Shown: positions 1 to 64,000 of the stretch, piece by piece | Numbering within the stretch: position 1 is the first letter of the stretch | Layout: each line of letters opens with the position of its first letter | Assembly: GCA_964595645.1 (NCBI GenBank) | Contig: CAZQQT010000002.1 | Location: 128,001 to 192,000 of the forward strand | From: an uncultured Thermococci archaeon | Lineage (GTDB): Archaea; Methanobacteriota_B; Thermococci; Methanofastidiosales; B48-G16 | Reading direction: 5' to 3' | DNA: 64,000 nt | Translations under genes and position numbers: made by a program | Notes under the pieces: generated by a model | The model's input: the letters and a program-made list of their open reading frames with translations, nothing else | What the model was told of the DNA's origin: nothing | Databases searched by the model: none

Positions 1-320
1 ATTGAAATTCCAGGTACTGCTCCCGCAATGGCGGTGAAGAACCGCAGGGTTGTTCCGGAGCCTCCACAGTTCATAACTCCGTCTGAAGGGGAGAGAGTAT
101 CTGTACCTTCTACTATCAGCGGATCTCCATGGGTCATTTCCGCTCCCACTTTTTTACACATATCCAGTGTTCTCATTGTGTCTTCGCAGTATAACGGGGT
201 GGATATTCTCGATCTTCCATCGGCCAAAGATGCGCAGATCATTGCTCTATGGGTGCAACTTTTTGAAGGTGGAGCTTTTACTTCTCCCTCAACATGACTT
301 TTTCTCACAACAATACTCAT
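1..320 (-). CDS. aroA: EPSP synthase, 5' part (runs off the window)
   Basis: Not in ORF track; manual translation MSIVVRKSHVEGEVKAPPSKSCTHRAMICASLA...CEDT...CGGSGTTLRF has the PxSKS..HR and SGTTxR motifs; overlaps the aroK 3' end. Confidence 0.93.
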   Translation of the reverse strand, partial: MSIVVRKSHVEGEVKAPPSKSCTHRAMICASLADGRSRISTPLYCEDTMRTLDMCKKVGAEMTHGDPLIVEGTDTLSPSDGVMNCGGSGTTLRFFTAIAGAVPGIS

Positions 321-804
321 AATATCGTCTCATTATAGTGTCTATCACGGTATTTACCGAACACTCAGTATTTACAGTGATGTCGGCTGCCGAAGCATAG
401 AGAGGCGCTCTCTCTTTTAGAAGTGCACGAAGATCTGTGGACATAAGCGGACGGTTGGTATCTTCGGATATACGCTGGAGTATCTCTTCGAGAGAGGCCG
501 TGAGTAGTACAACAACTCCCTTTTTCTTTAACCGCTTGATATTTTCAGAGTTTAGTACCACCCCTCCACCACAGCTTATCACCGCATCTCCGATCGCAGT
601 GATCTCCTTAATTACCTTTTTTTCATACTCCCTGAATCTATTTTCTCCCTCCTCCTCGAATATCTTTGGTATTGACTTTTCAGCTTTTTCTTCTATGAGA
701 TCATCCGTCTCAATAAACCTTTTTTCAAGTTTTTCTGCAAGGATTTTTCCAATTGTACTTTTTCCTGCCCCCATGAATCCTATGAGGACGACATTATTGT
801 TCAT
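289..804 (-). CDS. aroK: Shikimate kinase, bacterial AroK/AroL type
   Basis: GFMGAGKST P-loop, FEEEGE..FR..E, SCGGGVV, RPL motifs. Confidence 0.95.
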   Translation of the reverse strand: MNNNVVLIGFMGAGKSTIGKILAEKLEKRFIETDDLIEEKAEKSIPKIFEEEGENRFREYEKKVIKEITAIGDAVISCGGGVVLNSENIKRLKKKGVVVLLTASLEEILQRISEDTNRPLMSTDLRALLKERAPLYASAADITVNTECSVNTVIDTIMRRYYEYCCEKKSC

Positions 805-1649
805 CGACTTCCCTCCAGATATAAAAGAAGAGCATCTCGCATTACTTCAAGGGGCGGGTTTCTTCCAGTCCATAGTTTGAATCCTGGAACAGCTTGCTGG
901 ATGAGCATATCCATCCCATGGATTATCTTACATCCCGCTCTTTCTGCCTCCTCGAGCAGTCTAGTTTTTAAAGGAGTATACACTACGTCTATTACCGTGA
1001 TAGTAGGGTTCAGCATTTCTGCGGTGACAAGTGTTTCATTTTCTAATTTCCCTTTCATTCCCACGGATGTGCAGTGTATCACTATATCTGCGTCTTTTAG
1101 TTCTTCGCGTAGGTTATCCAGTCCTCCCCAGTGTATTTCTCCCTTTGTGACTCTTTCCATCTCATGTGAGATCCTTTTCGCTCTTTCTACAGTTCTATTA
1201 AGAATAACAAGTGATCGAAGATCGTACTGTGTGAGTGCAAGGGTGATTGCTTTCACCGTTCCCCCTGCGCCAAGTGTCACCACTTTTTTCCCTGTGATCC
1301 TGAGCGAGTGTGCTTCTATCATTTTCAGGAAACCTCTTCCATCGGTGTTGTGTCCAATGACCTTCCCGTTTTCCCTGTAAAGTGTATTTACTGCGCCTAC
1401 TTGTGTGGCTTGTTTAGTGAGTCCATCGAGGGACGACAGCACAGTTTCCTTAAAGGGTGTTATCACATTTCCTCCTATAATTTTCCCTCTTCTAATCCGT
1501 TCAATCACTTCAGCTATTTCCTCTTCCTTTGCTTTTGTTTTTCCATAGTAAAACTTCTTATCTAACCCAAGTGCGCCCAAGGCTACATTGTGTATTAAAG
1601 GGCTTAGAGAATGACTGACAGGGTTTCCTATAACAGTTAACCTCTTCAT
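801..1649 (-). CDS. aroE: Shikimate dehydrogenase
   Basis: HSLSP, PFK, GAVNT, NTDG, GAGG, NRT motifs. Confidence 0.95.
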   Translation of the reverse strand: MKRLTVIGNPVSHSLSPLIHNVALGALGLDKKFYYGKTKAKEEEIAEVIERIRRGKIIGGNVITPFKETVLSSLDGLTKQATQVGAVNTLYRENGKVIGHNTDGRGFLKMIEAHSLRITGKKVVTLGAGGTVKAITLALTQYDLRSLVILNRTVERAKRISHEMERVTKGEIHWGGLDNLREELKDADIVIHCTSVGMKGKLENETLVTAEMLNPTITVIDVVYTPLKTRLLEEAERAGCKIIHGMDMLIQQAVPGFKLWTGRNPPLEVMRDALLLYLEGSR

Positions 1650-2311
1650 AGGATCACTTCATGAACTGCTCGAAGCGTTGCAGCACGCAACTGTCCCGGT
1701 GCTACCCGATCCCCTGCAAATGTGTAAGTAAACGGTGCACCGTATAAAGATCCAATAACACGGGTAAATCTTCCTGTTTCCCCCATGGTAAATGCAACAA
1801 GCGGAAAATTCTCTTTTTTTGCCTTTAAAAGGAGAGAAAGTACTCTATGACAGTCTTCTATAGAGTGGGCTGTAGTTACGATCTTCCCGATGTCTGCTCC
1901 CTGACTTTGTTCCATTTTCATGATATTATGAAGTTTTATTGTTGTTGGTGTCCTTTCAAAATCGTGTTGGGAGATAATTACACCACAATTGTTCTTTTTC
2001 GCGTGTTTTATTAGTTCCTCTTTCATTTCATTCTGCGTTTTAAGTTCAATATCGATCATGGTACAGCCAGCATTTATAGCGTCAATGAGAGATGCGATCC
2101 TTGATTTTTCTGTTCCCGTATAGTATCCACCAGATGAAGAAGACCGATTTGTTGCGATAACGGGGAATTTACTTGCAGTATATATTTTCTCTAATCCCTC
2201 TATTTCTCCCATAAAATCTATTCTATGTTCTATAAGATCTGTATTGAGTTTTTCGATTACTTCTATACACTTTTTCGATGTTTTTTGTGCAACACATGCG
2301 CATATTTTCAT
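1646..2311 (-). CDS. aroD: Type I 3-dehydroquinate dehydratase
   Basis: EHRID, IDIEL, SQHDFERTP, DIGKIV, MGETG..TR, APGQ motifs. Confidence 0.93.
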   Translation of the reverse strand: MKICACVAQKTSKKCIEVIEKLNTDLIEHRIDFMGEIEGLEKIYTASKFPVIATNRSSSSGGYYTGTEKSRIASLIDAINAGCTMIDIELKTQNEMKEELIKHAKKNNCGVIISQHDFERTPTTIKLHNIMKMEQSQGADIGKIVTTAHSIEDCHRVLSLLLKAKKENFPLVAFTMGETGRFTRVIGSLYGAPFTYTFAGDRVAPGQLRAATLRAVHEVIL

Positions 2312-3384
2312 TTTAAATCCTCCAGTACTTCTTTTACAGTTTCTTGTGGGACGTCGTTCCGCATGGCCACCGTACCTATCTCCTCAGGAAGTACGAATGT
2401 GATGTGATTCCGTTGTGTCTTTTTATCGTACTGCATCCTCTCAAGAACAGCACTCGTACTGACTTCGGGGAGCGTTGTGGGGAGTCCGGTCTGGACGATA
2501 AGTTCTTCTTGCCGGTGTACAGCCTCGGTGTAGAGAATTCCCATTTTTTCTGCAATCCGTGCGGCGGCACACATTCCTATTGCCACAGCTCCTCCATGAG
2601 ATAGTGTAAAATTGGTAACAGCTTCAAGTGCATGCCCCACTGTGTGTCCATAGTTCAGTATCTTTCGCACTCCAATCTCCCTTTTATCCTTCTCCACAAC
2701 ACCGATCTTTATCCTACAACATTTTTCTATGATATCTTCCAGCGGAGGAGAAAGAAGAAGGTTTTCTCTACTTTCTTCAAGCGTCTCAAAGAGAGAAGCA
2801 TCTCTGATCATTGCATATTTTATTATCTCTGCAACACCATTTTTCATCTCCTCTTCAGGAAGCGTGGAAAGTACCTCTGTATCTATAAGGACGAGCTCCG
2901 GATCTTTGAATGCGCCGATGATATTTTTCGCATGTGTGTAGTTTACCCCTGTTTTTCCACCGATGCAGCTGTCTACTTGAGCGAGAAGAGTAGTGGGAAG
3001 ATGAATGAGCGGGAGACCTCTTAGATAGGTGGCGGCCACAAAACCTGCAAGATCTCCCACTACTCCCCCACCCAACGCGATTATAGGCGTGAATCTCTCT
3101 ATTCTGTGCTGTAGGAGCTCTTCGTAGATCATCGATGCCATTTCCAACGATTTGCTTTTTTCAGTGTCAGGAATTTCAAGCACCGTTAGCTCGAATTCCT
3201 CATTCAGTAAACTTTTCTTCACGGTCTCTCCATGCAGCTCATTGATCGTTTTATTTGTCACAATTACTGCTTTGGAAGAGTACCCTCTTTTTTTCAGCAT
3301 TGGCCCGATGGTGGAGAGGATCCCACGATCTATAAAGATCCCATAGTTGTTCTGAGGGTGATGGACAGTCAGCTTCCGTCTCAT
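2308..3384 (-). CDS. aroB: 3-dehydroquinate synthase
   Basis: [50 protein letters not shown]. Confidence 0.97.
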
Positions 3385-4430
3385 ATATCTATCATCCTCT
3401 TAAGCTGATGCATCATCTCTGCGAATTGATCGGTTGTGAGCGATTGGTTTCCATCACATAGCGCATCAGCGGGTCTGTTGTGTACCTCTACCATGACACC
3501 ATCTGCACCTGCCGCAATAGCGGCCTTTACCAGAGGGATTACAGCACTCCGTTTCCCCGTGGCATGACTCGGGTCAATGATTACGGGGAGGTGGGTGAGT
3601 TCATTGAGTACAGGAACAGCACTGATATCCAGGGTATTTCTTGTTGCAGTCTCAAATGTCTTGATTCCCCGTTCACAAAGTACCACATTCGGGTTTCCTT
3701 GCGACATAATATACTCTGTTGCAAAAAGGAGATCTTTGATCGTGGCATTCATACTTCGTTTTAGGAATATGGGTTTGGACTGTTTTCCTACTTCCTTGAG
3801 GAGGGAGAAATTCTGCATGTTCCTGGCTCCGATCTGTAACATATCGGAGTATTTCTCTACCAAAGGCACATCCCGTGTGTCCATCACCTCTGTGACGATA
3901 GGGAGTCCTGTTTCTTCCCGTGCCTTTTCGAGAAGTTTTAATCCCAGTTCACCCAACCCCTGAAAGGAGTAGGGGGATGTTCGCGGCTTGAATGCGCCGC
4001 CGCGGAGAATTGATGCTCCCTCTTTCTTTACTCGGTGTGCGGTCTCCAGTAACTGCTCTTTGGTCTCAACACTGCAGGGACCGGCAATGACTACTGGTTT
4101 TTCACCTATAGCTATTCCGCCTACATCTATTACCGTCTTTTTGTCTTTAAACTCCCTTCCAGCCAGAATATATCGTTGGGGGGAAAATATCACTTCTTTT
4201 ACTTCCTGCAGCTGTGATATTTTTTTCACGTCGGAAATATTTTTTGCTACAACCACCGGAGCCGAAAACTCTACCGAAAAGACATCAGAACAGGTTTTTT
4301 TCAGCTGTTCCTCTATCTTAGATCGTTGCAATTTCGATAGATTTTTCTTCAGTACAACTGCGTACAATCCCCTGCTTTCTTTTCTCTCCAACTTAATTGT
4401 TTTTAGAGAAGGATGACCAATCGAACTCAT
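3381..4430 (-). CDS. aroF: DAHP synthase type I-beta with N-terminal ACT-like segment; start uncertain (AUG 4430 preferred, has GGAGG SD)
   Basis: [39 protein letters not shown] motifs. Confidence 0.93.
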
Positions 4431-4518
4431 AGTCATCTCCTCCACAATCTACACAGGCCACCTCATCCTGTCCATTGTCGTTTTCACTATTTTCGTTTCC
4501 TTCACTTTTACATTTCAT
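4393..4518 (-). CDS. Leader peptide of the aro operon, 41 aa: [41 protein letters not shown]
   Basis: Manual translation; AGGTGG SD upstream; lies just downstream of BRE/TATA; aromatic codons only at Y30, F32, W34, F37; paralogous to the pheA leader. Confidence 0.8.
4407..4443 (-). promoter_or_regulatory. Hairpin sequestering the DAHPS SD and start region
   Basis: GGAGG-A-GAUGACUA pairs with UGGUCAUC-CUUCU (13 bp including G-U pairs, one bulged A). Confidence 0.7.
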
Positions 4519-4553
4519 TTATTCCACCTTTCCCCTGATATAGACATGCATGC

Positions 4554-4570
4554 ATTTAAAAGGTTTTTGG
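4554..4570 (-). promoter_or_regulatory. BRE/TATA promoter of the aro operon
   Basis: Minus strand CCAAAAACCTTTTAAAT, about 35 nt upstream of the leader ATG; nearly identical to the pheA promoter. Confidence 0.75.
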
Positions 4571-4640
4571 TGCATTTTTATGTACATGTAGTAGTTCATT
4601 GACTATGTAGATCAATATTCATCAAATTTTCGGACACAGA

Positions 4641-5411
4641 CTAAAGATTTTTTCTTAGCGTTTCGATAAAGGTTACCATCTCACTATAGCTTTTTTTCGT
4701 GACTATATCTCTAAAATTTTCTAGCTGAGTAGTAATTTTCTCAATTTCTGCAAGCGAGTAGGGAGCAAAGAGTATTTCAGCAAGAAGATGGTTATCTTCC
4801 TCTAACAGTTTTCGTGCTACTTCCTGATGTCTTGTGAATGTTGTTCCTGGAACAGCTTTCTCCGGGAGACAGGCAGCAAAAATCAGGGAACAAATAAAAG
4901 GAAGCGCAAGCGAGTCTGCCATGAGGCTATCATGTTCATCGAAGGAACATTCGTATATATGGACACCACGAGTGAGAAAGAACCTCTTAAAAAACTGTTT
5001 GGCTGCAGTATCAGATTCTTCTATAATGATAACATTCTCTTCTTTCAAATCATCAAATGTAGTGAATCTGGGACCGAACATTGGATGGATCGAGGCATAC
5101 CTGTTTCCACACTCTTGGTAGTACAACGGCAGTTTTCCTTTAATGGAAGCAATATCCACAAGAATACAGGCCGATGGCAAGTATGGTGCAACTTCCTCAA
5201 AAACCTCGACGGTATGCTGCAGACTCACCGCATTTATCACCATTTCAGGGTCGAAGGATTTAACCTCTGCGATAGCATCGAGATGAGTAACTCCCTCTAC
5301 TGCCTCTCTTTTCTCTTTATCTTCATCGTAGATTGCTATCTCATGATTTTTTGAGAGCTCACGGGCCAGCCATGAGCCCATATTTCCAACACCTATCACC
5401 GCGATCCTCAT
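4641..5411 (-). CDS. tyrA: Prephenate dehydrogenase; true start MRIAVIG at 5411
   Basis: GVGNMG Rossmann motif, DIASIK, HPMFGP, EHD; ATGA overlap with the pheA stop. Confidence 0.92.
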   Translation of the reverse strand: MRIAVIGVGNMGSWLARELSKNHEIAIYDEDKEKREAVEGVTHLDAIAEVKSFDPEMVINAVSLQHTVEVFEEVAPYLPSACILVDIASIKGKLPLYYQECGNRYASIHPMFGPRFTTFDDLKEENVIIIEESDTAAKQFFKRFFLTRGVHIYECSFDEHDSLMADSLALPFICSLIFAACLPEKAVPGTTFTRHQEVARKLLEEDNHLLAEILFAPYSLAEIEKITTQLENFRDIVTKKSYSEMVTFIETLRKNL

Positions 5412-6463
5412 AGGATCGCCTCCGGGTAGCAGCCGAGGAATTTGTAGATTAGTGTTCGATCTTTCATCTCGCGAAGCATCTCTTTTATTCTCTCCTCTTC
5501 CACAGATCCCTGAAAATCGAGTAGAAACATGTAATGCCCGGGTCTTTCTTTTATAGGCCGGGATATTATTCGTGTGAGATTTATGTTTTTCTCGGTAAAT
5601 ATACGAAGCAGACGGTGGAGGGCACCGGGTTCGTGCTTTACTGAAACGACAATAGAACATTTTGTTCCCTTTCCACAGGGAGCAGAGGAGACAACCACGA
5701 ACCGGGTAAAATTCGAGGACACATCCCCGACGTTTCTTTTTATTATTTCGAGATTGTAACGTTCTGCACATAGTGTACTTGCGATAGCTGCAGTGGCAGG
5801 TGGGAAGGTATCTGCGATCATCCTAGCAGCACCAGCAGTATCGTAGTATGGAACTATCTCGATTCCAGTCTCCGTAAGAAAGCTCCTGCACTGTGCCAAT
5901 GCCTGCGGGTGAGAGTATACTTTTTTAATCTCGCTGAGTTCAGTGCTTGGTGGTGCGAGAAGAGCATGGTGGACAGGAAGCTGTATCTCTCCCACTATTG
6001 GAAGCTCATACGCTATTAGAAGATCCGTTACTTCTGTCACCGTTCCTTCGATTGAATTCTCAATAGGGACAATTCCCAGATCAAACCATCCATGCTCCAC
6101 CGCCTCGAATATTTCAGCAAAGGCTGTGCAGGGGATGGGCACCATTTTTTCGCTGTATCGTTTTGCAGCCATCTCCCCGTAAGCACCGTGTTCACCCTGA
6201 AATCCTATAAGTGCATGTTTTTCTCTCTGGAGTTTTTTACTTTCTGCAATTATTTTCTTAAAAATTTGTGAAGCAAACTCGTCATCTATCAGATCATGGC
6301 AGTACGTTTTAACAGTATTTATAACGCACTGTTCTCTCTTTTCATCAGTGATTTTCTCCTTCAGTTTCGTAGTCCGTAATGCCAGCTCCATTCGTTCGTT
6401 CAGCAGCGAGATAATTTCACGATCTATCCGGTTTATCTCCTCCCTTAGAAGTGTTAACTCCAT
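5408..6463 (-). CDS. pheA: Chorismate mutase / prephenate dehydratase (P-protein)
   Basis: LREEINRIDREII..LNER (CM), FQGEHGAY, PIENSIEG, SHPQALAQC, NFTRF, ACT domain NLTRIISRP. Confidence 0.96.
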   Translation of the reverse strand: MELTLLREEINRIDREIISLLNERMELALRTTKLKEKITDEKREQCVINTVKTYCHDLIDDEFASQIFKKIIAESKKLQREKHALIGFQGEHGAYGEMAAKRYSEKMVPIPCTAFAEIFEAVEHGWFDLGIVPIENSIEGTVTEVTDLLIAYELPIVGEIQLPVHHALLAPPSTELSEIKKVYSHPQALAQCRSFLTETGIEIVPYYDTAGAARMIADTFPPATAAIASTLCAERYNLEIIKRNVGDVSSNFTRFVVVSSAPCGKGTKCSIVVSVKHEPGALHRLLRIFTEKNINLTRIISRPIKERPGHYMFLLDFQGSVEEERIKEMLREMKDRTLIYKFLGCYPEAIL

Positions 6464-6573
6464 TCTTCCCCCCTCCAGAGAGATCCGTCCCTCTTTATCA
6501 CTGACACTCTCAGAAAAGTAATACTCTGTCCTTCACATTGATTCGTCCGGGAACGACTGGAAACAGAAGTCAT
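6454..6573 (-). CDS. Putative 39-aa relay uORF starting inside the pheA leader and ending over the pheA start
   Basis: GGAGGGAG SD then ACT-ATG at 6573; open to TAA within ATGGAGTTAA, a 10-nt overlap with pheA. Confidence 0.45.
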   Translation of the reverse strand: MTSVSSRSRTNQCEGQSITFLRVSVIKRDGSLWRGEEWS

Positions 6574-6649
6574 AGTCGCTCCCTCCGCTATCTCGGCAGC
6601 TTAACATATCATCTCCGCCATCCTCATTTTCTTGTTCTCCATTGTTCAT
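6533..6649 (-). CDS. Leader peptide of pheA-tyrA, 38 aa: MNNGEQENEDGGDDMLSCRDSGGSDYDFCFQSFPDESM
   Basis: Manual translation; AGGTAGGT SD-like site; just downstream of TATA; aromatic codons only at Y26, F28, F30, F33; paralogous to the aro leader. Confidence 0.8.
   Translation of the reverse strand: MNNGEQENEDGGDDMLSCRDSGGSDYDFCFQSFPDESM
6549..6583 (-). promoter_or_regulatory. Hairpin sequestering the internal SD/AUG in the pheA leader
   Basis: GGGAGCGACU pairs with AGUCGUUCCC (10 bp, one G-U). Confidence 0.7.
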
Positions 6650-6680
6650 GATACCTACCTAGACTCTCCTACACAGCTGT

Positions 6681-6696
6681 ATTTAAAAGGTTTTGG
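6681..6696 (-). promoter_or_regulatory. BRE/TATA promoter of pheA-tyrA
   Basis: Minus strand CCAAAACCTTTTAAAT, about 31 nt upstream of the leader ATG. Confidence 0.75.
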
Positions 6697-6827
6697 CACG
6701 CCAGATTTGATATGCAAGAGGCAAAAAATGTGTATGTTTTGAATCCATAAACCCTAAAAGGTATGTGTCTCTATGAGCAGGATTCCCAAAGAAAAACTTC
6801 TTTACTATCTTTTGGATACACTATTCA

Positions 6828-7607
6828 TCAGATATTCTTTGTAGGGAGACTCATTTCTTTGACGTAGGTCGTAACCTTCTCATAACTATGTGTTCTTCTT
6901 ACAATACCACTGCCAACGATTACTCCATCTGCTCCGAGATGAAGTATCTCTCGCACATGAGTGGGATGTGAGATCCCAAATCCTACACAGAGAGGAATGT
7001 CTGTGGCGGCCCGCATTCGTTTCATACATTCATGAACCTCTTGGGAAACTCTGTCCCTTTCACCGGTCACACCTAAAAGTGATACCACGTAAAGGAATCC
7101 TGTGGTAGCCTTTATAATCTTTTTAAGTCGTTTATTTGGGGTGATGGGAGATGCCAAAAATATATTTGCAAATTCATGCTCTCTTGAAAGTGTTATAAGC
7201 TCAGAAGCTTCTTCTGGTGGGAGATCAGCAGCTATCAATCCATCGGCCACCTCTGCGAAATCACTGATGAACTCGTTGATACCGTACTGCAGAATAATGT
7301 TGTAGTATGTCAAGAGTACAATAGGGATATCACGGTTCTTACGGGCCTTTTTTATTACTTTTAAGACCTTTTCCGGCGTTGTGTCGTTTTTTAGAGCTCT
7401 TTGTACTGAATTTTGTATTGTTTTTCCATCTGCTACCGGATCGGAGTGAGGAATACCCAGCTCTATAATATCTGCACCATTTTTTTCGAGAACTTCTATG
7501 AGTTTTACGGTATCTTCCAATGAAGGATCACCACAGGTGATATAGGGAATAAATGCTCTTTGATTTTTTTCCCGCAGTTTTTCGAACGTTGTATTAATGC
7601 TATTCAT
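6828..7607 (-). CDS. trpA: Tryptophan synthase alpha chain
   Basis: [40 protein letters not shown]. Confidence 0.97.
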
Positions 7608-8800
7608 ATGCGTACCTCCAAAAGTCTTACTCCTGTCTCCACATCTTTATCCCCCCGTCCTGAAAAGTTCACCACAACGATATCATCTCTTTCATACTGT
7701 TCCTTCATTTTGTGAAGATACGCAAGAGCGTGACATGTTTCAAAAGCGGGAATAATTCCCTCTGTTTTTGACACAAACTTGAAGGCATCGAGTACTTCTC
7801 TATCAGTAGCATAGTCCGCTTTTACCCTTCCGCTGTCAACAAGGTATGAGATCTCTGGACCACGGGCGGGATAGTTCAGTCCTGCACTTCGGGAGTAGGT
7901 CCGTGATATCTGTCCGTGATCGTCTTGGAGAAGGAAGGTATAGGCACCGTGAAGTACACCCTTTTTTCCTCCGGCAAATACAGCAGTATGTCGTTCTCCT
8001 TCTAGTCCTTCACCTCCTCCTTCTACAAATATGAGATTCACCTCTTCAGTGATGAACGGAAAGAACGCACCGAGGGCGTTAGAACCGCCGGAGCCGCAGG
8101 CGACGATAGCGTCGGGCAGTCGTCCTTCTTTCTCTAATAACTGATTCTTTATTTCTTTCCCGATAATGTTCTGAAACTCCCTTACTATCATGGGAAAGGG
8201 GTGAGGTCCTACTGTCGAGCCGATGAGATAGTGTGTACCCTCTACATTAGCAACCCAGTCTCGGAGAGCCTCATTCACTGCGTCTTTCAGAACACCGGAG
8301 CCTCCGGTGACAGGTGTAACTGTTGCTCCCAGAAGCTTGATCTTCAATGCATTGAGTCTCTGTCTTTTTATGTCTTTTTTCCCCATAAATACTTCTGTTT
8401 CTAAGTCCAAAAGAGCTCCTGCAGTTGCTGTAGCAAGCCCATGTTGTCCAGCGGCGGTTTCTGCGATTATTCGCTTTTTTCCCATCTTTTTTGCAAGCAA
8501 TGCCTGACCTATTGTATTATTCAATTTATGAGCGCCACCATGGACCAGATCCTCTCTTTTTAGATATATAGTGAATCCAAAATAGCGCGAAAGAGATTCG
8601 GAGAGATAGAGAGGTGTAGGCCTTCCGGCGTAATCTCTGAGATATGAATTCAATTTCTCCCGAAATTCTGGGTCTTCTTTATATTGCGTATACGATTTTT
8701 CCAGCTCTTCTAAGGCAGGCATCAATGTTTCCGGTGCAAATTGTCCACCAAACTCACCAAATTTTCCATTATTATCTGGAAAAGAGTATTTTTCTCTCAC
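7604..8800 (-). CDS. trpB: Tryptophan synthase beta chain (TrpB1)
   Basis: [46 protein letters not shown]. Confidence 0.97.
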
Positions 8801-9380
8801 TCTCTACACCTCGTGCCTTTTCGATGAACGCCTTCATTAACTGATGATTCTTTTTTCCATCCCCTTCCACCCCACTGGAAACATCAACTCCAAATGGTGC
8901 TACCTCCTGCACGGCTTCTACTACATTCCAGGGCGTAAGCCCGCCCGCTAAAATTAACGGTTTTGTTACCGTCTCGTTGATTTTTCCGGTGATTGACCAG
9001 TCGTGAACCTCACCACTCCCATATCCAGAATCGATAAGCACCATGTCTACTTTGTTTTTTATTTTTGTGAACTGTTCAGCTGTGAACTCGGAATGGAGAT
9101 ATCCTCGTATGACTCCACAGTGAAAGGGAGGGAAGGTATCTTCATATAGCTGGATATAATCTGCCGTGGTGGTTATTTCTTCGAGATTCTCTGCATGAAG
9201 TGTCACTGCCACTGTAGCAATTGAAGGAGGGACTAACATCATTAATTTTTTTGCCTTTTCGATCGAAAGATTTCTTTTACTCTCCTCTGTTTCGACAACA
9301 AATCCCAAAGCGTCCGGATAGAGTGTTACCGCATCTTTAAGTTCCCTTTTGGAGGTAATACCACATATCTTTATCCACAT
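8772..9380 (-). CDS. trpF: Phosphoribosylanthranilate isomerase
   Basis: [33 protein letters not shown]. Confidence 0.95.
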
Positions 9381-10126
9381 ACGATCAGCTCCTGTAATTT
9401 CTCCTCTGGATTCTCTGCAGTCATAAGTGCTGTGCCCACAAGAATGCCATCAATATGCTCTTTCACCGTTAATACCTGCGATCTGGTGCTGAACCCGCTC
9501 TCACTTATCAGCGGTTTTTCTACTGAGACATTTTTTAGGATTCTGCATGTATGGAAAATGTCTGTGTTCATCGTTCGCAGATCTCTGTTATTTATACCGA
9601 GAAGATCTGCTTCCGTTTCTGCTGCCTTTACCAGTTCTTTTCGGGAATGGACCTCCAGTAACACCTCGAGTCCATGCTCATGGATATATTCTATCATTTT
9701 ATCGAGATCGAAGTACCCACGATCTGCCAGTATAAAAAGCACCAAGACAGCATCTGCACCAATTCGTTCTGCAGCATCAACCTGTACTTCAGAGATGACG
9801 AAATCCTTCATTAAGAGAGGAAGATCGACCTGTTCTCTCACCTGTGCGAAACGATGTAAGCTTCCTGCAAAGCTCTTCGGTTCGGTGAGAATGGAGAGTG
9901 CAGCACAGTACTGCTCCATGGTACGTATCATCGTTGAAGGATCTTCTTCTTTTCTTAGGATCCCTTGGGAAGGCGATGCATATTTCAGCTCGCCTACTAA
10001 TGAGAAAGAGTTGTGTTCTAAGGTTTCTCTGAGTGATTTTCCCTTCTTTGCTTCCGTAGTTATATTGTAGTATCCTTCTCTCACTGTGTGTAGCGTTTCA
10101 TTCACTAGCATATCAAGGATATCCAT
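9371..10126 (-). CDS. trpC: Indole-3-glycerol phosphate synthase
   Basis: ELKYASPSQG, LSILTE, LMKDF, GINNRDL, SESG. Confidence 0.96.
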   Translation of the reverse strand: MDILDMLVNETLHTVREGYYNITTEAKKGKSLRETLEHNSFSLVGELKYASPSQGILRKEEDPSTMIRTMEQYCAALSILTEPKSFAGSLHRFAQVREQVDLPLLMKDFVISEVQVDAAERIGADAVLVLFILADRGYFDLDKMIEYIHEHGLEVLLEVHSRKELVKAAETEADLLGINNRDLRTMNTDIFHTCRILKNVSVEKPLISESGFSTRSQVLTVKEHIDGILVGTALMTAENPEEKLQELIVCG

Positions 10127-11158
10127 CTACTCACCAAACCTTTCTAGAACAGAGATATCTCCACCTTCTCTTACCAGCAGCTCAAGTTTTCTAAACGCTT
10201 GTCCAGAATCAATGCTTTCTTCAGCAATTTCCATCGCCTTTTTAAGATCGTTTGTTTTTCCTCCTGCAATTATTGCCAGTGCTGAGTTTGCTACGACAAT
10301 GTCCCTTTTTGATCCTTTTTCTCCTTTTAAAATATTGTATATTGTTCTTGCACTTTCCTCCATTCCATTTGTTTTTAAATCGCTTAAATGGGCCTTTTCA
10401 AGGCCAAAATCCTTTGGTGAGAGCTCATATATCTTTACATCCTCTTTTATTTCTGCCACGAGCGTTTTCCCCAAGATGGTAACTTCGTCCATGCCGTCTC
10501 CATGAACAACGAATGAGTGATCCACGCCGAGCCGTTCTACTGCATGAGCAATTTTTTCAATGATAGTTGGCGTATACACACCAAGTACTTGGTGGTCAGC
10601 ATCTGCGGGATTTGTTAACGGACCAAGAATATTAAACACAGTCCGCAACGCTAGGTTTTTTCGTACAGGCATTGCATATCTCATTGCAGGATGAAAAACC
10701 GGAGCGAACATAAATCCGATACCTATTTTCTCAATAATTTTTTCTATCTTTTCTGGCGCTGTCTTCATAGAGACTCCCAGAGCCTCCAGGACATCTGCAG
10801 AGCCTGCGTTGCTTGTGACAGATCTATTCCCATGTTTTGCGATGGGAACGCCCGCCCCGGCAGCAACGAACATTGCGGCTGTAGAAATATTGAATGTCTT
10901 TATTTTATCGCCCCCCGTTCCACAGGTATCGACAAGTCCTTCCTTCATAGGGGCTATCTGTATACACTGTTCTCTCATGCTTCGGGCAAACCCTGCAATT
11001 TCTTCAGAGGTTTCACCTTTCATTCTCAGTGCGATGAGAAATGCGGATATTTGTGTCTTTGATGCCCTTCCTTCCATTATGTCGTTCATACTCTCAAAAG
11101 AAGTCTCTTCTGAGAGATTTTTTCCTTCTGCCAGATCTTTTATTGCGCTTTCGATCAT
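10127..11158 (-). CDS. trpD: Anthranilate phosphoribosyltransferase
   Basis: DTCGTGGD, FNIST, AKHGNRS, RTVFNILGPLTNP. Confidence 0.97.
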   Translation of the reverse strand: MIESAIKDLAEGKNLSEETSFESMNDIMEGRASKTQISAFLIALRMKGETSEEIAGFARSMREQCIQIAPMKEGLVDTCGTGGDKIKTFNISTAAMFVAAGAGVPIAKHGNRSVTSNAGSADVLEALGVSMKTAPEKIEKIIEKIGIGFMFAPVFHPAMRYAMPVRKNLALRTVFNILGPLTNPADADHQVLGVYTPTIIEKIAHAVERLGVDHSFVVHGDGMDEVTILGKTLVAEIKEDVKIYELSPKDFGLEKAHLSDLKTNGMEESARTIYNILKGEKGSKRDIVVANSALAIIAGGKTNDLKKAMEIAEESIDSGQAFRKLELLVREGGDISVLERFGE

Positions 11159-11706
11159 TTCCTCACCTTCAAAAAGTTTTTTATTATTTTTTTGCCCTCT
11201 TTCGTGAGAATAGATTCTGGATGAAATTGTAACCCTTCTACAGGATATATTTTATGCCTAACTCCCATAATTTCCCCTTTTTCGGACCGAGCTGTTACAT
11301 AAAGGTCTTTTGGGATCTCAGACACTATTAAAGAATGGTATCTTGTAGCTTCAAATGGGTTAGCTATTCCTTTGTATACACCTTTTCCGTCATGGGAAAT
11401 TAATGATGTTTTTCCATGAACTATTCTTTTTGCTCTTTCTACCTTCCCCCCAAACGCTAAGGCAATAGCCTGATGCCCGAGACAGACGCCGAGTAGGGGA
11501 ACATGTTCCCCATGGTGCTGTATACGTGCCATGATCTCTGGGATACTTTGCGGATGACCCGGGCCTGGACTCACCACAATTTTTGCGTATTTATCGATTC
11601 TGAACTGTTCATCATTTCTTACCACACTTACTGTCGTATACTCGCCGATATACTGGACTAGATTGTAGACAAAGGAATCATAGTTATCGATAACAAGCAC
11701 CGTCAT
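11155..11706 (-). CDS. trpG: Anthranilate synthase component II
   Basis: IDNYDSFVYNL, SPGPG, GVCLGHQ, QFHPES. Confidence 0.96.
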   Translation of the reverse strand: MTVLVIDNYDSFVYNLVQYIGEYTTVSVVRNDEQFRIDKYAKIVVSPGPGHPQSIPEIMARIQHHGEHVPLLGVCLGHQAIALAFGGKVERAKRIVHGKTSLISHDGKGVYKGIANPFEATRYHSLIVSEIPKDLYVTARSEKGEIMGVRHKIYPVEGLQFHPESILTKEGKKIIKNFLKVRK

Positions 11707-13067
11707 TCTAACACCTCGTGAACAGCCTTTTTCATTGCCTCGAGTTTTTTTTCTGTTTCAAAGTACTCTTTCTCAGGGATAGAATCTGCAACAATTCCTG
11801 CACCGGCCTGCATCGTCAACACTCCTTTATTTACAGTGAGGGTCCTTATTGTAATTGCAAAGTCCATGTCACCGTTATATGAAAAATATCCCACACCCCC
11901 TGCGTAGATATCCCGTTTTTCTGGTTCTAATTCCTCGATAATTTCCATGGCTCGTATTTTTGGAGCACCACTTACAGTACCGGCTGGAAATGTTGCCCTG
12001 AAGAGGTCAAAGGCGTCTAGATCTTCACGAAGTATACCAGAAACACTGGAAACTAAATGTTGAACATGACTGTACTTCTCAACAACCATAAAGTCTCCCA
12101 CCGTCACCGATCCGTACTCACAGACCTTTCCGAGATCGTTTCTTCCGAGATCGAGGAGCATTACATGTTCTGCTCGTTCCTTTTCATCTGTCAGCATCTC
12201 TTCTGCAAGCATTGCATCTCTTTCTTCAGTTTTTCCTCTTCTCCGAGTTCCAGCAATAGGCCGTACCCACGCTTTTTTACCCTCTAGCCGCACCAACATT
12301 TCAGGGCTACTTCCCAGTACAAAAAGATCGTCAAAGTGTAGAAAGTACATATAGGGTGAGGGATTGATTTTCCTGAGAGCGCGGTAAAGAAGGAGAGGAT
12401 CACAGTCTACCTCAGCTCTGAGTTTTCGTGAGAGAACGACCTGGAAAATATCCCCTGCGTAGATATACTCCTTGGCTCTTTGCACTATTTTCTCAAATGC
12501 TTTTTTTGAGATAGAGGAATAAAATTTTTTGTGTGTTCCATTAGTAGATAGTATCTTTTTTTCCTTCAACTTTTCTTCAAGACACGCAATTCGTTCCTCC
12601 GCACGGCTGTACGGTTCATGGCTGTCCAATGTAACAAGGATGTATGTCTTCTTGGCGACATGATCGAATACAATACAGTCATCGGTTACCATGAAGAGTG
12701 CATCGGGAATGGCATTCTCTACATTTTCTTTGGGTAGCCTTTCAAACTGCCTCACCATATCATAAGAAACAAACCCCACGATGCCTCCAACGAATCTCGA
12801 TATATTTTTATCTGAGCATGTTTTCTTTTGTACAAACTTTTCCAGAGATTCTATGGACTTATCCTTCAGCGAGATATGTTCCCTGGAGATGCCAAGGAAG
12901 GAGAATCTAGCAGTTTTATCAAACTCCGCACTTTCAAGGAGAAAAGAGTAGGGCTTTTTAATCCTCAAATAGGCTTCTAAAGGTGAAATGTTTAGTTTAA
13001 TCTCCTTAGACAGACATATTTTTTCATAATCTTTTCTTACATCTTCAAATTCTGATCTCGATAACAT
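11703..13067 (-). CDS. trpE: Anthranilate synthase component I
   Basis: LLES, NPSPYM, PIAGTR, KERAEH, FPAGTVSGAPK. Confidence 0.96.
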   Translation of the reverse strand: MLSRSEFEDVRKDYEKICLSKEIKLNISPLEAYLRIKKPYSFLLESAEFDKTARFSFLGISREHISLKDKSIESLEKFVQKKTCSDKNISRFVGGIVGFVSYDMVRQFERLPKENVENAIPDALFMVTDDCIVFDHVAKKTYILVTLDSHEPYSRAEERIACLEEKLKEKKILSTNGTHKKFYSSISKKAFEKIVQRAKEYIYAGDIFQVVLSRKLRAEVDCDPLLLYRALRKINPSPYMYFLHFDDLFVLGSSPEMLVRLEGKKAWVRPIAGTRRRGKTEERDAMLAEEMLTDEKERAEHVMLLDLGRNDLGKVCEYGSVTVGDFMVVEKYSHVQHLVSSVSGILREDLDAFDLFRATFPAGTVSGAPKIRAMEIIEELEPEKRDIYAGGVGYFSYNGDMDFAITIRTLTVNKGVLTMQAGAGIVADSIPEKEYFETEKKLEAMKKAVHEVLE

Positions 13068-13105
13068 AATATCCCCTCCTCCGATAAGAACTCACGCAGA
13101 GTACC

Positions 13106-13171
13106 TTAGAATCGCCACTCCTCTAATAAAGAGAGAAATTCCAGTGTTCCCAGTAGGGGCTTACTCTGCAT
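13106..13171 (-). CDS. Candidate leaderless trp leader peptide MQSKPLLGTLEFLSLLEEWRF
   Basis: ATG lies 29 nt from the first T of TTTATAAA, the expected TSS position; single Trp codon at position 19 of 21. Confidence 0.45.
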   Translation of the reverse strand: MQSKPLLGTLEFLSLLEEWRF

Positions 13172-13176
13172 ACCAT
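13123..13176 (-). CDS. Alternative trp leader peptide MVCRVSPYWEHWNFSLY
   Basis: Two Trp, two Tyr and one Phe in 17 codons; ATG only 24 nt from the TATA start, so it may lie upstream of the TSS. Confidence 0.4.
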   Translation of the reverse strand: MVCRVSPYWEHWNFSLY

Positions 13177-13192
13177 TCCAGAAGAAAGAGCA

Positions 13193-13237
13193 TTTATAAA
13201 CTTTACGCTTTTGTACATGAAAGTATAATATAGTACA
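13193..13237 (-). promoter_or_regulatory. trp operon promoter (BRE CGTAAAG + TTTATAAA) with three TGTACA-like boxes at 10-bp period
   Basis: TGTACA 13212-17, AGTATA 13222-27, AGTACA 13232-37; resembles archaeal TRP boxes. Confidence 0.6.
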
Positions 13238-13396
13238 TCAATTACACTTTATATACCTCAAACTACTATTTATATTAAAGTCGTTGATAGTTCCTTCAGA
13301 TATTTCACACAACACCCATCGAATTCCCTTCTGTACCTTTTCGTTCCATTGCGAAAGATACAAAAATTTAAATAGTTACAGTTACAATAGGTATGT

Positions 13397-13816
13397 TTGA
13401 AGATGAGAGATAAAAACATGGAGTACAAACGAGGAGACCTGAAAAAAATAATAGCTTCCTTAAAGAAAAAACGATTCACAGGAAGTGTACGATTCAATAA
13501 AGGAGAAGCGCTTTTTTCAGAGGGGAACCCTGTATTTTTTATTTACGATCATGAATTGAAGAAAGAAGATGTGGAAAGGTTTAATGAACAATCAAAAACA
13601 CCCTATAAGATAGAAAAACTTGATGAGGAGGAACTTCAATTAAGGATTAAATGGCACAAGCTCATCGATAACATTGAGGAAAAAAGCAGAGAGGAAGTCA
13701 TGGAAGATCTCGGTATACAGGAAGTGGAGAAAAAATATATTGTAAAAATTTTAGAAAGTGAGGATCTTTTATATCTCCTAGAAGAACGTGGTATTGATGC
13801 TTCTACTGAAGAATAA
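13397..13816 (+). CDS. Uncharacterised protein, DUF2226/DUF4388-like
   Basis: DLKKII..LK..RFTG.VRF..GEALF.EG pattern; related to the next gene. Confidence 0.5.
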   Translation: MKMRDKNMEYKRGDLKKIIASLKKKRFTGSVRFNKGEALFSEGNPVFFIYDHELKKEDVERFNEQSKTPYKIEKLDEEELQLRIKWHKLIDNIEEKSREEVMEDLGIQEVEKKYIVKILESEDLLYLLEERGIDASTEE

Positions 13817-14372
13817 CCCGGTAGCTGAGGACCTCAAATCATCGTATATTAAAATAGAGGAACTTATACGTGAGATGAAAGAAAAGAAACTTACAGGATT
13901 CATCGAAGTACAGTTGAAAAAGGATAAAGATGTGCTCCTCTATGAGTCGGGTAAGGTTGTGAAGGTACTACGAATTAACTCTGACGTACAAGTTATCGAC
14001 AAAGATAGTGTGGTCATTGATCTTGTGAAAAAAAGTGCGAAATTTAGTGTCTACAGAATGAAAGCTTCCGTGGTGAGAATGGTTCTTGATTCCGTTGAGA
14101 ACGATCCTGTCTACTCCCATCTCTCAACAGATTTTGTGGATATGAGGAGACTTTTGAGAAAACTTCAGGAGGATGAGTTTAACGGTACAGTGTATGCCTT
14201 GTGGGAAGATGAGACTGAAGGAGCAATTCTCCTCTCGGACGGACTCCCATCAAGTTCAGTGTATCGGAGTAGTGGATTCATTGAGGAGGGAGCTGAAGCA
14301 CTGGAGGAGATAATTCGAAATGCAGGAGGAAAAAATGCAATTTTAACCGTATATCCCGGAAAAAAACAGTAA
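13788..14372 (+). CDS. Uncharacterised protein with two DUF2226-like repeats
   Basis: Two repeats of L.....LL..L....[LF][TN]G....G.ILL..G. Confidence 0.55.
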   Translation: MVLMLLLKNNPVAEDLKSSYIKIEELIREMKEKKLTGFIEVQLKKDKDVLLYESGKVVKVLRINSDVQVIDKDSVVIDLVKKSAKFSVYRMKASVVRMVLDSVENDPVYSHLSTDFVDMRRLLRKLQEDEFNGTVYALWEDETEGAILLSDGLPSSSVYRSSGFIEEGAEALEEIIRNAGGKNAILTVYPGKKQ

Positions 14373-14383
14373 TTTCTTTACAC

Positions 14384-15136
14384 TCATTTATACGTTTTTT
14401 TCATGTCTTTTAATACAGGAAATTCATCCCGTATCTTTTTTACTAGTGACATGTCAATCTCACATATTAGTATCTTCTCCTCGGTATTCCCTTCAATGAT
14501 TCTTTCTCCCCACGGGTCGATTACCACGGAATGTCCGAAATACTCGAGGGTTTTATCTGTTCCCACTCTGTTACATCCAATGACGTATGCCTGGTTTTCT
14601 ATTGCACGTGCTTTCAGGAGCGTCCGCCAGTGATCGAGTCGAGGATACGGCCATTCTGCAGGTACAATTAGTAGTTCAGCTCCTTTTCTTGCAAGAGTTC
14701 GTGCAAGTTCCGGAAACCGTAGGTCGTAGCAGATAAGCATGCCCACATCCCTGTGTATACCAATCGTAGTCCCATGGTCAAAGAATTTTTCTTCGTTCAT
14801 TAATGAGAAGAGGTGCATCTTTCTGTACGAGGCCTCCAGTCCATGGGAGCTGACAACATGCATTGTATTGTAGCACTCTTCTGCCTTTTCAGCAATAGTT
14901 CCGAGAATTGTTGTACTATATTCTTCTGCAAGATCCGTCAGCGTTGTTATCGTTTCTCCATCCAGCGGCTCTGCCAGATCGTGGAGATTTTTTACATACC
15001 CCGTAGTCCAGAGCTCCGGAAGCACAATGAGATCTGATTTCTTTTCTGCTGCTTCTTTTATGAAAGATATCCCTCTCTGGAAATTTTTCTCCTTTTTTCC
15101 TACCTCTATGTCCATTTGCACTATCGAGATCTTCAT
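14384..15136 (-). CDS. Carbon-nitrogen hydrolase (nitrilase family, omega-amidase-like)
   Basis: LPELW, YRKMHLF, ICYDLRFPE, ARAIENQ catalytic motifs. Confidence 0.9.
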   Translation of the reverse strand: MKISIVQMDIEVGKKEKNFQRGISFIKEAAEKKSDLIVLPELWTTGYVKNLHDLAEPLDGETITTLTDLAEEYSTTILGTIAEKAEECYNTMHVVSSHGLEASYRKMHLFSLMNEEKFFDHGTTIGIHRDVGMLICYDLRFPELARTLARKGAELLIVPAEWPYPRLDHWRTLLKARAIENQAYVIGCNRVGTDKTLEYFGHSVVIDPWGERIIEGNTEEKILICEIDMSLVKKIRDEFPVLKDMKKTYK

Positions 15137-15159
15137 GGTCTTTTTAAAAAAGAAAGGTA

Positions 15160-15846
15160 TTAAAGCGTTGTGGTTTCCTTCTCAACTTTTCCATCGCGTA
15201 GGAAGATAAGCCGCTCGGCATTCCCCGCCATCTCCATATCATGCGTCACGATGACAATTGTCGTACTGAACTCTGTGTTTAGCTCCTCCAGAATTCCCAT
15301 AATCTCCTTTCCCGTCGTGGTATCTACGGATCCCGTAGGTTCATCTGCGAGAATAATTTTCGGGTCATTTACGAGTGCTCGTGCCATCGCCACACGCTGT
15401 TTTTGTCCACCGGAGAGTTCAGGAGGCGCGTGCAGTGCTCGATCCTTCAATCCAACAGCTTCAAGGAGATTCAACGCCTTTTTTTTCTTTTTGCGGTTGA
15501 TTCCTTCAGGAAGGAGGGGAATAAGCACGTTTTCCAACGCTGTTAAGCTGGGAATGAGGTTGTGACTCTGGAATACAAACCCTATTTTGTCTCTTCGTAG
15601 TTTATAGAGAATCGATTTTGGGATCTTTGTGATATTCACTCCATCGATGATGACGCTTCCAGCAGTCGGTGTGTCGAGCGCCCCTATCTGATTTAAAAAT
15701 GTCGTTTTTCCCGAGCCCGAAGGACCGACAACACTCACAAACTCGCCCTTTTCAATGGTGAGTGTCACTCCATCCAAGGCTTTCACGATGATTTCTCCCA
15801 CCTTGTAGTATTTTTTTAGGTCGATTAACTCTATCATATTACTCAT
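15160..15846 (-). CDS. ABC transporter ATPase (LolD/MacB type)
   Basis: GPSGSGKT, LSGGQKQR, ILADEPTG. Confidence 0.93.
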   Translation of the reverse strand: MSNMIELIDLKKYYKVGEIIVKALDGVTLTIEKGEFVSVVGPSGSGKTTFLNQIGALDTPTAGSVIIDGVNITKIPKSILYKLRRDKIGFVFQSHNLIPSLTALENVLIPLLPEGINRKKKKKALNLLEAVGLKDRALHAPPELSGGQKQRVAMARALVNDPKIILADEPTGSVDTTTGKEIMGILEELNTEFSTTIVIVTHDMEMAGNAERLIFLRDGKVEKETTTL

Positions 15847-16969
15847 TCCTCAATGCTTCTATCGGATCAATGGATGCAGCACGGTACGCCGGATAGAGAC
15901 CACCCACCACGCCGAGAGATACTGCAAAGAGCATGACCTCTCCTACCAGTGTTGTAGTAATCTCTGCTTGGAACAACGATCCCCAGTAGGATGCGAGACC
16001 TGATGTGGCGATTTTTCCCCCGAGAACACCGAGAACTCCACCGAACACACCCAGCAATGAGCCTTCTAGGAGGATCATCTTGAGTGCATCACTGTTGCTC
16101 CATCCCACCGCTTTGAACACACCTATTTCCTTTGTGCGTTCAATGACAGACATGAGCATGGTGTTCATAATTCCGATACCTCCAACAATTGCAGCGATAG
16201 CCGATATTGCCCAGGTCATTGTTTGTATAGTATCTAAAAACTCCCCTATCTCTTTTGTTTGTTCTGCAGAACTTTTTGCTTCCACATCCGAAACAATTAA
16301 GTTTATTCTAGTGGCAACTTCCTTTTCCGTACCGGGCTGTTCGACTTTCACTCGGACCATATGGAGGATATCAGGATCCATCCCCGCTACCTCTCGGGCG
16401 ATATCGATGGGTATCGCTCTCATCTGATCCATGATGCTGTTTCCCGTCTCGATGATTCCCACTATTTCAAACGAGTGATCGTAGAACTCAACTTTACTTC
16501 CGAGACGGAGATCCTCTGCCTTCGCGTAGGAGCTTCCTACTATCATCTTATATCTGTCACTTGCCCTTAGTGCTCTCCCTTCCTTTATCTCTGTTGCCGC
16601 TGTCCCTATTAATTTTTCAGTGACGGGATCGATTCCATAAACCTCAAAGCTCCCCGCACCTCTTCCACTTGTTATCTCCTTTTCAGGGATGATCACCACA
16701 GGGGCAACGTACTTCACCCCCTTTATCTCTTCGATGGTAGACATTACTTCTTGGTCCATGGTCTGGGGCGCCATGGCTTGTCCACTTTTGGTCACAGTGA
16801 TATCACCGGTAAGTGAGCTCATCACCTCCAACGCATTACTTCTCAGCCCATTGGAGATCCCTACCAAGGAGACAATCGCAGCGACACCTATCATTATTCC
16901 TAATAAAGAAAGGAACGTCCTGGATTTCCGCCTTAGCATATTTTTGTACACCATCTCCAGGAGATTCAT
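15839..16969 (-). CDS. ABC transporter permease (MacB/FtsX type)
   Basis: N-terminal TM, extracytoplasmic domain, NTMLMSVIERTKEIG, YPAYRAA.IDPIEALR. Confidence 0.92.
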   Translation of the reverse strand: MNLLEMVYKNMLRRKSRTFLSLLGIMIGVAAIVSLVGISNGLRSNALEVMSSLTGDITVTKSGQAMAPQTMDQEVMSTIEEIKGVKYVAPVVIIPEKEITSGRGAGSFEVYGIDPVTEKLIGTAATEIKEGRALRASDRYKMIVGSSYAKAEDLRLGSKVEFYDHSFEIVGIIETGNSIMDQMRAIPIDIAREVAGMDPDILHMVRVKVEQPGTEKEVATRINLIVSDVEAKSSAEQTKEIGEFLDTIQTMTWAISAIAAIVGGIGIMNTMLMSVIERTKEIGVFKAVGWSNSDALKMILLEGSLLGVFGGVLGVLGGKIATSGLASYWGSLFQAEITTTLVGEVMLFAVSLGVVGGLYPAYRAASIDPIEALRNE

Positions 16970-16973
16970 TGCA

Positions 16974-18476
16974 TCACTCCATCAGTTTTTTCATCTCTCG
17001 GTGTCTTTTAATCCACCATGCGAGTATCCCAATCACAAAAAGTACCGCAGCTCCAAGTATTAGTGGTGCACGCGACTCTCTTTCTTTCACTGTGAGTATA
17101 TAGACATCCTCGAGCGTTTTTTTATTCCCAGTCTCACCTTCGTATTCAACTGTAATGGCAACATTGATCTTTTTTCCTGCATCTGCTGGGACGATCGTGT
17201 TGAATACCGCTGCACTGCTCTCTTCTTTGCCGATACCTCCAACATAGCTGACAAATGTGCCAAGATCTGATGAGAATGTTACCTTTGCCACCTTCGCGTC
17301 ACCGGTTCCGATGTTCTCAAGGTTCACTGAGAGCGTCACTTCATCGCCTTTGAATGGTACCTTAGGATCCGAATCTGCCCCCTGAATTACTATCCGGGGC
17401 ACACCGCGGATCTCGAGTCCCAGTGTATGTGTTTCGGTTACTATCTCTCCACGCTCGTTCTTGTAAGCGAGGTTCACTGATATGGGGTAGGTTCCTGAAT
17501 CTAAGTCCTCGTTGATACTGAGATCAAATTCTACTTCTGTTGAGGTGTTTCCCCCGACATCGTTGTACACCTTCGTGAGATCGTCGTTGTTTGGAGTGAG
17601 AATGGGAATAGAGTTTACTACTGGATCTATTCCGATCTTCAACCATTCTATTTTCCCCTCTCCCGAGTTTTGGATGTTCATATGAAGCTCAAAATCATCA
17701 CCTGGAGACAGTGTGCCTGTGCTTACCTCATTAATATCTATTACCACATCTTTCATCTCTTCTATCTCGACAGCGATCGTTTTCTTTTCTGTTACTACAT
17801 TTCCAAACTCGTCTTTGTATGTAATGGAAAGTGTGAGAGGATAGACACCCTGCAGTGTCTTTTTATCCGTTTTCAGAGAAAATACAGTGTGAATTGTTTC
17901 CCCTGCGTCAATGTTTTTACGTATCTGTTCCATTGATCCCTTTGCAGGCATAAAGACATCACTCATGAGGATTAGCTTTGCCCATTCTATCTTTGCTCCC
18001 CCTTCATTATTCAGATTGAAACCAAGATCGAATGTCTCTCCAGGCTCGGGAGAGTCTGGATATGTGATATTTCCCACGGAAATTAGCACTTCGGAAACAA
18101 TCCGTAGTTCACAATCGAATTCTTGGGAAAAATTCTTGCTTTCTATTCTTCCTTCTATCGTATATTTCCCTGCGTTTGCGTTCTCGTCTATTTCTATCTC
18201 AAATATCGCCCTTTTCGGAATTGCTTTCCAGCCGTGTCCCATATCACCTAAATAGTACTCGGGATCTTCAATAGAAAATGGTCCCTTCGAGAACAGTTCT
18301 ACTCGAACGTTTTCGAGATCGAACTGTGTGTTGTTTGCGATAACAACACTTACTCGTGCGGTATCTCCTCCTTTGTAGTATGGGTTGTCTGGAATGACCT
18401 TCACATCGAAGGTATCTCCTGCGTATATTGGAGTCAGTAGACTTAAAATGACGACTAGTACTAATGCTCGTTTCAT
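16974..18476 (-). CDS. COG1361 S-layer-type multi-Ig-domain protein
   Basis: Signal peptide, repeated PG..F.L....N.G Ig units, C-terminal TM and basic tail; typical partner of this ABC pair. Confidence 0.8.
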   Translation of the reverse strand: MKRALVLVVILSLLTPIYAGDTFDVKVIPDNPYYKGGDTARVSVVIANNTQFDLENVRVELFSKGPFSIEDPEYYLGDMGHGWKAIPKRAIFEIEIDENANAGKYTIEGRIESKNFSQEFDCELRIVSEVLISVGNITYPDSPEPGETFDLGFNLNNEGGAKIEWAKLILMSDVFMPAKGSMEQIRKNIDAGETIHTVFSLKTDKKTLQGVYPLTLSITYKDEFGNVVTEKKTIAVEIEEMKDVVIDINEVSTGTLSPGDDFELHMNIQNSGEGKIEWLKIGIDPVVNSIPILTPNNDDLTKVYNDVGGNTSTEVEFDLSINEDLDSGTYPISVNLAYKNERGEIVTETHTLGLEIRGVPRIVIQGADSDPKVPFKGDEVTLSVNLENIGTGDAKVAKVTFSSDLGTFVSYVGGIGKEESSAAVFNTIVPADAGKKINVAITVEYEGETGNKKTLEDVYILTVKERESRAPLILGAAVLFVIGILAWWIKRHREMKKLME

Positions 18477-18657
18477 GATATCACCTACTTCAATGTAAGA
18501 AAGCTTATATATAAAGCTTTCGGATCTTACATAAAACAGAGGTTGGAAGAAAAAAAGAACTACAACAAGAATACACTTTTCATGCTACAAATTTCGATAT
18601 CCTCTCTTTCTTTTTTCAGATCGTTATTTTTATATTGTTCAAATATAACACATTTAT

Positions 18658-19188
18658 ATGAGCCAAAAAGTGAGGATCAAACGAGATTATGAAAAATGTA
18701 GTGGCTGTCGAAGATGTGAGATAGCATGTTCTCTTCATCATGAAGGTAAAATATGGCCCGAGGCATCGAGAATAAGAGTTTTCATGTTTGTTCCTGGCGT
18801 TGAAATTCCACACCTCTGTTTTCAATGCGAAGATTATCCATGTGTAGGTGCGTGTCCAGTCGAAGCATTGTCTGTAGATGACAACACAGGTGCAGTAAAG
18901 GTGGATGAAGCTGTGTGTACTGGCTGTGGATCATGTATAGAAGCTTGCCCCGGAAAAGTTCCGCATATGCACCCTCAAAAAAATAAGATAGTTATATGCG
19001 ATCTTTGCGATGGAGAGCCGAAATGTGTCGAGACATGTCAAAGAGGAGAGTGGAATGCCTTAACTCTCGTCCAGGAGGAAGAGGATATTTCTCATGAGGA
19101 TCGTGCAAAGTCCCCTACTGAAATTACTAAGGAAACCGCCGAAAAAATTTTTGGAAAAGAAATTTCTGAGGAGGTTCTAGGACAATGA
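18658..19188 (+). CDS. 4Fe-4S polyferredoxin subunit
   Basis: CSGCRRCEIAC, CFQC...CVGACP, CTGCGSCIEACP, CDLC...CVETC. Confidence 0.9.
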   Translation: MSQKVRIKRDYEKCSGCRRCEIACSLHHEGKIWPEASRIRVFMFVPGVEIPHLCFQCEDYPCVGACPVEALSVDDNTGAVKVDEAVCTGCGSCIEACPGKVPHMHPQKNKIVICDLCDGEPKCVETCQRGEWNALTLVQEEEDISHEDRAKSPTEITKETAEKIFGKEISEEVLGQ

Positions 19189-21056
19189 GAGGTTATACCG
19201 GGAAATTATTGGAAATCGATCTTTCTTGTGGTGAGATTAAGGAGATAAGCTTTCCCAATAAAGTTTTAAAAAATTACATTGGTGGTAGAGGACTTGGCAC
19301 CAAAATACTGTGGGATAGACTTGGAGAACAGTGGGAGATGGTCGATCCGTTCGGTCCAGAAAATGTTCTGCTCGTACTTACAGGCCCCTTAACAGGATAT
19401 CTGCTAGGGGCCAAGACCTGTGTATCGGGCAAATCCCCCCAACATAATGCGGTGATAGGCTCGACTGTTGCGGGAGAATTTGGCATAGATCTTAAGTGTG
19501 CGGGATACGATGGTCTGATAATAAAGGGAAAAGCTGAAAAACCATGCTATATTTTTATATGCGACGATACAATTGAAATAAAAGATGCAACAGATATTTG
19601 GGGTAAAAAAGCAAGAGAAACCCTGCACCATTTGGTCAAAAGATCGATTGAAGAAATTAAGGAGATCAGACCTAATTATGGAGAAGCAAAAGAACCTTCA
19701 ATCCTCTATGTAGGTCCTGCTGGAGAAAAACAAACAAGAACTGCAGCTGTTCTTTCTAAATATTCCCACGCAGCAGGATACGGAGGGTATGGAGGTGTGA
19801 TGGGATCTAAAAACCTGAAAGCCATAGTTGTGAAGGGATTTGGTCCACTTCCATCGGTCCATGAGAGGAAAAAGATGCTGGATCTAGACCAGAAATTCTC
19901 AAAAAAAGAGCTGAAAAGAGAAGAATTTAGACGATGGGGAACAGGCGGTGGAGGGTATTTCTTTGGAGCCGAAACAAGTTCTGAACCTATACGAAACTGG
20001 CAGGAAGAGTGGCACAATAAAGAAAGCTACAGAAGAGAAGAATTTGATAACTATTGGGTTAAAAAGTACTGGGGTGACTTTGGCTGCCCAGTGACATGTT
20101 TGAAACTTTCAGTGTTAAAAAAAGGAAAATACCGTGGAGCGATATGTGACAATCCCGATTATGAGTTACAGTCCTATCTGGGAACGAACCTTGGAATATT
20201 TAGGCCTGAAGATAACATCTACCTCTCCTTTCTCATCAACGAGCTTGGATTGTGCGCGATCCAAGCTGGGGCGGTCATGGGACTTTCAGCAGAGTTATAT
20301 GAAAAGGGAATACTGACTAAGGAAGATCTGGATGGCTTGGAACTTGAATGGGGAAACACCGATGCTTTTGCAGCTTTAGCTAAAAAAATTGCGTTTAGAG
20401 AGGGAATAGGAGATATTTTAGCTGAAGGTGTTTATAGGGCAGCGTTAAAACTTGGCAAGATGAAAAATAGGGATTTGCAGAAGTATGTTGTCCATGAGAA
20501 GGGTGTAGGCATCGGAGCCCACGGCGTGAGGAGTGGCGACGATTACGTCGTGCAGAACATTTCCTACGCATGCTCTGTTCAGGCCGGCGATCACACGTCA
20601 GGTGCATCTCTTCCATCACATGAGGGCGGTGAACTTCTCACGATATTCCATGATTCAGGGGTGCACTGCTTCTTCAGTACAGGACAGTTGGATGATTCGG
20701 AACTGTTTGAATTCTACGAGGCTGTCACAGGGTGGAAACTTGATAAGGAGAAATGGTACAATAGGAGAGCCCTGAGAATACTGCAGCTCCAGCGGGCTAT
20801 GTTGTTGCTAGGCGGCCCTGATCATAGATGGAATCCAGATCAGGATGATGACAATCCGCCAAAGTTTTGGGAGCCTTTACCCTCAGGCCCCTACGAGGGA
20901 AAAACTGTGGACAGGCAAGCATTCGAGGATGATAAACATGAGTACTACAACTCAGTCGGCTGGGACGAAAAAGGAGTACCGACACCGGAAGTACTCCAAG
21001 AGCTCGGTTTAGAAGATGTAGAATCGAAGCTTAGCGACGTAGGGCTGATCGAGTAG
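19185..21056 (+). CDS. Tungsten aldehyde:ferredoxin oxidoreductase family protein (two-subunit WOR5/GOR-like)
   Basis: YIGGRGLG, GKSP, LKCAGYDG, GPAGE, VMGSKNLKAI, EYY...GWD..GVP. Confidence 0.88.
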   Translation: MRGYTGKLLEIDLSCGEIKEISFPNKVLKNYIGGRGLGTKILWDRLGEQWEMVDPFGPENVLLVLTGPLTGYLLGAKTCVSGKSPQHNAVIGSTVAGEFGIDLKCAGYDGLIIKGKAEKPCYIFICDDTIEIKDATDIWGKKARETLHHLVKRSIEEIKEIRPNYGEAKEPSILYVGPAGEKQTRTAAVLSKYSHAAGYGGYGGVMGSKNLKAIVVKGFGPLPSVHERKKMLDLDQKFSKKELKREEFRRWGTGGGGYFFGAETSSEPIRNWQEEWHNKESYRREEFDNYWVKKYWGDFGCPVTCLKLSVLKKGKYRGAICDNPDYELQSYLGTNLGIFRPEDNIYLSFLINELGLCAIQAGAVMGLSAELYEKGILTKEDLDGLELEWGNTDAFAALAKKIAFREGIGDILAEGVYRAALKLGKMKNRDLQKYVVHEKGVGIGAHGVRSGDDYVVQNISYACSVQAGDHTSGASLPSHEGGELLTIFHDSGVHCFFSTGQLDDSELFEFYEAVTGWKLDKEKWYNRRALRILQLQRAMLLLGGPDHRWNPDQDDDNPPKFWEPLPSGPYEGKTVDRQAFEDDKHEYYNSVGWDEKGVPTPEVLQELGLEDVESKLSDVGLIE

Positions 21057-21108
21057 ATCAGTTCGGCCTACAAAAACACTATTTAATTTTTAATTTCTAT
21101 ACAAAGTC

Positions 21109-21576
21109 ATGTTTCTCGGAATCGATCTCGCCGGTACAAAAGAAAATACCACAGGCCTAGCGTGTCTCAACGATGAGTTTTTTGTGACCTCCGTTCACAC
21201 CGATGAGGATATTTTGGACTTTATCGAAACGCATGCACCAACGGTAACTGCCATCGATGCTCCGCTTTCATTCCATGGCAAGCCTTTTAGAGATGGCGAT
21301 CAGGAGCTACAAAAAGAGTATAGTATATTACCATTAACCTTTAAAGGAATGCGAAAGCTCACTCAACGAGGAATAAAACTCAAAGAGAAGATTGCAGGGA
21401 CAGTGATAGAGACGTACCCCTATGCCTCACGGAAAAAGATAAAAGATAGGATTTTCACACAGTATACTGACAATATCCACGAAGAAGATGCGTTGATATC
21501 AGCCTTTGTTGCGAGAGCGTACTATTATAATACCGCTCGATGTTACGGCAACCAAGACAGGATATATATCCTGTAG
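21109..21576 (+). CDS. DUF429 family protein (predicted RNase H-like nuclease)
   Basis: GIDLAG, AIDAPLS, ETYP, DAL motifs. Confidence 0.75.
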   Translation: MFLGIDLAGTKENTTGLACLNDEFFVTSVHTDEDILDFIETHAPTVTAIDAPLSFHGKPFRDGDQELQKEYSILPLTFKGMRKLTQRGIKLKEKIAGTVIETYPYASRKKIKDRIFTQYTDNIHEEDALISAFVARAYYYNTARCYGNQDRIYIL

Positions 21577-21855
21577 GTCTCTAGATCTAAATTAGCTATA
21601 TTTGAATATATTCTTTAAAATATCTTTTCTCCACTTTTTAATATAAATGTTTTTTATAAAGAAAAGAAGGCCTAATATTGAATTAATGATTGATAAGATG
21701 ACATAAATCATCTTAAAATATTATTCCACGAAAAATAGCATTCAGTTGTGTATAAAAAGCGCATAGAAAACCGAAAACTTTATAAACCCGAGATCTAGAT
21801 CTATTACAAACGGACGAGTTAATAATGAAATGTATAGTAAATGATAGAGGATCAT

Positions 21856-22386
21856 ATGAGAATAAAGAAAAGGGTTGCAATTGTAATAACATTCTCTCTT
21901 TTTATTTTAAGTGGTGTAGTCTTCAATGGAGTTCATGGAGCGGCCTTCGATGGAAGAATTAACTACATCCACGTGAACGGTGCAGATAATCCAGAAGGGG
22001 ATCTCGTGGTTACCGTCGAGCTTGAGTGTGTTGGAAACCCTATCAGTCAGTCCTCGGCCTCAATTGATGTGACTTGCAGTTGTGATTCTTCTTGGTCGTT
22101 GAGTAAATATGACTGCAAAAGAAATATTCGGATGTCACCAGACGGTACAAGCGGACCACAGATTAGAACACTTACTTGGACAATTCCTGCTTCGGCACTT
22201 CCGTGTCAGGGTGATTATACCGTGTGTGTATACTGGGATAGAAGCAATAATTGTACACGAGGAAAATTGATCTGCGGCGCTGAATGTGCTACCGATTACT
22301 CCGTTCCGTCGTTAGGAACCGGACTGTTTGTGGTGTTTTTAGCTGTTCTCGTGGCACTCTCTTTCTGGAGCGTGAGACAATGGTAA
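21856..22386 (+). CDS. Secreted Cys-rich protein with C-terminal sorting signal (VPSL + TM + basic residue)
   Basis: N-terminal signal peptide; C-terminus VPSLGTGLFVVFLAVLVALSFWSVRQW; overlaps the exosortase start. Confidence 0.7.
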   Translation: MRIKKRVAIVITFSLFILSGVVFNGVHGAAFDGRINYIHVNGADNPEGDLVVTVELECVGNPISQSSASIDVTCSCDSSWSLSKYDCKRNIRMSPDGTSGPQIRTLTWTIPASALPCQGDYTVCVYWDRSNNCTRGKLICGAECATDYSVPSLGTGLFVVFLAVLVALSFWSVRQW

Positions 22387-22982
22387 CCACACTCGCGTTT
22401 CTTCTGTTCCTCGTCTTGTACATCGGTGTGGTGATATTCTTCCGAATGAAAAAGATGTGGTTTCCCTACTTTTTAGTAGGAGCCTTTGGGCTTACGTTTA
22501 TTATTATCTTCACACTTGTTACTCTTGGTCTTGATGAGCGAATCGGTAGCATCGAGATCGGCCACGTAAATACCCTCTCGCACGTCTTCGGTGTTGATAC
22601 GCGTGTATTCGACGGTACGGACCTTGCTGTTCCCGATCCCACAGGATGGAGTATTCTGTCCATCAATGTGGAGTGTTCTGGTATTCTTGAATCTGCAACA
22701 ATCTTCTCCTTGCTGCTGTTTTATCCAGCTTTTTTTGTCCCGAAAAAGATTTTTTTGATTACAATTGGAATGATTTTCACTTATATTGCCAATCTTGCGC
22801 GAATGCTTCTCATAGTTGGGATCACCACTGTATACGGGAAAGATATGGTATATTTTGCACATGCGGTACTGGGAAGGGTAGTTTTTTTCCTATTGGTCGT
22901 AGGTATTTACTGGTACTTCGTCACACGACCTTCACTGGGTGTGGTGTATAAGAGAGCGCAGGAGGTGACTCACTATGAATGA
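22380..22982 (+). CDS. Exosortase/archaeosortase family protein, XrtG-like
   Basis: Multi-TM protein with catalytic Cys (ECSG), Arg (ANLAR) and His (FAH); start MVTTLAF at 22380. Confidence 0.85.
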   Translation: MVTTLAFLLFLVLYIGVVIFFRMKKMWFPYFLVGAFGLTFIIIFTLVTLGLDERIGSIEIGHVNTLSHVFGVDTRVFDGTDLAVPDPTGWSILSINVECSGILESATIFSLLLFYPAFFVPKKIFLITIGMIFTYIANLARMLLIVGITTVYGKDMVYFAHAVLGRVVFFLLVVGIYWYFVTRPSLGVVYKRAQEVTHYE

Positions 22983-24282
22983 AACAATGATATTTCTGTT
23001 AGTATGGGGAATTTTTATTTTCATTCCTATATTTGTGGACCTTACCGGGACACTCATTAAATTAATCACCATCACGTTCTGGCGGCAGAAGAATCCTCCT
23101 ATCCCGCAGGGAGAATACCCTACTGTGTCTGTGGTGATTCCTGCGTACAATGAGGAAAAAAGTATCGAACGATGTCTCACCTCGATAAAGAACCAGGACT
23201 ATCCACGGGACAAGTTGGAAGTCCTGATTATTGACGATGGATCTACAGATAAAACACGGGACGTGATCAACGGCTTTAAGCATGTGCAGCTGTATAAAAA
23301 CGGACATAATGGCAAGGCATTCGCCTTAAATACAGGAATCAATGAAGCGAGAGGAGATATTATCATTACCATGGATGCAGATACTATCATTGAGAGTACG
23401 ACAATACGAGAGATGGTCTACGAGTTCATGAGAGATGAGGAGCTCGCAGCGGCAAGTGGTAACATCACCATTGACTGGAAAGAAAAAGATCGTCCCCTAC
23501 GAGAGAAGTTCTTCATTAAATGTGAGTTTTTAGAGTACCTCAATGCCTTTCGTTTAGGGAGAGAGTATCAGAGCATCCTGGGCATACTCTACACGTTGTC
23601 GGGAGCCTTTTCCGCATTTCGATCGAAGTACCTCAAGAGAATACAATATGACGATCGTACACTCACGGAGGATTTTGATCTCTCCGTAACGCTCCATCGA
23701 GAAAAGGCGAAGATCAAATATGCGTCTCGGGCACTCGCCTATGTGGAGCCAAAGGTTTCCTGGGAGAAACTGTACAGTCAGCGGGTGCGCTGGAGAAGCG
23801 GCCAGATGGAGGTATGTTCGTTGAATAAAGATCTCGTAGGAAAACGAAAGTACGGAACATTCGGATCCCTCGGCCTCCCATTTTTACTGGTGACTGATCA
23901 TACACTCGCATTTCCAAGGATTATCTGGACATTCTTGGTGCCAATATTCCCCCTCTTCGGATATCCATACCGGTTCATTTTCTACGCCGTACTGCTGATG
24001 TATTTATTCTATGTCTTCCTGGATCTACTCCAGACATCTGTCGCATACCTTATCGTCAACGAGAGAATCAAACCGAAAATAGAACGTTCTTTCCTGTACT
24101 GTTTCCTCACGCCGTTTTACCGGATTATTGTGTTCTACTTCAAGATGTCGGCATATATCAATGTCTTGAAGAAAAAGGCGGAATGGAAGACGGAGAGTCC
24201 CAAAGTCGTATTCAAAAACGGTGTCAAAAAAGTTGCATTCCTGAACTCAGTCCTCTCAATCTTTAGAACAAAAGATCAATAA
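22975..24282 (+). CDS. Membrane GT2 glycosyltransferase (exosortase-G-associated type)
   Basis: IPAYNEE, DDGS, GKAFALN, DAD, TED, QRVRW processive motif. Confidence 0.85.
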   Translation: MNETMIFLLVWGIFIFIPIFVDLTGTLIKLITITFWRQKNPPIPQGEYPTVSVVIPAYNEEKSIERCLTSIKNQDYPRDKLEVLIIDDGSTDKTRDVINGFKHVQLYKNGHNGKAFALNTGINEARGDIIITMDADTIIESTTIREMVYEFMRDEELAAASGNITIDWKEKDRPLREKFFIKCEFLEYLNAFRLGREYQSILGILYTLSGAFSAFRSKYLKRIQYDDRTLTEDFDLSVTLHREKAKIKYASRALAYVEPKVSWEKLYSQRVRWRSGQMEVCSLNKDLVGKRKYGTFGSLGLPFLLVTDHTLAFPRIIWTFLVPIFPLFGYPYRFIFYAVLLMYLFYVFLDLLQTSVAYLIVNERIKPKIERSFLYCFLTPFYRIIVFYFKMSAYINVLKKKAEWKTESPKVVFKNGVKKVAFLNSVLSIFRTKDQ

Positions 24283-24304
24283 ACTATCTCGGACGAAGAA
24301 CTTT

Positions 24305-26728
24305 ATGAAGCTGCCTTATGACCGCGTGAAGAATATAGCGCCACTCATTCTGATCTGGATTGTTCTCATCATTCTTTTTTCGAGAACATTCAATAATGGT
24401 GTACCCCCTGGTATCGATACGCTTGGACATCTTGCCAAGGTGCAGTATCTCGGCGAACATTTTAAAGAGACAGGCGAAATTGCTTCGTGGATGCCTCACT
24501 GGTACTGTGGATTTCCTGTGCTAAAATATTACCCTCCCCTCTGGTATATTATCGCGATACCTATTTTTTACACTCTCCGTGATGTGTTTCTCACCTATAA
24601 TTTTTTCGTGATATTGTGGGCAATTTTAGCAAGTTCAGTTGTTTTTTTTACTGTTAAAAGAAAATTAGATTTTTTATCTGCATTATTCTGCGCATTTTTC
24701 TTTGCTATAGCTCCCTTTACCATAAGAGAGCTTTTTTATATAGGAGGGATCCCACGGCTTTTCGCCATTTTGTTTTTTCCACTTTGTTTTTATTTTACAC
24801 AGGAACTTTTCAAAACAACAAATTTAAGAAGAGTAATCATTTTTCTATCGATTTCTTTTTTATTTTACATCCTCTTTCATGCCATGACTGCATTTTTCTC
24901 CATGACAACCCTCATGGTATATATCGGATTTAAATGCATACTTGAAAAAAAAGTATATCTAAAGCAGATCGGTTCATATCTTACTTCTGTTGGAATAAGT
25001 GTGATACTTTCTGCGTGGTGGCTTTTTCCTGCATATCTTGAGCGATTTGGAACCTTTTCCTCTGAAGAAGCAATTCAAACAACTTCAATTTATTTAAAAG
25101 AAATTTTAGGCATGAATTTCCATCTTTTTGGTGAAATAGGAAGTAGATACCTCGGAGTCTCCATTCTTCTTTTTGCATTGATTTCTCTCTACATATCAAC
25201 TAATAAAGAAAAAATGGCTATCTTTCTTACAGCTTTATATTGTGTTTTTTTCTCGTTAGGTACACGTACAGCATTTTATAATATTCCATTTTATTCTCAA
25301 CTATTTTTTCCCGAAAGAGCACTTAGCGATGCAACTTTTTTGCTGATATTTCTTTCCTCAACACTTTTCTTAGAAATCAAAAATATAAAAACCAAAAAAA
25401 GGTACATCATCGGAGGAGTTCTCATTGCCATATGCATATTAGATTTCTTTCCATCTTTTCAATTGAGCGATAGGTGGGAAGAGCCGGAAAATGTTATTAA
25501 CGCTACTAAAATGGCTAACATGGGGGGAAGAATTTCTTTAATATCACATAATGCTGCAAAAGCGTTCTATCCCGTTTTTTTAGATAGAAAAAGCGTTGAA
25601 GGTTATTATATCCAGGGTACACGCCATCATAAAGAACTTGCTGGTATCAATGATGCATTACAGTATAAATGGTATGATTATATACTTAAAAGGTACAATA
25701 AGTGGAACGTGCACTGTGTAGCAGTCTCACAACATAATGAATTTAGCAGCTTTCTGGAGAAAAATGGATTTTCAAAAACATCTTCAACTGACAATCTTGA
25801 TCTTTACTGCAGAAGCACCGGTTCATATGTGTATCCTCTTGAGAAGACTGCGATCGTTATCGGGAAATACAGTCAAACAGTATCAATGGTTTTTCCAGAG
25901 ATCGCGGAGGGATACTCCGAATATCTCGATGACTACGATATAGACTATCTAAAAAAATTCGATATGCTCATCCTTTCTGGATTCTCCTTCCACAAGAAAG
26001 AGAATGCAGAAGCAATGATTTCTGAGTTAGTTGCCGAGGATGTGAAAGTGATAATAGATCTACAGGGTGCAAATGTCAACTGGCAGGAGAGTTCACCTTC
26101 TTTTTTAGGCGTCAACGCCATGAGCATAGATGTGGAAGGAACTGTAGATCTCGAAACTGAAGAACTAGAAGATTTCATCTTCGAGCCGTTTTATTATAAA
26201 GGGGATGCATGGCGCTCTGTGGCATACCTTGGACTGGAGAATAGCATCCTAAACATTAAAAAAGAAAATGAATCATATACGATTCTTGGATATAACGTCA
26301 TCAATGGAAAAAAAGTCTATTATGTAGGACTTAACTTGTTTTACCACACGCTTCTCACTCACGATAAGGATGCAAAGAGAGTGTTAGAAACAATAGTACA
26401 GCCTCAGGAATCACATTCTACAAAAATAGAACTTAGAAATTTTGCAATGGGAAACGAATCTATCGAGTTTGAGTATCTATTAGGTGTACCCACATCTACT
26501 GTAGTAAGTGTCACATGGTCTCCGAACTGGAGAGCGTATGTGAATGGCGAAGAAATAAAAGTACAGAACTTTGAGAATCTCATTTTACTCAACTTGCCCG
26601 CAGGTGACCACAAGGTGACGATAGAACAGAGAAGGACAACTCTTGAAATATTCTCTTTTGTTATCACGATCTTAGCATTTTTATTTGTGTTCATTCTATT
26701 TTTGACTAGTGTGTATAAAAAATCATAA
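24305..26728 (+). CDS. Multi-pass membrane protein, PTPS-related/YfhO-like (probable GT-C)
   Basis: D..GH, W...WYCG.P...YYPP, about 12 TM, PER motif, C-terminal W.PNWRAYVNG...LPAG.H domain. Confidence 0.65.
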   Translation: MKLPYDRVKNIAPLILIWIVLIILFSRTFNNGVPPGIDTLGHLAKVQYLGEHFKETGEIASWMPHWYCGFPVLKYYPPLWYIIAIPIFYTLRDVFLTYNFFVILWAILASSVVFFTVKRKLDFLSALFCAFFFAIAPFTIRELFYIGGIPRLFAILFFPLCFYFTQELFKTTNLRRVIIFLSISFLFYILFHAMTAFFSMTTLMVYIGFKCILEKKVYLKQIGSYLTSVGISVILSAWWLFPAYLERFGTFSSEEAIQTTSIYLKEILGMNFHLFGEIGSRYLGVSILLFALISLYISTNKEKMAIFLTALYCVFFSLGTRTAFYNIPFYSQLFFPERALSDATFLLIFLSSTLFLEIKNIKTKKRYIIGGVLIAICILDFFPSFQLSDRWEEPENVINATKMANMGGRISLISHNAAKAFYPVFLDRKSVEGYYIQGTRHHKELAGINDALQYKWYDYILKRYNKWNVHCVAVSQHNEFSSFLEKNGFSKTSSTDNLDLYCRSTGSYVYPLEKTAIVIGKYSQTVSMVFPEIAEGYSEYLDDYDIDYLKKFDMLILSGFSFHKKENAEAMISELVAEDVKVIIDLQGANVNWQESSPSFLGVNAMSIDVEGTVDLETEELEDFIFEPFYYKGDAWRSVAYLGLENSILNIKKENESYTILGYNVINGKKVYYVGLNLFYHTLLTHDKDAKRVLETIVQPQESHSTKIELRNFAMGNESIEFEYLLGVPTSTVVSVTWSPNWRAYVNGEEIKVQNFENLILLNLPAGDHKVTIEQRRTTLEIFSFVITILAFLFVFILFLTSVYKKS

Positions 26729-27640
26729 AATATTCCTTATTTCCTTGATACCTGCAATTTCAACTGTGTAAAGAACGATCCTGTCCATAATAGCAAAAGC
26801 AAAAGCTCTTTCTGCTTCGATTCCTAGTGCAATGAATACTGCAGATACCGCTGTTTCTACCACACCAAGTCCTCCCACTGTAATAGGGAGAAAGGATAAT
26901 GAGATCACCACCGGCTGCAAAAATATGTACAGAACGGGAGAGAGACTAAAAGAAAGTGCCTTTCCGATGAATATCCATCGTGCTGAAGTAAAAATCCAAG
27001 AAGCGAGAGTTAAAATTATAATGTCTTTTTCCAGTGTTTTTTTATGAACTTTTTGAAAGTCATCGATTGCTGCCATAAAAAAATCTTTTTTGAATGGGAT
27101 TAACCTTATAAAATACTTTATTTTCTTTGATCGTGAGAAAACAATCAAGGCGACAAATATAAACAGAGAGAAGATCAATGCAACTCTAAGTACACTCTGG
27201 AGCTCTGGGAGTTGTAATGAGAGTATGAAGTACAGTATCAGTACAATGGCCAAAGAAAACCGCAGTAGGAAATCCAATACCTGTGTTGCGACAATCACTG
27301 TCAATATTTTTCCCTTATGAGTTTTCTTTTCTTTATAAAGAGGTGCTGTAACAGAGAGATACCCAATTTTTCCTGGTGTTATCTCTGCGAGTAACATACC
27401 AAGCATATTTGCCCAAAATATTTTTGAAAACAAAAATTCTACATTTAAATCAGAAAAAATGAGCTTTAATCTCCAACTTACTGCACAAAGTCCCAAAAGA
27501 TAGAAAAGTAAAGCGGGAATAAGCCACTCATATGTCATATTCGCGAAAATATCGGCTAAGTTTCTATATTCAAGGTTGAGTACTACAAGAGAGAGTATTC
27601 CTATACCTATCAGTAGTTTTACAACGGATTTTATTTTCAC
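26723..27640 (-). CDS. UPF0104/AglD2-like flippase-domain membrane protein
   Basis: Multi-TM; TPGKIG and PITVGGLGVVE motifs. Confidence 0.8.
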   Translation of the reverse strand: MKIKSVVKLLIGIGILSLVVLNLEYRNLADIFANMTYEWLIPALLFYLLGLCAVSWRLKLIFSDLNVEFLFSKIFWANMLGMLLAEITPGKIGYLSVTAPLYKEKKTHKGKILTVIVATQVLDFLLRFSLAIVLILYFILSLQLPELQSVLRVALIFSLFIFVALIVFSRSKKIKYFIRLIPFKKDFFMAAIDDFQKVHKKTLEKDIIILTLASWIFTSARWIFIGKALSFSLSPVLYIFLQPVVISLSFLPITVGGLGVVETAVSAVFIALGIEAERAFAFAIMDRIVLYTVEIAGIKEIRNIL

Positions 27641-28332
27641 TGCATCACTCTCAGTTTGAGTGCGAATACCAAATACGACATTAATGTTTTCAACGAGCCT
27701 CGAAACTTGGATTTTCCCATTTTTCTATTCTTCAACACTATAGGTATCTCAGCCATATTATCTCCCGGTATCTTCGCGACCATTTCTACCTGAATCATAA
27801 AATCATTTTTTTGGAGGGCGATCTGCCGCAAGGTCGTTGTATTTATCATACGGTATCCTGATGTAATATCATGAAGGGAAACATTGAGAATAACTCTCAT
27901 AAGTGCATTTCCTATCCTGCTGATAAGCTGTCTGAAGAGTGAAACGTTCTCCATACCCCCCCCAGGGATATACCGAGATCCTACAACAAAATCATGTTCT
28001 TCTATTTTTTCAAGAAAATTGGGGATATATACTGGGTCATGACTCATGTCGCCGTCCATGAAGAGTACAGTAGCATATTTTTCATTAGCGAATTTAATTC
28101 CTTCCTTTAATGCTCCACCAATTCCTTTATTTTTCTCATAAGAGACGATTTTTATATTCTGATATTTTTTCGATATTTTTTTTAATTCAGAGAGTGTTCC
28201 ATCAGTACTCCCATCGTTTATAGTTATAATATCAAATATTAGGTTATTGACATGAATAACTTTTTCTATATTTTCGACAAGTGGTTTTATATTATCTTCT
28301 TCATTGAAAAAAGGTATTATTATACAAAGCAA
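27637..28332 (-). CDS. Polyprenol-phosphate glycosyltransferase (DPM1-like GT2)
   Basis: IPFFNEE, DGSTDG, MDGDMSH, GSRY..GG, D.TSGYR, R..GKSK. Confidence 0.85.
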   Translation of the reverse strand: MLCIIIPFFNEEDNIKPLVENIEKVIHVNNLIFDIITINDGSTDGTLSELKKISKKYQNIKIVSYEKNKGIGGALKEGIKFANEKYATVLFMDGDMSHDPVYIPNFLEKIEEHDFVVGSRYIPGGGMENVSLFRQLISRIGNALMRVILNVSLHDITSGYRMINTTTLRQIALQKNDFMIQVEMVAKIPGDNMAEIPIVLKNRKMGKSKFRGSLKTLMSYLVFALKLRVMQ

Positions 28333-28460
28333 TCTATCATCTCTCTAAAAGAATAAATTTTTCATGTCCGTTTAGAATAGTACTTCTATTTATATTTTTC
28401 TGTCTACTAGAAAAAAAAAGGGAAAATAATTATTAACAGAAAGATTAAGCGATTTTCGAA

Positions 28461-29753
28461 TTATTTTAACCGCCGTGCAGCCATCTCGCAGGCAAGATAC
28501 ATCGGCTCGAACTCCGGTGACAGAGGAGGCGCGTAGCAATATTCTGTATTCGTGAGGTCGTGAACATCCATTCCATTCAGTATGGCGAGGCAGATAGCAT
28601 CCATTCGTCCGACGAGACCTTCACCAATCATCTGCGATCCGAGAACTTTTCCTTCTGTATCAGCGATAACCTTGACAATAATGTCTTCCCCCTCCATGTA
28701 CTCGGGTCGTGTCTCCCCTTTGTACCTCCCTTTTATAACTGCTATTCCTTCTGCCGCTGCTCTCGATTCTGTCAATCCTGTCGTTCCTATTTCAAGTCCG
28801 AACAACTTGGTGACAGCAGTGTTCAGCACAGGTCCAAATGTAGTATCTCTCCCAGCAATATTCTCAGCTACTATTTTCGCCTGTCGTACTGCCGTTGTTG
28901 CCAACTGGCTCATTATCGGTTTTTCCGTGATAAAATCTTCACACTCAACGCAATCCCCGCAGGCGTACACATCCTTTAGCGATGTTTCCATTCGTGCGTT
29001 GACCTGTATCCCCATATCTGTTTTTATGCCTGCCTTCTCAGCGAGAGCGATGTTTGCCCTGACACCGGCGGCAACGACCACGAGATCGCACGGAATTTTA
29101 CGTTCTTCGGTGTGCACCATCTCCCCGATGCGTTCGACCTTCTCATTGAGGTAGATAGTAAATCCATGGCGTTCCAAATGACGTTTTACACGGCGAGCCA
29201 TATCGTTATCGAGCATGACGGGCAGTACCCGATCGAGCATCTCCACCACGGTCACCTCGATATCGTGTTGCGCGAGTGCATCAGCCGTTTCCAGACCTAT
29301 TAGCCCTGCACCTATAATTACGGCTCTCTCTGCCCTTTGCATTTTTTTATGGATTTCCTTCGCGTCGTTCAGATCTTTGAATACAATAACCTTTTCAGCA
29401 TCGATGCCATCAATAGGGGGAGCAAAAGCGTAGCTTCCTGTTGCAAGGATTAATTTATCGTAATGCAGCTCTTCGTTGTCATAAATAATTTTTTTATTTT
29501 TAGCATCGATGTCTGTCACTTCTTTTCCCAAAACAAGATTGATTCCCATCTTCGTGTAGAATGATTCGTCCAACGTTTGGAGCGCGTCAAAGTCCTCCAC
29601 CTCCCCAGCGAGGACAAAGGGCATGCCGCAGGGGGAGTACTCTTTATATTCCTGTGCGTTTATAATCGTGATCTCAGCGTCTCGTTCTCTTTTCCGTATT
29701 TCTATGGCAGCACGAGTTCCTGCCGCTCCTCCACCTACTATAACGATATGCAT
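28461..29753 (-). CDS. NADH oxidase / CoA-disulfide reductase family flavoprotein
   Basis: GGGAAG, YSPCG redox Cys, GAGLIG, YAPP. Confidence 0.87.
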   Translation of the reverse strand: MHIVIVGGGAAGTRAAIEIRKRERDAEITIINAQEYKEYSPCGMPFVLAGEVEDFDALQTLDESFYTKMGINLVLGKEVTDIDAKNKKIIYDNEELHYDKLILATGSYAFAPPIDGIDAEKVIVFKDLNDAKEIHKKMQRAERAVIIGAGLIGLETADALAQHDIEVTVVEMLDRVLPVMLDNDMARRVKRHLERHGFTIYLNEKVERIGEMVHTEERKIPCDLVVVAAGVRANIALAEKAGIKTDMGIQVNARMETSLKDVYACGDCVECEDFITEKPIMSQLATTAVRQAKIVAENIAGRDTTFGPVLNTAVTKLFGLEIGTTGLTESRAAAEGIAVIKGRYKGETRPEYMEGEDIIVKVIADTEGKVLGSQMIGEGLVGRMDAICLAILNGMDVHDLTNTEYCYAPPLSPEFEPMYLACEMAARRLK

Positions 29754-29788
29754 ACTCTGGAATCGGTAGGAATTTTAATAAACTTACC

Positions 29789-30034
29789 CTACATCGATCC
29801 AATCACAAGGCTCGTTTCCGTTCTTTTTATTCCTTCTATTTCCCTTATCTTAAGTACAAAATGATTTATATCTTCTATAGCGTCTGCAACTATTTTTATT
29901 ACTATATCAAACTCTCCATATGTCATGTATGCCTCTTCTACCTTACAAGACATAAATTTAAGATTCTCTAGTTTCTTTTTCACGTCATTTTCTTTTCCGG
30001 GTTCTACAACCATCTGAATAAAGGCAATTGCCAT
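29789..30034 (-). CDS. Stand-alone Lrp/AsnC ligand-binding (RAM) domain protein
   Basis: V.PGKE, TYGEFDIV, IEGIKRTETS. Confidence 0.85.
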   Translation of the reverse strand: MAIAFIQMVVEPGKENDVKKKLENLKFMSCKVEEAYMTYGEFDIVIKIVADAIEDINHFVLKIREIEGIKRTETSLVIGSM

Positions 30035-30391
30035 ATATATCATCTCCTTTGCATTAACTGTGTACTGTGATCTTTTTCCTATTTATATTTTTGGTCACTC
30101 CCATACAATATCAGAAGATATACGACATAACTATTCTAAGCTCTATATCAGTGAAACAGCAACTTATATAGTTTTTTAAAGTAAAATAGCTACATAAAAC
30201 GATTTCTTTACATCTCTTTCATCATTGTATTTTTTGTTGTGGGAACAGTACAGGTATCGCTCTTATAAGGGTTCCTCCTACACCCAGAATCGGGGTGACC
30301 GTGATATTTGCCCTTCTCCATCTTCTTTTGAGTATTGTGCCGTACAGTACAACACAAAAGGAAGAGAAAGGACGGAAAGAGAAAGTAAAAC

Positions 30392-31141
30392 TCATACTTT
30401 ACGGTGCTCTCGGCTATCTTTTCTGGATGGAAGTACTCTCAAAAGGTCTCCAAGTCCCTGGATCGGTTGGGAGTATCCGAGAGTTTGTAAGGTAGCCCAT
30501 AGTGATGCCTGGTTGCTGGTGACCACTGGGACGGCAATCTCTCCTTCCAATAATTCAATAGTCTCAAAGGTTCGCAAATTAGTACAGCTGATAAATAGTG
30601 CATCCGCTTTCTCCATAATCTCATTTTTTGCTATTTTGTAAACATATTCCGGCCTCTGTTTTCCGATTACTATATTATCAACAATTCCCATCCCCCACGC
30701 TTTTAGAACGTCTATTCCATCAGATTCCAAGAATATTTTTTCCTTTTGAGTTATTTTATCAATATAAGGGGTAATGAGAACGATTTTTTGGGCATTCAAT
30801 ACCTTTAAAGCGTTAACAACAGCTGAGATAGTTGTAATAATAGGAATACCCACCTTTTGTGCCAACCTCCTTTCAATTTTCTTTGCATACGCTGTACCTT
30901 CAATAAAGCTACCGCTGGTGCATCCATAGAGAACTATATCCACCTGGGCATCTTTTAAAAGTATCGCAGCGTCATAGGCCGCTGCATGCATCGTGTGGAG
31001 AGTCTCATGCGTGACCGCTGTCAACGGCATTCGTGACGTATGAAGAGAGATCCCGTGAGGCAATACCTTATGGAACTCCATCTCCATTGTGGTGTTAGAT
31101 GAGGGAAGTACAAGTCCAATTCTGCCATTTTCCCCATACAT
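30392..31141 (-). CDS. Maleate cis-trans isomerase / Asp-Glu racemase family protein
   Basis: RIGLVLPSSNTTME, GCTSGS, TPY, SCTNL, TSNQA. Confidence 0.87.
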   Translation of the reverse strand: MYGENGRIGLVLPSSNTTMEMEFHKVLPHGISLHTSRMPLTAVTHETLHTMHAAAYDAAILLKDAQVDIVLYGCTSGSFIEGTAYAKKIERRLAQKVGIPIITTISAVVNALKVLNAQKIVLITPYIDKITQKEKIFLESDGIDVLKAWGMGIVDNIVIGKQRPEYVYKIAKNEIMEKADALFISCTNLRTFETIELLEGEIAVPVVTSNQASLWATLQTLGYSQPIQGLGDLLRVLPSRKDSREHRKV

Positions 31142-31286
31142 GTATTTACTCTTTCTCTGGAGGTAAAAAAAGATTTCTCTCACGAAAAATAAGATCCAAA
31201 AAAATATGTGGATTAAATTTTTTTCTATTATTCATTTAACAATGCTTTCCACAAGTTTAATATAGACTTTTCCCTCATGAATAGTA

Positions 31287-32159
31287 ATGATCGTCAAAAC
31301 AAAGAAATACAAACTCCCTTTTTCCAGGGGGATCCTGGCGCGATCGCTGACACGGGCAGGAATTGAGATCGGTGAGGCATATCAGATCGCAAGGGAAATA
31401 AAGGAGAATCTTAAGAAGAAAAAAACAGAAGAGATACTCTCAGAAGATTTAATGGAGATCACCCATGATTTTTTGATAGATAAAAGCTATCAAAAGGAAG
31501 CAAAAAACTATCTTGTTTGGAGAAAATTTAGAAAACTTGGTATACCGATAATCATACTGATCGGAGGTGGCACGGGCATCGGAAAATCTACCATCGCGTT
31601 TGATCTTGGGTACAGACTCGGCATACGATCGATCATCGGTACAGATACTGTGAGGGAAGTGATGAGAGATATCATTTCATTGGATCTTCTTCCGGCGCTT
31701 CACACCTCTTCTTTTAGAGCACATGAAAAAATAGAGTCTCCAAGTTCATATATTAATAAGACAATATACGCGTTTGAGATGCAGGTAAACTATGTGAGCG
31801 TGGGAACCGAAGCAGTCATCTCTCGGGCGGCACATGAGGGATTCAATCTCCTCATTGATGGGATACATCTGGTGCCTGGTTACATTGACATTGAGAAAGA
31901 AAATTCAAAGATATTCCATTTTGTGCTTTATTTAGACGATAAAGAAGAGTATATAAACAGATTTCATGCGAGATCCTACGGAAGTAAACGAGAAGCAGAG
32001 TATTACGTTGACGGAGTTGACAGGATCCTCGAAATTCAGGAATTTATCGTGAATAAGGCAAAAGAACACAATGTTCCACTGATAGAGAATACCTCCATGG
32101 GTAAGAGCGTGAACTTTGTTATCCACCATATCACACAAGAACTCGCAAAAGAGGTGTAA
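31287..32159 (+). CDS. pgk2: 2-phosphoglycerate kinase
   Basis: ATP-cone PFSRGILARSL, GGTGIGKST, TD.VREVMR, LHTSS, G.HLVPG. Confidence 0.88.
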   Translation: MIVKTKKYKLPFSRGILARSLTRAGIEIGEAYQIAREIKENLKKKKTEEILSEDLMEITHDFLIDKSYQKEAKNYLVWRKFRKLGIPIIILIGGGTGIGKSTIAFDLGYRLGIRSIIGTDTVREVMRDIISLDLLPALHTSSFRAHEKIESPSSYINKTIYAFEMQVNYVSVGTEAVISRAAHEGFNLLIDGIHLVPGYIDIEKENSKIFHFVLYLDDKEEYINRFHARSYGSKREAEYYVDGVDRILEIQEFIVNKAKEHNVPLIENTSMGKSVNFVIHHITQELAKEV

Positions 32160-32162
32160 AAT

Positions 32163-32582
32163 GTGATTCTCGAGATACAAAAAGGGAAGTTCCCCATAAA
32201 ACAGTTTATTACACGTGGGATTATGGGTATAGACAAACATGAAACGATAAAAGACGCCTGTAAAAAAATGGTTGAGTTTGGAATATCCTCTCTCGCTGTA
32301 CTGGAAGATAAAAAAATTGTAGGATTTCTGACGAAGAAAGATATAATAGAAGGAATTGCTGAGGAGCTATCTCTCGATACAGAAATAAGCAGTGTTATGA
32401 GCGAGGACTTAGTGTTTTGTAGCAGTTCGACGACGATGGAGGAGGCACTGGAAAAAATGGCGAACTACCAAGTGAGACACATCCTAGTAAAAGAGAAGGG
32501 AGAGTATATTGGCATCTTTTCGCTGAAAGATATTATTGATCTCCAGAAATTCAATGTGGAAACGCAGATTTCAAGTGATTAA
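32163..32582 (+). CDS. CBS-domain protein
   Basis: Two CBS repeats. Confidence 0.85.
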   Translation: MILEIQKGKFPIKQFITRGIMGIDKHETIKDACKKMVEFGISSLAVLEDKKIVGFLTKKDIIEGIAEELSLDTEISSVMSEDLVFCSSSTTMEEALEKMANYQVRHILVKEKGEYIGIFSLKDIIDLQKFNVETQISSD

Positions 32583-34046
32583 ATGAAAATAGCGCATATA
32601 TCAGATACACATTTTTCTCAGATCAACAAAAAAAGCTTTGAAAGAGCGATAAAAACAATAAATGATTCATCTGTTGATTTCGTTGTTCACACCGGCGACA
32701 TTGTAAATAGAGGGTATATTGAAGAGTACGAAGAGGCGATCCAGCAGTTTTCTCGATTAGAAAAACCGATTATCTATCTCCCTGGAAATCACGATGGAAG
32801 AAATGTGGGATTGAAACTGTTTGAGAATGTTATTGGTCCCTTAGAGGGTGTTAAGGAAGGAAAACATTACGTCGTTATCTATCTCAACAGTGTCATCCCG
32901 GATATGAACGAAGGGAGAATCAGTAACTCGAGCTTCCAGTGGCTTAAACGGATGTTGCGGAAGCATGTGGACAAAAAGATCAAAATTGTGTGTTTCCACC
33001 ATCATTTAATCCCTATTCCCAATACAGGAAGAGAAAGAAACGTACTGTTCAATTCCGGCGATATCTTGGATCTTCTCGTTCGTTACGGTGTGGATCTGGT
33101 GTTAACAGGCCATAAACACTATCCAAACGTCTATAAAGTTGAAGATCTCGTTATTGTGAACGCAGGAACAATGTGCAATGTGAAGACACGACTTGGAGAT
33201 ACAAATAGCTTCAATATAATAGAAGTAGATGACACGATCAAAGTACAGACGGTGAGACCCGAAGGGGTAAAGGAGAGAGAGTATAAAAGAGAGAAAGAAA
33301 GGATCTACAAACTTGAAAGCAATCCACTGTTTAGGATCGTCCAGATAGCTGGAACCTTTATTGATGATAGTGATATATTCAATAAGAAGAAGTTTTTAAA
33401 TGCCTTTAAGAAGATTAAGATGCTGGATCCAGATTTCATTGTGCACTGTGGAGATATTGTGGATGAAGGACTGCGAAAAAACTACAGACTTGCAAAAGAG
33501 TACTTTAATCTCCCTATATTTTTTGTGCCTGGACCCCGAGATATCAATTATCTAGGCTACCGGCTGTTTCCCAAATATTTCGAGTTCGTGGGGACACATT
33601 TGACGAAAAATATCGCCTTCAAGTTTTTGAATACATGCCAGTATGATTCAAGTATTGGTGTAGTAGGAAAAGGTGAGCTCGATAGAATTAAGCAATTCTC
33701 TCGGATTGATTCTCCCTTTAAGGCGATTGTACTGCATCATAACCTCCTTCCAATAGAAAATACCAGGGAAAAGGGATTGTTGGAGGATGCGGGAGATGTT
33801 CTCCATGAACTCACTCGGTTGAAGATCGATCTCGTGCTCACAGGTCATTCCTCTCATCCTTCGGCACGGAAGATCGAAAGCACACTTGTTGTGAACGCGA
33901 ATGCCCTTTCATGTAAGCGACAACGAAGTTTGTTCGGAAACTCATTCAACGTTATTGACGTGTATAGAAACTTTATCTACGTCTCTGAGATACAGAGTCT
34001 CTCTGGTTCTCGGCACGTACTGGGCATGTGGCAACGGAAGGAGTGA
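32583..34046 (+). CDS. Tandem calcineurin-like metallophosphoesterase
   Basis: Domain 1 DTH/GD/GNHD/HHH/GHKH; domain 2 degenerate (GTF, GPRD, GHSS). Confidence 0.85.
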   Translation: MKIAHISDTHFSQINKKSFERAIKTINDSSVDFVVHTGDIVNRGYIEEYEEAIQQFSRLEKPIIYLPGNHDGRNVGLKLFENVIGPLEGVKEGKHYVVIYLNSVIPDMNEGRISNSSFQWLKRMLRKHVDKKIKIVCFHHHLIPIPNTGRERNVLFNSGDILDLLVRYGVDLVLTGHKHYPNVYKVEDLVIVNAGTMCNVKTRLGDTNSFNIIEVDDTIKVQTVRPEGVKEREYKREKERIYKLESNPLFRIVQIAGTFIDDSDIFNKKKFLNAFKKIKMLDPDFIVHCGDIVDEGLRKNYRLAKEYFNLPIFFVPGPRDINYLGYRLFPKYFEFVGTHLTKNIAFKFLNTCQYDSSIGVVGKGELDRIKQFSRIDSPFKAIVLHHNLLPIENTREKGLLEDAGDVLHELTRLKIDLVLTGHSSHPSARKIESTLVVNANALSCKRQRSLFGNSFNVIDVYRNFIYVSEIQSLSGSRHVLGMWQRKE

Positions 34047-34154
34047 AATACCTTTTCGTATACTTCTGATGTTTCACAAGAAACAGAGATGATACGTGTA
34101 TTGTACAGATAGGTTTATATAAATAGATTTCAGATTAGAGAAGAGGAGAGAGTC

Positions 34155-37100
34155 ATGAGGAAAATAATCGGTTTTATAGTAGTGTTGATTTTAGTTAGTG
34201 TTTCATTGTTGAACTTTGTCGGATCACAACCATCGCTTTCTGTGGATATTACTGGAAATGATACTGTTAGTATATGTGAACAGTACGACTACGATATTAC
34301 CGTGGTGAATCCGTCTGATACGGAAACTGCCACTGATATGGTGGTAACAGCATCTCTTCCGACAATTGTCGGTGAAGACGATGGATTCATTATTATGGAC
34401 AGTGGCGGCGGTGTGGAATCTGACTCCGATGGCGACGGGGTCAATGATACCGTCACGTGGAATGTTGGCGATTTAGATCCGCTGGCTTCGTGGGACACCA
34501 CAATCCGTGTGGAAATTGCGTGTAATGCAGTGTCAGGACAGATACAGGTAGATGCTATACATTCTGGGGGGTCGGTGGATCAGGATTCTCTGTATCTAAC
34601 AGTGAACCCTGGCGCGGTAACTGTCACCAAGACACCGCACGTTATCGAGGCGCATCTGGACGATACCGTTCACTGGACACTGACAGTTACAAGTACGGGT
34701 ATTGGCCCGATACAGAACGTCGTTGTGGAGGATACGTTGGGTGCAGGATTACAGTACGACGATGCACAGACATCACCAACGCCCGGCACTGTGACGAACA
34801 ATGGAGATGGTACCACTACTCTTACGTGGAATGCATCTCAAATTCCAGCATTGGGGACAATGAATTCGGGAGACACCGTGACGATCGAGGTCTATGCAAC
34901 GGTTGATGCGTGTAGCGGTTTGGAGAACAATGCGCAGGCATCATGGGGGTGTGATGGGACTGTCTGTCAGATAGATTCGACAAAGGCCAGTGTGCAGTTA
35001 ATCCTGGACCTTCCTGAGATATCATATACGTTACCCGATTTTCAGATACCGTACTGTTCTTCTGCGAGTTTTACCATTCCAATTACCAATAATGGAGATG
35101 GAACAGCCCATGACTTCTATTTATATGCAGATTTTAGTCCTTTTACCGTGACCGTCACCTCACCCGGAAGTGCGTCATACAATTCAGCTGAGGATAGGTT
35201 TGAACTGGGAGATATCTCATCAGGATCAACGGTGAACCTTCAATTCACGCTCACGATCAATGACTGGTGTGGAAATAGAAACGTATCAAAACAAATTTTG
35301 TTTAGACCTGAGTATACAGACGACTGTGGGAACACCTTCCATCCGCCAGTACAATTGGGGAATCTTTCTACTACTGGGACACCCACCTTATCCGCGAGTA
35401 AAACCACCCCCTCGTACGAGATGTATCTCGGTGAGCAGATGACCTACGATCTCTCTGTTACGTACAGCGGCGACACGACATGTGTAGGAAATAGTTCAGC
35501 TATTACCATTACCGATACGATCCCCGATGGATTCGCTATCGTGGACGCCGGTGGAGGAAGTGTTTCTGGTAGTACTATTACGTGGACTATCTCGCCCACC
35601 GCGCCACCGTGGAGTACAACTATTACCCTTCAGGCGCCTTCATATGCAGATTGCGAAGACTACTGTTATACTACCGCCACGAATACACTTGAGGCGACGG
35701 TAACGGATTGTTGCGGGTGTACACTAACTGCCAGTGACAGCGCGTCTATCTATCTGGAGTGCGAGCAGCTTGTGGACTCGGAGAAGACAGTTTCTTCTGT
35801 TACAGGCAACTGGGAGAAGTGCACTGAAATTACTTATACGAATACATATGTGTTTGCTGATGATCCCGATCTCGACGGTGAATCATGGGATAACATGATT
35901 TTCTATGAAGAAATGGACAATAGTCAAGCGTATGTCTCCACGCAGCCTGTGACTATTACCGATAACGATAATCCAGCTAATACGTGTTCAGTAAATATTA
36001 CACCTACTGTTGCAGGGGGAGAGTTAGTCTATGATTTCTCAGGGCATGATTTCTCGAGCTGTCCCTCCATTAGGAACTCAACCTTAGTAATCGAGTACAA
36101 TTTACAAACAACTGATGCGTCCCAGCCCCAGTGTGCTGGGAGCTATACATTTTACGACTGGTCACGACTCGATACCGGATGGCCCAACAATTGGGGTCAG
36201 TGTATGCCGGATAGTGTGATTCAAGAGGGAGAACAGGTCACCGTACAGCAGTCGGATATGAATATCAGTATCAGTGGGATACCCCAGATGATGGATATCT
36301 GCGGTAGCTACGATATCACACTCACACTCACCAATACGCACTCAACTGTGGATGCGTACGATGTAAAAGTCTTTTTCCCTACGGAGAATTACAGCATCGA
36401 TCTCGGCTCCATAAGCTATGGAGGCGTGACACCTAATTCTGGCCCCACAGCTGTAAGCGGAGGATATGAGTGGGACTATGGTGATAACTTCACCGGCGGT
36501 ACGAGCGGTAGCATCTCCCTCACTGTGCAAAAACGGTGTACAGGAGACTGTGCGTGTAGCGCCACTGTGTACTTCGATGATCTCTGCAATGATGACGATG
36601 TACCGGACGTTTCCGATCCCACATGCTCAGAATCTGCCATACAGCAGCCTGTCTTTGTTCGTAACGGCTCTATCTTCATCAAAAAAACGCCTGAGCTTGT
36701 ATACGCCATAGAAAACCAGGCAACGTGGAAAATCTACGTGGTGAACTCGGGTAATGGTACCGCGTACAATGTGTGGGTCGAAGATATTCTCGATTCTGAT
36801 TTAGCGTATGATACTTCATCTGTTACCGACTTGGATGGAAATACAGTAACAGGAGTAACGACTAACCCAAACCAAGACCGAAATGGCAATCCTATCAATG
36901 GGGTCACATGGGTGATCGATGAAATCCCCGCAGGAAAAACCAGGATCATCGAGTTAACCACAGATATCACAGGGTGTACCAACCTCGACAACGATGTGAC
37001 TGCAAGCTGGGGCTGCCTCGGTAGCGACTGTCAGGTGCCAGTCACTGATTACTCTCGTGTAGAGATTCCCGGTTCCAACGCGGTGACCACCAACACGCTC

Positions 37101-40100
37101 CCTGCGGATATTGATCTGTGCGAGCAGGATACGGTGAGTGTGGAGGTAAAGAACACAGGAATTACCACGGTGTACAACGCTGAAGTAGAGGTCACCCTAC
37201 CACAGGGACTGCACTACGTACCTGGAACAGGGAATCCCGCCGACCCGGAAAACACATCAGCGAACCCTGTGGTGTGGACCAGTACAGAAGTTTCAGCACT
37301 CGCCTCTCTCGCACCGGCGGGAGAACCCGGCGACACCGTTACTATCTCGTTCGATGTTGCTGCGGGCTGTGACTTTCCCGATGGGAACAGGAGGATTAGC
37401 TCCAAAGTCTCATACGAGACGGTCTGCGGCGATCCCGAAGAGAGCCCATTGAGTAGCTCAACGCTTTCGGTGAATGAGCCCAGTATATCGATTGCGAAGG
37501 ATGGACGCAATGTTACTACAGGACAGACATCCCACACCAATACCGTGAACGCAGAGCCGGGAGATACAGTGGAGTGGCGTATCCGCATCTCAAACAATGG
37601 TGCAACAAACGCGCAGAATGTGGAGTTTTGGGATGTGTTACCGTCGAATATGACCTTTGTGTCAGTTTCTCCTGCTCCTGTAAGCGGGAGTGGGACATCG
37701 GGGGATCCGTGGGTACACGGTAATCTGGGTACTGGACAGACAGCGACCTACTATGTAACAGGCACCGTAGATGCCAATGAGTGCACCGATCCTCCGGTGA
37801 ATAATAGGGCGTGTGTACAGTACGGCTGTGACGATAACCCCACAACACCCGATACCGATCCGTGCAGAGAGCCGCAGAGATGCAATAATGGACGCCTGAG
37901 GACGACATCACAGTTCACCGTTTCGCAGACACTGGGAACGATTACTACCTGTGAGGGTGATATCACTGTGACTGTGCAGAATAATGGCCCTACTGCGTAT
38001 AACGTGGAGATCACCTCCGATCTTCCCACAGGGTTCGAGTACGATTCCATGATCTCAGGTCCTAATCCCACTCCCGATCCTCCTGCAGACGTAACGCAAC
38101 CTGTATGGATCATTGGAAATATGGCAGAAGGACAAATCGTTACTCTCCATTTCAGTATTGTTGCTGACGGCATGAGTTGCGATACAGTAATCCCCAGTGC
38201 TAACACCGTATATGTGAATTTTGATAATTACTGTGGTCAAAACTACACACGTTCGAACACTCGCAACGTTACACCGTTAAAACCTGTACTCACCGTGGAA
38301 AAAACGCCGGAAACCCAGGCCAAGGAAGATGGAGGGACGGCGACCTGGACGATCACCGTAGAAAACACCGGGAACTATCAGGCAGGAAATGTCGAAGTCG
38401 TCGATGTATTAAGCGATAACTTCTCTAACATTGTCGCGAATAACGGTTCTGGTGGGGAAGTTCCATCAATCAGCGATCATACCGTTACCTGGAGCCTCAT
38501 GAATCCTATTTCTGTTGGAGGAACGTGGACTGCTACCCTTTCTGCTGATATCAGCGGAAATCTCGGAATGGATACAGTGACGGCCAATGGCACCTGCGCT
38601 ATGGGCTGTGTATACAGCACCACTACCGATGACGCGTATGTCCAGACGATAGAGGGGCTTTTCAAATCACCGAACCTCCAAGAGGCTACCATTGGCGAGG
38701 AAATCACCTTCCACATCTCGTCATCGTACTGGGGCACATCCAGTTATCAAAATGTGCAGATTATCGATACATTACCTACAGGATTGGAATATGTCACCTC
38801 TACGTATTTAGACACCCTCGGACTATCACCTACGCCTTCAGTCGTAGGCCAGACCATTACATGGGATTTAGGTAATTTTACCGGACCCAATACCGTAGAT
38901 ATTACTGTCACAGCACGAGTGCAGGATATCCCAGGCAATGTGGATGGTGTCACTCTTACCAACTGGGCGCAGACCACCGGAAGCGAGGAGGGAGTGTCCT
39001 TTGACTTGTCAGATAGTGGGGTCGTCGAGATCATCGAGCCTGAATTAACCCTTGGGAAACACGGATCCGCTACCGAAGCACTCCCGGGCGATACGGTACA
39101 TTACACGCTCACTATCGAAAATACGGGGACCAGTCCTGCATACGATGTCACTATTGAAGATGTGGTACCATCGGAATTGATTCTCGATGAATCCTCCATT
39201 ACTTCTGCCCCAGGAGCAGATTCTGTAACGGTGAGTGACAATACGATTACGTGGGAGTACACCATCATTCCAGTAGACAGTACGGTAACACTGGAGTATG
39301 ATGTGGAGATTCCACTGGAGGGAGGCACCTTCACCAACACCGCGACGATCACCGACTACTCTTCATTACTCGGTGACAGTCAGTACGAGCGACACTATTC
39401 CCCTGTTTCTGATGACTGGACAGTGGTGGTACCGGGTACCGATATCCTCAAGATCACATTAAATACAGCGGTCAATGTTCCCTCACCTGGAGGAACGGTG
39501 TACTTCGAACTCACCATTGAAAACACGGGGTCAATGAGTCTTAACCCAGTGCAGTTGATTGATACACTCCCGGATGGACTCACGTATATTCCGGGAACAA
39601 CACTCGTTGACGGTGTCTCCTACGAGCCAGACACTGTCACTGATAATACGGATGGGACCCAGACACTGACGTGGAATGATATTCAGCCTCCACCAGATCC
39701 AATGGATCCTAGCGATACAATTGAGGTCACGTTTGAGGCGTCGGTGGATCCGAAAAGAGCCGGCACCTTTATCAATAAGGCACGTGTCATTGGCACCTCG
39801 AGTATAGGCGATGTGTCTGACGAGGACGACTCGCCCATCGGCGTCAAGTCATCCGCTATCAGCGTCGTAAAATCAATTAATCCGTCTGTCATCAGTATCG
39901 GTCAGACAGTAGAGGTATGGTTGAGAGTGACTAATACGGGGAAAGTACCGCTGGATCCTGTGGAAGTGGTGGATGAGCTTCCAGTAGGGCTCACTTATGC
40001 AGGAGGAGCATCCGTGTCACCGGATACTGTGACACCGCATTCAGATGGCACGACGACACTCGCATGGAACAATGTTGGGCTGTTGGATGTGGGGGAGAGA

Positions 40101-40622
40101 ACAACGCTCATCTTCGATGCGGTATTCACCGGAGAGGACCCTCCGGTCACGAATCTCGTTACAGTGACAGGCACGCCACCCAATGGATTTGCAGTTTCCG
40201 ACGATGACACTGCCCAGGTTACTCCTCCTCTTGGGACAAGTAAAGAGGTATGGAGGATACTCGCCTACAACGGGCTTTATCGGTGTGAGCTATGTAACAT
40301 CGATGAATTCTATCGAGAAGCACGAGAACTGGGCCTCACGTTCTCCGAAGAACGAAATGAGTGCTGCGAACCAGATGATCTTGTTGAAAAACTTCAGGAA
40401 GAGATCGTTGCGCGTGGGTTGGAGATGGATATACGGTACCAGAAAGCGCTTGAACTTCTTGAATGTTCTCGTCAGTGCTGCGAGGACGCGTTTAACGCGT
40501 ATGAAACTAAAGATTACATAAAAGCATACAGAAAAGTCCACGAACGATGCAATGCGCAAAGGGAAGCTCTCAAGCTCATGTTAGATGTTCTTCGGGATGC
40601 TGGCTGCGGATGTTCTCCGTAG
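34155..40622 (+). CDS. Giant secreted Cys-rich surface protein with DUF11/Ig-like repeats
   Basis: Signal peptide; many K...G..V.[WY].I...N.G....D.LP.GL.Y units; acidic and Thr-rich. Confidence 0.82.
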   Translation: MRKIIGFIVVLILVSVSLLNFVGSQPSLSVDITGNDTVSICEQYDYDITVVNPSDTETATDMVVTASLPTIVGEDDGFIIMDSGGGVESDSDGDGVNDTVTWNVGDLDPLASWDTTIRVEIACNAVSGQIQVDAIHSGGSVDQDSLYLTVNPGAVTVTKTPHVIEAHLDDTVHWTLTVTSTGIGPIQNVVVEDTLGAGLQYDDAQTSPTPGTVTNNGDGTTTLTWNASQIPALGTMNSGDTVTIEVYATVDACSGLENNAQASWGCDGTVCQIDSTKASVQLILDLPEISYTLPDFQIPYCSSASFTIPITNNGDGTAHDFYLYADFSPFTVTVTSPGSASYNSAEDRFELGDISSGSTVNLQFTLTINDWCGNRNVSKQILFRPEYTDDCGNTFHPPVQLGNLSTTGTPTLSASKTTPSYEMYLGEQMTYDLSVTYSGDTTCVGNSSAITITDTIPDGFAIVDAGGGSVSGSTITWTISPTAPPWSTTITLQAPSYADCEDYCYTTATNTLEATVTDCCGCTLTASDSASIYLECEQLVDSEKTVSSVTGNWEKCTEITYTNTYVFADDPDLDGESWDNMIFYEEMDNSQAYVSTQPVTITDNDNPANTCSVNITPTVAGGELVYDFSGHDFSSCPSIRNSTLVIEYNLQTTDASQPQCAGSYTFYDWSRLDTGWPNNWGQCMPDSVIQEGEQVTVQQSDMNISISGIPQMMDICGSYDITLTLTNTHSTVDAYDVKVFFPTENYSIDLGSISYGGVTPNSGPTAVSGGYEWDYGDNFTGGTSGSISLTVQKRCTGDCACSATVYFDDLCNDDDVPDVSDPTCSESAIQQPVFVRNGSIFIKKTPELVYAIENQATWKIYVVNSGNGTAYNVWVEDILDSDLAYDTSSVTDLDGNTVTGVTTNPNQDRNGNPINGVTWVIDEIPAGKTRIIELTTDITGCTNLDNDVTASWGCLGSDCQVPVTDYSRVEIPGSNAVTTNTLPADIDLCEQDTVSVEVKNTGITTVYNAEVEVTLPQGLHYVPGTGNPADPENTSANPVVWTSTEVSALASLAPAGEPGDTVTISFDVAAGCDFPDGNRRISSKVSYETVCGDPEESPLSSSTLSVNEPSISIAKDGRNVTTGQTSHTNTVNAEPGDTVEWRIRISNNGATNAQNVEFWDVLPSNMTFVSVSPAPVSGSGTSGDPWVHGNLGTGQTATYYVTGTVDANECTDPPVNNRACVQYGCDDNPTTPDTDPCREPQRCNNGRLRTTSQFTVSQTLGTITTCEGDITVTVQNNGPTAYNVEITSDLPTGFEYDSMISGPNPTPDPPADVTQPVWIIGNMAEGQIVTLHFSIVADGMSCDTVIPSANTVYVNFDNYCGQNYTRSNTRNVTPLKPVLTVEKTPETQAKEDGGTATWTITVENTGNYQAGNVEVVDVLSDNFSNIVANNGSGGEVPSISDHTVTWSLMNPISVGGTWTATLSADISGNLGMDTVTANGTCAMGCVYSTTTDDAYVQTIEGLFKSPNLQEATIGEEITFHISSSYWGTSSYQNVQIIDTLPTGLEYVTSTYLDTLGLSPTPSVVGQTITWDLGNFTGPNTVDITVTARVQDIPGNVDGVTLTNWAQTTGSEEGVSFDLSDSGVVEIIEPELTLGKHGSATEALPGDTVHYTLTIENTGTSPAYDVTIEDVVPSELILDESSITSAPGADSVTVSDNTITWEYTIIPVDSTVTLEYDVEIPLEGGTFTNTATITDYSSLLGDSQYERHYSPVSDDWTVVVPGTDILKITLNTAVNVPSPGGTVYFELTIENTGSMSLNPVQLIDTLPDGLTYIPGTTLVDGVSYEPDTVTDNTDGTQTLTWNDIQPPPDPMDPSDTIEVTFEASVDPKRAGTFINKARVIGTSSIGDVSDEDDSPIGVKSSAISVVKSINPSVISIGQTVEVWLRVTNTGKVPLDPVEVVDELPVGLTYAGGASVSPDTVTPHSDGTTTLAWNNVGLLDVGERTTLIFDAVFTGEDPPVTNLVTVTGTPPNGFAVSDDDTAQVTPPLGTSKEVWRILAYNGLYRCELCNIDEFYREARELGLTFSEERNECCEPDDLVEKLQEEIVARGLEMDIRYQKALELLECSRQCCEDAFNAYETKDYIKAYRKVHERCNAQREALKLMLDVLRDAGCGCSP

Positions 40623-43016
40623 TCATTTCCTCTCTTTCGGCAGCTCTACAACAAAAATACTTCCACCTTCAGGATTATCCTCTACCCATACATCGCCATC
40701 GTGTATTTCTACTATCTGTTTCACAATTGCTAATCCCAGCCCAGTCCCCTTAACATCGACATTTTTTCTCTCAAACCGCTCAAATATTGCTTCTTTTGCA
40801 TCATCCGAAATACCTTCTCCCCTGTCTTTCACTTGCACTCTCCATGAATCGTCGTTGTCTCCTATGGAAATTTCTATTTTGCTCTCTTCCGGAGAGTACT
40901 TTATCGCGTTATCGATGAGATTGAGGAATACATGGGAAAGCATGGGCGTTGCATCAATCGGACATTTTTTGCGGGTGTAATGAAGTGCAATGCTTTTGTT
41001 CTGCACCTTTTTCATGAGCTCTTTTACAACTGTTCCAATTATATCTCCAAGATCCTTCTCCTCAAAATTGCCCTCATATGATCTTTCTTGAAGTTTTGAG
41101 TATAAATCTGCTCTTTTTATTATTTCAAAGATTTTATCCATGCTTTTTTTCATTTTCCCCATGTACTTTTCATTTTCCCCATGGAGATCTTTTTCCATTA
41201 GTTCTGCGTAGCCTTTTATGGCAGTGAGTGGATTTTTGAGGTCGTGGCATAAAATAGAGATAAACAGCTGTCGGAGTTCGGATGCTTTCTTGATTCGTTT
41301 CACTAGTCTCGCATTCTCTATCGCTACAGCTGCCTGTGATGCCAACGTTTCTAACAGTTCTTCATCCTTTTTAGAGAAAGCGTTGATTTCTGTACTCTCA
41401 GCATCTATTACTCCCAAAATGTGGTTTCTCACGCGGAGAGGTACACAGAGTTCGGATCTTGAATTTTTCAATCCAAAGATATACCTTTCATCTTTTCTTA
41501 CATCCGGCACATTCAACGACTCGCCGGTTCGGGCAACGTATGCAGTGATTCCTTTTTCTCCACACACTGGAATTGTTGTATCCATCTCCGGTTCTTTCAA
41601 CCCACGACATTCTTTCAGATAAAGTTCTTCTTTTTCCTCTTTCACTAAGAATAAATCAATGTTACCAAAGTTCAGCACCTTTTCTGCCGTATCCAGAACA
41701 ATGGATGTAATATTATCGACATTTAGACTTAGACTCATCTCTTTTGAGAGGTTGTGGATTACAGAAAGCTTGTTTTCCATCTCTTTTTGTTGACGCACAT
41801 CTGTTGTGGCGGCTACTGTACCCATAAACTTTCCTTTGTCAAATAGTGGCGTGACAGAGACAATCACAGGAATTTTTTTCCCTACCTCCGTGAGCAAAAT
41901 GGTTTCGTATGACGAAGATCTTCCTTCTCTTCTCGTACCACTCTCTTTCGCCACATGATCCTGCTCTTCCTTGGCGATGATTTCTCTCCAGTGTTTTCCT
42001 ATAATTTCTCCCTGAGTGTACCCCAGCATTTCAGCGCCCTTTGGATTGATGTATGTACAGTATCCATCTTCATTTTCAACCCATATCCCCTCGTTCAACG
42101 AGTTTACAATCGTTTCGTGGAACTCCTTCAATGATTCGAGTTCTTCAAAATGTCTCGCATTCTCGATGGCAACCGCTGCCTGTGACGACAACGTCTCCAG
42201 CAACTGTTGATCTTCTTCTGAAAACGCATTAAGTTTTTCCGATTCAGCATCTATTACACCTATAACTTTCCCTTCTGCCTTTAAAGGGACAGAAAGTTCT
42301 GATTGTGCTTCTTCGGTACTTAAGAGATACCTTTCATCTTTTCTTACATCCGGCACATTCAACGACTCGCCGGTTCGGGCAACGTATGCAGTGATTCCTT
42401 TCTTATTATTTACAGGGATCCTCTCGTATATCTTCCGTTCTTCCCATCCTCGAGAGGCTACCAGATGTAATTCCTCTGTATCTTCATCAAGTAAAAACAG
42501 ATCAATATAATCAAAATTTAACACTTCGTCGGCAGCCTTCACCACGTATTCTGAGATTTTATCCAAGTCCCGCGTGAGTGTTATCTCCCGTGAAAGATCG
42601 TATATCGCCGAGAGTTTCTCTTCGAGTTCTTTCTGGTGTGTGATGTCTTTGAGCACACCGTAATACGCTACTACTTTTCCTTCCTTATCTTTTACGGCGA
42701 TACAGTCCTCCCGCACCGTGAATTCGCTTCCGTCTTTTCTGTACAGATTATATTCAAATTTTTTTAAGTATTCTTGTTCTTCTAGTATTTCCATAGCTTT
42801 TTTCCGGACTTCAGGAGTCACATAGAGGTCTGGAACATCCAATTGGAGAAATTCTTCTTTTTCAAATCCAAATAATTTTAATCCCGCTGGATTTATATCG
42901 ACTATTTTGCCGTCGGGCGTTGTAATATATGCAGCATCTGTTAGGGAGTCGAAAAGTTTTTTATATATCTCTCTCGACTGCTGCAATTTCTCTATCCTAT
43001 CTCCTGTTTCGCCCAT
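40623..43016 (-). CDS. Cytoplasmic PAS-GAF-PAS-GAF histidine kinase
   Basis: CHDLKNPL H-box, NLIDNAIKYS, DRGEGI, GTGLGL; no TM. Confidence 0.92.
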   Translation of the reverse strand: MGETGDRIEKLQQSREIYKKLFDSLTDAAYITTPDGKIVDINPAGLKLFGFEKEEFLQLDVPDLYVTPEVRKKAMEILEEQEYLKKFEYNLYRKDGSEFTVREDCIAVKDKEGKVVAYYGVLKDITHQKELEEKLSAIYDLSREITLTRDLDKISEYVVKAADEVLNFDYIDLFLLDEDTEELHLVASRGWEERKIYERIPVNNKKGITAYVARTGESLNVPDVRKDERYLLSTEEAQSELSVPLKAEGKVIGVIDAESEKLNAFSEEDQQLLETLSSQAAVAIENARHFEELESLKEFHETIVNSLNEGIWVENEDGYCTYINPKGAEMLGYTQGEIIGKHWREIIAKEEQDHVAKESGTRREGRSSSYETILLTEVGKKIPVIVSVTPLFDKGKFMGTVAATTDVRQQKEMENKLSVIHNLSKEMSLSLNVDNITSIVLDTAEKVLNFGNIDLFLVKEEKEELYLKECRGLKEPEMDTTIPVCGEKGITAYVARTGESLNVPDVRKDERYIFGLKNSRSELCVPLRVRNHILGVIDAESTEINAFSKKDEELLETLASQAAVAIENARLVKRIKKASELRQLFISILCHDLKNPLTAIKGYAELMEKDLHGENEKYMGKMKKSMDKIFEIIKRADLYSKLQERSYEGNFEEKDLGDIIGTVVKELMKKVQNKSIALHYTRKKCPIDATPMLSHVFLNLIDNAIKYSPEESKIEISIGDNDDSWRVQVKDRGEGISDDAKEAIFERFERKNVDVKGTGLGLAIVKQIVEIHDGDVWVEDNPEGGSIFVVELPKERK
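41481..42401. repeat. Perfect 75-bp direct repeat (41481-41555 and 42327-42401) in the two GAF domains
   Basis: Identical nucleotides encoding KGITAYVARTGESLNVPDVRKDERY. Confidence 0.9.
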
Positions 43017-43278
43017 TAGAGTCCTCTCCTAACCATCGTATTTCTTAATATAAAAAACTTTTTAAATCTTTTTTAACTTTCTTTTAGTTGGGAATATAGA
43101 GATAGCAACAAGTTGAAGTGTTTGGAGGACGTTTGAGGCTTATCGACTTTTTTTTATAGATGAATACATCATATATTAGATTAGAAGAGAGCTACGCCTT
43201 CATGGCAGGTTCTTTATGGATGTAAAAGAGCCAAAACTATTTAAGGGGTTTACTATAGTATCTATACAGGTGATAGAG

Positions 43279-45132
43279 ATGAGAATATTGCTGATACACA
43301 GCGACTATATTGAATATGAAGCGAAAAAAAAGCTTGATTTTGCTGAAGAGATCTCGAAAGAGGAAAAAAAGGATAGAATGGAAGAATGTTTGGTAGTTTT
43401 TACTTCCGTAGAAAAAAAAGATGAGGGCAAAATAGAAAATGTCGTTGAAAAAACGTGTAAAGAGATAAAAAAGACAGCAAAGTTAGTGAATACAGAAAAT
43501 GTGATGATATACCCATATGTTCACCTTTCATCCACACCTGCATCACCCAAAATTGCCGATAACACAGTCAATAAAATATACAGCAAATTACAGTCGGATC
43601 TGCATGTGAAGAAATCTCCCTTTGGATACTACAAGGCGTTCAAACTTTCCTGCAAGGGCCATCCCCTTTCAGAACTTTCCCGAGAAATTGCAGGGGAAGA
43701 AGAGGAAGAAGAGGTATCTGAGGCATTGAAAGGAGAGGAGGAGATAGAGTCCTCCTGGCATATCCTCACAAAGGAGGGAGAGTTGATCCCTGTGGATCAG
43801 TACGATTTTTCTGGGCAGAAGAATCTGAAGAAGTTCGTGAACTATGAGATCGAGAAACGGAGAGTTGCAGAAAAAGAGCCACCTCATGTGGATCTCATGC
43901 AGCGGCTTGAATTAGTCGATTATGAGCCTGGAAGCGATCCAGGAAATTTACGGTACTACCCTAAAGGAAGATTAATTAAAGGGCTATTGGAGGATTGGGT
44001 CAATGAAAATGTTGCAGAGTATGGAGGGATGGAGATAGAGGCTCCGATTATGTATGATTTTGAACATCCTTCATTGAAGTCGTATCTCCATCGGTTCCCG
44101 GCACGACAATATGTAATTAACACCCCAAATAAGCGTGTATTTCTCCGTTTCGCTGCGTGTTTCGGCCAGTTCTTGATGGCACACGATGCAACAATAAGCT
44201 ATAGGAACCTCCCTCTGCGGCTCTACGAGCTGACAAGGTACAGTTTCAGAGTGGAACAGCGGGGAGAGCTCACCGGTCTCAGACGACTGCGGGCTTTCAC
44301 CATGCCCGATTGTCACGCCTTCGTTGAGGATATCGATCAGGCAAAGAAAGAGATGATGGTCCGATTTAACCTGGCGAGAAAGATCCAAGAGGGTGTAGGC
44401 TTAGAAATACCAGAAGATTTAGAGCTTGCCCTTCGTGTCACCAAGGATTTCTGGGAGGAACACAATGACTTCGTCGTTGAAATGGTCCAGGATTGGGGCA
44501 AACCAGCCTTATTAGAGATGTGGGACGAACGAATTTTCTACTTCATCTTCAAGTACGAGTGGAACTACGTGGATAACCTGAATAAAGCCTCTGCGTTGAC
44601 TACGGACCAGATAGATATTGAAAACGGTGAACGGTATGATATCAGGTTCACTGATAAAAATGGAGAGGAGAACCACCCTATAGTGTTGCATCTCTCGCCC
44701 TCGGGTGCGATAGAGCGGGTGATGTATGCACTTCTGGAAAAAGCGTATAAGGACTCACAACAGGGAACAAAACCCTCTCTACCGTTGTGGCTCTCACCAA
44801 CTCAAATGAGGTTTGTTCCTGTGTCTGAGAACCACTTGGACTACATAAAGGAACTCGATGTAGAAGGAGTACGGTACGACATCGATGATAGGGATGAGAC
44901 GCTTGGAAAGAAGATTAGAGCTGCGGAAAAAGAGTGGGTACCGTATATTGTTGTAGTAGGAGATAAAGAGATCGAGAGTAACACTCTTTCAGTACGAGTA
45001 CGAAATGGTGAGGACAGGGAAATGAAACTGAACGATCTTCTTGAAGAGATCAGGAAAAAGATCGCTGGAAAGCCCTTCAAAAAGCTCCCACTGCCCAAAA
45101 AGCTATCAAAACGACCCATATTCAGGGGATAA
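43279..45132 (+). CDS. thrS: Threonyl-tRNA synthetase, archaeal type
   Basis: MRILLIHSD start after a GGTGA SD; editing domain [18 protein letters not shown]; [10 protein letters not shown]; [11 protein letters not shown]. Confidence 0.97.
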
Positions 45133-45133
45133 C

Positions 45134-46012
45134 ATGTATGAGGAATATAGAGAAGCAGGAGAGATTGTAAAAGCTGTGAAAAAAGAAGTTAAACCACTTT
45201 TAAAAGAAGGAAAACAAGTTCTAGAAATTGCAGAGTCTGTTGAGGACAAAATACATGCCATGGGTGGAGAGATAGCTTTCCCATGTAACATCTCCATCAA
45301 TGAGGTCGCTGCCCACTACTCACCTCCCATTTACGATGAGACGATACTCCACGTTGGTGATTATGTGAAGGTAGATATTGGAGCTCATGTGGATGGATAT
45401 ATCGCGGATTCTGCTTTTACCGTAAAAATAGGTGAGAAAAAAGATGAACTGATCATGGCGGCAGAAAAGGCGCTAGAAAACGCGATTTCCATGGTAAAGG
45501 CGGGAACGGAAACATCGGCGATCGGTGCGACTATTGAGGAGACCATAGAGCGTTATGGTTATAAACCTATCAAAAACCTGAATGGCCACAAACTCGCGCA
45601 GCATGATCTCCACGCTGGAGTAATAATCCCAAATATCGCGACAGAGGAAAGCTATACATTACAGGAGGGCGAGGTTTTTGCCATTGAACCGTTCTCCACG
45701 GATGGTGCAGGAAGGGTAACAGACGGAAAACAAGTCTTTATATTCCGGTATCTTGGAGATAGACCAATACGTCTGAGTCTCGCTCGGAGGACGCTTGCTG
45801 AGATCAAGAAGAACTACCCTACTCTCCCCTTTGCCGAGCGGTGGCTCTCAAAAAAGATCCGTGGAAGAAAGTTAGATTTTGCGTTAAAAACATTGATGAA
45901 GAAAGGGATTATCCACAATTACAATGTTCTTCAGGATGAAGATAACGGTGTCGTGGCTCAGGCGGAACATACGGTGATCGTGAAGGAAGATGGATGCGAG
46001 ATCACCACGTGA
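45134..46012 (+). CDS. map: Methionine aminopeptidase type II
   Basis: AFPCNISINEVAAHY, DIGAHVDGYIADSA, AIEPF, AQAEHT. Confidence 0.96.
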   Translation: MYEEYREAGEIVKAVKKEVKPLLKEGKQVLEIAESVEDKIHAMGGEIAFPCNISINEVAAHYSPPIYDETILHVGDYVKVDIGAHVDGYIADSAFTVKIGEKKDELIMAAEKALENAISMVKAGTETSAIGATIEETIERYGYKPIKNLNGHKLAQHDLHAGVIIPNIATEESYTLQEGEVFAIEPFSTDGAGRVTDGKQVFIFRYLGDRPIRLSLARRTLAEIKKNYPTLPFAERWLSKKIRGRKLDFALKTLMKKGIIHNYNVLQDEDNGVVAQAEHTVIVKEDGCEITT

Positions 46013-46144
46013 TCTTTTCAAGCAAAAATATGCATACTTAAAGATAGAGGATTCCGTAGAAACACCCTGAAAATCACCTGTGATCTTCCCTATATAACAG
46101 AAAACTTTAAATATAAGGAGTTCGAAACCTGTATAGGTGATAAT

Positions 46145-46348
46145 ATGATATTAGCGAAAGCTCCAGTGGACAAGATGATAAGGAAGGCTGGTGCCGAAAG
46201 GGTAAGTGAAGATGCTGTAGTGACGATGGCCGAGAACTTGGAAAATTTTGGCGTTGAGGTGGCACAGGAAGCCATTGAACTTGCTGACCACGCTGGAAGA
46301 AAAACAGTACGAGCCGAAGATATCAGACTTGCCCTTGAAAGAATGTAA
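46145..46348 (+). CDS. Archaeal histone
   Basis: APVDKMIRKAGAERVS...A.HAGRKTVRAEDIRLA histone fold. Confidence 0.95.
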   Translation: MILAKAPVDKMIRKAGAERVSEDAVVTMAENLENFGVEVAQEAIELADHAGRKTVRAEDIRLALERM

Positions 46349-46459
46349 TTTTCTTTTCTTTTTTTATTTTTTTAGATACGTTCATCATTTCTTTTATGTT
46401 CTTTGGATTCTCATCCGTAACTCCCATAACTTTTAATAGATAAAAGAGAAGGAGATACC

Positions 46460-47473
46460 ATGGAAAAACGATATGCTGTGTTCTTTTTCGTAGCAATTAT
46501 TCTACTCAATTTCTTAATATTTTATAAGATTTTCACGTCTGTTGCCTATGCGCTTGTCGTTGCGTACTTTCTCCTTCCACTTAACGATTTTTTTGAGAGA
46601 ATAGTAAAAAACAGAGGAACAGCCTCCTTTATTACAGTGTTGGTGATACTTGTTCCTGTGGTGGTGATTCTCTTCACCACATTCAACACAGTGGTGAGCG
46701 ACGTACTTACGATTTTGCGAAAACCCGAACTCTTTGTGGATCGTATATCAGCTTTCGAAAGTTATTTAATGAATTACGGAATAGAAATATCCTTTTCTTC
46801 CGAAATTAGTAGATTTATTAAAGAAATCGCGGGTTCCATTAATATAAAAACAACATTTGATCTTCTCAAAGATATTTCCTATGTGACTATTGATTTTCTA
46901 CTGTTCTTATTTTCAGCGTTTTACCTACTGAAGGATGGCAGAAAGCTGAAAAAAGCAATTGATACGTTCATTCCAGTGGAAATAAAGGGGGGCTATCATA
47001 AATTAACTCATGAGTTAGATAATGCTCTACAAGGTCTTTTTTATGGCTACGTTCTTACAGCTGCAATCATGGGCGTAGTAGGTGGCATGATATTCTATAT
47101 ACTGGGGACGAGTTTTGATGTCTCCTATCTTGTGAACTACTCAGTACTCCTTGGGTTCTTGATATTTCTATTTGGACTCCTTCCTATCCTTGGCGCACCG
47201 ATGATTTACGGTCCTATCGTGCTGGTGGAACTCTTTACCCGTCCTCTGCTCGCACTCATTATCCTTATTTTGGGGTTGATTGTGCTCACGTACCTTCCCG
47301 CCTTTGTGCTTACACCCTACATCGCCGAAAAGAAGAGTGAAATCCACCCACTGATCATCCTGTTTGGCTTCGTTGCAGGTCCTATCGCCTTCGGGCCTTC
47401 TGGATTTGTGTTGGGACCGGTATTGTTATGTTCATTAGTTGCGTTATACAGGGTGAAAACAAATGAAAACTAA
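46460..47473 (+). CDS. AI-2E/PerM family permease
   Basis: Multi-TM; YLLKDG, LPILG, IHPL...G...FGPSG..LGP. Confidence 0.85.
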   Translation: MEKRYAVFFFVAIILLNFLIFYKIFTSVAYALVVAYFLLPLNDFFERIVKNRGTASFITVLVILVPVVVILFTTFNTVVSDVLTILRKPELFVDRISAFESYLMNYGIEISFSSEISRFIKEIAGSINIKTTFDLLKDISYVTIDFLLFLFSAFYLLKDGRKLKKAIDTFIPVEIKGGYHKLTHELDNALQGLFYGYVLTAAIMGVVGGMIFYILGTSFDVSYLVNYSVLLGFLIFLFGLLPILGAPMIYGPIVLVELFTRPLLALIILILGLIVLTYLPAFVLTPYIAEKKSEIHPLIILFGFVAGPIAFGPSGFVLGPVLLCSLVALYRVKTNEN

Positions 47474-48803
47474 AATAATGGATACAAACTCTATGTATTA
47501 TGGATTGGAACCGAGATTACTGATGGAAAATGCAGGACACGGACTTGCCTCTGTGATTGAATCCACCTTTGGAAAAAATAACGAAATAGCTGTGTTCTGC
47601 GGCCTGGGAAACAACGGCGGAGATGGGTTTGTTGCAGCCCGATTCCTTTCTAAAGAAAATACGGTCGATCTTTTTTTAGTTGGCGATGAAAAAGAGATAA
47701 AAACGAAAATAGCCAGAGAAAACTGGAAACTTCTGGATTTCAGCTCGTGCAGCACACATAACTTCGATTTTCAAGATATTAAGTGTGATATTGTGGTGGA
47801 TGCGCTTCTCGGTGTAGGAATCATGGGTAAATTGAGAGAGCCGATACGCAGTGTCGTGGAATATATCAACGGCCTAGGGGAGAAAGGGGCCAAAATAGTG
47901 AGTGTCGATCTTCCCACAGGTCACGGCACGTCTCTCTCTGTGAATGCAGATCTCACCGTGTCCATGCAGGAGAAGAAAACGGAGAACGCTCTCGTCGTTG
48001 ATTTAGGAATCCCAGAGAGGATAAAGCACCTCACAGGACCAGGTGATGCAAAATATCTTAAAAGAAGAAAAAAAGATTCTCATAAAGGGGATAACGGGCG
48101 CGTTCTTGTGGTGGGGGGAAGTGAACGGTACCACGGTGCACCGATCTACACAGCTGCAGCAGCGAGTACTCTTGTGGATTTAGTCTACGTCGCCAGTCCT
48201 GCTGCGAATGTGATTAAGCACTACTCACCAGATTTCATCGTCACAGAAGATATTCTTGAGTACACGTATGACTCTTCGGTGATCGGTGTAGGCATGGGCA
48301 TGAGAGAGGATGCACTGAATATCATGGAGAGCCTCGAGAGAAAGGTAATCGATGCCGACGGCCTTAAAATGCTGGCAGAGAACCTCGATCTCGCCGAGGG
48401 CTCTATTCTTACTCCCCATCGAGGAGAGTTTGCACGTCTTTTCGGTGAACTTCCTGACACGTTAGAGGCGAGAATTGAGAGGGTGAGGGAGATGGCCGCA
48501 GCCTATGACTGCACGATACTCTTAAAAGGAAAGGTGGACATCATCGCCGATACGGATCGGTACAAACTGAACTACACGGGAAACGAGGGAATGACTACAG
48601 GGGGCACAGGTGATCTGCTGGCCGGGCTGGCAGCTGGATTCTTCAGTCAGAACGAGGCGTTCCAGTCGGCATGTGCCGCATCATTTGTCAACGGCTATGC
48701 AGGTGATCTCGTCTACGCTGATAGAGGCGTGTTCTACACTGCATCTGATGTACTGTACCGGATTCCTGAAGCACTTGTGTTCTGCAACACATTTGGCGAG
48801 TGA
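47463..48803 (+). CDS. nnr: Bifunctional NAD(P)HX epimerase/dehydratase
   Basis: LMENAG, GNNGGDG, DALLG; HKGDNG, DADGL, TPHRGEF, GGTGDLLAG. Confidence 0.92.
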   Translation: MKTKIMDTNSMYYGLEPRLLMENAGHGLASVIESTFGKNNEIAVFCGLGNNGGDGFVAARFLSKENTVDLFLVGDEKEIKTKIARENWKLLDFSSCSTHNFDFQDIKCDIVVDALLGVGIMGKLREPIRSVVEYINGLGEKGAKIVSVDLPTGHGTSLSVNADLTVSMQEKKTENALVVDLGIPERIKHLTGPGDAKYLKRRKKDSHKGDNGRVLVVGGSERYHGAPIYTAAAASTLVDLVYVASPAANVIKHYSPDFIVTEDILEYTYDSSVIGVGMGMREDALNIMESLERKVIDADGLKMLAENLDLAEGSILTPHRGEFARLFGELPDTLEARIERVREMAAAYDCTILLKGKVDIIADTDRYKLNYTGNEGMTTGGTGDLLAGLAAGFFSQNEAFQSACAASFVNGYAGDLVYADRGVFYTASDVLYRIPEALVFCNTFGE

Positions 48804-48804
48804 G

Positions 48805-49380
48805 ATGTACGAACGAAAGGATCACTACTACCGAAAGGCACGAAAAGAAGGGTATAGATCCCGCGCCGCGTACAAATTAAAAGATATTAACAGAAAATTT
48901 CATATCATTAGTTGGGGAGACTCCGTATTAGATCTCGGCTCACGACCCGGCGGTTGGCTGCAAGTCGCGCGGGAGATCGTTGGGAAGGAGGGGTATGTGA
49001 TGGGTATTGATAGAAGGAGGATTCCATCGCTGGACTATGAGAATGTGGACACGGTACAACAGGATATCGAGGAGTTCTGCACGGATCGGCGATTTAATGT
49101 TGTGCTTTCCGATATGGCACCGAAAACAATAGGAAAGAAGGATGTGGATCAGTACCGATCCTACCAGCTGGCCCAAAAGGCAGCTGAGACAGCAGAAAAA
49201 ACATTGAAGGAAAACGGCAACTTTGTGACGAAGATCTTCCAGAGTGAACATGTGAAAGGATTTTCAATGGATCTTCGAAAAAAATTTGATCATGTGAAAC
49301 CTTATACCCCCAAGGCAACGAGAAAGCGGAGTTATGAGACGTATATAGTGTGCAAAGGCTTTAAAACTCCCTTCCAATAA
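48805..49380 (+). CDS. rlmE: 23S rRNA Um2552 methyltransferase
   Basis: GYRSRAAYKL, DLG.RPGGW, SDMAP, K and E catalytic residues; start MYERKD at 48805. Confidence 0.92.
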   Translation: MYERKDHYYRKARKEGYRSRAAYKLKDINRKFHIISWGDSVLDLGSRPGGWLQVAREIVGKEGYVMGIDRRRIPSLDYENVDTVQQDIEEFCTDRRFNVVLSDMAPKTIGKKDVDQYRSYQLAQKAAETAEKTLKENGNFVTKIFQSEHVKGFSMDLRKKFDHVKPYTPKATRKRSYETYIVCKGFKTPFQ

Positions 49381-50470
49381 CGAAATCTGCGAGTTTCTCA
49401 AAGAAAGCTCTGCTTTCCTCATTTAGTTCATCATTAATACTTTCTTTCGCTCTTTCTACCAGTTCTTTTTCCCTCTTTTTACAGTAATCATACGCTCCAC
49501 TCGCTTTGATAATCTCTCTTAATTCGTTGATTTCATTTCTCGTGGCAGATCTGTTTCCAAATACTTTTTCAAACTTCTCTTTTTCTCTATTTTCTATATA
49601 TTCTCGCGTTTTTATCGCGAGGAGTGTATTTTTTCCAGATTTTATGTCCGAATCACTCGGTTTCCCTGTGTCTTTGCTCTTTCCAAAGGTTCCAAGCATG
49701 TCATCGTGTATCTGGAAGGCACGCGCCATATTGAGTGAGTACTCATCCATGGATGTATAGTTCTCAGTGTCACCAAAAATCAATCCTATCCGTATTGGGT
49801 ACACAAAGAGAATTCCCGTTTTTTTGTCTATCATCTCTAGATATCGTTCCTCACTCACTGTTCTTTTTTCCATCAAGATATCTAGGAGCTGTCCCTCGTT
49901 GAGTTTAAGATACATTTCTCTGTGCTGTTGCAATGCCTTCATTCTCAACTCACTCGGAAAATACGAGTTTAACACCTCCTCACTGAGTTCATATAGAACA
50001 TTGGAGGCGAGCACTGATAGTGCATAGGAGAATCTGGAGATGTTTCGTTGCATTTCTATAACTTCTAGAATAGAATCTTTTTTTATCCATTTTTTTCCAT
50101 CTTTGTATTCTTTAAACTTGAATCCTGCTGATTTTACAAATTTATCTGCATAAATTGAGTTAAATGTCTTTTTTCCGCGTCTCACAACATCTTCATCCAT
50201 TGCATCGTCAAGGATGAGAGATGCATTGTGCACGAGTTCGCAGGATACGGAAGCTTCAATAATATCTTCATTAAACTCATTTTTCATTCCGTAAAAGGCA
50301 AATACCATGCTTAAAGGTCTTAATTTTTTTCCCGCTCCCGTCACTTTCTTGATATCACCGTAAAATTCTTTCAGGATGAGATTTTCGTATTTTTCAATTC
50401 TTCTGTCCAGAATATCTTCCAGGTAACTACCTATTTTGTCTATAAGGTCTGAATGTTTATCTAAAAACAT
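49361..50470 (-). CDS. Polyprenyl diphosphate synthase
   Basis: GKKLRP, LILDDAMD...RRG, GQLLD, KT, FQIHDD, GKP..DI..GK. Confidence 0.88.
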   Translation of the reverse strand: MFLDKHSDLIDKIGSYLEDILDRRIEKYENLILKEFYGDIKKVTGAGKKLRPLSMVFAFYGMKNEFNEDIIEASVSCELVHNASLILDDAMDEDVVRRGKKTFNSIYADKFVKSAGFKFKEYKDGKKWIKKDSILEVIEMQRNISRFSYALSVLASNVLYELSEEVLNSYFPSELRMKALQQHREMYLKLNEGQLLDILMEKRTVSEERYLEMIDKKTGILFVYPIRIGLIFGDTENYTSMDEYSLNMARAFQIHDDMLGTFGKSKDTGKPSDSDIKSGKNTLLAIKTREYIENREKEKFEKVFGNRSATRNEINELREIIKASGAYDYCKKREKELVERAKESINDELNEESRAFFEKLADFVIGREF

Positions 50471-50478
50471 AAAAACAC

Positions 50479-51225
50479 CTAATATATAAATATCTCAGAT
50501 TTTAATGTTTTTATTAGATTTACAGCAGAGAGTGCCGCAAGCATTGAGGTTCTTTTGTTTTCGGAGGGAAGGTTATTGAATAAAAGGTTCATTTTTCCAA
50601 ACTCCCCCTCAGCGTAGATCTCATGAATATTCGTATCTACAGATGGATCGGCGATGATGCGGACCTCCGCTTCTCTTTCGGCGGCAAGACTCACAGCAGC
50701 AGAGACATTTACATTTTTTGGATACTCTTTTACAGCATCTGAGGCAGTACCTTCAAACAATACTTTTTCTTTCATCACCTTCACTCCCAATGACTCCGGA
50801 TTTTTGCGGGTAGTGAGCACCACCTTCTTCACCTCGACTAAGGATGCCGCTCTGAGTGCATCTAATCCTCCTACTGCACCATGAGGGATATAAATTCTAC
50901 AGTTGTTGGTGGATGCGACTTTTTTTACTTCATCGAGGAATGCAGAGTCTGTAAGAGCACCAACGCTCATTACCATGACGTCCATTCCGTTTTTCAGGAT
51001 CTTTGGAACTAACTCTCTCACCGCATCTCCTGAGGCGGACTCAACAACCAGATCGAGATCCATCTCCACGAGCTCCTCAAAGGAACAGGCAATATCTTCA
51101 CCAATAATATCACTTGTTACTTTCATTCTCTCAGGGTTCCTATCGTAACACGCTTTTACCTCGTTTTTAAAATGCGTAGTGATGAGAGTCCCGATATATC
51201 CGCATCCTATTATACCAATCCGCAT
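50479..51225 (-). CDS. nadX: L-aspartate dehydrogenase
   Basis: GCGYIG, VESAS, SVGAL, GA.GGLD, P.NVNV, N.HEI, PS.N.RTS. Confidence 0.9.
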   Translation of the reverse strand: MRIGIIGCGYIGTLITTHFKNEVKACYDRNPERMKVTSDIIGEDIACSFEELVEMDLDLVVESASGDAVRELVPKILKNGMDVMVMSVGALTDSAFLDEVKKVASTNNCRIYIPHGAVGGLDALRAASLVEVKKVVLTTRKNPESLGVKVMKEKVLFEGTASDAVKEYPKNVNVSAAVSLAAEREAEVRIIADPSVDTNIHEIYAEGEFGKMNLLFNNLPSENKRTSMLAALSAVNLIKTLKSEIFIY

Positions 51226-51324
51226 TACACGTACTGACTCGAGCCGATATTTAAAGCTTACGTAAAAAGAACGGACTGGAAAAAGAGTGAAAAGATTTAT
51301 ATTATTTCGCTGTGAGTTTCTACC

Positions 51325-51657
51325 ATGATGCCCAATATGAACTCAAAGCAGATGAAAAAACTGATGAAAAAAGCTGGGATTAAAATGAAGGAGCTCCCGG
51401 TGAAAAAGATCACTTTTGAGTTTGACGAGAAAGAGTGGGAGTTCACCGATGTACAGGTCACGCAGATGACGATGGGAGGCCAGAAGACATTTCAAGTTAC
51501 AGGGGACTACATGGAGAAGAAAAAAGGCTTCCCAGAAGAAGACGTGAAAATGGTGGCAGAGAAGGCAGGAGTAAGTATGGAAAACGCAGAAAACGCCTTG
51601 AGAGACACGGACGGAGACATTGCAGAGGCTATAATGAATCTCAGTAAGAACGAATGA
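51325..51657 (+). CDS. nac: Nascent polypeptide-associated complex protein
   Basis: KQMKKLMKKAGI, FQVTG, UBA-like EDVKMV...GDIAEAI. Confidence 0.9.
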   Translation: MMPNMNSKQMKKLMKKAGIKMKELPVKKITFEFDEKEWEFTDVQVTQMTMGGQKTFQVTGDYMEKKKGFPEEDVKMVAEKAGVSMENAENALRDTDGDIAEAIMNLSKNE

Positions 51658-51666
51658 AGATTAAGA

Positions 51667-52527
51667 ATGAAGAAATACCTTTTTCTCTATATAATTTTAT
51701 TTTTATTCCTTTTTTACACAAATGGATTTTATACGTATTTTTATTACGAAAATGAACCTGTAAAGGAAGATTTTGGACTTTTCCAGGTCGAGAAGTACCC
51801 TAATGGGCATGAGTCTGTATTTCTCGTCACCGTCGACGATATTTCGTATTATACCGATCCGGATGAGCTCCGTGAGTTTCTGGAACGCATGGAGAAGAAG
51901 CGCGTGCATCCAACACTTTTTGCGATTCCTTTCCATACTGGGAGAAAAATCACGGAGAATACTGAGCTTGTGCAGGTTTTACAGGAGTACGATGTAGAAG
52001 TAGCTCAACATGGATATCGACATGTGGAGAAGGAGTTTAAACTACAATCTTACGAAGAGCAGAAACGTATGATACAAAAGGGGAGGATAATACTTGCAGA
52101 GGGATTTACCATATCTGGATTTAGAGCTCCGGGATTTTACCATACCTTCACGACATCCGAAGTATTGAGTGATCTTGGATATCTCTATGAGAGCGAGATG
52201 AGTGTGATTGATAGGTTCTACATCCGTAATCTCCTTCAGCTACCGCATACGCCTGGAGGACGTGTCTATATGACGCATTCTCTGAATCCATCAATTGACA
52301 TCCTGGAAAATGCATGGTCTCCCACCATGAAAACATTTGCAGAATGGTGGCTGTTCAGGCACGATCTCAAGGCAGATTATTATACTGAAGGAGACAACCT
52401 TTACATCAACTTAAGTGAATTTAGGGAGGGGCTTACAATTATACTTAAAGAGGATTACAACGTGCATATACACTGTGATGGAGAAGAACTCGAGTACCAT
52501 AGGAAAGGGAAAACTATCACTCTTTAA
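51667..52527 (+). CDS. Polysaccharide deacetylase-like (DUF2334) membrane-anchored protein
   Basis: N-terminal TM, TVDD, HGYRH, FRAPG. Confidence 0.75.
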   Translation: MKKYLFLYIILFLFLFYTNGFYTYFYYENEPVKEDFGLFQVEKYPNGHESVFLVTVDDISYYTDPDELREFLERMEKKRVHPTLFAIPFHTGRKITENTELVQVLQEYDVEVAQHGYRHVEKEFKLQSYEEQKRMIQKGRIILAEGFTISGFRAPGFYHTFTTSEVLSDLGYLYESEMSVIDRFYIRNLLQLPHTPGGRVYMTHSLNPSIDILENAWSPTMKTFAEWWLFRHDLKADYYTEGDNLYINLSEFREGLTIILKEDYNVHIHCDGEELEYHRKGKTITL

Positions 52528-52529
52528 TT

Positions 52530-53747
52530 TCAGTCATAGATCTTTTTCACAGCTACTTTCGTGATACGGCATGGAGAATCCTTCAGATCCTTTCCAAATC
52601 CTTCTCTCTTCTCTATTAATGTCTCCACACATGCTCTTGCCGTGGTGAACTCCCGTGCTATTTCCGTGCAGAGTCTATCATCTCTCACAAAAACATCTCT
52701 ATGTGTCTCAATGAATTTTTTACAGTTCTCTCTATCGTAAATGAAGGGACCCTCGTGCATTTTCGTTTTGGGGAGTGTACTCACCTCGAGCTCGAGGAGT
52801 ATTCCCGTGTTGAATACACCCGTTCGGTAGATCCGAAATCCATGGTCCTCCAACTGCTGACAGAGAAAATCTCGAGTTTTTCGTAATTGAGGGAAGAGGA
52901 GCTCTTCCATAATCTCCGTCTCGAACTGTAACACGAGGAGTTCCGTTCCGGGAGCGCGCGTGTATTCCCGTTGAACAGATTCAAATTTTCTGTCGTTAAG
53001 GAATTTTCGCGCATAGTAAATGAATTCTGCGAATTTCTGGAGGCTTACACAGGAGGCTGCATTTCTGTTGGTGTCTACGGGGTCGATGATGGTAAGTGGA
53101 TCTGAAAACTCTCTTTCCGTGCCATTAAACGATATTGTTTGATTTTTTTTCCAGCGAGCTGCCACCTTCAACACATCCTCAAAGCTTCCGTAGTAAATAA
53201 TAAGCAGTTCACAGAGATATCCAGAGAATCCACGAATTTTAAACTCGGATCCATAGACATCAACGAGTTTCATGTATTTTTTTAAAATTCTCGTTTCATT
53301 CTTTTGTCGATCCGTCATATTGTGGAGTACGAACTGTGTGTGAAGTGGTGTTCTATCAACACTGCTCTTCATCTCTTCTATTGTCTGTATATTGTAGCAG
53401 GGGACGATATCCACATCGTGCTTTTCGATTTCTCCGTGCACGTATGGGTGTTCAGCGTATTTTACTTTATAACTTCCGTCGAACTCCTCAAACACATCTT
53501 TTCCAATTTGCAATGCACGTTTTTTAAGCTCCTCTCTTGAGGTCTCAAGAGGAAAGAAGATGAAGATGTCTAGGTCCTTATCTCCTTTTAAACTTGTGTC
53601 TTTGGCAAAGGATCCCTGCACCGTTGCTTCCCTGCGGTATTTCTTTTTAATGTATTTCTTTATTCGTCGACAAAGATCAAACCCCCTTTCGATCTCCTCT
53701 TGCGACGGCGTTATTTTTTTCAATATCTCTTCTCTATCGTATTTCAT
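52530..53747 (-). CDS. cca: Class I CCA-adding enzyme
   Basis: GSFAKDT.L..D.DLDIF, YAEHPY, DIVPCY, GFSGYLCEL, DPVD..RN. Confidence 0.95.
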   Translation of the reverse strand: MKYDREEILKKITPSQEEIERGFDLCRRIKKYIKKKYRREATVQGSFAKDTSLKGDKDLDIFIFFPLETSREELKKRALQIGKDVFEEFDGSYKVKYAEHPYVHGEIEKHDVDIVPCYNIQTIEEMKSSVDRTPLHTQFVLHNMTDRQKNETRILKKYMKLVDVYGSEFKIRGFSGYLCELLIIYYGSFEDVLKVAARWKKNQTISFNGTEREFSDPLTIIDPVDTNRNAASCVSLQKFAEFIYYARKFLNDRKFESVQREYTRAPGTELLVLQFETEIMEELLFPQLRKTRDFLCQQLEDHGFRIYRTGVFNTGILLELEVSTLPKTKMHEGPFIYDRENCKKFIETHRDVFVRDDRLCTEIAREFTTARACVETLIEKREGFGKDLKDSPCRITKVAVKKIYD

Positions 53748-54295
53748 AACCTTACTTCCTTGAGATCAGAGTAAATAGGACCCTGAGGAGTTAAATCACT
53801 TTTTTTTATTGTCACGATCTCCACAGGCATTGTTCCCACTTCCACATTTTTTAGCTCTTTCAGAATTTCTATGAACTTTTCCTTGTTTTTGGCTCCCTTT
53901 ACTCGTGCAATGGTGAGATGAGGTACATAATCCTTTTCTTTTTTAAACCCGAGGGATTGGAGATCTCTGTTCAGGATGTTTGCAATCTCCGTCATCAGTT
54001 CGTTTCCCTCTCGCACACCGATCCACACCACCTTTATGTACGAGAAACTTGGGAACGCACCCAGCCCTCGCAGGGTGATCTCAAAGGGATCATAGTTTTT
54101 GAGATTTGTTTTCACTCGTTCATGTATCTCATCCAGCCGGTGTTCTTCTATCTCTCCAAGAAATTTCAGGGTGAAGTGGAGATTCTCCGGTTCTACAAAT
54201 TTTATTTGCATATGTTTTGTTCCTATTCGGTTCTGTATGTCTACCACTTTGCTCTTCAGTCTTTCAGCAAGATCCACAGCGATAAAGGTTCTCAT
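53744..54295 (-). CDS. thpR: RNA 2',3'-cyclic phosphodiesterase (2H family)
   Basis: HFTL and HLTI 2H motifs, GPIY. Confidence 0.92.
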   Translation of the reverse strand: MRTFIAVDLAERLKSKVVDIQNRIGTKHMQIKFVEPENLHFTLKFLGEIEEHRLDEIHERVKTNLKNYDPFEITLRGLGAFPSFSYIKVVWIGVREGNELMTEIANILNRDLQSLGFKKEKDYVPHLTIARVKGAKNKEKFIEILKELKNVEVGTMPVEIVTIKKSDLTPQGPIYSDLKEVRL

Positions 54296-54768
54296 TTTTT
54301 ACTCACCTGCATTTTTTCCCATGGAAATACTATCCATTTGTCTGTACACATGATGTAGTAATCGGGATCAAAGATACTGCTCGGTTTTTTTGCGATGACC
54401 GCTACACGCACTTCTTCCGGATTTTTTTCCTCAAGATGTTTTTTTACTTCCACAAGTGTTTCTCCTGTATCTGCCACGTCGTCGATCACCAGTACCCGTT
54501 TGCCTGTGATATCAGCGGTGAGAGGAATGGTCACCGTAGGTTTTTCATTTGTTTCGCCTACGTCTTTATAGAACTTCAGTCCCATTACTCGTAACGGGAG
54601 CTCGCCGATATGTGAGAATCGCACTGCTGGTGGCAGTCCTCCTCGGGAGACCCCAATAAGGACGTCAGGGTCATACTCTTTCAAAATTGTGTCGGCCAGT
54701 GTCCAGACGGCTTCATCTATCGTATACCAATCGAGATATTCTTTTTCCATAGTGTATCTCTCCATCAA
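54292..54768 (-). CDS. Type I phosphoribosyltransferase (purine salvage type)
   Basis: SRGG, VIDDVADTGET, WIVFPWE. Confidence 0.88.
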   Translation of the reverse strand: MMERYTMEKEYLDWYTIDEAVWTLADTILKEYDPDVLIGVSRGGLPPAVRFSHIGELPLRVMGLKFYKDVGETNEKPTVTIPLTADITGKRVLVIDDVADTGETLVEVKKHLEEKNPEEVRVAVIAKKPSSIFDPDYYIMCTDKWIVFPWEKMQVSKK

Positions 54769-55100
54769 CAGGTGAGGTGCAATCCAGCACCCACTTTCTT
54801 TTTATCTCTCAGCGTGTTATAGAGCTCACAGGCTTTCTCTGTCTGCTTTGCGTTGAGCTCTATCCCTTGTGATTCCAGATGATCCTTTACCTTTGTCGGG
54901 ACTTTGAGCACACCTAAGGATCCTGTGCCAATGATCAGAATCTCAGGGTCCTTGTTGAGGATCCACTCCAGATCCTGTACCTGCAAGGTGTGTCCCTTCT
55001 CTCTCCACCACTCTCGTATCTCGTCCTCGAAGATGAGCACATCGTTTGTGTAGGTTTTCCCGTTGATGGAGATTTTTCCGAACCTGTAATTCTCTATCAT
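54765..55100 (-). CDS. Mth938/DUF498 domain protein
   Basis: MIENYRFG.I, IIGTG..G, AC..YN, HLTC C-terminus. Confidence 0.88.
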   Translation of the reverse strand: MIENYRFGKISINGKTYTNDVLIFEDEIREWWREKGHTLQVQDLEWILNKDPEILIIGTGSLGVLKVPTKVKDHLESQGIELNAKQTEKACELYNTLRDKKKVGAGLHLTC

Positions 55101-55174
55101 ATGTATACTGTACGATGTGGCGCTTTTTATTTTTTCCGTAAACAATTTAAACATGAACTCCTCACTCTCCTCAG

Positions 55175-55855
55175 ATGATACAGGGAATTCTTTTTGATGC
55201 AGGGGGCACACTTATTCGAATGGAGCCTGAGGTCAGCACCACCATATATGTCCGCATTCAGGAACACGGTGTAACAGAAGAAGAGGTTTCTAAGGCGTAC
55301 AAAAAAGCGGCTAAGGAGTTTTACCAGACGTATTATTCTCAAAATATTGATACAAGTAGGTTTTGGGCAGCGTTTATTCAATCAGTTCTCGATGATCTCG
55401 GCATCGAAGAGGAACTCGGAGAGGAGATCTACAACACAATAAAGGAAAAAACGGAGTTTGTGGCATACCCAGAAACGTCTGACGTACTAAAAAATCTTTC
55501 TAGCGATTATACACTTGGAATCGTCTCTAATTGGGATTTGGAAGTACAAATTGGTGATGTCCTCGAAGAATTAGATCTTAGAAAGTATTTTTCTACCATT
55601 GTTGTCTCAAACGAGTTAAAAGTTCTTAAACCGAATCCACAGATCTTCCTGAAAGCCCTGGAAAACATCCAGCTGGCCCCATCCCAGTGTTTTTATGTGG
55701 GTGATGATCCCTATGAAGATTTTTATGGAGCAAAAAATGTAGGGCTCATTCCATTGCTCCTCGATCGGGAAGGAGAGTATGATGCACTTGACAGTCCAAA
55801 AATCAGCGATTTAAAAGAGATACACGCGTATCTTGAGAGAGATAGATTTTTATAG
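55175..55855 (+). CDS. HAD-family hydrolase
   Basis: FDAGGTL, SN, KP.P.IF, VGD...D..GA. Confidence 0.88.
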   Translation: MIQGILFDAGGTLIRMEPEVSTTIYVRIQEHGVTEEEVSKAYKKAAKEFYQTYYSQNIDTSRFWAAFIQSVLDDLGIEEELGEEIYNTIKEKTEFVAYPETSDVLKNLSSDYTLGIVSNWDLEVQIGDVLEELDLRKYFSTIVVSNELKVLKPNPQIFLKALENIQLAPSQCFYVGDDPYEDFYGAKNVGLIPLLLDREGEYDALDSPKISDLKEIHAYLERDRFL

Positions 55856-55886
55856 CGACGCGCAGATAGAGTGTAGGTGAATAGTT

Positions 55887-56201
55887 ATGATAGTAGTAAA
55901 TACGGATTTTGTTCCAGGAAGAGAGATAGACAAAGAGTTGGGACTGGTCAGAGCAAACACCATACGTGCGAAACATGTAGGCAAAGACATTATGGCCGGA
56001 TTGAGGAATATTGTAGGTGGAGAGCTGAGAGAGTATACAGAAATGCTCTCAGAAGCACGAGAAGAAGCACTGCAGCGCATGGAAAAGGAGGCTGAAAAGA
56101 TTGGAGCCGATGCAGTGATTAATGTCCGGTTCATGACAAGTAGTGTGACGGGTGGAGCATCAGAGATCCTCGTTTACGGTACGGCCGTGAGGTTAAAGTA
56201 A
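55887..56201 (+). CDS. UPF0145/YbjQ family protein
   Basis: GL.NIVGGEL..Y, GADAV..VRF, YGTAV. Confidence 0.9.
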   Translation: MIVVNTDFVPGREIDKELGLVRANTIRAKHVGKDIMAGLRNIVGGELREYTEMLSEAREEALQRMEKEAEKIGADAVINVRFMTSSVTGGASEILVYGTAVRLK

Positions 56202-56414
56202 ATGGACCTTCTTAAAACAGCGGGATTTCTCTTTCTTGGCATAGGATTAGGTATTCCTGCTATCTACGGCCTCTATAAATTTATTGAGTTCATTCTCGGC
56301 GATGTTGCTTTGTTGGTAAAGATTCCTACACTGTTAATACTGATAGGTTTCCTATTCCTTGTAGTTTCTGCGGTATGGGATAGGCTAAAAGAAGAAAAAA
56401 TAGAAGGGGTATAA
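56202..56414 (+). CDS. Small two-TM membrane protein
   Basis: Directly follows the ybjQ-like stop; two hydrophobic helices. Confidence 0.7.
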   Translation: MDLLKTAGFLFLGIGLGIPAIYGLYKFIEFILGDVALLVKIPTLLILIGFLFLVVSAVWDRLKEEKIEGV

Positions 56415-56416
56415 TC

Positions 56417-56551
56417 TTACTTACAGGGCTCGACTTTCTTCATTGGCTTGCCGCAACAGACTAAGTGACACGTACTGCAGCTGCATCCTTCATCCACAAC
56501 GACCACGATACCGCACTCCTCACATTTGTATTTTTTCCCTTCTTCGGTCAT
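56417..56551 (-). CDS. Desulforedoxin-like 44-aa metal-binding protein
   Basis: Manual translation MTEEGKKYKCEECGIVVVVDEGCSCSTCHLVCCGKPMKKVEPCK; TTTAAATA upstream. Confidence 0.8.
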   Translation of the reverse strand: MTEEGKKYKCEECGIVVVVDEGCSCSTCHLVCCGKPMKKVEPCK

Positions 56552-56647
56552 TTTCTCACTAACAAATTCTAAGACAACAAATATTTAAACCTCATGATCA
56601 GTATCATACTTGACAGATTACTTTGTGTTTAATTCAGAGAGAAGACA

Positions 56648-57061
56648 ATGAAACAAAAAATACAAAAATCGGAGGAAGAGTGGAAAAAAACACTTACCCC
56701 AATACAGTTTAAAATTCTTCGTAAAAAAGGGACGGAATCTCCTTTCACTGGGAAGCACCTGTATAATACGAAAAATGGTGTGTATTGTTGTGCAGGTTGT
56801 GGACAAAAATTATTTTCTTCAGATACAAAGTATAACTCAGGAAGCGGCTGGCCGAGTTTCTGGGCACCTCTCTCTGGAGATCGGATCAAGATCGAGAAGG
56901 ATACCAGGCAGGACATGCAGCGTACCGAGGTATTGTGCAGTAAGTGCGGTGGGCATCTTGGCCATGTATTTAATGACGGCCCACAGCCCACAGGGAAACG
57001 ATATTGTACCAACTCTGCTGTCTTAGATTTTCATGAGGAACAAGAACCCAAAGATGTATAA
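56648..57061 (+). CDS. msrB: Methionine-R-sulfoxide reductase
   Basis: GTE.PF, GWPSF, RTEV.C..C..HLGHVF.DGP, RYC.NS. Confidence 0.96.
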
Positions 57062-57084
57062 ATAATGAGAGAGCATCGTGCTGT

Positions 57085-57936
57085 ATGGACGACTTTAAAA
57101 AGCCGATTGTGGTCTGCCTTGCAGTCAACGGTGCACTATTCACAATAAAATTTTTTGTAAGCATCGTTTCGGATAGTGCAGCTATATTCTCTGAAGCATT
57201 AAATTCCTTTTCAGACCTTATTTATACTGCAATTCTTCTTTTCGGGCTACACATCGCAATGAAAGCACCGGATGAAGATCATCCATATGGTCATCGACGG
57301 ATCGAGCCACTTATCAGTCTTCTTATCAGTGTATCCATCTTTTATGTGGGGTATCAGGCTGTGAGCCGTAGTATCTCACAAATAAAAACACCAGAAACTG
57401 TTATAGGGTATACACCAATCATTGTGCTTCTTGTTTCTATTTTTGTGAAATTCTTGATCTCCTTTTACCTCGAATCGGAAGGAAAACGCCATGGGATGCC
57501 CGCACTTCTTGCCACGGCAAAGGACTGTAAAAGCGACTCTCTCGCCTCTCTCTCAGCGCTCATAGGGGTGGTGGGAAACAAATTGGGATACTTAGTACTG
57601 GATCCTGTGGCGGGAATTCTCGTTTCCCTCTGGATCTTTGCCACAGGAATTAGTATTGTACGGGAGAATATTGGTTATCTTATTGGGAAAGCACCGCCAG
57701 AATCTGTGATCACGACAATAGAGGAAAAAATAAAGCAAACTCCTAATGTGAGGGATCCTCACGATATAAAAGCTCACTATGTAGGCCCAAAGCTCCACGT
57801 CTCCGTGCATGTTTATGTACCAAAGGACAAGAGTTTTGAGGAGATACACAGACTGGAGGAACGTATTGCAAAGAAAATTGAAGAGATGGACGAAGTGGAT
57901 ACCGCATTTGTGCACGTGGATCCTGTTAGTGAGTAA
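57085..57936 (+). CDS. Cation diffusion facilitator transporter
   Basis: PDEDHPYGH.R.E, six TM, C-terminal VHVDP. Confidence 0.9.
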   Translation: MDDFKKPIVVCLAVNGALFTIKFFVSIVSDSAAIFSEALNSFSDLIYTAILLFGLHIAMKAPDEDHPYGHRRIEPLISLLISVSIFYVGYQAVSRSISQIKTPETVIGYTPIIVLLVSIFVKFLISFYLESEGKRHGMPALLATAKDCKSDSLASLSALIGVVGNKLGYLVLDPVAGILVSLWIFATGISIVRENIGYLIGKAPPESVITTIEEKIKQTPNVRDPHDIKAHYVGPKLHVSVHVYVPKDKSFEEIHRLEERIAKKIEEMDEVDTAFVHVDPVSE

Positions 57937-58026
57937 TATGCATTTTGCAACTTTAGTAGGAATATCAAAATTTATCGAAAGACTTAAAGCCTGGAAATCA
58001 CATAAAAGAGGAAAGGAGTAGATCTC

Positions 58027-58881
58027 ATGAACAACAAAAAAGAAGAAGTAAAATATTGTCCAAAATGTGGATCCCCAATTAAGGAGGATTCCAAATTTTG
58101 TGAAAACTGCGGCTTCGATCTCTCAGAAAGGAAGAAAGAAGAAAAGAAGGAAGTGAAAAAAACACCGGCAACGATCGATCCAAAGATCATTGGAGTCATC
58201 GCATTAATTGTTGTAATAGCTATAGGAGGGCTTTACGTTCTCTTTTTAGATAAAGGAGGAAAGGATCTCACAACAGAAACTCCTGTTCCTACAACATCAG
58301 CAGGAGCGACGGTGGTACCAACTACCACAGCTGCTTCTACTACAACAGCTCCCCCCACTACCACAGCCGCCCCTACTACTACTGCGGCTCCCACGACGAC
58401 AGCCGCCCCTACTACACCACCATCTACTACACCAGCACCTACTACCCCCATTCCAACAACGCCAGCATCCGCACCCCCTCAGACTATCTTAACAGGGGGA
58501 ATGAATGATTCACTTGATGATGGGCGACTTTCTGTAGTAGTATGGAATGTTACGTCTTCCTATCGTGGATGGCGTCCCGGAGGATACTTCGTAGAGGTAT
58601 TTATTGTCAATACGGCAAAGAAGGAGCTACAGTGGAAACCGACAGTAATGAAGGCAATTGATTCTACCGGAACATCCGTTGAGTGTACCATTGAAAACTC
58701 ATTTATTCTTTCAGGAACAGAGGAAAAACTCAGCGTCGTTGAACAAGTTTTTGATCCTGATGAGGGATTTCGATTATGGCTCAACTTTGAAACGGGCATG
58801 TACCTCCCAAAAACATTCATACTGGTGAACGAGTACAGCGATGGCTCCACCACACGGTGGGAAATAACACTGCAGTTGTAG
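58027..58881 (+). CDS. Zinc-ribbon + single TM + Pro/Thr linker + extracellular domain protein
   Basis: YCPKCG....FCENCG, TM helix, PTTTAA repeats. Confidence 0.8.
   Translation: MNNKKEEVKYCPKCGSPIKEDSKFCENCGFDLSERKKEEKKEVKKTPATIDPKIIGVIALIVVIAIGGLYVLFLDKGGKDLTTETPVPTTSAGATVVPTTTAASTTTAPPTTTAAPTTTAAPTTTAAPTTPPSTTPAPTTPIPTTPASAPPQTILTGGMNDSLDDGRLSVVVWNVTSSYRGWRPGGYFVEVFIVNTAKKELQWKPTVMKAIDSTGTSVECTIENSFILSGTEEKLSVVEQVFDPDEGFRLWLNFETGMYLPKTFILVNEYSDGSTTRWEITLQL
58318..58478 (+). repeat. Degenerate 18-bp coding tandem repeat (PTTTAA-like linker)
   Basis: Repeated PTTTAA units with synonymous variation. Confidence 0.8.
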
Positions 58882-59023
58882 TTCTTTTCTTTTTATATAA
58901 TGTTACCAGAAAGGGTGGATCTTTCATAGAGTTTAACGAACCCACCCAAAAAAAGTTACTTCTCATTAATATGTTATTATTTTAGGCGAAAAGAATAAAT
59001 ATCAGAAAATATCTACTACTAAT

Positions 59024-59317
59024 ATGAAGGAGAATTTGGACGAAGTAAGAGAACATGTTCGTGTACTAGGACGCAAAGGATTTTATGAGATACTTACGCA
59101 CATAAAAAACAATGATCGGGTTATCCTCTCGGATCTCCTTCCCATTGCCGGCCACGGCACCGTCATGGACAGACGGGAAGAGCTTCTCGATCTGGGGTTG
59201 ATCTCCGATAAAAAGATCAAAGAAGGGAGACGGAACTACATTGTGTACGAACTGACACCGAAGGGGGAGAAGTTCTTGACACAGTTGGATAAACTGGTGG
59301 AAATACTTATGGAATGA
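59024..59317 (+). CDS. Winged-helix DNA-binding protein
   Basis: L.DLGLI...Y.LTPKG wing motif. Confidence 0.75.
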   Translation: MKENLDEVREHVRVLGRKGFYEILTHIKNNDRVILSDLLPIAGHGTVMDRREELLDLGLISDKKIKEGRRNYIVYELTPKGEKFLTQLDKLVEILME

Positions 59318-59409
59318 CGTGTTTCTCAAAAAGTGACAGTAAAGTATATCTTTAATTAGTTTTTCTTTTCAATAGAAACATTTATATATTCTTTTCCAGA
59401 TGAATACCA

Positions 59410-60183
59410 ATGAAAAATGAACATCGAGAAACTAACAGCAAGTTTCGGTTTCTACAAAATTTTAACGCACTTATGGGTGTGTTCCACCTAATACAGGCTG
59501 TGTCAATGATACTACTGAGCAACGAGTTTTCTCTGCCCATAACAAAGACATTTCTCCGATTTAATGAAGCGACCTCACGACTTGTGCCGGTAACAGAAGA
59601 GGTTACAACGCTACGTATCGGACCTGCAGTCGCGCTCTTCCTTTTGACGTCCGCTGTGGCACACTTTATTCTCGCCTCTCCCATGGGCTACCCGTGGTAC
59701 GTGAAAAACTTGAAAAAGCACATTAATTACCTTCGTTGGATCGAATACTCACTTAGCGCGTCATGGATGATTGTACTCATTGCAATGTTAGTTGGTATCT
59801 ATGATGTTGGTACACTGTTGGCCCTCTTTGGACTGACAGCGGTCATGAACCTCTGTGGCCTGATCATGGAGATCCATAATCGAACGACAGAGACAACGAA
59901 CTGGACTTCGTACATTGTCGGCTGCATTGCAGGCATCATCCCGTGGATAGTAATATTCATTTCGCTTACCAGTGCAGGAACGGTGCCGGACTTTGTGATT
60001 GCGATATTTATCTCAATTGCAGTGTTTTTCAACCTCTTCGCTATCAACATGGTACTTCAGTATAAAAAGGTCTGGAAATGGAAGAATTACTTATACGGCG
60101 AGAAAATGTACATTTTACTCAGTCTTCTGGCAAAATCAGCGCTTGCATGGCAAGTATTCGCAGGAACGCTTCGTCCCGTCTAA
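59410..60183 (+). CDS. Heliorhodopsin
   Basis: FN..MG.FH.IQA, SAVAH, NYLRWIEYSLSAS, YILLSLLAKSALAW with retinal-binding Lys; seven TM. Confidence 0.93.
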   Translation: MKNEHRETNSKFRFLQNFNALMGVFHLIQAVSMILLSNEFSLPITKTFLRFNEATSRLVPVTEEVTTLRIGPAVALFLLTSAVAHFILASPMGYPWYVKNLKKHINYLRWIEYSLSASWMIVLIAMLVGIYDVGTLLALFGLTAVMNLCGLIMEIHNRTTETTNWTSYIVGCIAGIIPWIVIFISLTSAGTVPDFVIAIFISIAVFFNLFAINMVLQYKKVWKWKNYLYGEKMYILLSLLAKSALAWQVFAGTLRPV

Positions 60184-60185
60184 TC

Positions 60186-60204
60186 TTTTCTTCTTTTTCT
60201 TTTT
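60186..60204 (+). terminator. Oligo-T terminator after heliorhodopsin
   Basis: TTTTCTTCTTTTTCTTTTT immediately after the stop codon. Confidence 0.6.
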
Positions 60205-60222
60205 CAGCATCATTTAGAAGAG

Positions 60223-60333
60223 CTCGGAGAGGAGACAATGATGGTACCGGTGGCTTGCTGGTGATCCAATGGCCGAGCACACGATGACTGTTCTCCTCTC
60301 CGAGGGGAGGCCAACGGAGACATAGCATTCCGT
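60223..60333. ncRNA. Putative structured RNA or long hairpin element, family and strand unknown
   Basis: Perfect 13-bp CTCGGAGAGGAGA/TCTCCTCTCCGAG stem, further inner pairing, second small hairpin; GC-rich island. Confidence 0.4.
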
Positions 60334-60385
60334 ACCTATAAAAAGCTTTTTGCTATTATAACAGGGAAAAAATGTCTTCATTTTC

Positions 60386-61714
60386 TCATGAAATACTCTC
60401 GACAATCCATGCTGTCCGTTCTATCCGCATTTTTTCTGTGTCACCTTCCCCCCAGAACCACCAGAGTGGGACCTGCAAAAATTGTGCGACATAGTTATTA
60501 GGTGCGAAGGGGACAAGGGAGATATTGTATCCTTTATTCAGAATCACTCGGTTGTTATCCATGTTGTCGAAGTAATACTCTCGGTTAGCAGGTTCAACCT
60601 GCCCAATGTTCGGATCCACGGGGATCCATCCAAATGGCTCGAGATAGAACTCGGCCCAGGCATGGGTATTCGCTATCCCAGAAACTGCCCAGTAGCCTAC
60701 CACAGGACGTGCTGGGATGCCGTGGGCTCTACACAGCGCTACAAAAAGCGCTGCATAATCACTACACTCACCTTTCCCTGTGGTTAGACATTCTTTTGCA
60801 CCGAACAATCCCTTTCCCAATCGTTCATACTGCACAGTATCGATTATATAGTCGTAGAACTTACGAGCAACGAGATACGGATTTGTTTCTTCGCCGGCTA
60901 CCTGATTAGCAGTGGCAATTATCTGTTGATCTGCTGCCTCAATAAACTGTTCTGAGCGAGTGTACAGGTCGTAGAGTGGATCAGCCGTATCGTACGACTC
61001 AACACTTGCTGGATCGATATTCGTCACCGTTTCATACGCAGTAAAGGAGAATTTGAGGATAAATTGGGCACTTTCTCCTGAGACGGGAGTGGATTGTTGC
61101 CAGTAATAGATGCCATTCCCGAATACAGGATCTGTTCCTTCCTCAGTTGGTGGAGGGTCTACCGTTTCTATCGTGATATCCCGTTGGCCACCCCATGCAA
61201 TGGGCCGGGGCTGGTATACTCGCAGCTCATCGAGAGTAAACCCCTCATTGTACACAGTGACTATATAGGTTACACGGTACCGCTGCGGATTTTGGAAGGT
61301 AAGTGGGTCCGCGGGTTCTGCAGTGACATGAATCGTCCTTGTGATATTTCCTGCAGAAATTTCTACGTTCCCCTCAACGCCTACTGTTTCCCGGAATTCA
61401 ACTGTTCGATATCCTTTACCTTCTATTTCTATGGATTGATTCATCTTTTTATTCCCTAGCGTCACGGAAACGGTATATTTACCAGAAACATCTCCTTTGT
61501 TTTGGACATCCACAGGTATAATTATTGCATCTCCCACCGTAACACTCTCAGGAGCTACACGCAGATCAACGACCTCAAACGCTGGAGGTGCAGCCGTTGG
61601 AGACGGTTGTGTGGTAGGAGGTGTTGTTGATTCAGATGGGACACTGATACACCCAACAAATAGCATGATCACTAGTCCAATTCCTATAATTTTAGGGAGA
61701 ATTGTTTTTTCCAT
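60386..61714 (-). CDS. Lipoprotein with Ig-like and transglutaminase-like domains
   Basis: Lipobox LFVGC; GECSDYA, HAWAE, VDP catalytic triad. Confidence 0.85.
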   Translation of the reverse strand: MEKTILPKIIGIGLVIMLFVGCISVPSESTTPPTTQPSPTAAPPAFEVVDLRVAPESVTVGDAIIIPVDVQNKGDVSGKYTVSVTLGNKKMNQSIEIEGKGYRTVEFRETVGVEGNVEISAGNITRTIHVTAEPADPLTFQNPQRYRVTYIVTVYNEGFTLDELRVYQPRPIAWGGQRDITIETVDPPPTEEGTDPVFGNGIYYWQQSTPVSGESAQFILKFSFTAYETVTNIDPASVESYDTADPLYDLYTRSEQFIEAADQQIIATANQVAGEETNPYLVARKFYDYIIDTVQYERLGKGLFGAKECLTTGKGECSDYAALFVALCRAHGIPARPVVGYWAVSGIANTHAWAEFYLEPFGWIPVDPNIGQVEPANREYYFDNMDNNRVILNKGYNISLVPFAPNNYVAQFLQVPLWWFWGEGDTEKMRIERTAWIVESIS

Positions 61715-61855
61715 ATCAATCGAGTGCTTTTTGTCTTTTTATGGTTTGGGGCTGAGTAGATTATAGACGTTGTGTGAGTCATGTAGTCATTTCTGAAATC
61801 TGAGAGATGAAAGTATTCTTTGGAGTGCAGTGAGGGCACTTTCAACAAGAATAAG

Positions 61856-61928
61856 GGCCAGGGCCGGGATTTGAACCCGAGTCAAAGGATCCACAGTCCT
61901 TTAGGATAACCGCTACCCTACCCCAGCC
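61856..61928 (-). tRNA. tRNA-His(GUG) with encoded G-1; CCA not encoded
   Basis: Cloverleaf; anticodon arm AAGGA-CTGTGGA-TCCTT; GGTTCAAATCC; C73. Confidence 0.95.
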
Positions 61929-62033
61929 ATTGTTACCTCTGTTACTCGTTTTGCTTTTAAAAGGTTACTGTTAACCACACAGCAAAGAATTTATAGCTGG
62001 ATATAGTAATGCAGAGTAAGCGAGGAATGATCC

Positions 62034-62366
62034 ATGGAATCTACATCACCTCTTAAAAGTAGATATAATCAGTTCAAACATCATGCATGGGCAGGTCTCG
62101 GAGCGCTCTCCTTATTTTTTGCAGCAACACGATTTTTTTCAGTTCCGGATACCCTAGCTGCAGTAATCACTACGATACTAACGATCTACGCAGGCACTGC
62201 ACTGGTCCTCACGTACAGATATAGAAAAGAATTTTATCTGAAGGAGGTTGACACCCTGGAGGGAAAAGAAAAGGAAAAATTGGAAAAAAAGAAAGCAAAA
62301 AATGAAGAAAAAATACAAAAAAAGAAATTAAAAGCAGAATTAAAGGCGCAAAAAAAGCTAGAGTGA
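62034..62366 (+). CDS. Two-TM membrane protein with Lys-rich tail
   Basis: GAGGA SD, two hydrophobic helices, basic coiled tail. Confidence 0.65.
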   Translation: MESTSPLKSRYNQFKHHAWAGLGALSLFFAATRFFSVPDTLAAVITTILTIYAGTALVLTYRYRKEFYLKEVDTLEGKEKEKLEKKKAKNEEKIQKKKLKAELKAQKKLE

Positions 62367-62444
62367 CCGTAAACAAACTACTTCCATCTGGAACACTTTT
62401 ATGTCCCCATCATATTTAAATAACTCTCTGTGCCTTGTATTAGT

Positions 62445-62561
62445 ATGGAGCTCGATGAGTATGTGTATCTGGCGCTCATCCTTGTGATACTCTTTTGGTT
62501 GCGAGATCTGACCAAACGGATCTGGAATCTCGAGAAAAAGATAAAAAACAAGCCCTCGTAG
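62445..62561 (+). CDS. Putative 38-aa single-TM protein MELDEYVYLALILVILFWLRDLTKRIWNLEKKIKNKPS
   Basis: ATG 30 nt from TTTAAATA (leaderless); acidic-hydrophobic-basic layout; stop codon lies inside tRNA-Arg. Confidence 0.6.
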   Translation: MELDEYVYLALILVILFWLRDLTKRIWNLEKKIKNKPS

Positions 62562-62623
62562 TCTAGCGGATAGGACAGTGGCCTGCGGAGCCGCAAACCC
62601 GGGTTCGAATCCCGGCGAGGGCA
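62552..62623 (+). tRNA. tRNA-Arg(GCG)
   Basis: GCCCTCG/CGAGGGC acceptor stem, anticodon arm GTGGC-CTGCGGA-GCCGC, GGTTCGAATCC. Confidence 0.95.
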
Positions 62624-62876
62624 TAGCACCCTTAATATAACTTCAACAGTAAAACTATTAAAGGGACGTTCCGAAAATATCCATGGCAGAAACTTCTCTC
62701 TATGATTATAACTCTACTATTTTCCTATTTAGTAAGTTTAGAAGAAGTCTAATTAGCAATATTAAAGACAAATTTCCCATATTCATCGGAAGGTTCTTTT
62801 GTTCACTCTCTGTCCCGCAAACTTTTTATATTTATAAGAAATCAAGGGTAGTATACAATATCAAGAGAGGCCCGTT

Positions 62877-63440
62877 ATGACAAAACGAAAAAGTAAAAAA
62901 CAAAAAGAGATATTACAGGAGCTTTTAAGAGATAGCAACCAGTCATGTAGTAAAATTGCAGAGAAGCTTGGAATGCATCATAATACAGTGAAGAAATATA
63001 TTTCAGAGTATGAAAAAGAACAAATTATTTTGGGCAATAGTTGTGATATTGCATTTGAAAAAATTGCTAGCACGTATATGGTCTTGATTCGGTGCACCCC
63101 CCTGGGAAAAGAAGATTATAAACTTTTAAAAAAAAGGATAGAGAATGAAAAGTTAAATACAGCAAAATTAAAAGTTATAGACTCTTTTTTCACTGTAGGA
63201 GAGTTTCAGAACGTTTTGCTTGTAATGTGTACGAATGTGTCTGAACTCCAAAAATATTTGAATTTTCTTGTAAAACATTACGCAACATTTATCCAATCCT
63301 ACGTTGTACTTCAAGTTTCACGAACAAACCAAAGGAATCTTCATCCTAACTTAGACTGGAGAGGATTGATGGAGCTAGTAGAGTTTGAAGAAGATGAATC
63401 ATCATCTGCGAATGAAAAGGTACTGGTGAAAGAGGACTAA
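62877..63440 (+). CDS. Lrp/AsnC family transcriptional regulator
   Basis: N-terminal HTH (IAEKLGMHHNTV) followed by a RAM-like domain. Confidence 0.75.
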   Translation: MTKRKSKKQKEILQELLRDSNQSCSKIAEKLGMHHNTVKKYISEYEKEQIILGNSCDIAFEKIASTYMVLIRCTPLGKEDYKLLKKRIENEKLNTAKLKVIDSFFTVGEFQNVLLVMCTNVSELQKYLNFLVKHYATFIQSYVVLQVSRTNQRNLHPNLDWRGLMELVEFEEDESSSANEKVLVKED

Positions 63441-63739
63441 TTCTTATCAAATGATATCAAGTTAAAGGTTCTTTTAGATCATCAGGTATTTCTGTCTTAT
63501 TCTTCTATTTCTAATAAGATATAACTTTCAGATTTCATATAATCGTTAATAATGATTATCAGAAATCTATAAATACTTTTAAAATAGATCCAAGATGGAT
63601 ATTTAAAGAAAAAAAATGAATAATTATAGCAATTTAAATATGCTGTATTATGAAAACTTCAAAATAGAAATTTGAGTTATACCACTATCATAGATCTATA
63701 TGGCAAGAAATTAATTAAAAAACAAGAGGATAGACACTC

Positions 63740-64000
63740 ATGAGCCTACGTAATTCCTTATCCGTTTCCCCGAAAATAGTCTTGGTTATTGGAGTAGTAG
63801 CAGTCTCAACAGCCCCCATATTTATAAGGTTAGCACAAAGGGAGGTACCTTCATTGGCTATAGCCACATGGCGTATGACATTAGCTTCTTTTTTCTTGTT
63901 ACCTTTCGTTTTTAGAAGAGGACAAATAAAAGTAAAAAAGCTAAAAAGAGTAAAATGGGGTTTTATGGTAATTTCTGGCCTTTTTTTAGCAATACATTTC
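63740..64000 (+). CDS. EamA/DMT family transporter, 5' part
   Basis: Manual translation ...VVAVSTAPIFIRLA...AIATWRM...SGLFLAIHF. Confidence 0.8.
   Translation, partial: MSLRNSLSVSPKIVLVIGVVAVSTAPIFIRLAQREVPSLAIATWRMTLASFFLLPFVFRRGQIKVKKLKRVKWGFMVISGLFLAIHF

Follow-up and report, generated by a model that had tools for sequence, protein, structure and literature searches.

Two biosynthetic operons in the window, the 64,000-nucleotide stretch of archaeal DNA analyzed here, raise the question of how an archaeon might sense its aromatic amino acids. Each operon is preceded by a short ORF with aromatic codons, and a first-pass annotation had proposed that ribosomes on these ORFs control the genes downstream. 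The known control of archaeal amino-acid operons is by the transcription factors TrpY and Tar [PMC6737238], and no published archaeal leader-peptide attenuator or characterized leader-peptide sensor was found in the literature. The features at issue are as follows (SD, Shine-Dalgarno).

4393..4518, minus strand: aro leader ORF (P0001), 41 codons, from its translation and homologues in relatives
6533..6649, minus strand: phe leader ORF (P0002), 38 codons, from its translation and homologues in relatives
4554..4572, minus strand: BRE and TATA box of the aro operon, from sequence; the same box lies 5' of all homologous leaders
6681..6697, minus strand: BRE and TATA box of the pheA-tyrA operon, from sequence
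4524..4530, minus strand: SD of the aro leader ORF, AAGGTG at a constant distance from the leader ATG

The translations at 4518-4393 and 6649-6533 (41 and 38 amino acids) are exactly those quoted previously; a promoter and an SD-like site do precede each ORF (BRE/TATA-like sequences at 4572-4554 and 6697-6681, SD at 4530-4524 and 6660-6654), and the aromatic residues fall at the identical offsets described, 0, +2, +4, and +7, in both leaders. The downstream genes were confirmed as aroF-aroB-aroD-aroE and chorismate mutase/pheA-tyrA, and in both operons the short ORF is the first on the transcript and has its own initiation site, as in an attenuator. In six frames of the 1.97-Mb genome, the full CxDxGGxDY[DE]Fx[WF]xSF motif is present only at these two sites, as is a looser GG-x-D-aromatic pattern, and the two leaders align with a score of 75, compared to a maximum of 63 in 20,000 shuffles. 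By these comparisons, the ORFs are real and paralogous. There is no NCBIfam family for either peptide and no Rfam match at the leaders, no Tar site consensus was seen by eye, and whole-leader folding z-scores are unremarkable, the folding signal being local.

Ten such leaders, six aro and four phe, were found in this Methanofastidiosales lineage, always 5' of aro or pheA genes.

aro leader homologues: L004:891-1010, L054:2133-2261, L220:320-424, L225:1098-1220, L215:2615-2737
phe leader homologues: L214:306-395, L215:401-511, L219:1627-1755

All ten have a promoter, a leader ATG and SD, and an SD with an ATG in the +1 frame, from which the next frame overlaps the leader by 35-47 nt. The AAGGTG-to-ATG spacing is constant despite a variable 5' UTR length, and the leaders are conserved in frame, each with its own SD. 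The homologues all come from one small lineage, in which L054, L219, and L221 may include mis-assembled repeats. When peptide profiles were run against 5.8 billion and 1.84 billion proteins, only 5-6 matches came back, all from this lineage, and among 34 genomes of the order a covariance model detected the element in G000 and G001 only; it was absent from 40 other aro/phe loci. No pheA was found in G001, which is 94% complete and in which the contig begins inside tyrA. In 133 Thermococci, a DNA pattern search proved overly stringent, missing even the window's own leaders, and is uninformative. The tree of the ten leaders is mostly without resolved branches; pairwise identity (93% for L219/L054, 67% for G000/L214), rather than supported branches, suggests that the phe leaders have at least two origins.

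What is conserved, however, is not primarily a peptide. The aromatic-codon motif is present as first described, but that description omitted its overlap with an SD and a +1-frame ATG in a hairpin.

4404..4444, minus strand: aro hairpin, pairing the AroF SD region with the Trp-Ser-Ser-Phe codons; the AroF ATG comes first in the loop
6549..6583, minus strand: paralogous phe hairpin, covering the SD region of the +1-frame ATG at 6573
3381..4430, minus strand: aroF (DAHP synthase, 349 aa), by family assignment, with its start at ATG 4430, which is in the +1 frame and 38 nt into the leader

The GG-x-D-Y codons constitute the SD and +1-frame ATG within a 9-bp hairpin, and by this comparison much of the "peptide motif" is an RNA signal. 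The aro hairpin has a stability of -17.0 kcal/mol, which is equaled at 0.3% of 689 SD-led starts in the genome, and the phe hairpin, at -20.9 kcal/mol, exceeds them all. Among the ten leaders, the 9-bp stem is 94% paired and includes 4 compensatory pairs with double changes. Furthermore, G invariably follows the Tyr codon even though the residue that it begins may be D, E, A, or G, and Tyr is encoded by TAT throughout despite TAC being commoner in the genome; thus, the conserved feature is the ATG. A genome scan for this layout, with no aromatic or motif input, ranked the two window sites first and returned one weak third. ATG 4430 is supported as the AroF start by conservation of the N-terminal extension in the AroF frame (43:35 versus 5:62) and by the NCBI annotation of the G001 orthologue, which starts at the equivalent position. 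No conserved in-frame start is present further 3'. A TTG at 4367 was rejected as the start; it is CTG or CTC in three relatives.

Given that half of the motif follows from the SD, ATG, and stem, it could be argued that there is no amino-acid sensing by ribosomes, and that temperature or an RNA-binding regulator opens the hairpin, with the leader as a constitutive coupler or a by-product of a purine-rich stretch. The leaders are indeed purine-rich (71-85% A+G), which alone depletes aromatic codons, and there is a possible operator box 5' of the BRE. The retention of the leader ATG and SD in 10/10 cases speaks against this explanation, as do synonymous loop changes in the leader frame, the targeted loss of Trp from the L219 copy, and cognate leaders at trp and his, and we consider it very unlikely.

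The RNA signal also alters the status of the peptide. Among the homologues only G and D are invariant, and their codons form part of the SD and of the hairpin arm; just 3/10 leaders have the +7 Phe, and the tail from Tyr to stop varies in sequence and in length (11-15 codons). Consequently, a protein motif is not supported, and a TnaC- or AAP-like arrest peptide, on which a free aromatic amino acid would stall the ribosome and block the downstream start as product repression, is unlikely because neither the +7 Phe nor the distance to the stop is conserved. An arrest peptide would have the right sign with no new restart step, and the stalled ribosome would cover the ATG. In its favor, too, 7/10 leaders have Cys at -8, eight codons ahead of Tyr, encoded by either TGT or TGC; our preferred model does not explain this residue. 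However, fixed-distance residues are missing, the invariant G and D are both explained by RNA, and a stem of -14 to -21 kcal/mol would stay closed in starvation unless opened by the kind of coupling described below for phage MS2. We therefore judge such arrest highly improbable.

Is there, then, evidence that the codons themselves are sensed?

4417..4431, minus strand: aro control codons, Tyr 4431-4429, Phe 4425-4423, Trp 4419-4417
6551..6574, minus strand: phe control codons, Tyr 6574-6572, Phe 6568-6566, Phe 6562-6560, Phe 6553-6551, with no Trp

The aro Tyr codon contains the AT of the AroF start. Because Tyr is forced by the stem and ATG, and the Trp codon is partly paired (in most aro stems, though not in L054), only the Phe and Trp pattern counts as independent evidence. 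Phe at +2 is present in 9/10 leaders (5 TTC, 4 TTT) and is thus kept through synonymous change; Trp is present in 6/6 aro leaders and 0/4 phe leaders, bearing out the earlier claim that the control codons track the pathway product. In the aro control-codon region, synonymous to non-synonymous differences are 12:6 in the leader frame and 6:18 in the AroF frame. The L054 aro and L219 phe leaders are 93% identical, and 5 of their 6 differences in 129 nt lie within 11 loop nt, where they remove Trp and keep Phe (P about 1e-5). The N-terminal parts lack aromatic residues, as had been noted: the 0 aromatic codons in 52 before the first Tyr have a P of about 0.007 at the genome's 9.2%, a depletion that is weaker against the leaders' own purine-rich composition, and before the loop there are 0 in 242, compared to 22 expected from the genome and 8 from base composition, among kin that are not independent. 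The conservation of Phe and the product-matched Trp pattern support codon-level sensing, with pathway-matched control codons under selection as in leader attenuators. Comparison of the leaders shows the anatomy of the element and its stem, and it shows that the hidden ATG is under selection, as are the Phe and Trp codons.

Classical attenuation of the trpL/pheL type, to which the leaders had been likened, is not supported because neither leader has anything resembling a terminator on the minus strand and because the controlled start lies under the control codons, not downstream. The pheA operon has an additional component.

6454..6573, minus strand: relay ORF (P0132), 39 codons, beginning at the hidden ATG, with its stop 10 nt into pheA
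4641..6463, minus strand: pheA-tyrA, chorismate mutase/prephenate dehydratase (6463-5408) and prephenate dehydrogenase (5411-4641)

Relay ORFs of 52, 70, and 74 codons in L214, L215, and L219 have unrelated sequences yet end 10-14 nt inside pheA, and one is visible in part in L054; the frames are open against odds of 0.10, 0.05, and 0.006. The 10-14 nt overlaps with pheA at five loci are those of a termination-reinitiation pair. pheA and tyrA are joined by a 4-nt overlap, and such overlaps occur in both operons; the aro operon continues from aroF-aroB-aroD-aroE into aroK and aroA, as identified by sequence. pheA retains its own SD, which is 30-45% unpaired, and could be translated without the relay ORF.

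Taken together, these results have led to a model in which starvation for Tyr or Phe (or Trp, for aro) probably switches on the aro and pheA operons via the leader ribosome. The hairpin would close the SD of the +1-frame ATG to free ribosomes, such that only a ribosome translating the leader could open it. If Tyr and Phe (at aro also Trp) are in good supply, that ribosome would reach the leader stop 35-47 nt on, the stem would re-form behind it, and AroF or the relay ORF would not be made. When a cognate tRNA is uncharged, the ribosome would stall within the opened loop, its P-site codon lying between about 4 nt short of the ATG and 8 nt past it, with the SD reachable. The hungry codon would then act as a conditional stop: the ribosome would be split by rescue factors, Asp/Glu-rich nascent chain destabilization, or both, and the small subunit would restart at the hidden ATG. 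AroF would thus be made directly, at pheA the relay ORF would pass the ribosome on by termination-reinitiation, and the 4-nt overlaps would transmit the signal along both operons; FttA-type polarity may end transcription when the frame is untranslated. Pelota and FttA are both present in the genome. Acidic-residue destabilization cannot be general because the L215 leaders are basic. Coupling by reinitiation has been demonstrated for short overlaps in Haloferax [PMC6728339], and in E. coli it declines sharply as the overlap lengthens [PMC12548453]. The literature yielded no example of a ribosome reinitiating after a sense-codon stall. We infer that the leaders are translated, that ribosomes stall on them, that control has this sign, and that splitting and restart follow, and give this model, in which a ribosome split on a hungry codon restarts at the ATG beneath and coupling relays the signal down the operon, nearly even chances of being correct.

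Two other readings retain the leader ribosome. The first is coupling as at the MS2 lysis gene, in which a ribosome that passes or terminates would open the stem and a second, or back-sliding, ribosome would start at the hidden ATG, the aromatic codons merely tuning dwell time or acting as a brake. The 35-47 nt overlaps match the MS2 coat-lysis spacing (-50; -38 also works) [PMC12548453] and are just long enough to accommodate two footprints of 27 nt [PMC7261190]. When a ribosome at the leader stop is taken to occupy 15 nt, 9/10 leaders can nevertheless form the stem (-9 to -18 kcal/mol), in favor of the restart model; in G001 it is weak (-3.8), which favors MS2-type coupling. Yet in L054, L219, and the L215 phe leader the whole stem lies outside the footprint of the terminating ribosome, starvation would lower AroF, which is the wrong sign for biosynthesis, and the Trp pattern would be unexplained. 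We regard this reading as unlikely. Separately, the minimum overlap of 35 nt also just lets a second ribosome load behind one at the stop, which fits the MS2 arrangement. The second reading is a hungry-codon +1 frameshift aided by the internal SD, as in bacterial RF2, yielding a leader fusion in the AroF or relay frame. Its sign is right, and the frame to be entered is +1 in every case. With Tyr in the A site, the SD is some 4 nt upstream of the P-site codon, a spacing of the RF2 kind, and the L215 phe leader has a slippery TTT-TAT, as do leaders in G007 and G013. However, re-pairing in +1 is impossible for the P-site codon (GAN, GCC) of the window leaders and of 9/10 leaders overall, the window codons before each control codon being GAC, GAG, or GAT, and RF2-type re-pairing is available only in the L215 phe leader. 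Moreover, a frameshift would not need an invariant ATG at good SD spacing, and we find this reading quite unlikely.

Restart at the hidden ATG, if it occurs, would be one of several leader systems in this genome.

13106..13171, minus strand: third leader, 5' of trpE (P0131), an ORF of 21 codons, probably leaderless, whose only Trp codon is at position 19

The layout of the trpE leader differs from that of the aro and phe leaders, and its 21 codons and Trp-Arg-Phe/Leu-stop ending recur in G001 and in G007, which is of another family. An alternative trp ORF with two Trp codons (about 13175-13123) was set aside; unlike the 21-codon frame, it is not conserved. This genome also carries conserved leaders for Trp and for His, and a classical aromatic leader is found either here or elsewhere in the order; these count in favor of the restart model. 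A single genome thus provides leaders of three kinds (Trp, His, and aromatic), and comparing aro with phe amounts to a natural experiment, since a single codon changes with the end product. If the model is true, the module could be copied before other genes and retuned by one codon, as in the loss of Trp at the Phe/Tyr branch. At 130 nt, it is small enough for testing in Thermococcus kodakarensis, of the same class, and poses the question of whether an archaeal ribosome on a hungry codon waits, shifts, or is recycled and restarts.

Several known systems share parts of this arrangement. A Met-Trp mini-ORF was reportedly proposed to tune trpY translation. Translational attenuators such as ermCL and cat-86 use a leader ribosome to control an SD-sequestering helix. 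The mycobacterial polycysteine sORFs do the same [10.1101/834739], and here too the target SD is sequestered by a helix that includes leader codons. In those attenuators, however, the stalled ribosome covers the anti-SD and frees an SD further 3' for another ribosome, whereas the SD and ATG of the aro and phe targets lie under the stalled ribosome, the ATG overlapping the Tyr codon; the genome's own His leader follows the known layout and differs from them in this way. Tar (TK0271, Thermococcus kodakarensis) and TrpY (Methanothermobacter) control the same aro, tyr-phe, and trp operons [PMC6737238], but they are DNA-binding transcription factors, and Tar cannot distinguish the three amino acids, in contrast to the product-matched leaders. 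The MS2 coat-lysis pair likewise has an other-frame start 38-50 nt before the upstream stop and a hairpin opened by upstream translation [PMC12548453]; it is constitutive, with a full protein upstream instead of a mini-ORF with product-matched codons. In Salmonella mgtQ, intrinsic ribosome destabilization in a small acidic ORF aborts translation and promotes a gene with a stem-locked RBS [PMC8092293], but mgtQ senses Mg2+, has 8 codons, and does not overlap the target start, and destabilization in the aro and phe leaders is only presumed. Archaeal termination-reinitiation [PMC6728339, PMC10666635] accords with the relay ORF that leads into pheA and with the 4-nt overlaps found in the two operons, although it is described at stop codons, not at sense-codon stalls. 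It is possible, though we hold this tentatively, that the leaders work by a combined principle (an uncharged-tRNA stall as a conditional stop, the same small subunit restarting at an overlapping start, a portable relay ORF, and one-codon retuning) that is, as far as we found, undescribed in any domain. Like E. coli trpL and pheL, each leader is a short upstream ORF with product codons heading a biosynthetic operon; in contrast to them, it has an archaeal promoter, only 2-4 spaced control codons with the start beneath them, no terminator or antiterminator that we found, and, at aro, aroF coding that starts inside the leader. As read from its sequence, the layout is thus unlike that of the textbook bacterial attenuators: the leader runs over the hairpin-locked start of the next frame.

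The source genome (1.97 Mb, 99.96% complete) belongs to the order that includes Methanofastidiosum, in the class of Thermococcus and Pyrococcus, and is therefore assigned to an uncultured member of the Methanofastidiosales. On its minus strand, the window carries, in order, trpE-G-D-C-F-B-A, chorismate mutase/pheA-tyrA, and aroF-B-D-E-K-A, with 4-nt overlaps linking most of these genes. There is also a 2155-codon ORF at 34155-40622 (+), and tRNA-Trp, probably intron-containing and missed, is absent from the 43 tRNAs that ARAGORN lists for the genome. The two short ORFs proposed in the first-pass annotation translate as described there, and each is indeed preceded by a BRE/TATA box and a Shine-Dalgarno (SD) site.

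4518-4393, minus strand: aro leader, 41 codons, before aroF
4430, minus strand: hidden ATG in the +1 frame, overlapping the aro leader Tyr codon
6649-6533, minus strand: phe leader, 38 codons, before pheA-tyrA
6573, minus strand: hidden ATG of the relay ORF before pheA

The shared motif, CxDxGGxDY[DE]Fx[WF]xSF, occurs only twice in the whole genome, and the two leaders are more alike than every one of 20,000 shuffles. Searches starting from AroF, PheA, and the leader peptides yielded ten different leaders, of which six precede aro genes (the source genome, L004 of genome G001, and relatives' loci L054, L220, L225, and L215) and four precede pheA (the source genome, L214, L215, and L219); peptide and element searches gave no match outside this Methanofastidiosales lineage. 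The leaders are conserved, with promoter and leader ATG kept in all ten and a clear SD in nearly all, while 5' UTR and ORF lengths (29-42 codons) differ. In L215, the aro leader precedes aldolase and DHQ synthase II, the archaeal-type pathway, rather than aroF/aroB; thus, the element has persisted through an exchange of enzymes.

Read in the +1 frame, the G-G-x-D-Y codons form an SD and then an ATG whose A and T are part of the Tyr codon. This codon is always TAT, the rarer Tyr codon in the source genome, and the next always begins with G while its residue varies (10 leaders). In five aro leaders, the hidden ATG is the AroF start, where the NCBI annotation of G001 AroF also begins; differences in the AroF N-terminal extension are 43 synonymous to 35 nonsynonymous in the AroF frame versus 5 to 62 in the leader frame. 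A later TTG was rejected as the start because it is not conserved in relatives. In phe leaders, the hidden ATG opens a relay ORF, 39-74 codons long and of unrelated sequence, whose stop always lies 10-14 nt inside pheA; in L219 and L054, this ORF consists of the first part of aroF, copied and spliced to pheA. Beyond its own TGA, the phe leader shares an open frame with pheA (window 6532-6464), such that a ribosome reading through that TGA would produce a fusion; L214 does not keep this arrangement.

The SD region pairs with the codons directly after the aromatic codons. The 9-bp stem is 94% paired, with four pairs changed on both sides, and surpasses slid controls, although relatedness of the sequences inflates this support. 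With hairpins of -17 (aro) and -21 kcal/mol (phe), the two window sites are among the most stable 0.3% of SD-led starts, and they rank first in a genome scan on layout alone. Judged from sequence, the element is very probably a real translated control region.

The Tyr codon is forced by the stem and the ATG. Phe at +2 is present in 9/10 leaders, as TTC or TTT, where the +1-frame residues vary, and loop differences have a synonymous-to-nonsynonymous ratio of 12:6 when read as leader and 6:18 when read as AroF. Trp follows the pathway, as had been claimed (6/6 aro, 0/4 phe leaders), and is kept in L054 though an insertion shifts it out of the stem and in the L215 aro leader though shifted one codon. 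The aro leader of L054 and the phe leader of L219 come from different samples, so they may also differ by strain or contain mis-joins. Of their 129 nt, 6 differ, and five of these lie within 11 loop bases; these five changes destroy Trp and keep Phe through a silent change. Before the loop, none of 242 codons is aromatic. The proposed fixed offset +7 does not hold (Phe in only 3/10 leaders), and in the CxD part, 7/10 leaders keep the Cys and 5/10 the Asp. The element is likely to sense aromatic tRNA charging by some route; that the ribosome senses no amino acid at all is highly improbable.

Copies and joins involving the two leaders are seen at L221 (212-436), L222, and L054 (1-110). L221 has a phe-type promoter joined to an aro leader and aroF, and L054 opens with a perfect copy of the beginning of aroF; the cause is either a recent duplication or recombination involving both leaders, or mis-assembly.

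The regulated event for aroF has to be +1-frame entry at 4430. A +1 frameshift into the AroF/relay frame would provide this, but the window leaders lack a slippery site, making it distinctly improbable. The ribosome footprint is 27 nt, extending 12 nt upstream of the P site and 15-16 nt downstream of it (PMC7261190); consequently, a second ribosome cannot load beneath a stalled one, and the usual logic of a stall freeing a downstream SD is excluded. At the leader stop, a ribosome stands 35-47 nt beyond the hidden ATG. Over such distances, E. coli shows weak coupling (PMC12548453), and in 9/10 cases the stem is able to fold again behind the ribosome. MS2-type coupling, which would give the wrong sign of control, is unlikely. 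A stall on Tyr, Phe, or Trp leaves the P-site codon between 4 nt upstream and 8 nt downstream of the hidden ATG, the range over which termination-reinitiation has been shown in Haloferax (PMC6728339). Taken together, these results favor a model, rated just short of an even chance, in which a ribosome would stall on a hungry Tyr, Phe, or Trp codon in the loop, split, and then restart at the hidden ATG. A TnaC-like arrest peptide, in which the free amino acid would cause the stall, is very unlikely. Circumstantial support for splitting and restart comes from the Pelota and FttA genes of the source genome and from Asp/Glu directly before nearly every control codon, which recall mgtQ, an abort-prone acidic ORF (PMC8092293).

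Other leaders of the order, and a box near the aro and trp promoters, are as follows.

Window 13171-13106, minus strand (also L053, about 1400-1465, and L227): trp leader, single Trp three codons before the stop
G000:C7 (source genome), about 126521-126444, minus strand: his leader
L006 924-995, L008 997-1068, L012, L013, L017, and L020: Methanofastidiosum leader
Window about 4592-4580 and 13225-13205 (also L004, L054, L220, L225, and L053): YATGWWCA box

The trp leader (21 codons, Trp at codon 19), probably leaderless, is conserved in G001 and G007, the latter from another family. Its start codon forms pairs with a stretch downstream of the stop, and three genomes from two families show compensatory changes there. 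In G001 (L053, about 1453-1500), the trpE ATG position is ATC, and an in-frame upstream ATG overlaps the leader's Trp codon, an echo of the aro/phe layout. The his leader (25 codons ending His-His-His-Arg-stop, then a hairpin over the hisG SD) has the classical translational-attenuator layout. Methanofastidiosum genomes carry a conserved 23-codon leader close behind the TATA box, before chorismate mutase-aroF-aroF, that ends in a Tyr/Phe(/Trp) run. These leaders indicate that putative ribosome-read leaders are common in the order, in several layouts.

In L215 (2697-2903), the aro-leader relay ORF ends with 9/12 aromatic codons, then a small hairpin over an SD, such that leader and relay ORF may be two sensors in series; the following ATG heads only 8 codons, and the matching ATG in G007 is the asd start. 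Leaders in L231 (347-466; G007) and L232 (about 258-476; G013), before asd and an aldolase-type aro operon, end Asp-Leu-Phe-Tyr-Trp/Cys-stop; the overlapping +1 frame ends in aromatic codons (G007) or on the asd start (G013), with a slippery TTT-TAT/TAC behind an SD-like site, and they are possibly a frameshift version.

Published control of archaeal aro/phe/trp operons is by TrpY and Tar (PMC6737238). The YATGWWCA box, palindrome-like and about 10 nt upstream of the BRE at aro and trp promoters, is a possible operator that differs from the Tar consensus. A characterised archaeal leader-peptide attenuator was not found in the literature searched, subscription papers lying mostly outside it. 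The aro/phe element is predicted to behave as a leader-peptide attenuator, but it does not pass the tests that define the trpL, ermC, TnaC, and RF2 families.

Follow-up and report, generated by a model that had tools for sequence, protein, structure and literature searches.

A hairpin-closed DAHP synthase start nested in an aromatic-codon leader ORF: a possible translational gate in an uncultured Thermococci archaeon

Genes and features of the locus

The window analyzed here is the whole 64,000-nt stretch of DNA from an uncultured Thermococci archaeon of the order Methanofastidiosales. On its minus strand, the gene for DAHP synthase (DAHPS), the enzyme that opens aromatic amino-acid biosynthesis, begins within a short leader open reading frame (ORF), and a related leader stands before pheA-tyrA. 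The elements at the DAHPS gene, in the order of transcription, are as follows.

4554..4570, minus strand: predicted BRE/TATA-type archaeal promoter of the aro leader, CCAAAAAC with CTTTTAAAT, a motif read in the sequence
4524..4528, minus strand: Shine-Dalgarno (SD) sequence of the leader ORF, GGTGG, 5 nt upstream of the leader ATG
4393..4518, minus strand: leader ORF of 41 codons plus stop, with an acidic, aromatic-free N-terminal part and aromatic codons clustered at the nested start
4430..4444, minus strand: 5' arm of a hairpin, comprising the nested SD and the A of the nested AUG (RNAfold and covariation)
4439..4443, minus strand: nested SD, GGAGG, formed by the leader Gly-Gly codons, 8 nt 5' of AUG 4430
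4417..4431, minus strand: putative sensor codons in the hairpin loop, Tyr 4431-4429 (which holds the AUG), Phe 4425-4423 and Trp 4419-4417
4404..4419, minus strand: hairpin 3' arm, rich in CU and resembling an anti-SD, which makes up the leader Trp-Ser-Ser-Phe codons (RNAfold and covariation)
4393..4395, minus strand: leader stop TAA; counted from the first base of the nested ATG, it ends 38 nt downstream
3381..4430, minus strand: DAHPS coding sequence (349 aa) with the nested ATG 4430-4428 as its start, in agreement with the public gene call

Eight versions of this module were found in about five organisms, four of them DAHPS leaders and four duplicated pheA copies; since they represent few related lineages and are partly paralogues, the counts given below are not independent.

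The leader is probably translated, to judge from its own SD and ATG, its stop-free frame and its in-frame length changes. An AGGTG-type site matching the 16S 3' end (...GATCACCTCCT) precedes the leader ATG in six of seven modules, and the leader frame contains no stops in 804 nt over seven modules, as against 16 and 36 in the other two frames. Gene callers annotate the leader ORF in relatives. Leaders range from 34 to 45 codons with all length differences in frame, and they overlap the nested gene by 38, 38 and 38 nt (DAHPS type), 47 nt (the DAHPS-type module L131) and 41, 35, 47 and 38 nt (pheA type). The promoter motif recurs ahead of the pheA leader and of every related module. With 168 matches it represents the general consensus of strong promoters in this genome, and a specific operator within it was rejected for that reason. 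A further candidate, an upstream decoy for the anti-SD arm (AGGAUGA, 4468-4462), is absent from relatives.

Several leaders share a motif around Cys-x-x-Cys-Gly-Gly-Asp-Asp-Tyr, as might be expected if the small ORF encoded a functional acidic peptide acting in trans and the overlap were mere gene packing. We regard this as highly improbable: the N-terminal two thirds are barely conserved and variable in length, one version is basic rather than acidic, and a search of 5.8 billion proteins returned no relatives beyond these modules. The conserved part is, moreover, kept at third codon positions too, which argues for a constraint on the RNA, and the SD, the AUG and the stem together dictate much of the Gly-Gly-Asp-Asp-Tyr conservation. 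A TnaC-like nascent peptide that senses free amino acids is less needed as an explanation, since the RNA accounts for the third-position conservation.

The DAHP synthase start

The protein is a type I-beta DAHPS with an N-terminal ferredoxin-like regulatory domain of the Thermotoga maritima type. Its catalytic barrel matches Pfam DAHP_synth_1, and it aligns with the solved structures 1RZM and 4GRS at E values of 1e-92 to 1e-102, with query residue 70 corresponding to chain residue 52. Initiation at the nested ATG, which lies in the +1 frame relative to the leader, overlaps the leader Tyr codon and is in frame with DAHPS (4430-3381), gives an N-terminus of about 20 residues ahead of the regulatory domain.

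The main competing start is the downstream TTG at 4366-4364, which falls at the position where the regulatory domain begins in the alignment to T. maritima DAHPS; were it or another internal codon used, the leader overlap and the hairpin would be irrelevant. This is scarcely credible. In G001, L032 and L131 the ATG and an SD 8-9 nt upstream are retained while the TTG codon has become CTG or CTC, and no start further downstream is conserved, including any that would yield a DAHPS minus its regulatory domain. The TTG also lacks an SD at proper spacing, and in the nine codons ahead of it the pattern of change is that of a gene read in the DAHPS frame. From the leader stop to the first strand of the regulatory domain, the differences of G000 from L032, scored in the DAHPS frame, are 11 synonymous and 3 non-synonymous, compared with 0-1 synonymous and 13-14 non-synonymous in the other two frames; L032 has no alternative in-frame start ahead of that strand. 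The nested SD is kept in every module as GGAGG, GGGGG or GGAG, at a spacing of 8-11 nt. An earlier sequence-only reading of this DNA had placed the start within the leader, naming the TTG as the alternative; positions, frame and comparative coding signal agree with the former, and comparison with relatives contradicts the latter. On this comparative evidence AUG 4430, inside the 41-codon leader, is the true DAHPS start, and the TTG is excluded because of the coding signal upstream of it. A +1 frameshift at hungry codons into the DAHPS frame is very unlikely as well, since re-pairing in the +1 frame is impossible for the P-site codons GAC, GAG and GAU, and the site already has a perfect SD-AUG.

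A conserved hairpin over the nested start

RNAfold pairs 4444-4430 with 4419-4404 at -17.0 kcal/mol, as against a mean of -10.0 +/- 2.3 for shuffled sequences (z -3.0; 3 of 200 fold as well). The stem recurs in seven aligned modules from other loci, where 90.9% of cells are paired compared with 34-60% when the partner is slid, and five pairs have changed on both sides, a score equaled by 1 of 500 shuffles. The anti-SD-like CU run of the 3' arm lies 11-26 nt past the nested AUG. Among the variants listed for related-strain contigs, none falls within 4404-4443. Folding and covariation together indicate that in free mRNA the nested start is closed by a conserved, covarying hairpin, and thus bear out the earlier proposal that GGAGG and AUG are locked by a stem whose 3' arm carries the Trp-Ser-Ser-Phe codons.

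A second helix that had been suggested to compete with this stem across the leader stop (4410-4403 with 4392-4385) can form here, but its stability (-7.7 kcal/mol, shuffles -5.8 +/- 2.2) does not exceed chance and no counterpart was found in the other modules; we consider it incidental. The lack of a terminator noted in the sequence-only reading was confirmed, as no terminator-like hairpin with a T run was found at the module and no run of five or more T in the 260 nt searched downstream. Archaeal RNA polymerase is not known to use hairpin terminators. At the gathering score, Rfam families in the 64-kb window comprise two tRNAs and no cis-regulatory family. Direct reading of tRNA by the loop in the manner of a T-box was rejected, the loop being far too small for a spanning tRNA.

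Duplication of the module before pheA-tyrA

The copy of the module before pheA-tyrA comprises three elements.

6533..6649, minus strand: paralogous leader ORF of 38 codons, with Tyr and three Phe codons and no Trp codon
6549..6583, minus strand: paralogous hairpin, arm 6583-6574 with 6558-6549, the nested ATG (6573-6571) lying at the loop edge
6454..6573, minus strand: nested "coupler" ORF of 39 codons that descends from the DAHPS N-terminus and has since decayed, with a stop 10 nt beyond the pheA ATG at 6463

This hairpin folds at -20.9 kcal/mol (z -2.2) and shows compensatory changes relative to the aro stem. The coupler frame holds no stops in 673 nt over the four pheA modules, as against 25 and 9 in the other frames; the couplers measure 39-74 codons and all four end 10-14 nt beyond the pheA ATG, and that of L048 is plainly a DAHPS N-terminus. 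Because the frame has been kept open to just past the pheA start, translation from the nested AUG is the output of the module, and the suggestion that control is translational gains its support from these four open frames. The old DAHPS frame would then remain before pheA-tyrA only as a coupling ORF that delivers ribosomes to the pheA start.

These coupler ends, together with the 4-nt overlap of DAHPS and aroB, resemble termination-reinitiation at archaeal gene overlaps as it is outlined in PMC6728339 and PMC10666635. Coupling of this kind operates in archaea and fades beyond about 30 nt, according to the same papers and to PMC12548453.

A pattern scan of 34 genomes of the order recovered the module only in G000 (twice) and G001, with three other hits lying inside large ORFs. 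In a search of the whole G000 genome for SD-ATG starts lying within small ORFs that have their own SD, L1 was the only convincing case. In a metagenome scan with TyrA, the matches were 43-45% identical and lay in bacterial-type loci without the module. A PheA-profile scan of species-representative genomes led to Micrarchaeota, Deltaproteobacteria and others, with no leader/nested-ORF module upstream.

Aromatic codons at the nested start

With a further Phe codon at 4410-4408, the leader Tyr, Phe, Trp and Phe codons all fall within eight codons, and the first 29 codons contain no aromatic residue; the N-terminal leader parts are aromatic-free across the modules. A Tyr codon sits on the nested AUG in 8/8 modules, and a Phe codon follows two codons later in 7/8 despite variable residues in the nested frame. 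The Trp codon is present in all four DAHPS leaders and in none of the four pheA leaders. The leaders of L131 (DAHPS type) and L048 (pheA type) are 98% identical, and 97% identical from the arm to the stop, whereas 5 of the 15 loop bases differ: Trp has been removed, Tyr retained and Phe altered only synonymously. In the same order, a leader ending in a run of Tyr/Phe codons also stands before a chorismate mutase-DAHPS operon.

Part of this pattern may have other causes. The U that precedes the AUG and the CU-rich 3' arm could produce Tyr and Phe codons as a side effect, and few aromatic codons would be expected in the leader's 5' half in any case, given its purine-rich sequence. The loss of Trp by a burst of loop changes in one recent duplicate fits codon-based sensing, and the burial of a start exactly where the Tyr, Phe and Trp codons lie points to a ribosome-based amino-acid sensor. 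It is probable, in our judgment, that the dwell of the ribosome on the nested start is set by charged tRNA-Tyr, tRNA-Phe and tRNA-Trp, with Trp read only in the leader of the common pathway.

Ribosome geometry and possible wirings

In a footprint model, pauses at the aromatic codons place the P site between 4 nt before and 23 nt after the nested AUG, and only the last one to five leader positions (P site at +27 or more) are clear of it. A paused ribosome covers the start and therefore cannot unmask the nested AUG for a second ribosome. In any simple translational model, a ribosome parked on the start gives less DAHPS, which is the wrong sign for a biosynthetic operon. Termination at the leader stop, by comparison, puts P sites 29-41 nt from the nested AUG in all modules, without occlusion.

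The sequence-only reading had placed control codons on the 3' arm. In the corresponding wiring, a ribosome slowed on the Trp-Ser-Ser-Phe codons would open the hairpin, the freed SD would hold a standby small subunit that moves into the AUG once the leader ribosome has gone on, and starvation would give more nested starts. In the module of the window, a ribosome on the 3' arm does leave the SD outside its footprint, and the unpaired probability of the SD rises from 0.34 to 0.72; the purine-rich, unstructured leader RNA upstream is a possible standby platform, a concept treated in PMC5934652. Masking the 3' arm in partition-function folding of the modules raises this probability from 0.14-0.59 to 0.33-0.73, which is only a partial opening. 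Three of seven modules (L032, L047 and L048) carry no aromatic codons on or after the 3' arm, and the universal aromatic codons lie on the AUG and in the loop instead. Two adjacent ribosomes need roughly 27 nt, as collided ribosomes show, and the P-site distances of 8-23 nt are smaller than this; queued leader ribosomes would also block the SD. We therefore judge this wiring improbable. Of the earlier interpretation as a whole, the nested start, the hairpin lock, the missing terminator, the translational output and the departure from trpL hold, whereas the 3'-arm control codons, missing in those three modules and subject to the footprint clash, and the competing helix do not.

Alternatively, the leader may involve no amino-acid sensing and serve only as an "opener", like the upstream ORFs of MS2 coat-lysis and of plasmid tap-repA, with regulation, if any, on leader initiation. 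On reaching the leader stop, a ribosome would still shield the anti-SD arm, giving a second one the chance to load at AUG 4430, and the aromatic codons would be by-products of the AUG context and the CU-rich arm. In all modules the nested AUG is just clear of a ribosome that stands on the last leader codon or the stop, PMC12548453 describes the MS2 case, with its -50 nt spacing, in the same terms, and RNA needs fix both the third base of GAC and the U of UAU. Such plain coupling nonetheless leaves unexplained the loop-change burst (5/15) that deleted Trp and spared Tyr and Phe in the pheA copy, the division of Trp codons between DAHPS (4/4) and pheA (0/4) leaders, and the Phe codon kept over variable nested residues. 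At the stop, just 0-5 nt of the arm are covered, and none in L048 and L131. We consider it unlikely.

It is also conceivable that the pause acts on the RNA, the locked start then serving translational coupling on its own: the ribosome would shield the mRNA from 5'-to-3' decay (about 90 nt from the 5' end) or hinder premature termination and polarity involving FttA. Euryarchaea possess 5'-3' exonucleases, erm mRNA is stabilized by a parked ribosome, and the sign would be right, with more mRNA upon starvation. Runs of eight and seven T occur inside the coupler ORFs of L048 and L049, and FttA-dependent polarity is cited in PMC12548453. This leaves the sensor codons on the nested AUG in 8/8 modules unexplained; no T runs occur in any DAHPS-type module or in the pheA module of the window, nor is there a terminator-like site, and a stalled ribosome bares the RNA downstream, favoring polarity rather than preventing it. 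We rate it no higher than control from the 3' arm.

The explanation that we put first, with about even confidence, is a translational gate built into the leader gene. Very probably, only ribosomes translating the leader reach or open the nested site, so that DAHPS and the coupled aroB-aroD-aroE genes depend on the leader ribosome, and the module was duplicated as a unit before pheA-tyrA. The behavior of that ribosome would thus set DAHPS synthesis and, via DAHPS, that of the coupled genes. As to the wiring, we favor, with low confidence, a ribosome that pauses, gives up and leaves its small subunit to re-initiate: it would abandon the hungry codon, and the subunit, tethered by GGAGG, would restart 1-11 nt away, at the nested AUG. 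A ribosome that terminates normally would do so 35-47 nt downstream, too distant for re-initiation, and the hairpin would close, while basal output may stem from MS2-type unfolding behind the terminating ribosome. That the hungry codons thus serve as conditional stops, the stalled leader ribosome being split and its subunit restarting on DAHPS, is a rather doubtful proposition still. Archaeal Pelota, which the ordinary elongation factor delivers, could act on leader stalls within 1-11 nt of the nested AUG. We know of no precedent for such a hand-over, which needs the splitting of a ribosome stalled on intact mRNA, nor of a demonstration of that step in archaea.

Comparison with known systems

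The arrangement shares features with several systems. As in MS2 coat-lysis (PMC12548453), a +1-frame start is hidden in a hairpin inside an upstream ORF, with the upstream stop tens of nt past the start, so that a ribosome terminating there can hold the structure open and yet leave the site accessible. Unlike MS2, the upstream ORF is a leader of 34-45 codons with its own promoter and with specific codons on the nested start, in a cellular archaeal biosynthetic operon, and a duplicate of it stands in a second operon. The translational attenuators of erm and cat genes and the mycobacterial poly-Cys leaderless small ORFs (bioRxiv 10.1101/834739) likewise use a leader ORF, a hairpin that sequesters the SD and the start of the regulated gene, pausing as the signal and no terminator. 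In both of these the pause occurs upstream of an arm that masks a downstream SD, whereas in the present module the SD forms the upstream arm and the codons for pausing coincide with the start, so that a ribosome paused so as to mask the arm clashes with the AUG that it should free.

The trpL, pheL and hisL leaders of Escherichia coli are, like this one, short ORFs with a cluster of end-product codons in an operon-specific set. They differ in that the present module has no intrinsic terminator, no antiterminator alternative with mutually exclusive helices and no U tract, and its leader overlaps the gene by 38 nt; the design is thus unlike trpL, as first proposed. In aroR-aroF of Corynebacterium glutamicum, a bacterial system, a leader peptide before DAHPS mediates translational control by Phe and Tyr (PMC7356990); no nested start is mentioned there. 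In the favored wiring the nested AUG would be a restart site inside the range of the re-initiation described in PMC6728339 and PMC10666635, which differs in that the proposed "termination" here would take place at hungry sense codons, the true leader stop lying 35-47 nt away, beyond the efficient range.

Implications

No published description was found of leader-peptide control of amino-acid operons in Archaea, nor of a design that combines a nested start with an aromatic-codon sensor; the nested, hairpin-locked start is the new part. The module is informative in having a defined output, a hairpin-locked start within a leader, and in offering natural experiments, namely its copying to a second operon, the decay of the copied N-terminus to a coupling ORF and the dropping of the Trp codon where Trp is not an end product. 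The result also corrects annotation, in that the leader ORFs should count as genuine features, one of which contains the DAHPS start. The module is also portable, at about 200 nt. Its geometry poses a sharp puzzle because the sensing ribosome occupies the very site to be activated, and its solution would bring to light a new role for ribosome rescue and re-initiation, or else a new rule of archaeal translational coupling. If true, stall-triggered re-initiation would be a new route from amino-acid starvation to translation.

Genomic setting of the aromatic supra-operon

The window belongs to contig C2 of the source genome (G000; 1.97 Mb, 99.96% complete). The genome is archaeal, with a score of 1568 bits for the archaeal SSU model, its 16S G+C content of 55.5% suggests a mesophilic organism, and the window DNA is present in microbial-mat metagenomes. 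Since the 16S rRNA 3' end reads ...GATCACCTCCT, both GGAGG and GGTGA count as genuine Shine-Dalgarno (SD) sequences in this genome. The aromatic genes at 3381-13067 (minus strand) are co-directional, in the order trpEGDCFBA, leader, pheA-tyrA, leader, DAHPS-aroB-aroD-aroE-(aroK), with three internal promoters and a small ORF after each. The genes of this supra-operon and the elements before DAHP synthase (DAHPS) are as follows.

13067-6828, minus strand: trpEGDCFBA
6463-5408, minus strand: pheA
5411-4641, minus strand: tyrA
4570-4554, minus strand: BRE/TATA promoter of the DAHPS leader, heading a 41-codon ORF
4528-4524, minus strand: SD of the leader ORF itself
4518-4393, minus strand: leader ORF, 41 codons, overlapping the DAHPS start
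4443-4439, minus strand: nested GGAGG, within leader codons Gly-Gly-Asp-Asp-Tyr
4430, minus strand: nested ATG, eight nt after GGAGG, +1 relative to the leader frame and in frame with DAHPS
4430-3381, minus strand: DAHPS, followed by aroB, aroD and aroE

The PheA P-protein (5408-6463, minus strand) has its nearest relatives outside the lineage, just 50-58% identical, in Micrarchaeota, Planctomycetota and Deltaproteobacteria rather than in neighbouring archaeal orders, and its gene may have been acquired by horizontal transfer.

A translated leader overlaps the DAHPS start

The layout of leader, GGAGG and nested ATG described by the sequence-only reading matches the sequence read directly, and the same module precedes DAHPS at three further loci: in a relative of the same genus (G001, locus L002), on a JGI contig (L032) and on Logan/ENA contigs (L131/L132). 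Comparison across the DAHPS modules and those before pheA indicates that the leader is a translated ORF. Over seven modules its frame holds no stops in 804 nt, versus 16 and 36 in the other frames; lengths range from 29 to 45 codons and always differ in frame; several leaders are also predicted by gene callers; and an AGGTG-type SD precedes six of seven, the remaining one having leaderless geometry, with transcription starts placed by TATA spacing. The motif at the leader promoter is this genome's general promoter consensus rather than a special operator.

The nested ATG at 4430, also the start in public gene calls for the same protein, is borne out as the DAHPS start by two observations. The SD-N8/9-ATG arrangement is kept at all three further DAHPS loci, and G000 and L032, compared from the leader stop as far as the regulatory domain's first strand, show 11 synonymous with 3 non-synonymous changes when read in the DAHPS frame and 0-1 with 13-14 in the two other frames, so the DAHPS frame is the one translated here. 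Initiation at the downstream TTG (4366-4364), offered earlier as the alternative, is contradicted by this coding signal ahead of it, and the codon is CTG or CTC at the three further loci. L032 has no other in-frame start ahead of the first regulatory strand, and no conserved internal start was found further downstream among the compared loci. The leader overlap encodes about 20 N-terminal residues that have no counterpart in T. maritima DAHPS. Two more in-frame starts lie just upstream, at 4436-4434 (minus strand; ATG-ACT-ATG) and 4445-4443 (minus strand; GTG). Most modules retain the ATG-ACT-ATG doublet; its upstream ATG, only 2 nt from GGAGG, is unlikely to serve ordinary initiation, and the doublet could be relevant if the start is picked by a sliding subunit.

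A conserved hairpin encloses the nested start

RNAfold pairs 4444-4430 with 4419-4404 (-17.0 kcal/mol, z -3.0), and a seven-module alignment upholds the proposed hairpin around the nested SD and AUG as conserved. Across its 11-pair stem, 90.9% of cells are paired, versus 34-60% with slid partners, counts that are slightly conservative since the lower stem uses two registers. Five pairs have changed on both sides (e.g., U-A to C-G, G-C to A-U), these being non-independent events in related modules, and only 1 of 500 shuffles matched the stem. The 3' arm is a CU-rich, anti-SD-like run in every aligned module. The competing helix proposed across the leader stop did no better than shuffles and is not conserved in the other modules. 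Rfam gave no match at the leader/DAHPS start region. This region has no terminator-like element, as the sequence-only reading had stated, and no T run of at least 5 occurs within 260 nt.

The module was copied before pheA

The window holds a second copy.

6649-6533, minus strand: pheA leader ORF
6583-6574 with 6558-6549, minus strand: pheA-type hairpin, -20.9 kcal/mol
6573, minus strand: nested ATG, 8 nt after GGAGG

Four contigs retrieved with PheA (L047, L048, L049 and L050) share this arrangement. In all four pheA modules compared, the nested frame runs uninterrupted through 39-74 codons and closes 10-14 nt beyond the pheA ATG, with no stops in 673 nt versus 25 and 9 in the other frames. 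These coupler ORFs are decayed DAHPS N-termini, plainly so in L048 and recognisably in L047 and the window, and hence the duplication took promoter, leader, hairpin and nested start together. Selection after copying has kept translation running from the nested AUG to the pheA start; the open frame reaching pheA strongly, if indirectly, favours the translational output that had been proposed. The coupler ORFs of two relatives contain T8, T7 and T5 runs (L048:1866-1873; L049:535-541 and 594-598) with no counterpart in the window's modules; these could be archaeal oligo-T terminators, in which case coupler translation might affect read-through there.

Aromatic codons as probable sensors

Aromatic residues are absent from the first 14-31 codons of every leader and cluster at the nested start. 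A Tyr codon overlaps the nested AUG in all eight modules, a Phe codon follows two codons later in seven, where the nested-frame residues vary, and Trp occurs in four of four DAHPS leaders and none of four pheA-tyrA leaders, the pattern demanded by pathway logic. The best single evidence comes from two recent copies, L131 (DAHPS type) and L048 (pheA type), which are identical at 80 of 82 positions in the leader and 28 of 29 from arm to stop, and differ at 5 of 15 loop bases (Asp to Ala, a synonymous Phe change, Asp to Asn, Trp to Ser). Also counting for sensing, the genome and order hold a trp leader and, in genus g3, a leader with a Tyr/Phe run. Against it, many bases, also at third positions, are dictated by SD, AUG and stem; Tyr and Phe codons can arise simply from the U preceding AUG and from the CU-rich arm; and the leader's purine-rich 5' half would hold few U-rich codons in any case. 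On balance, these eight mutually related modules suggest that the aromatic codons probably act as sensors.

How a stalled leader ribosome might act

Each module was refolded with a ribosome masking P-12 to P+14, footprint sizes taken from bacteria and eukaryotes. In this model the P site lies at -4, +2, +8 and +17 from the nested AUG when the A-site codon is Tyr, Phe, Trp and the second Phe, respectively, and a ribosome paused at any of these codons covers or abuts the nested start; two ribosomes require about 27 nt between P sites. The start becomes clear only once the A site has reached the last sense codon or the stop (P +29 to +41), where just 0-5 nt of the anti-SD arm remain covered. The earlier proposal that a pause on control codons in the 3' arm frees the start therefore fails, because the paused ribosome occludes the start and that arm has no aromatic codon in three modules.

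In MS2 coat-lysis unfolding coupling, whose anatomy the module shares in a closely matching arrangement, the lysis start is held open by a ribosome that terminates 50 nt downstream of it (PMC12548453); under such a scheme, however, a stall would lower output, the wrong sign for a biosynthetic operon. Occlusion, queueing and polarity schemes have the same wrong sign. The sign is right if a parked ribosome gives mRNA protection or anti-polarity, or if ribosomes shift into the DAHPS frame, but the codons at the site do not favour slippage. We tentatively prefer a stall-triggered hand-over, itself rather unlikely, as the only scheme that accounts for sensor codons having to sit on the nested start. 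A leader ribosome stalled at an aromatic codon would be split, and its small subunit, tethered by GGAGG, would restart at the AUG 1-11 nt away; the true leader stop, 35-47 nt away, would be beyond re-initiation range. Archaeal re-initiation works over a limited distance (PMC6728339, PMC10666635, PMC12548453), within which 1-11 nt falls and 35-47 nt does not.

Relation to known systems and other leaders

Our literature search found no description of an archaeal leader-peptide attenuator. The module has neither the terminator nor the alternative helices of trpL-type attenuators, in agreement with the sequence-only reading that its architecture differs from classical trpL, and it departs from erm/cat-type translational attenuators in having a pause site that covers the start. 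In purpose it resembles aroR-aroF of C. glutamicum, in which a leader peptide places DAHPS translation under the control of Phe and Tyr (PMC7356990).

Genome and metagenome searches found the module only in the window's genus and a few metagenomic relatives, and a genome-wide scan of G000 restricts it to the pheA and DAHPS operons. In the relatives represented by L049 and L050, DKFP-route genes (DeoC-like aldolase, type II dehydroquinate synthase; L049:3005-4735, L050:2894-4594) lie downstream in place of DAHPS. These relatives carry only the pheA-type module, whose coupler ORF nonetheless descends from a DAHPS N-terminus. It would thus seem that the module has persisted where its parent enzyme has not.

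A 21-codon ORF before trpE (13106-13171, minus strand; TATA near 13199-13192, minus strand) closes with Trp-Arg-Phe-stop at a distance of 36 nt from the trpE ATG and is a candidate Trp leader of conventional type, lying upstream of its gene. Its TATA spacing suggests that the transcript is leaderless. G001 keeps the ORF at equal length with the Trp-Arg ending (L033:1400-1465); a second frame with Trp-Glu-His-Trp (from 13176) is missing there. In genus g3 of the same order (L003-L018, e.g., L004:924-1069), a 23-codon leader ending in three Tyr, Phe, Ser, Phe, Arg, Tyr precedes a chorismate mutase and tandem DAHPS operon, its DNA hardly varying across 14 species. Its aromatic codons lie between the arms of an 8-bp helix (GGUAUCAA with UUGAUACC), and a long stem pairs its 5' half with the post-stop region. 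This leader has no nested start and therefore represents a different attenuator design within the same order.

Follow-up and report, generated by a model that had tools for sequence, protein, structure and literature searches.

A DAHP synthase-derived open reading frame as a possible ribosome relay to pheA in the aro/phe/trp cluster of an uncultured Thermococci archaeon

Leader-peptide control has, to our knowledge, scarcely been described in archaea. In the coat-lysis arrangement of phage MS2 an overlapping ORF lies out of frame with the one upstream, and its start codon, buried in RNA structure, is reached only by translating the upstream ORF. The locus described here shares the buried, out-of-frame start inside an upstream ORF, whereas the MS2 system is viral, serves a different purpose and has neither amino-acid-sensing codons nor a relay to a third ORF. 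The pheL-pheA arrangement of E. coli (Rfam Phe_leader) is similar in that a leader ORF with Phe codons precedes a gene for chorismate mutase/prephenate dehydratase; here, in contrast, the promoter is archaeal, there is neither a terminator/antiterminator pair nor an Rfam match, and the output appears to be translational, by way of a second ORF.

Translation-level amino-acid attenuators have been found in mycobacteria in the form of polycysteine leaderless sORFs (10.1101/834739), in which, as here, codons for the end product act on an RNA structure that hides a ribosome binding site (RBS) and no terminator hairpin is involved. The RBS freed in that case is that of the regulated gene, whereas here it is that of a relay ORF (in the aro copy, of the enzyme) and, being part of the 5' arm, precedes the control codons. 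Pairs of genes coupled by termination-reinitiation (TeRe; PMC6728339, PMC10666635) resemble the present locus in having co-directional ORFs, a stop close to the next start and a downstream Shine-Dalgarno (SD) sequence inside the upstream ORF, but in our case no product of the upstream ORF is conserved, its start is a regulated AUG buried in a hairpin within a leader ORF, and the overlap is 10 nt (14 in one related locus) as against 4 or 1 nt in the tested cases. The idea of bacterial uORFs that deliver ribosomes has been reviewed (PMC12548453), and in Sinorhizobium meliloti overlapping uORFs act by coupling (PMC13285730). Such uORFs are likewise short and their proposed sole role is to bring ribosomes to the next start; the ORF considered here differs in being archaeal, a fossil of an enzyme gene, second in a series and in out-of-frame overlap with a sensing leader. 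Our search of the literature returned no archaeal case and no relay built from an enzyme fragment.

The window, by which we mean the entire 64,000-nt stretch of DNA that was analysed, carries an aro/phe/trp cluster on its minus strand with the following features.

13067..6828, minus strand: trpEGDCFBA, the first block of the aro/phe/trp cluster
6680..6696, minus strand: archaeal BRE/TATA promoter CCAAAACCTTTTAAATA of the pheA-tyrA unit, as read from the sequence
6533..6649, minus strand: leader ORF of 38 codons, with Y26, F28, F30 and F33 in the hairpin loop and 3' arm
6582..6586, minus strand: GGAGG Shine-Dalgarno sequence of the hidden start, 8 nt ahead of the ATG at 6573 and complementary to the 3' end of 16S rRNA
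6549..6583, minus strand: leader hairpin with a 10-bp stem (GGGAGCGACU/AGUCGUUCCC), -17.5 kcal/mol
6454..6573, minus strand: +1 ORF of 39 codons (MTSVSSRS...LWRGEEWS), the candidate relay uORF
6477..6494, minus strand: small purine/pyrimidine hairpin AGAGGGA-CGGA-UCUCUCU in the uORF, directly before the pheA SD
6468..6476, minus strand: pheA Shine-Dalgarno sequence GGAGGGGGG, inside the 3' end of the uORF
5408..6463, minus strand: pheA, with the Pfam domains CM_2 (chorismate mutase), PDT (prephenate dehydratase) and ACT
5408..5411, minus strand: ATGA in which the stop of pheA and the start of tyrA overlap, the putative next link of a coupled chain
5411..4641, minus strand: tyrA, whose start overlaps the pheA stop
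4518..4393, minus strand: aro leader ORF of 41 codons, with a second BRE/TATA element upstream and DAHP synthase downstream

The minus-strand order is thus trpEGDCFBA, BRE/TATA, the 38-codon leader, pheA, tyrA, the second BRE/TATA, the 41-codon leader, DAHP synthase (DAHPS) and other aro genes. The BRE/TATA block of the pheA-tyrA promoter is kept in all five of the modules aligned, and the same motif occurs upstream of the aro leader. The 16S rRNA of the host ends in GAUCACCUCCU at its 3' end, which makes SD sites of the GGAGG type meaningful in this genome. The cluster already relies on overlaps: ATGA overlaps occur at eight other junctions, and trpC (IGPS) and trpF (PRAI) share a genuine 10-nt overlap, ATGTGGATAA (window 9371-9380, minus strand), with a geometry that matches the uORF/pheA junction; we counted this in favour of the relay proposed below.

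With four Phe/Tyr codons (Y26, F28, F30, F33) inside eight codons, the pheA leader has the enrichment that characterises classical attenuators. The aro leader is its paralogue, and the leaders of the related loci L113, L114 and L112 are homologous to it; leader profile searches recovered this set, a further leader of the aro type (P0124) and, as their only other hit, P0130 (857 aa, 4 stretches). The control codons differ between the two types, the four pheA-type leaders having only Phe and Tyr and the aro-type leaders having Trp in addition. In the window the hairpin-loop residues read YEFDWSSF in aro vs YDFCFQSF in pheA, and Trp codons stand solely ahead of the common pathway.

The leader stem (6583-6549; -17.5 kcal/mol, z -4.72) was matched in stability by none of 200 shuffles and is the sole leader structure to beat them, the fold of the whole leader giving a z of +0.70. 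It is maintained with differing arm sequences in the aro module of the window and in L113, L114 and L112. A hidden start is built into this stem, with its SD lying partly in the 5' arm and its AUG at the 5' edge of the loop. The hidden ATG (6573) is in the +1 frame relative to the leader ORF and straddles the leader's Tyr26 codon; in all modules GGAG occupies the same position and the loop Tyr codon is TAT followed by G, compared with 17.9% of the 380 Tyr codons in window genes. A classical transcription attenuator of the pheL/trpL kind was considered and rejected: no terminator/antiterminator pair was found, the one significant leader stem is not followed by a U-tract, and a search of positions 3000-13000 gave no Rfam match at E<=1. 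With a ribosome halted on the aromatic codons, the hidden AUG would be no more than about 20 nt away, and one possibility is that this ribosome, by occupying the 3' arm, keeps the SD exposed; a standby 30S subunit on the exposed SD would, in our inference, be the simplest reading consistent with induction on starvation.

Reading of the sequence agrees with the preliminary description of the ORF opened by this hidden start: it begins at the ATG at 6573, comprises 39 codons and ends with a TAA (6456-6454) within ATGGAGTTAA, overlapping the pheA ATG (6463) by 10 nt. Considered alone, the openness of the frame in the window is not beyond chance, with a P(open) of 0.18-0.30: the whole frame is open in 17.5% of dinucleotide shuffles, and the 17 codons outside the leader ORF and the pheA SD in 30%. 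Nor is the overlap special in itself, since early out-of-frame stops are common in pheA genes; such a stop lies within 10 nt of the ATG in 14 of 19 unrelated control pheA starts, and the early stop was consequently rejected as evidence. The product of the window uORF has no Pfam family.

Related loci were therefore taken from the contigs that encode the three best matches to pheA, all in metagenome lineages (L113; L114/L115/L207; L112). The best pheA among 5.8 billion proteins is 58% identical to that of the window, and the three lineages range from 57 to 58%. All three have a BRE/TATA element, a leader ORF containing codons for Tyr and Phe, and a hairpin with GGAG, a spacer of ~8 nt and an ATG, and G-rich SDs stand in the place equivalent to that of the window's pheA SD. 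The +1 ORFs, with P(open) from dinucleotide shuffles, are as follows.

L113: 76 codons, junction ATGGAACTAA, overlap 10 nt; P(open) 0.0072 for the whole interval, 0.015 for the unconstrained part
L114/L115/L207: 73 codons, junction ATGGAATTAG, overlap 10 nt; P(open), calculated for L114, 0.015 for the whole interval, 0.032 for the unconstrained part
L112: 52 codons, other frame class, overlap 14 nt; P(open) 0.048 for the whole interval, 0.082 for the unconstrained part

A +1 frame that stays open in relatives was the check that the preliminary description had put forward, and in each of these lineages the frame does run open past the pheA ATG, with the remaining two frames containing 1-10 stops per locus. 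Fisher combination gives 0.0024 for the three lineages and 0.018 without the recently copied L113. Because the frame is open in all relatives, the uORF is more than chance, unlike what can be said of the window alone; the sample is nevertheless one of four lineages only, of which L113 is a recent copy with little time to decay. The region is orthologous, as judged from L207, in which the order trpB-trpA-leader-pheA is that of the window and trpA is 68% identical to the window trpA. L207 is a strain-level relative of L114; in place of tyrA after pheA, a local rearrangement (L207:2874-3153) has put an ORF of 38 codons and, in inverted orientation, an anthranilate phosphoribosyltransferase-like gene. 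By comparison with L113 and L114 the window uORF has lost 105 and 93 nt respectively, both multiples of three.

The most serious alternative to a working relay is that the ORF is a neutral leftover of the DAHPS 5' end, no longer needed, with pheA using its own SD and the frame open by chance or for want of time to close. The lack of significance of the window ORF alone, the apparently neutral drift of its sequence, the recency of the L113 copy and a pheA SD that is strong and not specially masked in two of the four loci all agree with such an explanation. Against it, the frame is open in four of four lineages despite divergence beyond alignment, net indels of 93-105 nt preserve the frame in three lineages, the hidden ATG and its SD are retained without the enzyme, and a conserved cassette that lacked a link to pheA would have no output. 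We consider neutral persistence of the open frame rather unlikely, though it deserves to be kept in mind.

The source of the ORF can be traced through the aro module. It had been claimed that in aro the +1 frame is the enzyme itself, and this is borne out: the frame from the equivalent hidden ATG is DAHP synthase, and in L111 and L202 gene callers start there. Starting at its residue 1, the window DAHPS can be aligned to the L113 uORF product over 68 aa at 41% identity (E 1e-11), and the L113 pheA module (1555-1935) has ~94% DNA identity to the L202 aro module (130-500), a match that starts at the promoter and stops at the beginning of the pheA SD, 22 nt short of the pheA ATG. In L200/L202 the aro module precedes a real DAHPS-aroB-aroD-aroE-aroK operon. 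It follows from this homology and module identity that the pheA leader is a copy of the aro control cassette (promoter, leader ORF with Tyr/Phe codons, hairpin and hidden SD and AUG), made along with some 65 codons from the start of the DAHP synthase gene, either by duplication or by conversion between paralogues. Differences between L113 and L202 cluster in the hairpin loop (aro Y-D-F-D-W vs pheA Y-A-F-N-S), and this points to recent copying followed by retuning of the control codons. Recent copying, from a divergent DAHPS that has so far escaped notice, may account for the L114 uORF as well. In the window, the uORF shows weak residual similarity to that of L114 (z 3.0) and no detected homology to the N-terminus of the window DAHPS (z -0.3), so it is to be regarded as a descendant by position and synteny and not as a member of the domain. 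The uORF is a decayed fossil of the DAHPS N-terminus, an origin that we regard as established, and the notion of such a remnant is new here.

The peptide itself appears to be unconstrained and its sequence to drift freely. Between L114 and L207 the uORF shows four synonymous and eight non-synonymous substitutions (4/3/5 over the codon positions), and between L113 and L202 seven synonymous and 15 non-synonymous ones, spread evenly across the codon positions. A small protein with a function of its own, such as an independent regulatory domain, is another candidate role for the uORF and would be in keeping with the L113 product, which is still like the N-terminal domain of DAHPS, but that product is without the last helix-strand of the domain and, in a search of 5.8 billion proteins, matched nothing except itself. 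The absence of a Pfam match, a substitution pattern that looks neutral and proteins of 39 to 76 aa that are barely alignable and have no conserved residues also oppose a protein function, which we consider hardly credible. What is kept is the hidden ATG, its SD and an open frame up to pheA, the first two retained even though the enzyme is gone.

A relay offers a reason for this pattern, namely that the frame is kept open as the sole route from the regulated hidden start to pheA. Distance precludes direct coupling of the leader to pheA: the leader stop lies 69 nt before the pheA ATG in the window and up to 168 nt before it across loci, whereas in both Haloferax and E. coli a spacing of 13-14 nt already reduces reinitiation steeply and one of 22-38 nt abolishes it (PMC10666635). 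The +1 ORF would bridge the gap, and its stop, 10-14 nt past the pheA start, is within the distance limits of TeRe (~10-20 nt, PMC10666635) in all four lineages. Between 6532 and 6464 no BRE/TATA-like motif or long T-run was seen on reading by eye, and the ORFs are on the same strand and overlap.

Three things are inferred here: translation of the uORF, a need for it in the expression of pheA, and termination-reinitiation as what joins the two. Ribosomes admitted at the AUG at 6573 would translate the uORF, unwinding any structure over the pheA SD, and would terminate 10 nt beyond the first base of the pheA AUG, at the UAA at 6456-6454, where the strong SD GGAGGGGGG would hold them for a restart at the AUG at 6463; tyrA would be next in the chain via its ATGA overlap. 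Termination-reinitiation at pheA is plausible, and that the uORF passes ribosomes from the sensor to pheA by translational coupling is, on balance, what we think probable. At the same time pheA could initiate independently, since its SD is strong and, in the window and L112, masked no more than in shuffles.

Translation of the uORF might instead matter as a shield against polarity, covering the transcript against early termination (by FttA acting on RNA that is not translated, or at T-runs) and leaving reinitiation dispensable. Such a shield would explain the open frame equally well, archaeal polarity and its likely dependence on FttA have been summarised (PMC12548453), and the uORFs contain a T8 in L113, a T7 in L114 and TTTT in the window and L112; however, the T4 of the latter two loci is expected to be weak as an archaeal termination signal, and the stop right at the pheA start in all loci is not required by a shield. 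We judge this explanation improbable, less so than a protein function and more so than neutral persistence. T-runs in the relay ORFs, located at L113:1860-1880 (T8), L114:520-535 and 585-595 (T7, T5) and window 6512-6518 (TTTT), could act as archaeal termination signals when untranslated.

The alternative of a fusion between uORF and PheA by -1 frameshifting was also considered. In L113 (1895-1933) a slippery-like G_GGA_AAA heptamer occurs in the uORF frame just before the pheA ATG, where slippage into the -1 frame would produce such a fusion. The heptamer is absent from the window, L114 and L112 and is therefore probably incidental, and the frameshift candidate was rejected.

An RNA switch around the pheA SD had also been proposed, in which the 5' arm of the small hairpin would pair with UCGUUCC of the leader stem and free UCUCUCU to mask the SD. 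The hairpin (6494-6477) is indeed present beside the pheA SD, while its stability is like that of shuffles (-7.3 kcal/mol, z +0.20, 111/200); L112 has a similar AAGAGGG-UAA-CUCUCUU about 60 nt from its pheA SD. Pairing of AGAGGGA with UCGUUCC amounts to 5 bp around a mismatch, is weak at -3.2 kcal/mol and would have the -17.5 kcal/mol stem as a competitor. Folding of UCUCUCU back onto the G-run of the SD (-6.1 kcal/mol, z +0.38) is at chance level. With these pairings weak or at chance level and none conserved across the four loci, the switch was abandoned. In the window, CUUUUCU (6512-6518), a sequence also kept in L112 (CTTTTCT in DNA), can pair with GGAGGGG of the pheA SD (6470-6476) and, together with GAGAG/CUCUC, forms a 12-bp helix; this extended helix covering the SD (6518-6470; -14.5 kcal/mol, z -0.34) is the MFE structure of the isolated post-leader segment and no better than shuffles.

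Masking of the pheA SD was assessed more generally by comparing the opening energy of the pheA SD/AUG with that obtained for shuffled uORF bodies. The window gave 4.0 vs 5.0 +/- 1.7 in shuffles, and the fraction of shuffles reaching the observed opening energy was 0.78 for the window, 0.49 for L112, 0.095 for L113 and 0.010 for L114. The result is mixed, being significant only in L114 and not in the window or L112.

The geometry of the overlap also permits an inhibitory role, in which ribosomes that traverse the pheA SD and AUG out of frame and pause at the stop 7 nt downstream would block initiation at pheA, and occlusion of an RBS by upstream ribosomes has been shown in bacteria (PMC13285730). 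This would, however, regulate pheA in the direction opposite to DAHPS, whose own synthesis begins directly at a hidden start of this kind, and the other overlaps of the cluster serve positive coupling; inhibition is accordingly, in our estimate, very improbable. Since the hidden start of aro makes DAHPS directly, pheA would be co-regulated with it only if translation of the uORF promotes pheA, and the sign of regulation thus favours positive coupling, as the relay would provide.

The arrangement is rare. Across 133 genomes of the phylum the cassette pattern matched only the two copies in this genome, with no control matches; the hairpin pattern was found in none of the 132 other genomes of the phylum, and the cassette in none of about 190 other pheA loci, including close loci in Micrarchaeota and other contigs. 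With this query pheA was not found in five other genomes of the same genus or family (69-94% complete), and its closest homologues elsewhere, 52-58% identical, are in metagenome contigs, Micrarchaeota and Planctomycetota. The whole aro/phe/trp cluster (window 1-13227) may be an acquired island.

In conclusion, the locus provides a concrete wiring diagram for archaeal leader-peptide control, and would show how a start-codon switch can be reused for another gene, with an ORF that has no product being kept open as a bridge. It would also be an example of selection acting on the openness of a reading frame and not on its product. Termination-reinitiation can be studied here, in a natural setting, as a means of regulation and not as a device for stoichiometry, and the idea is directly testable, as a TAT-to-TAC change at 6572 would be silent in the leader and remove the hidden AUG. 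More tentatively, the cassette can be pictured as a portable, purely translational amino-acid sensor of this group of archaea that spreads by being copied along with the 5' end of the gene under its control, the copied fragment then being kept solely to conduct ribosomes to the new target (a 'fossil relay ORF'); we regard this wider picture as possible and somewhat less probable than the relay itself. If true, archaea would possess a naturally evolved uORF circuit of two stages, in which Trp codons belong to the aro copy and are missing from the one that serves pheA-tyrA.

Follow-up and report, generated by a model that had tools for sequence, protein, structure and literature searches.

Overlapping leader ORFs with a hidden start codon as probable aromatic amino-acid sensors upstream of the pheA-tyrA and aroF operons of an uncultured Thermococci archaeon

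The pheL and trpL leaders of Escherichia coli (Rfam Phe_leader and Trp_leader) combine a short leader ORF, codons for the end product, and an RNA stem, with the ribosome as the inferred sensor. In translational attenuators such as ermC/cat-86, the mycobacterial poly-Cys leaders, and Bacillus subtilis rtpLP, the output is translation initiation. The Shine–Dalgarno (SD) sequence of these leaders is held in a stem whose other arm is leader-coding, and the sensor codons and anti-SD arm are located 5' of the SD, so that a stalled ribosome frees it. A conditionally slow A-site codon is also used by prfB, where an SD approximately 3 nt 5' of the P-site codon accompanies an autoregulatory +1 frameshift and a +1-frame product is made. 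Coupling between the coat and lysis genes of phages fr and MS2 and in termination-reinitiation pairs is constitutive and triggered by a true stop codon (PMC6728339, PMC10666635, PMC12548453); in fr, ribosomes back-scan over a 38-nt overlap (PMC6728339). The actinobacterial LEU element, which contains a pseudoknot, pairs leader codons with the SD of a biosynthetic gene; its Leu run lies 5' of the SD, and codon mutations gave no support for sensing (PMC1262725). In the literature searched, which included few subscription papers, neither a ribosome-mediated amino-acid attenuator in archaea nor a published report of a leader with an embedded start was found.

Two leaders of the latter layout are located in the window analyzed here, a 64,000-nt stretch (G000:C2:128001-192000) of a near-complete 1.97-Mb genome (G000), whose gene content points to the order Methanofastidiosales in the class Thermococci. 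On the minus strand, to which all features below belong, the gene order is the trp operon, pheA-tyrA, and aroF-aroB-aroD-aroE-aroK, and pheA-tyrA and aroF each possess a separate BRE/TATA-like promoter and a short leader ORF. pheA (chorismate mutase-prephenate dehydratase; 5408-6463) shares an ATGA overlap with tyrA (prephenate dehydrogenase-like, with a match below curated cut-offs; 4641-5411), and aroF (DAHP synthase; 3381-4430) leads its operon. Like pheL and trpL, these leaders have, judging from the sequence, an ORF with its own SD behind a promoter and carry cognate codons. In contrast to pheL and trpL, the cognate codons are few and form no run, no U-tract follows the stem, there is no terminator hairpin with an alternative antiterminator, Rfam gave no match in the sequence apart from tRNAs, the putative sensor codons overlap the start under control, and the element belongs to an archaeon. 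As in the ermC/cat type, the SD lies in a conserved stem with a leader-coding other arm; unlike in that type, the anti-SD arm and the putative sensors lie 3' of the SD, on the AUG, and the stall site is not far enough upstream for a second ribosome. The element thus appears to work like a leader-peptide attenuator and is filed under neither the transcriptional nor the SD-exposure type, because the defining geometry of both fails.

The pheA-tyrA leader begins with a promoter element at 6680-6696, similar elements being found 45-61 nt 5' of the leader ATG in 10/10 homologous leaders, and an SD-like site at 6653-6660. The leader ORF of 38 codons (6533-6649; open in 10/10 homologues) encodes an acidic, aromatic-free N-terminal part and then Tyr-x-Phe-x-Phe-x-x-Phe. 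A second SD is embedded, together with the 5' arm of a stem, in its Gly-Gly-Ser-Asp codons (6574-6586; duplex with the 16S tail, -10.8 kcal/mol; aligned spacing, 7 nt), and the Tyr codon UAU (6574-6572) bears an AUG in the +1 frame (6573-6571), the resulting UAUG (6571-6574) being present in 10/10 leaders. The loop (6559-6570) contains Phe codons at 6568-6566 (+5 from the AUG, conserved) and 6562-6560 (+11; Trp in the aro leaders), and the anti-SD 3' arm (6549-6558) includes a further Phe codon (6553-6551). Positions 6583-6574 pair with 6558-6549 to give 10 bp with one G-U pair, the SD starting at 6586. A stem hiding an SD and a +1 AUG on the leader Tyr codon, which the first-pass annotation had described here, is indeed present at these positions. 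Its minimum free energy is -20.9 kcal/mol (z -2.5), 6/200 shuffles fold equally well, and taken alone it exceeds chance only modestly. A small upstream hairpin also occurs within the leader ORF (6595-6619), as does one at 4453-4471 in the aro leader; comparable hairpins 5' of the SD are found in about half of the leaders, altered in sequence yet paired. The leader frame is also the pheA frame and stays open beyond the leader UGA into pheA with Tyr-Tyr-Phe codons (6533-6464), a read-through that is not conserved in homologues and is probably due to chance.

The paralogous aro leader, the top match in a genome-wide scan for this layout, comprises a BRE/TATA-like promoter (4553-4570), an ORF of 41 codons with Tyr-x-Phe-x-Trp (4393-4518), and a stem (4407-4443) that hides an SD and the aroF AUG (4430). 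The changes that had been noted between the two stems (U-A to C-G, A-U to G-U, and G-C to A-U) are correct, and the phe loop is one codon longer (17 vs 14 nt); the GAC/GUC core, which had been described as kept, is shared by these two stems, but not universally, since 2/10 homologues have a mismatch inside it. In the aro leaders, the embedded AUG is the sole conserved aroF start. A downstream TTG was rejected as the aroF start, as the codon varies between TTG, CTG, and CTC over five loci and its SD reaches only -0.3 to -4.2 kcal/mol. Initiation at the embedded AUG gives AroF of this clade an N-terminal extension of approximately 21 residues (4430-4367) ahead of the usual start. Over positions 4200-7000, the assembly shows 0 differences and 0 gaps against Logan contigs of the probable source run, which are not independent of it, and the agreement makes an assembly error in this region unlikely. 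An assembly frameshift at a G6 run 5' of pheA, which would fuse pheA to the relay ORF described below, was also discarded; source-like contigs agree with the assembly, one relative has a +3 change at this position, and the relay stop is present in 4/4 homologues.

Protein and contig look-ups yielded 10 distinct leader copies from approximately 6-7 lineages, all 5' of aroF-type or pheA-tyrA operons. Six are of the aro type (G000, G001, L141, L142, L156, and L145) and four of the phe type (G000, L143, L144, and L145-148/157); G001 is a same-genus relative of G000 whose pheA leader falls in a contig break. The promoter, leader ATG, open leader frame, SD, UAUG, and anti-SD arm occur in all 10 leaders, the ORFs of which range from 29 to 42 codons, and a check for the stem in orthologous leaders found it in 4/4 pheA and 6/6 aro leaders. 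The element is therefore real and conserved. Outside this set, the covariance model gave no convincing match at approximately 50 more distant pheA loci (33-56% identity) or in 118 of a sample of 120 further genomes of the class, and two weak Thermococcus-type matches were judged not to be leaders. Since nothing further convincing was found by the model in 121 class genomes or the distant pheA loci, the family is narrow in current data. A pattern scan of GTDB returned only G001 and one chance coding match, and among 1.8 billion proteins searched with a profile, the only matches were two relay ORFs of the known type; P0132, which had wrongly been clustered with a leader, is an unrelated primase. 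A tree of the 10 leaders lacks resolution, and monophyly of the phe leaders is not rejected (p-AU 0.086). At L157:5049-7538, a truncated tyrA is joined to an inverted trpE-trpG-trpD block, likely through mis-assembly or rearrangement.

Other leader types appear to be used in the same order. A separate upstream-sensor element in the window, the trpE leader ORF (13106-13171), has 21 codons with one Trp two codons before the stop, and its W-R-x-stop end is common to G001, G007, and L157. The conserved frame starts at ATG-13171, its single Trp and W-R-x-stop being shared by four genomes from two or more families (with L159, L160, and L157), and an overlapping two-Trp frame (13176) is not conserved. 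In a Methanofastidiosum-like genus (L028, L029, and L030), a leader of 22 codons that closes with a Phe/Tyr run lies approximately 130 nt 5' of a chorismate mutase gene; with a long-range stem near the SD, it is a candidate upstream-sensor attenuator.

Selection on both the RNA structure and the reading frame had been proposed in the first-pass annotation, and comparison of the homologues agrees on both counts. Across nine sequences, 85/90 stem cells pair (94%), compared with 35-60% in slid controls, and four stem pairs show two-sided changes, two of which have G-U intermediates (U-A to C-G via U-G and A-U to G-C via G-U). The covariation score was reached by 2/500 shuffles, a significance inflated by kinship among the 9-10 sequences, and derived pair states are still canonical in 10/15 cases by a rough count (p ~0.01). 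The covariation is thus supportive and not of R-scape grade. Loops measure 11, 14, or 17 nt. All 10 leaders keep their own frame open, while the other frames usually contain stops. The suggestion that the GGxDY[DE] peptide motif partly reflects the embedded initiation signal also holds, as its GG-x-D-Y part is largely the SD plus the start signal, and an unrelated gene start in the same genome yields a similar GG-E-D-Y. The stem codons change amino acids freely, and therefore pairing, not the peptide, governs them.

Relative to the AUG, the putative sensor codons are at -1, +5, and +11. Tyr, Phe, and Trp occur in 6/6 aro leaders and Trp in 0/4 phe leaders, so that the codon set fits the end products of the operon controlled. 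UAUG is invariant (10/10), the wobble positions around it vary, and the AUG is kept even where a codon is inserted before Tyr. Phe at +5 is found in 9/10 leaders with both Phe codons in use, and among the five aro leaders with a gap-free alignment, the loop varies in three columns, each a third position of the leader frame, even though AroF residues change; selection in the leader frame thus appears to act on the Phe and Trp codons 3' of the AUG, a point not raised previously. The aro cassette of L156 and the phe cassette of L144 are approximately 93% identical from the promoter through approximately 120 nt of aroF-like sequence, and their differences fall at 5/17 loop positions vs 17/307 elsewhere (Fisher p=0.003). 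The phe member of this pair has lost Trp but retains Tyr and Phe, the latter through a synonymous change. Aromatic codons make up 0/212 codons of the N-terminal leader parts, compared with 9.2% genome-wide, in a purine-rich region of kin that are not independent. Further Phe or Tyr codons are located at +17 to +35 in some leaders, while the L143 and L144 leaders contain one Tyr and one Phe each and no aromatic codon past +5.

The embedded SD pairs with the 16S tail of this genome at -9.4 to -12.6 kcal/mol (genome median, -7.4), and its aligned spacing is 7 in 9/10 leaders; spacings of 6-8 are found in 69% of the genes of this genome. In the phe leaders, the +1 AUG opens not pheA but a conserved relay ORF, which the first-pass annotation had not recognized. 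The relay of the window (6454-6573) has 39 codons and a stop that overlaps the pheA start by 10 nt, and homologous relays are found in 4/4 phe leaders; they encode 39, 52, 74, and 70 aa and overlap pheA by 10, 14, 10, and 10 nt, with the frame differing once. This overlap of 10-14 nt, combined in 4/4 cases with an intragenic SD of -10.2 to -13.4 kcal/mol, is a feature of termination-reinitiation and is slightly longer than the common -1/-4/-8 of such pairs. The 39-codon relay probably represents what is left of the 5' end of aroF. That of L144 encodes a shortened AroF N-terminus (37% identical to the AroF N-terminus), and for this reason pheA control most likely arose when the promoter and leader of aro were copied along with a stub of aroF, an event that may have occurred repeatedly. 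In L144:1-1755, leuD/leuB-like genes, not trpA, precede the phe cassette, which suggests that the cassette and pheA were moved or re-acquired in that lineage. At L145:2697-3005 (also in L146 and L147), an archaeal-type aro pathway replaces aroF, and an AroF-like stub of 68 codons is still initiated from the leader. The last 12 codons of this stub are rich in Phe, Tyr, and Trp; 3' of them come a hairpin that conceals a mini-ORF of 8 codons and then the real gene, an arrangement that could be a multi-step relay or a second sensor.

Based on this comparison, the leader is likely an aromatic amino-acid sensor, and an amino-acid-sensing translational switch at this site has a good chance of being correct. 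The full account, a ribosome-read amino-acid switch on translation initiation with restart and relay, is given a probability of about 0.45. When Tyr-, Phe-, and Trp-tRNA are plentiful, the ribosome would reach the leader stop and the stem would re-form behind it, closing the start. The distance from the 9-bp core to this stop is 13 nt in six leaders and 16-19 nt in four, so the terminating ribosome would have just cleared the stem; with a ribosome modelled at the stop, the SD-AUG closure retains 7-17 kcal/mol, which fits an OFF state under amino-acid abundance. When one of these tRNAs is short, the ribosome may stall where it has opened the stem. Its P site would then be 4 nt 5' of the AUG, or 2 or 8 nt 3' of it, and its 16S tail could reach the SD. 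The stalled ribosome may then lose its peptide, either because it is released prematurely or because Pelota/ABCE1 rescues it, and the same subunit may restart on the SD-anchored AUG. The AUG would start aroF directly, and in the phe leaders the relay ORF, from which translation would be handed over to pheA and then tyrA by termination-reinitiation. Pelota is encoded in the genome, and archaeal small subunits are thought to be able to remain bound via the SD. Release or rescue followed by restart is favoured because sensors at -1, +5, and +11 place the stalled ribosome over the start, barring a second ribosome, and because these offsets fall where termination-reinitiation works. A -8 overlap, equivalent to the +5 sensor, is common in Haloferax, and coupling drops steeply with distance (PMC10666635) and also with overlap; in vitro, initiator tRNA can restart a stalled 70S ribosome at a nearby SD-led start (PMC12548453). 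The literature searched offered no precedent for a ribosome restarting efficiently once stalled at a hungry codon, and release of the starved ribosome itself with restart on the AUG is put forward tentatively, at rather less than even odds. One to four aromatic codons would make a weak sensor compared with classical runs, and the sample consists of 10 related sequences from a narrow clade. The LEU element, in which a similar-looking pairing of codons with an SD is independent of the Leu codons, would by analogy count against sensing here.

The main rival is a starvation-induced +1 frameshift, in which the ribosome at a hungry Tyr (or Phe/Trp) codon would slip into the AroF or relay frame, aided by the SD as in prfB, to give a leader-fused protein, the stem serving only to block independent initiation. 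The SD lies 3-4 nt before a P-site Asp codon with Tyr in the A site (for the Tyr stall only), near the prfB geometry, with a conditionally slow codon and a +1-frame product as in prfB; this placement fits initiation spacing equally well. A slippery UUU-U precedes Tyr in one leader, the phe leader of L145. In contrast to prfB, the P-site codons before the sensors (Asp, Glu, and Ala) cannot re-pair in the +1 frame in 9/10 leaders, and an invariant AUG at initiation-type spacing, for which a frameshift has no need, is kept instead, even after the codon insertion before Tyr. Frameshifting is therefore considered unlikely.

Less probable still is constitutive coupling without sensing, in which leader ribosomes would open the stem or back-scan from the stop in the manner of fr/MS2 lysis and the aromatic codons would be by-products of the start signal and stem. 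The intragenic SD, the structure-hidden start, and the overlap of 35-47 nt resemble fr (-38) and MS2 (-50), the relay/pheA overlap of 10-14 nt resembles termination-reinitiation pairs, and the SD and AUG by themselves account for the Tyr codon and GG-x-D. However, the Phe codon maintained by synonymous changes in an unpaired loop, the Trp confined to the aro leaders, and the excess of L156/L144 changes in the loop are left unexplained, and the stem should refold before the ribosome gets to the stop. Here, moreover, aromatic sense codons occupy the efficient restart positions, in contrast to the true stops of those systems. Coupling without starvation is possible; since fr back-scans over a 38-nt overlap, as found in the aro leaders of G000, G001, and L141, similar back-scanning could give basal expression.

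About as improbable is TnaC-like nascent-peptide sensing or control of mRNA termination or decay, in which a free amino acid would arrest the ribosome at the leader stop and block restart, or a stall would alter FttA termination or cleavage. Tyr lies 11-15 codons before the stop, approximately a tunnel distance, and polarity has been reported in archaea (PMC12548453); however, the Tyr-to-stop distance and the C-terminal residues vary freely, no U-tract lies 3' of the stem, and a stall should raise polarity, not relieve it. Classical translational attenuation, by which a stalled ribosome would occupy the anti-SD arm and a second 30S subunit would initiate at the freed SD, is the least likely of the four: it follows the standard logic of ermC/cat and the mycobacterial poly-Cys leaders, and the extra codons past +17 would suit it, but if the ribosome is assumed to cover about -15 to +12 relative to the A site, the sensors at -1, +5, and +11 place the stalled ribosome on the SD or AUG, and L143 and L144 lack any aromatic codon past +5.

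The leader thus probably turns on aromatic amino-acid synthesis under starvation, and its geometry speaks against the textbook read-out of leader peptides. After duplication, the sensor codons appear to have been altered to suit the pathway, and the element gives unusually direct comparative evidence for an archaeal attenuator. With some reservation, the sense codons may be viewed as conditional stops, at which a starved ribosome is released or rescued on site and restarts on the overlapping, SD-held AUG, the cassette having been copied, with the aroF stub serving as its portable relay, and adjusted through loss of the Trp codon; the read-out itself could be new, with odds somewhat below even. 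If the restart is right, ribosome rescue or premature release would become a regulatory step, and these operons would offer a clean system for asking whether the same ribosome restarts in translational coupling. If true, the reading of sense codons as conditional stops would be a third leader-peptide read-out, beside termination and SD exposure.

Follow-up and report, generated by a model that had tools for sequence, protein, structure and literature searches.

A putative tryptophan-sensing leaderless ORF, with its start codon in a conserved helix, precedes trpE in an uncultured archaeon of the Methanofastidiosales

We found that trpE of an uncultured archaeon of the order Methanofastidiosales is preceded by a conserved short ORF (leader ORF B) that starts at the predicted 5' end of the transcript. 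This ORF is probably a Trp-sensing, leaderless leader peptide, on which a ribosome would gauge the tryptophan supply. Its start codon lies in one arm of a conserved helix, P1, and the other arm follows its stop codon. The DNA analyzed is a stretch of 64,000 nucleotides (the window). An earlier note on this DNA, written from the letters alone, had described a trpE leader of approximately 105 nt with two overlapping upstream ORFs, and all of the letters that it described are present on the minus strand. Its reading of a structured leader with a Trp-containing short ORF whose ATG is at the predicted transcription start is supported for the ORF that begins at 13171, and this leader is conserved.

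The trpE gene (11703..13067, minus strand; ATG at 13067) was identified by a Pfam scan (Anth_synt_I_N and Chorismate_bind). It is the first of seven ORFs placed end to end, down to position 6828, that make up a trpEGDCFBA cluster. In this cluster trpE, trpB and trpA have Pfam support, and the other four genes were named from the usual order and from their size. Further downstream are pheA, a prephenate-dehydrogenase gene, and an aro operon. The source genome (G000) comprises 1.97 Mb in 14 contigs, and the stretch was also matched in DNA runs from microbial-mat and brine metagenomes. No RNA run was among the runs that match it, and runs X4 and X6 gave no sequence over it.

A trpE of this type was present in 3 of the 34 genomes of the whole order, and the TrpE relatives P0004-P0007 are 62-74% identical. 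Outside the three Methanofastidiosia genomes, the nearest relatives of TrpE are bacterial (Acidobacteriota and others; 45-50%), as close as the TrpEs of other archaea. The gene order trpEGDCFBA is the bacterial order; in L006 and L007, from the same class and another order, trpE follows trpD. The trp operon may have been acquired horizontally.

We compared four full leader sequences (G000, G001, G007 and X5) from three independent lineages. G001 (locus L002) is of the same genus as G000 and G007 (L003) is of another family; each has a TrpE that is 74% identical to that of G000. These two nearest relatives are MAGs labelled Methanofastidiosia or Methanobacteriota archaeon. X5 is a 330-nt contig from a brine metagenome, approximately 89% identical, whose sequence was rebuilt from a difference table that may omit up to 5 substitutions, most probably from the promoter part. 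The leader of a 762-nt contig from a mat metagenome, X3, was compared over its first 12 codons. A scan of genome contigs yielded no orthologous leaders beyond the two relatives, and its other matches were bacterial TrpE (approximately 45% identity). A scan of metagenome contigs yielded only relatives at 41-53%, all judged to be bacterial by their likeness to the matches of the genome scan. No second copy of the leader was found in the source genome.

Table 1. Features of the trpE leader and of two other leaders in the window, with predicted ribosome positions (leader nt 1 is the A of the ATG at 13171).
Feature	Position in window	Strand	Leader nt	Remarks
Two ATGTAC(W) boxes	13232-13238 and 13212-13218	-		20 nt apart; directly upstream of BRE/TATA
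Archaeal-type promoter	13193..13211	-		Purine-rich BRE-like stretch and TATA box TTTATAAA (13200-13193)
ORF A (MVCRV…)	13123..13176	-		17 codons, two Trp codons; rejected as a real element
Leader ORF B	13106..13171	-	starts at 1	21 codons and stop (13108-13106)
P1 5' arm	13162..13171	-	1-10	Start codon and next seven bases
Pyrimidine tract in leader ORF B	13127..13139	-	33-45	5' strand of inner hairpin P2
Trp codon UGG	13115..13117	-	55-57	Codon 19, three codons before the stop; in 4/4 leaders
P1 3' arm	13094..13103	-	69-78	2 nt after the leader stop (5-6 nt in relatives)
Pyrimidine tract after P1 3' arm	13083..13090	-		GUUCUU / GUUUUU / GUUCUC / GUUUUC; conserved in alignment
trpE Shine-Dalgarno GGAGGAGGGG	13073..13082	-		GGAGG invariant in relatives
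Initiating ribosome			1-15/16	Would require a single-stranded P1 5' arm
Ribosome with UGG in A site			40-66	P1 3' arm starts at nt 69-73, so P1 could exist
Ribosome with stop in A site			49-75	Would overlap P1 3' arm
pheA leader ORF	6533-6649	-		ATG at 6649; ends …SDYDFCFQSFPDESM and stop; cluster YDFCFQSF
aro leader ORF	4393-4518	-		ATG at 4518; aromatic cluster YEFDWSSF near end; own SD, unlike the trpE leader

[quoted passage not shown] The BRE/TATA block is conserved in an alignment of G000, G001 and G007, and in these three genomes the first T of the TATA box is 29-30 nt from the ATG of the leader ORF, with a T at position -1. The X5 and X3 contigs have this arrangement too. The same spacing recurs nearby: in eight other genes of the window a TATA-like box starts 28-31 nt before the ATG, and for this reason leaderless mRNAs look common in the source organism. 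Judged from the promoter geometry, the transcript would begin with the start codon. We infer that transcription starts at this ATG and that the ORF is translated. The two ATGTAC(W) boxes directly upstream of the promoter are both present in G001, the second one as ATGTAT, and suggest an additional transcriptional layer. A palindromic copy of ATGTAC is found upstream of the TATA box of the aro leader, at 4580-4587. The boxes, which we take to resemble the TrpY 'TRP box', are a candidate operator for a transcription factor, possibly common to the trpE and aro leaders. Across the window the ATGTAC motif is not enriched (14 found compared to 14.2 expected).

The leader ORF was conserved in length, in frame, and at its end. 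From the ATG at 13171 or its counterpart, each of the four full leaders has a frame of exactly 21 codons that has Trp at codon 19 and ends in W-R-(F/L)-stop (MQSK…EEWRF in G000; MQIK…MGWRL, MQTK…NFGWRF and MWSE…SKEWRL in the others). The other two frames were interrupted by stops in each of the four leaders, and the probability of the frame staying open by chance in the three relatives is approximately 0.025. The interior of the ORF has diverged to a nearly random level, with an identity of 29-48% between distant pairs, compared to 67-100% over the twelve bases of the tail. The changes within the tail are CGA/CGG, UUC/CUC/UUG, and UAA/UAG, as one would expect if the frame is translated. Codon 19 is the only conserved Trp codon; X5 alone adds a second, at codon 2. 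The stop of the ORF is 38 nt from the ATG of trpE.

The earlier note had left open which of the two overlapping ORFs was real, and it had named an alignment of orthologous trpE leaders as a check. In our alignment the Trp codon at codon 19 was kept in 4/4 leaders, and it is the ORF at 13171, with one Trp codon, that is conserved. ORF A, the two-Trp ORF at 13176, is not: G001 and G007 have no ATG there, and X5 reaches a stop in this frame after 7 codons. The ATG of ORF A is 5 nt upstream of the predicted start of transcription, and ORF A probably lies upstream of the transcription start.

Other explanations were tried and rejected. A pause at a rare CGA or CGG codon does not fit, since these codons are not rare here (7.7 and 6.6 per 1000). 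A hidden NUG start overlapping the UGG, or a frameshift at a hungry codon, was rejected because the frames differ from genome to genome and only G001 fits. In G001 (L002:1453-1500 (+)), there is an ATC at the orthologous start of trpE, with a good SD (GGAGGTGA) 7 nt upstream. The sole canonical in-frame start for trpE in this genome is an ATG that overlaps the leader Trp codon (A-UGG). The -1 frame from 'G GGA UGG' is open into trpE, and the gene caller chose that ATG (P0002, 469 aa).

An apparent upstream ORF in the g3 genus was also rejected as independent support, as it looks like the true N-terminus of TrpE. Two species of another genus of the order have a split trpE (L004:2822-2896 (-) and L005:2822-2896 (-)). 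Its first part is a run of 24 codons that starts with an ATG, bears a weak resemblance to the N-terminus of TrpE (…WLSKND… compared to MLSRSE / LISKED) and ends in AAC-UAG, and the remainder of TrpE continues in the +1 frame. There is no ATG, GTG or TTG in the +1 frame of L004 for more than 66 codons, and substitutions between L004 and L005 are mostly synonymous in the first frame. The split may reflect either +1 recoding at a conserved site or a break that both species share.

We found that a conserved helix joins the start of the leader ORF to the segment after its stop. The 10-bp helix that had been drawn in the earlier note, AUGCAGAGUA (13171-13162) with UACUCUGCGU (13103-13094), is present, and the relatives carry compensatory changes. 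Pair positions 1-6 of P1 are formed in 4/4 leaders. There are three double compensatory changes, two in X5 (C-G to U-A and A-U to G-C) and one in G007 (G-C to A-U), and a U.G pair is replaced by U-A in three leaders. P1 was in the minimum free energy (MFE) fold of G000, G001 and X5, each folded singly. RNAalifold on three sequences did not return P1, and it was therefore scored explicitly. We also took the 52 short ORFs of the same genome that have leaderless promoter geometry and a downstream gene, the trpE leader among them, and scored the duplex of the 5' end with the post-stop segment in each. P1 was the best of the 52 (-14.2 kcal/mol). The other 51 averaged -3.1 +/- 2.05 kcal/mol, with a best of -7.8, making P1 a 5-sigma outlier. 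The folding energy of the whole leader was unremarkable (z = -0.77 to -1.59), so the signal is P1 alone and not general structure. A search of Rfam gave no family match for the leader. Pairing of the P1 3' arm with the SD or the start codon was rejected because it was inconsistent across leaders (-7.2, -7.5, -5.3 and -3.7 kcal/mol).

Among the short ORFs of the genome that have leaderless geometry are MDCCSSVVL, MGFILHQRSHHQR and MYRIRDCFLCA (G000 C1:30623 (-), C13:35967 (-) and C9:77232 (-)). Each precedes a longer ORF, and these three are possible further sensor ORFs.

The predicted positions of ribosomes on the leader relate the Trp codon to P1. A ribosome of Haloferax volcanii protects 27 nt, with its P site 15 nt from the 3' end of the footprint; when it initiates on a leaderless mRNA, nt 1-15/16 are protected (PMC7261190). 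With these dimensions, a ribosome stalled at the UGG would end 2-6 nt short of the P1 3' arm, and a terminating one would reach into the arm. By these positions P1 would be incompatible with the start or the finish of the ORF and compatible with a ribosome waiting at the Trp codon. The predicted positions of P1 and the ribosome thus follow the logic of classical attenuation, and this makes sense of the fixed distance of the Trp codon to the stop and to the P1 arm.

Based on these results we favor, with about even confidence, a model in which the leaderless 21-codon ORF senses charged tRNA-Trp at its UGG, the position of the ribosome sets P1, and P1 is the ON state for trpE. Charged tRNA-Trp would be measured at the sole UGG (codon 19) of an ORF that opens the trp mRNA. 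Because one arm of P1 contains the start codon and the other is just past the stop, the position of the ribosome would decide whether P1 exists. A ribosome waiting at the UGG (about nt 40-66) would leave both arms free, so that P1 forms and no further ribosome loads, and would partly mask the pyrimidine tract at nt 33-45. Once at the stop, the ribosome (about nt 49-75) would overlap the P1 3' arm and uncover the tract, which would then pair with the trpE SD. The pairing of the tract with the SD crosses P1, so the two would be mutually exclusive. When tryptophan is scarce, P1 and a free SD would allow translation of trpE; when it is plentiful, the SD would be transiently sequestered. The ribosome-free ground state is predicted to be ON, which would make the OFF state a kinetic one only. 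Against the model, the leader has one Trp codon, compared to at least two consecutive cognate codons in the known attenuators to which we compared it.

Folding lends the proposed output step weak support. The tract at nt 33-45 pairs with the purine run that ends in the UGG (P2) in folds of G000, G001 and X5. The 12-mer that best complements the trpE ribosome-binding site (RBS) starts at nt 34-39 in 4/4 leaders (a stretch of about nt 33-46). The energy of tract:SD pairing was no better than in shuffled ORFs, and in G001 it was weaker than in 95% of the shuffles; only the position of the tract is therefore notable. The energies of P1 and of tract:SD pairing scale together in the four leaders (-14.1/-11.7, -11.4/-10.7, -7.7/-7.6 and -6.1/-8.3 kcal/mol). 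With a ribosome placed at the stop by constraint folding, the tract:SD helix was in the MFE fold of G000; in G001 it was in the ensemble only (approximately one expected pair). Predicted accessibility of the SD hardly shifted between ribosome positions, going from 0.69 to 0.55 in G000 and remaining unchanged in X5, G001 and G007. The G007 leader contains an insert of 45 nt, whose own SD hairpin was predicted in every state.

These results do not bear out the part of the earlier note that called the leader a translational attenuator, as there is almost no change in SD accessibility between ribosome positions. The pairing that it had proposed between CCCCU (13159-13155) and AGGGG (13077-13073) of the SD also failed: the letters are there, and the pairing is unique to G000. 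In X5 both sides are changed without compensation, and the pairing is absent in G001 and G007. X5 retains or strengthens a second proposed pairing, CUCUG (13101-13097) with CGGAG (13083-13079); in G001 this pairing is weak, and G007 lacks it.

Directly after the P1 3' arm, the second pyrimidine tract is predicted to form the 5' strand of a hairpin around the trpE RBS. In a rival reading the states are assigned the opposite way. P1 stacked on the RBS hairpin could be a repressed ground state, with a stalled ribosome and a queued one (nt 13-66) preventing P1 and so turning trpE on. This gives the right polarity without a kinetic trap. The 54 nt from AUG to UGG are exactly two 27-nt footprints, fixed in 4/4 leaders despite the diverged interior, and the P1 3' arm is 0-2 nt from the 5' strand of the RBS hairpin in G000, X5 and G007. 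There is also a precedent in the mycobacterial leaderless Cys sensors, where a stalled ribosome likewise breaks an inhibitory duplex. However, neither of the two ribosomes covers a P1 arm, so the proposed block would be purely steric. In G000 most of the SD stays unpaired in the RBS hairpin (0.69), and the 3' strand of the hairpin is coding sequence so rich in purines that any pyrimidine tract would pair with it. We consider this assignment unlikely.

It is still less likely that the leader is simply a structured 5' UTR, in which the helix protects the 5' end or binds a protein, the frame is incidental, and control by tryptophan is exerted by a regulator at the ATGTAC boxes. P1 is the best-supported element of the leader, and 5'-terminal stems are common stabilizers. 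The ATGTAC boxes at the promoter are conserved as well. The archaeal control of trp genes known so far is transcriptional, by TrpY and Tar (PMC6737238). The Tar consensus was not found at the trpE promoter, and the divergent ORFs beside the promoter gave no family match. A 5' UTR of this kind would leave unexplained why one specific frame is open, its length of 21 codons, the conserved UGG, and a stop codon that changes only to another stop. In addition, the interior, where an aptamer or a protein site would be expected, is not conserved, and the leader has no Rfam match.

The surroundings of the promoter differ among the sequences compared. The approximately 1.1 kb between the CN-hydrolase gene and the trpE promoter (13240-14383) is absent in G001, where the hydrolase gene ends approximately 150 nt before the TATA box. 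In the window, two ORFs of 139 and 194 aa overlap on the plus strand of this segment; both contain similar repeated segments, and neither matched a Pfam or NCBIfam family. The X3 contig is 98% identical over the promoter (13165-13350) and diverges completely right after ATGCAGA, its leader continuing MQTGNLSETPEL…. A second contig from the same run (260 nt) has only an approximately 81% match to the start of trpE. The X3 contigs suggest that a boundary of recombination or divergence lies where the leader ORF starts.

A third alternative reads the W-R-(F/L)-stop tail as an arrest peptide. In a TnaC-like manner, free Trp would hold the ribosome at the stop, P1 would be open and the anti-SD exposed, and trpE would be off. 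Conservation in the peptide is confined to the last three residues and the stop. These vary mostly in their codons (CGA/CGG; UUC/CUC/UUG; UAA/UAG), a hint that the amino acids are under selection, and an arrest would stabilize the OFF state. The conserved features of TnaC are W12, D16 and P24. These residues and spacings are absent from the leader peptide, which has its Trp three residues before the stop and no Pro/Asp pattern. The trp operon is biosynthetic, unlike the catabolic operon of TnaC, and we know of no arrest peptide that represses a biosynthetic operon. Four sequences cannot tell selection on codons from selection on the peptide. We give an arrest of this kind only a slim chance.

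We hold equally little confidence in a self-locking sensor that combines these elements, with a start codon in the P1 arm, a pause at the UGG that reports charged tRNA-Trp, and an arrest at the stop that reports free Trp, within a ribosome-run aromatic regulon that includes aro and pheA. With the start codon in a regulatory helix, each transcript would be read by one or two ribosomes and then close.

A transcription attenuator of the bacterial type, with P1 and the U-rich tract after it as a terminator, is hardly credible: a U/C-rich tract follows the P1 3' arm in 4/4 leaders (U5 in X5), but neither G000 nor G001 has four consecutive U's, the Trp_leader family gives no match, and the polarity is wrong, as P1 would form when the ribosome stalls and the operon would be off under starvation. 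Terminator models and models of positive coupling or reinitiation were rejected on this polarity, because the operon would shut off under starvation.

Two other leaders in the window also have codons that match their pathways. The trpE leader is not homologous to the aro and pheA leaders, as the earlier note had held, and the codon content of the leaders fits the pathway branch. The aro leader (common pathway) has codons for Y, F and W, the pheA leader (Phe/Tyr) has Y and F, and the trp leader has its conserved W. By the endings of the three leaders, each branch of the pathway carries its matching codons.

Sensing of amino acids by ribosomes on leader peptides is a textbook mechanism of bacteria. 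In an incomplete literature search we found no archaeal leader-peptide attenuator; the regulators of archaeal trp genes that we found were the DNA-binding proteins TrpY and Tar. If the favored model is correct, archaea would have evolved leader-peptide logic on their own terms, without an SD for the sensor or a hairpin terminator. The start codon itself would be an arm of the switch, and branch-specific leaders would stand alongside it on the aro and pheA operons. The leader would also be a compact and testable system in which to study archaeal leaderless initiation and the coupling of transcription to translation.

The trpE leader can be compared to several known systems. Unlike riboswitches and T-boxes, it has no conserved aptamer core (29-48% identity in the interior in distant pairs) and no match in Rfam; the Trp_leader and T-box covariance models gave no match even at E <= 10. 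The TrpY (Methanothermobacter) and Tar systems act on the same pathway in related archaea, and the trpE promoter has candidate operator boxes. However, TrpY and Tar are proteins that bind DNA at the promoter, whereas the element described here lies in the transcript. The site bound by Tar of Thermococcus, in archaeal transcriptional control of trp genes, is TGGACA-N8-TGTCCA (PMC6737238). With ermCL and cat the leader would share a ribosome that pauses in the leader ORF and remodels hairpins governing the RBS of the next cistron. In those systems, unlike the trpE leader, a drug causes the pause and the stalled ribosome itself sits directly on one strand of the inhibitory hairpin.

Leaderless leader peptides have been predicted in Deinococcus deserti, including one on the trpEGD mRNA (PMC4007540), and there too the peptide would be encoded at the 5' end of a trp mRNA. 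That system is bacterial, is predicted to act by transcription attenuation, and has no described helix that sequesters the start codon.

Like E. coli trpL, the trpE leader has a short ORF upstream of trpE with Trp and then Arg a few codons before the stop. In both, the position of the ribosome (at the Trp codon or at the stop) would select the folding, and the segment just after the stop is the pivotal strand. Unlike trpL, the trpE leader lacks tandem Trp codons, a GC hairpin followed by a U run, and an SD in front of its ORF; its pivotal strand pairs with the 5' terminus, and its host is an archaeon. Hairpin-dependent termination is not the rule in archaea.

The closest likeness is to the mycobacterial attenuators with leaderless polycysteine sORFs (Ms5788A), in which leaderless sensor ORFs have been demonstrated (Canestrari et al.; bioRxiv 10.1101/834739). 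In both, the sensor ORF is the first cistron of a biosynthetic operon and contains cognate codons; it is at the 5' end of the transcript, as predicted for the trpE leader, and the proposed action of the trpE leader likewise relies on ribosome pausing and RNA pairing with no terminator. The Ms5788A type is bacterial and has at least two consecutive cognate codons, whereas the trpE leader is archaeal and has a single UGG. The Ms5788A type has a demonstrated duplex in which the downstream RBS is hidden and which a stalled ribosome masks, whereas in the trpE leader the helix would sequester the start codon of the sensor itself. The trpE leader is without defining features of both systems: the consecutive cognate codons of both, the terminator of trpL, and the RBS duplex of the Cys type, which here is predicted only. 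By analogy, the trpE leader would work most like the mycobacterial Cys sensor ORFs and, in its positional logic, like trpL.
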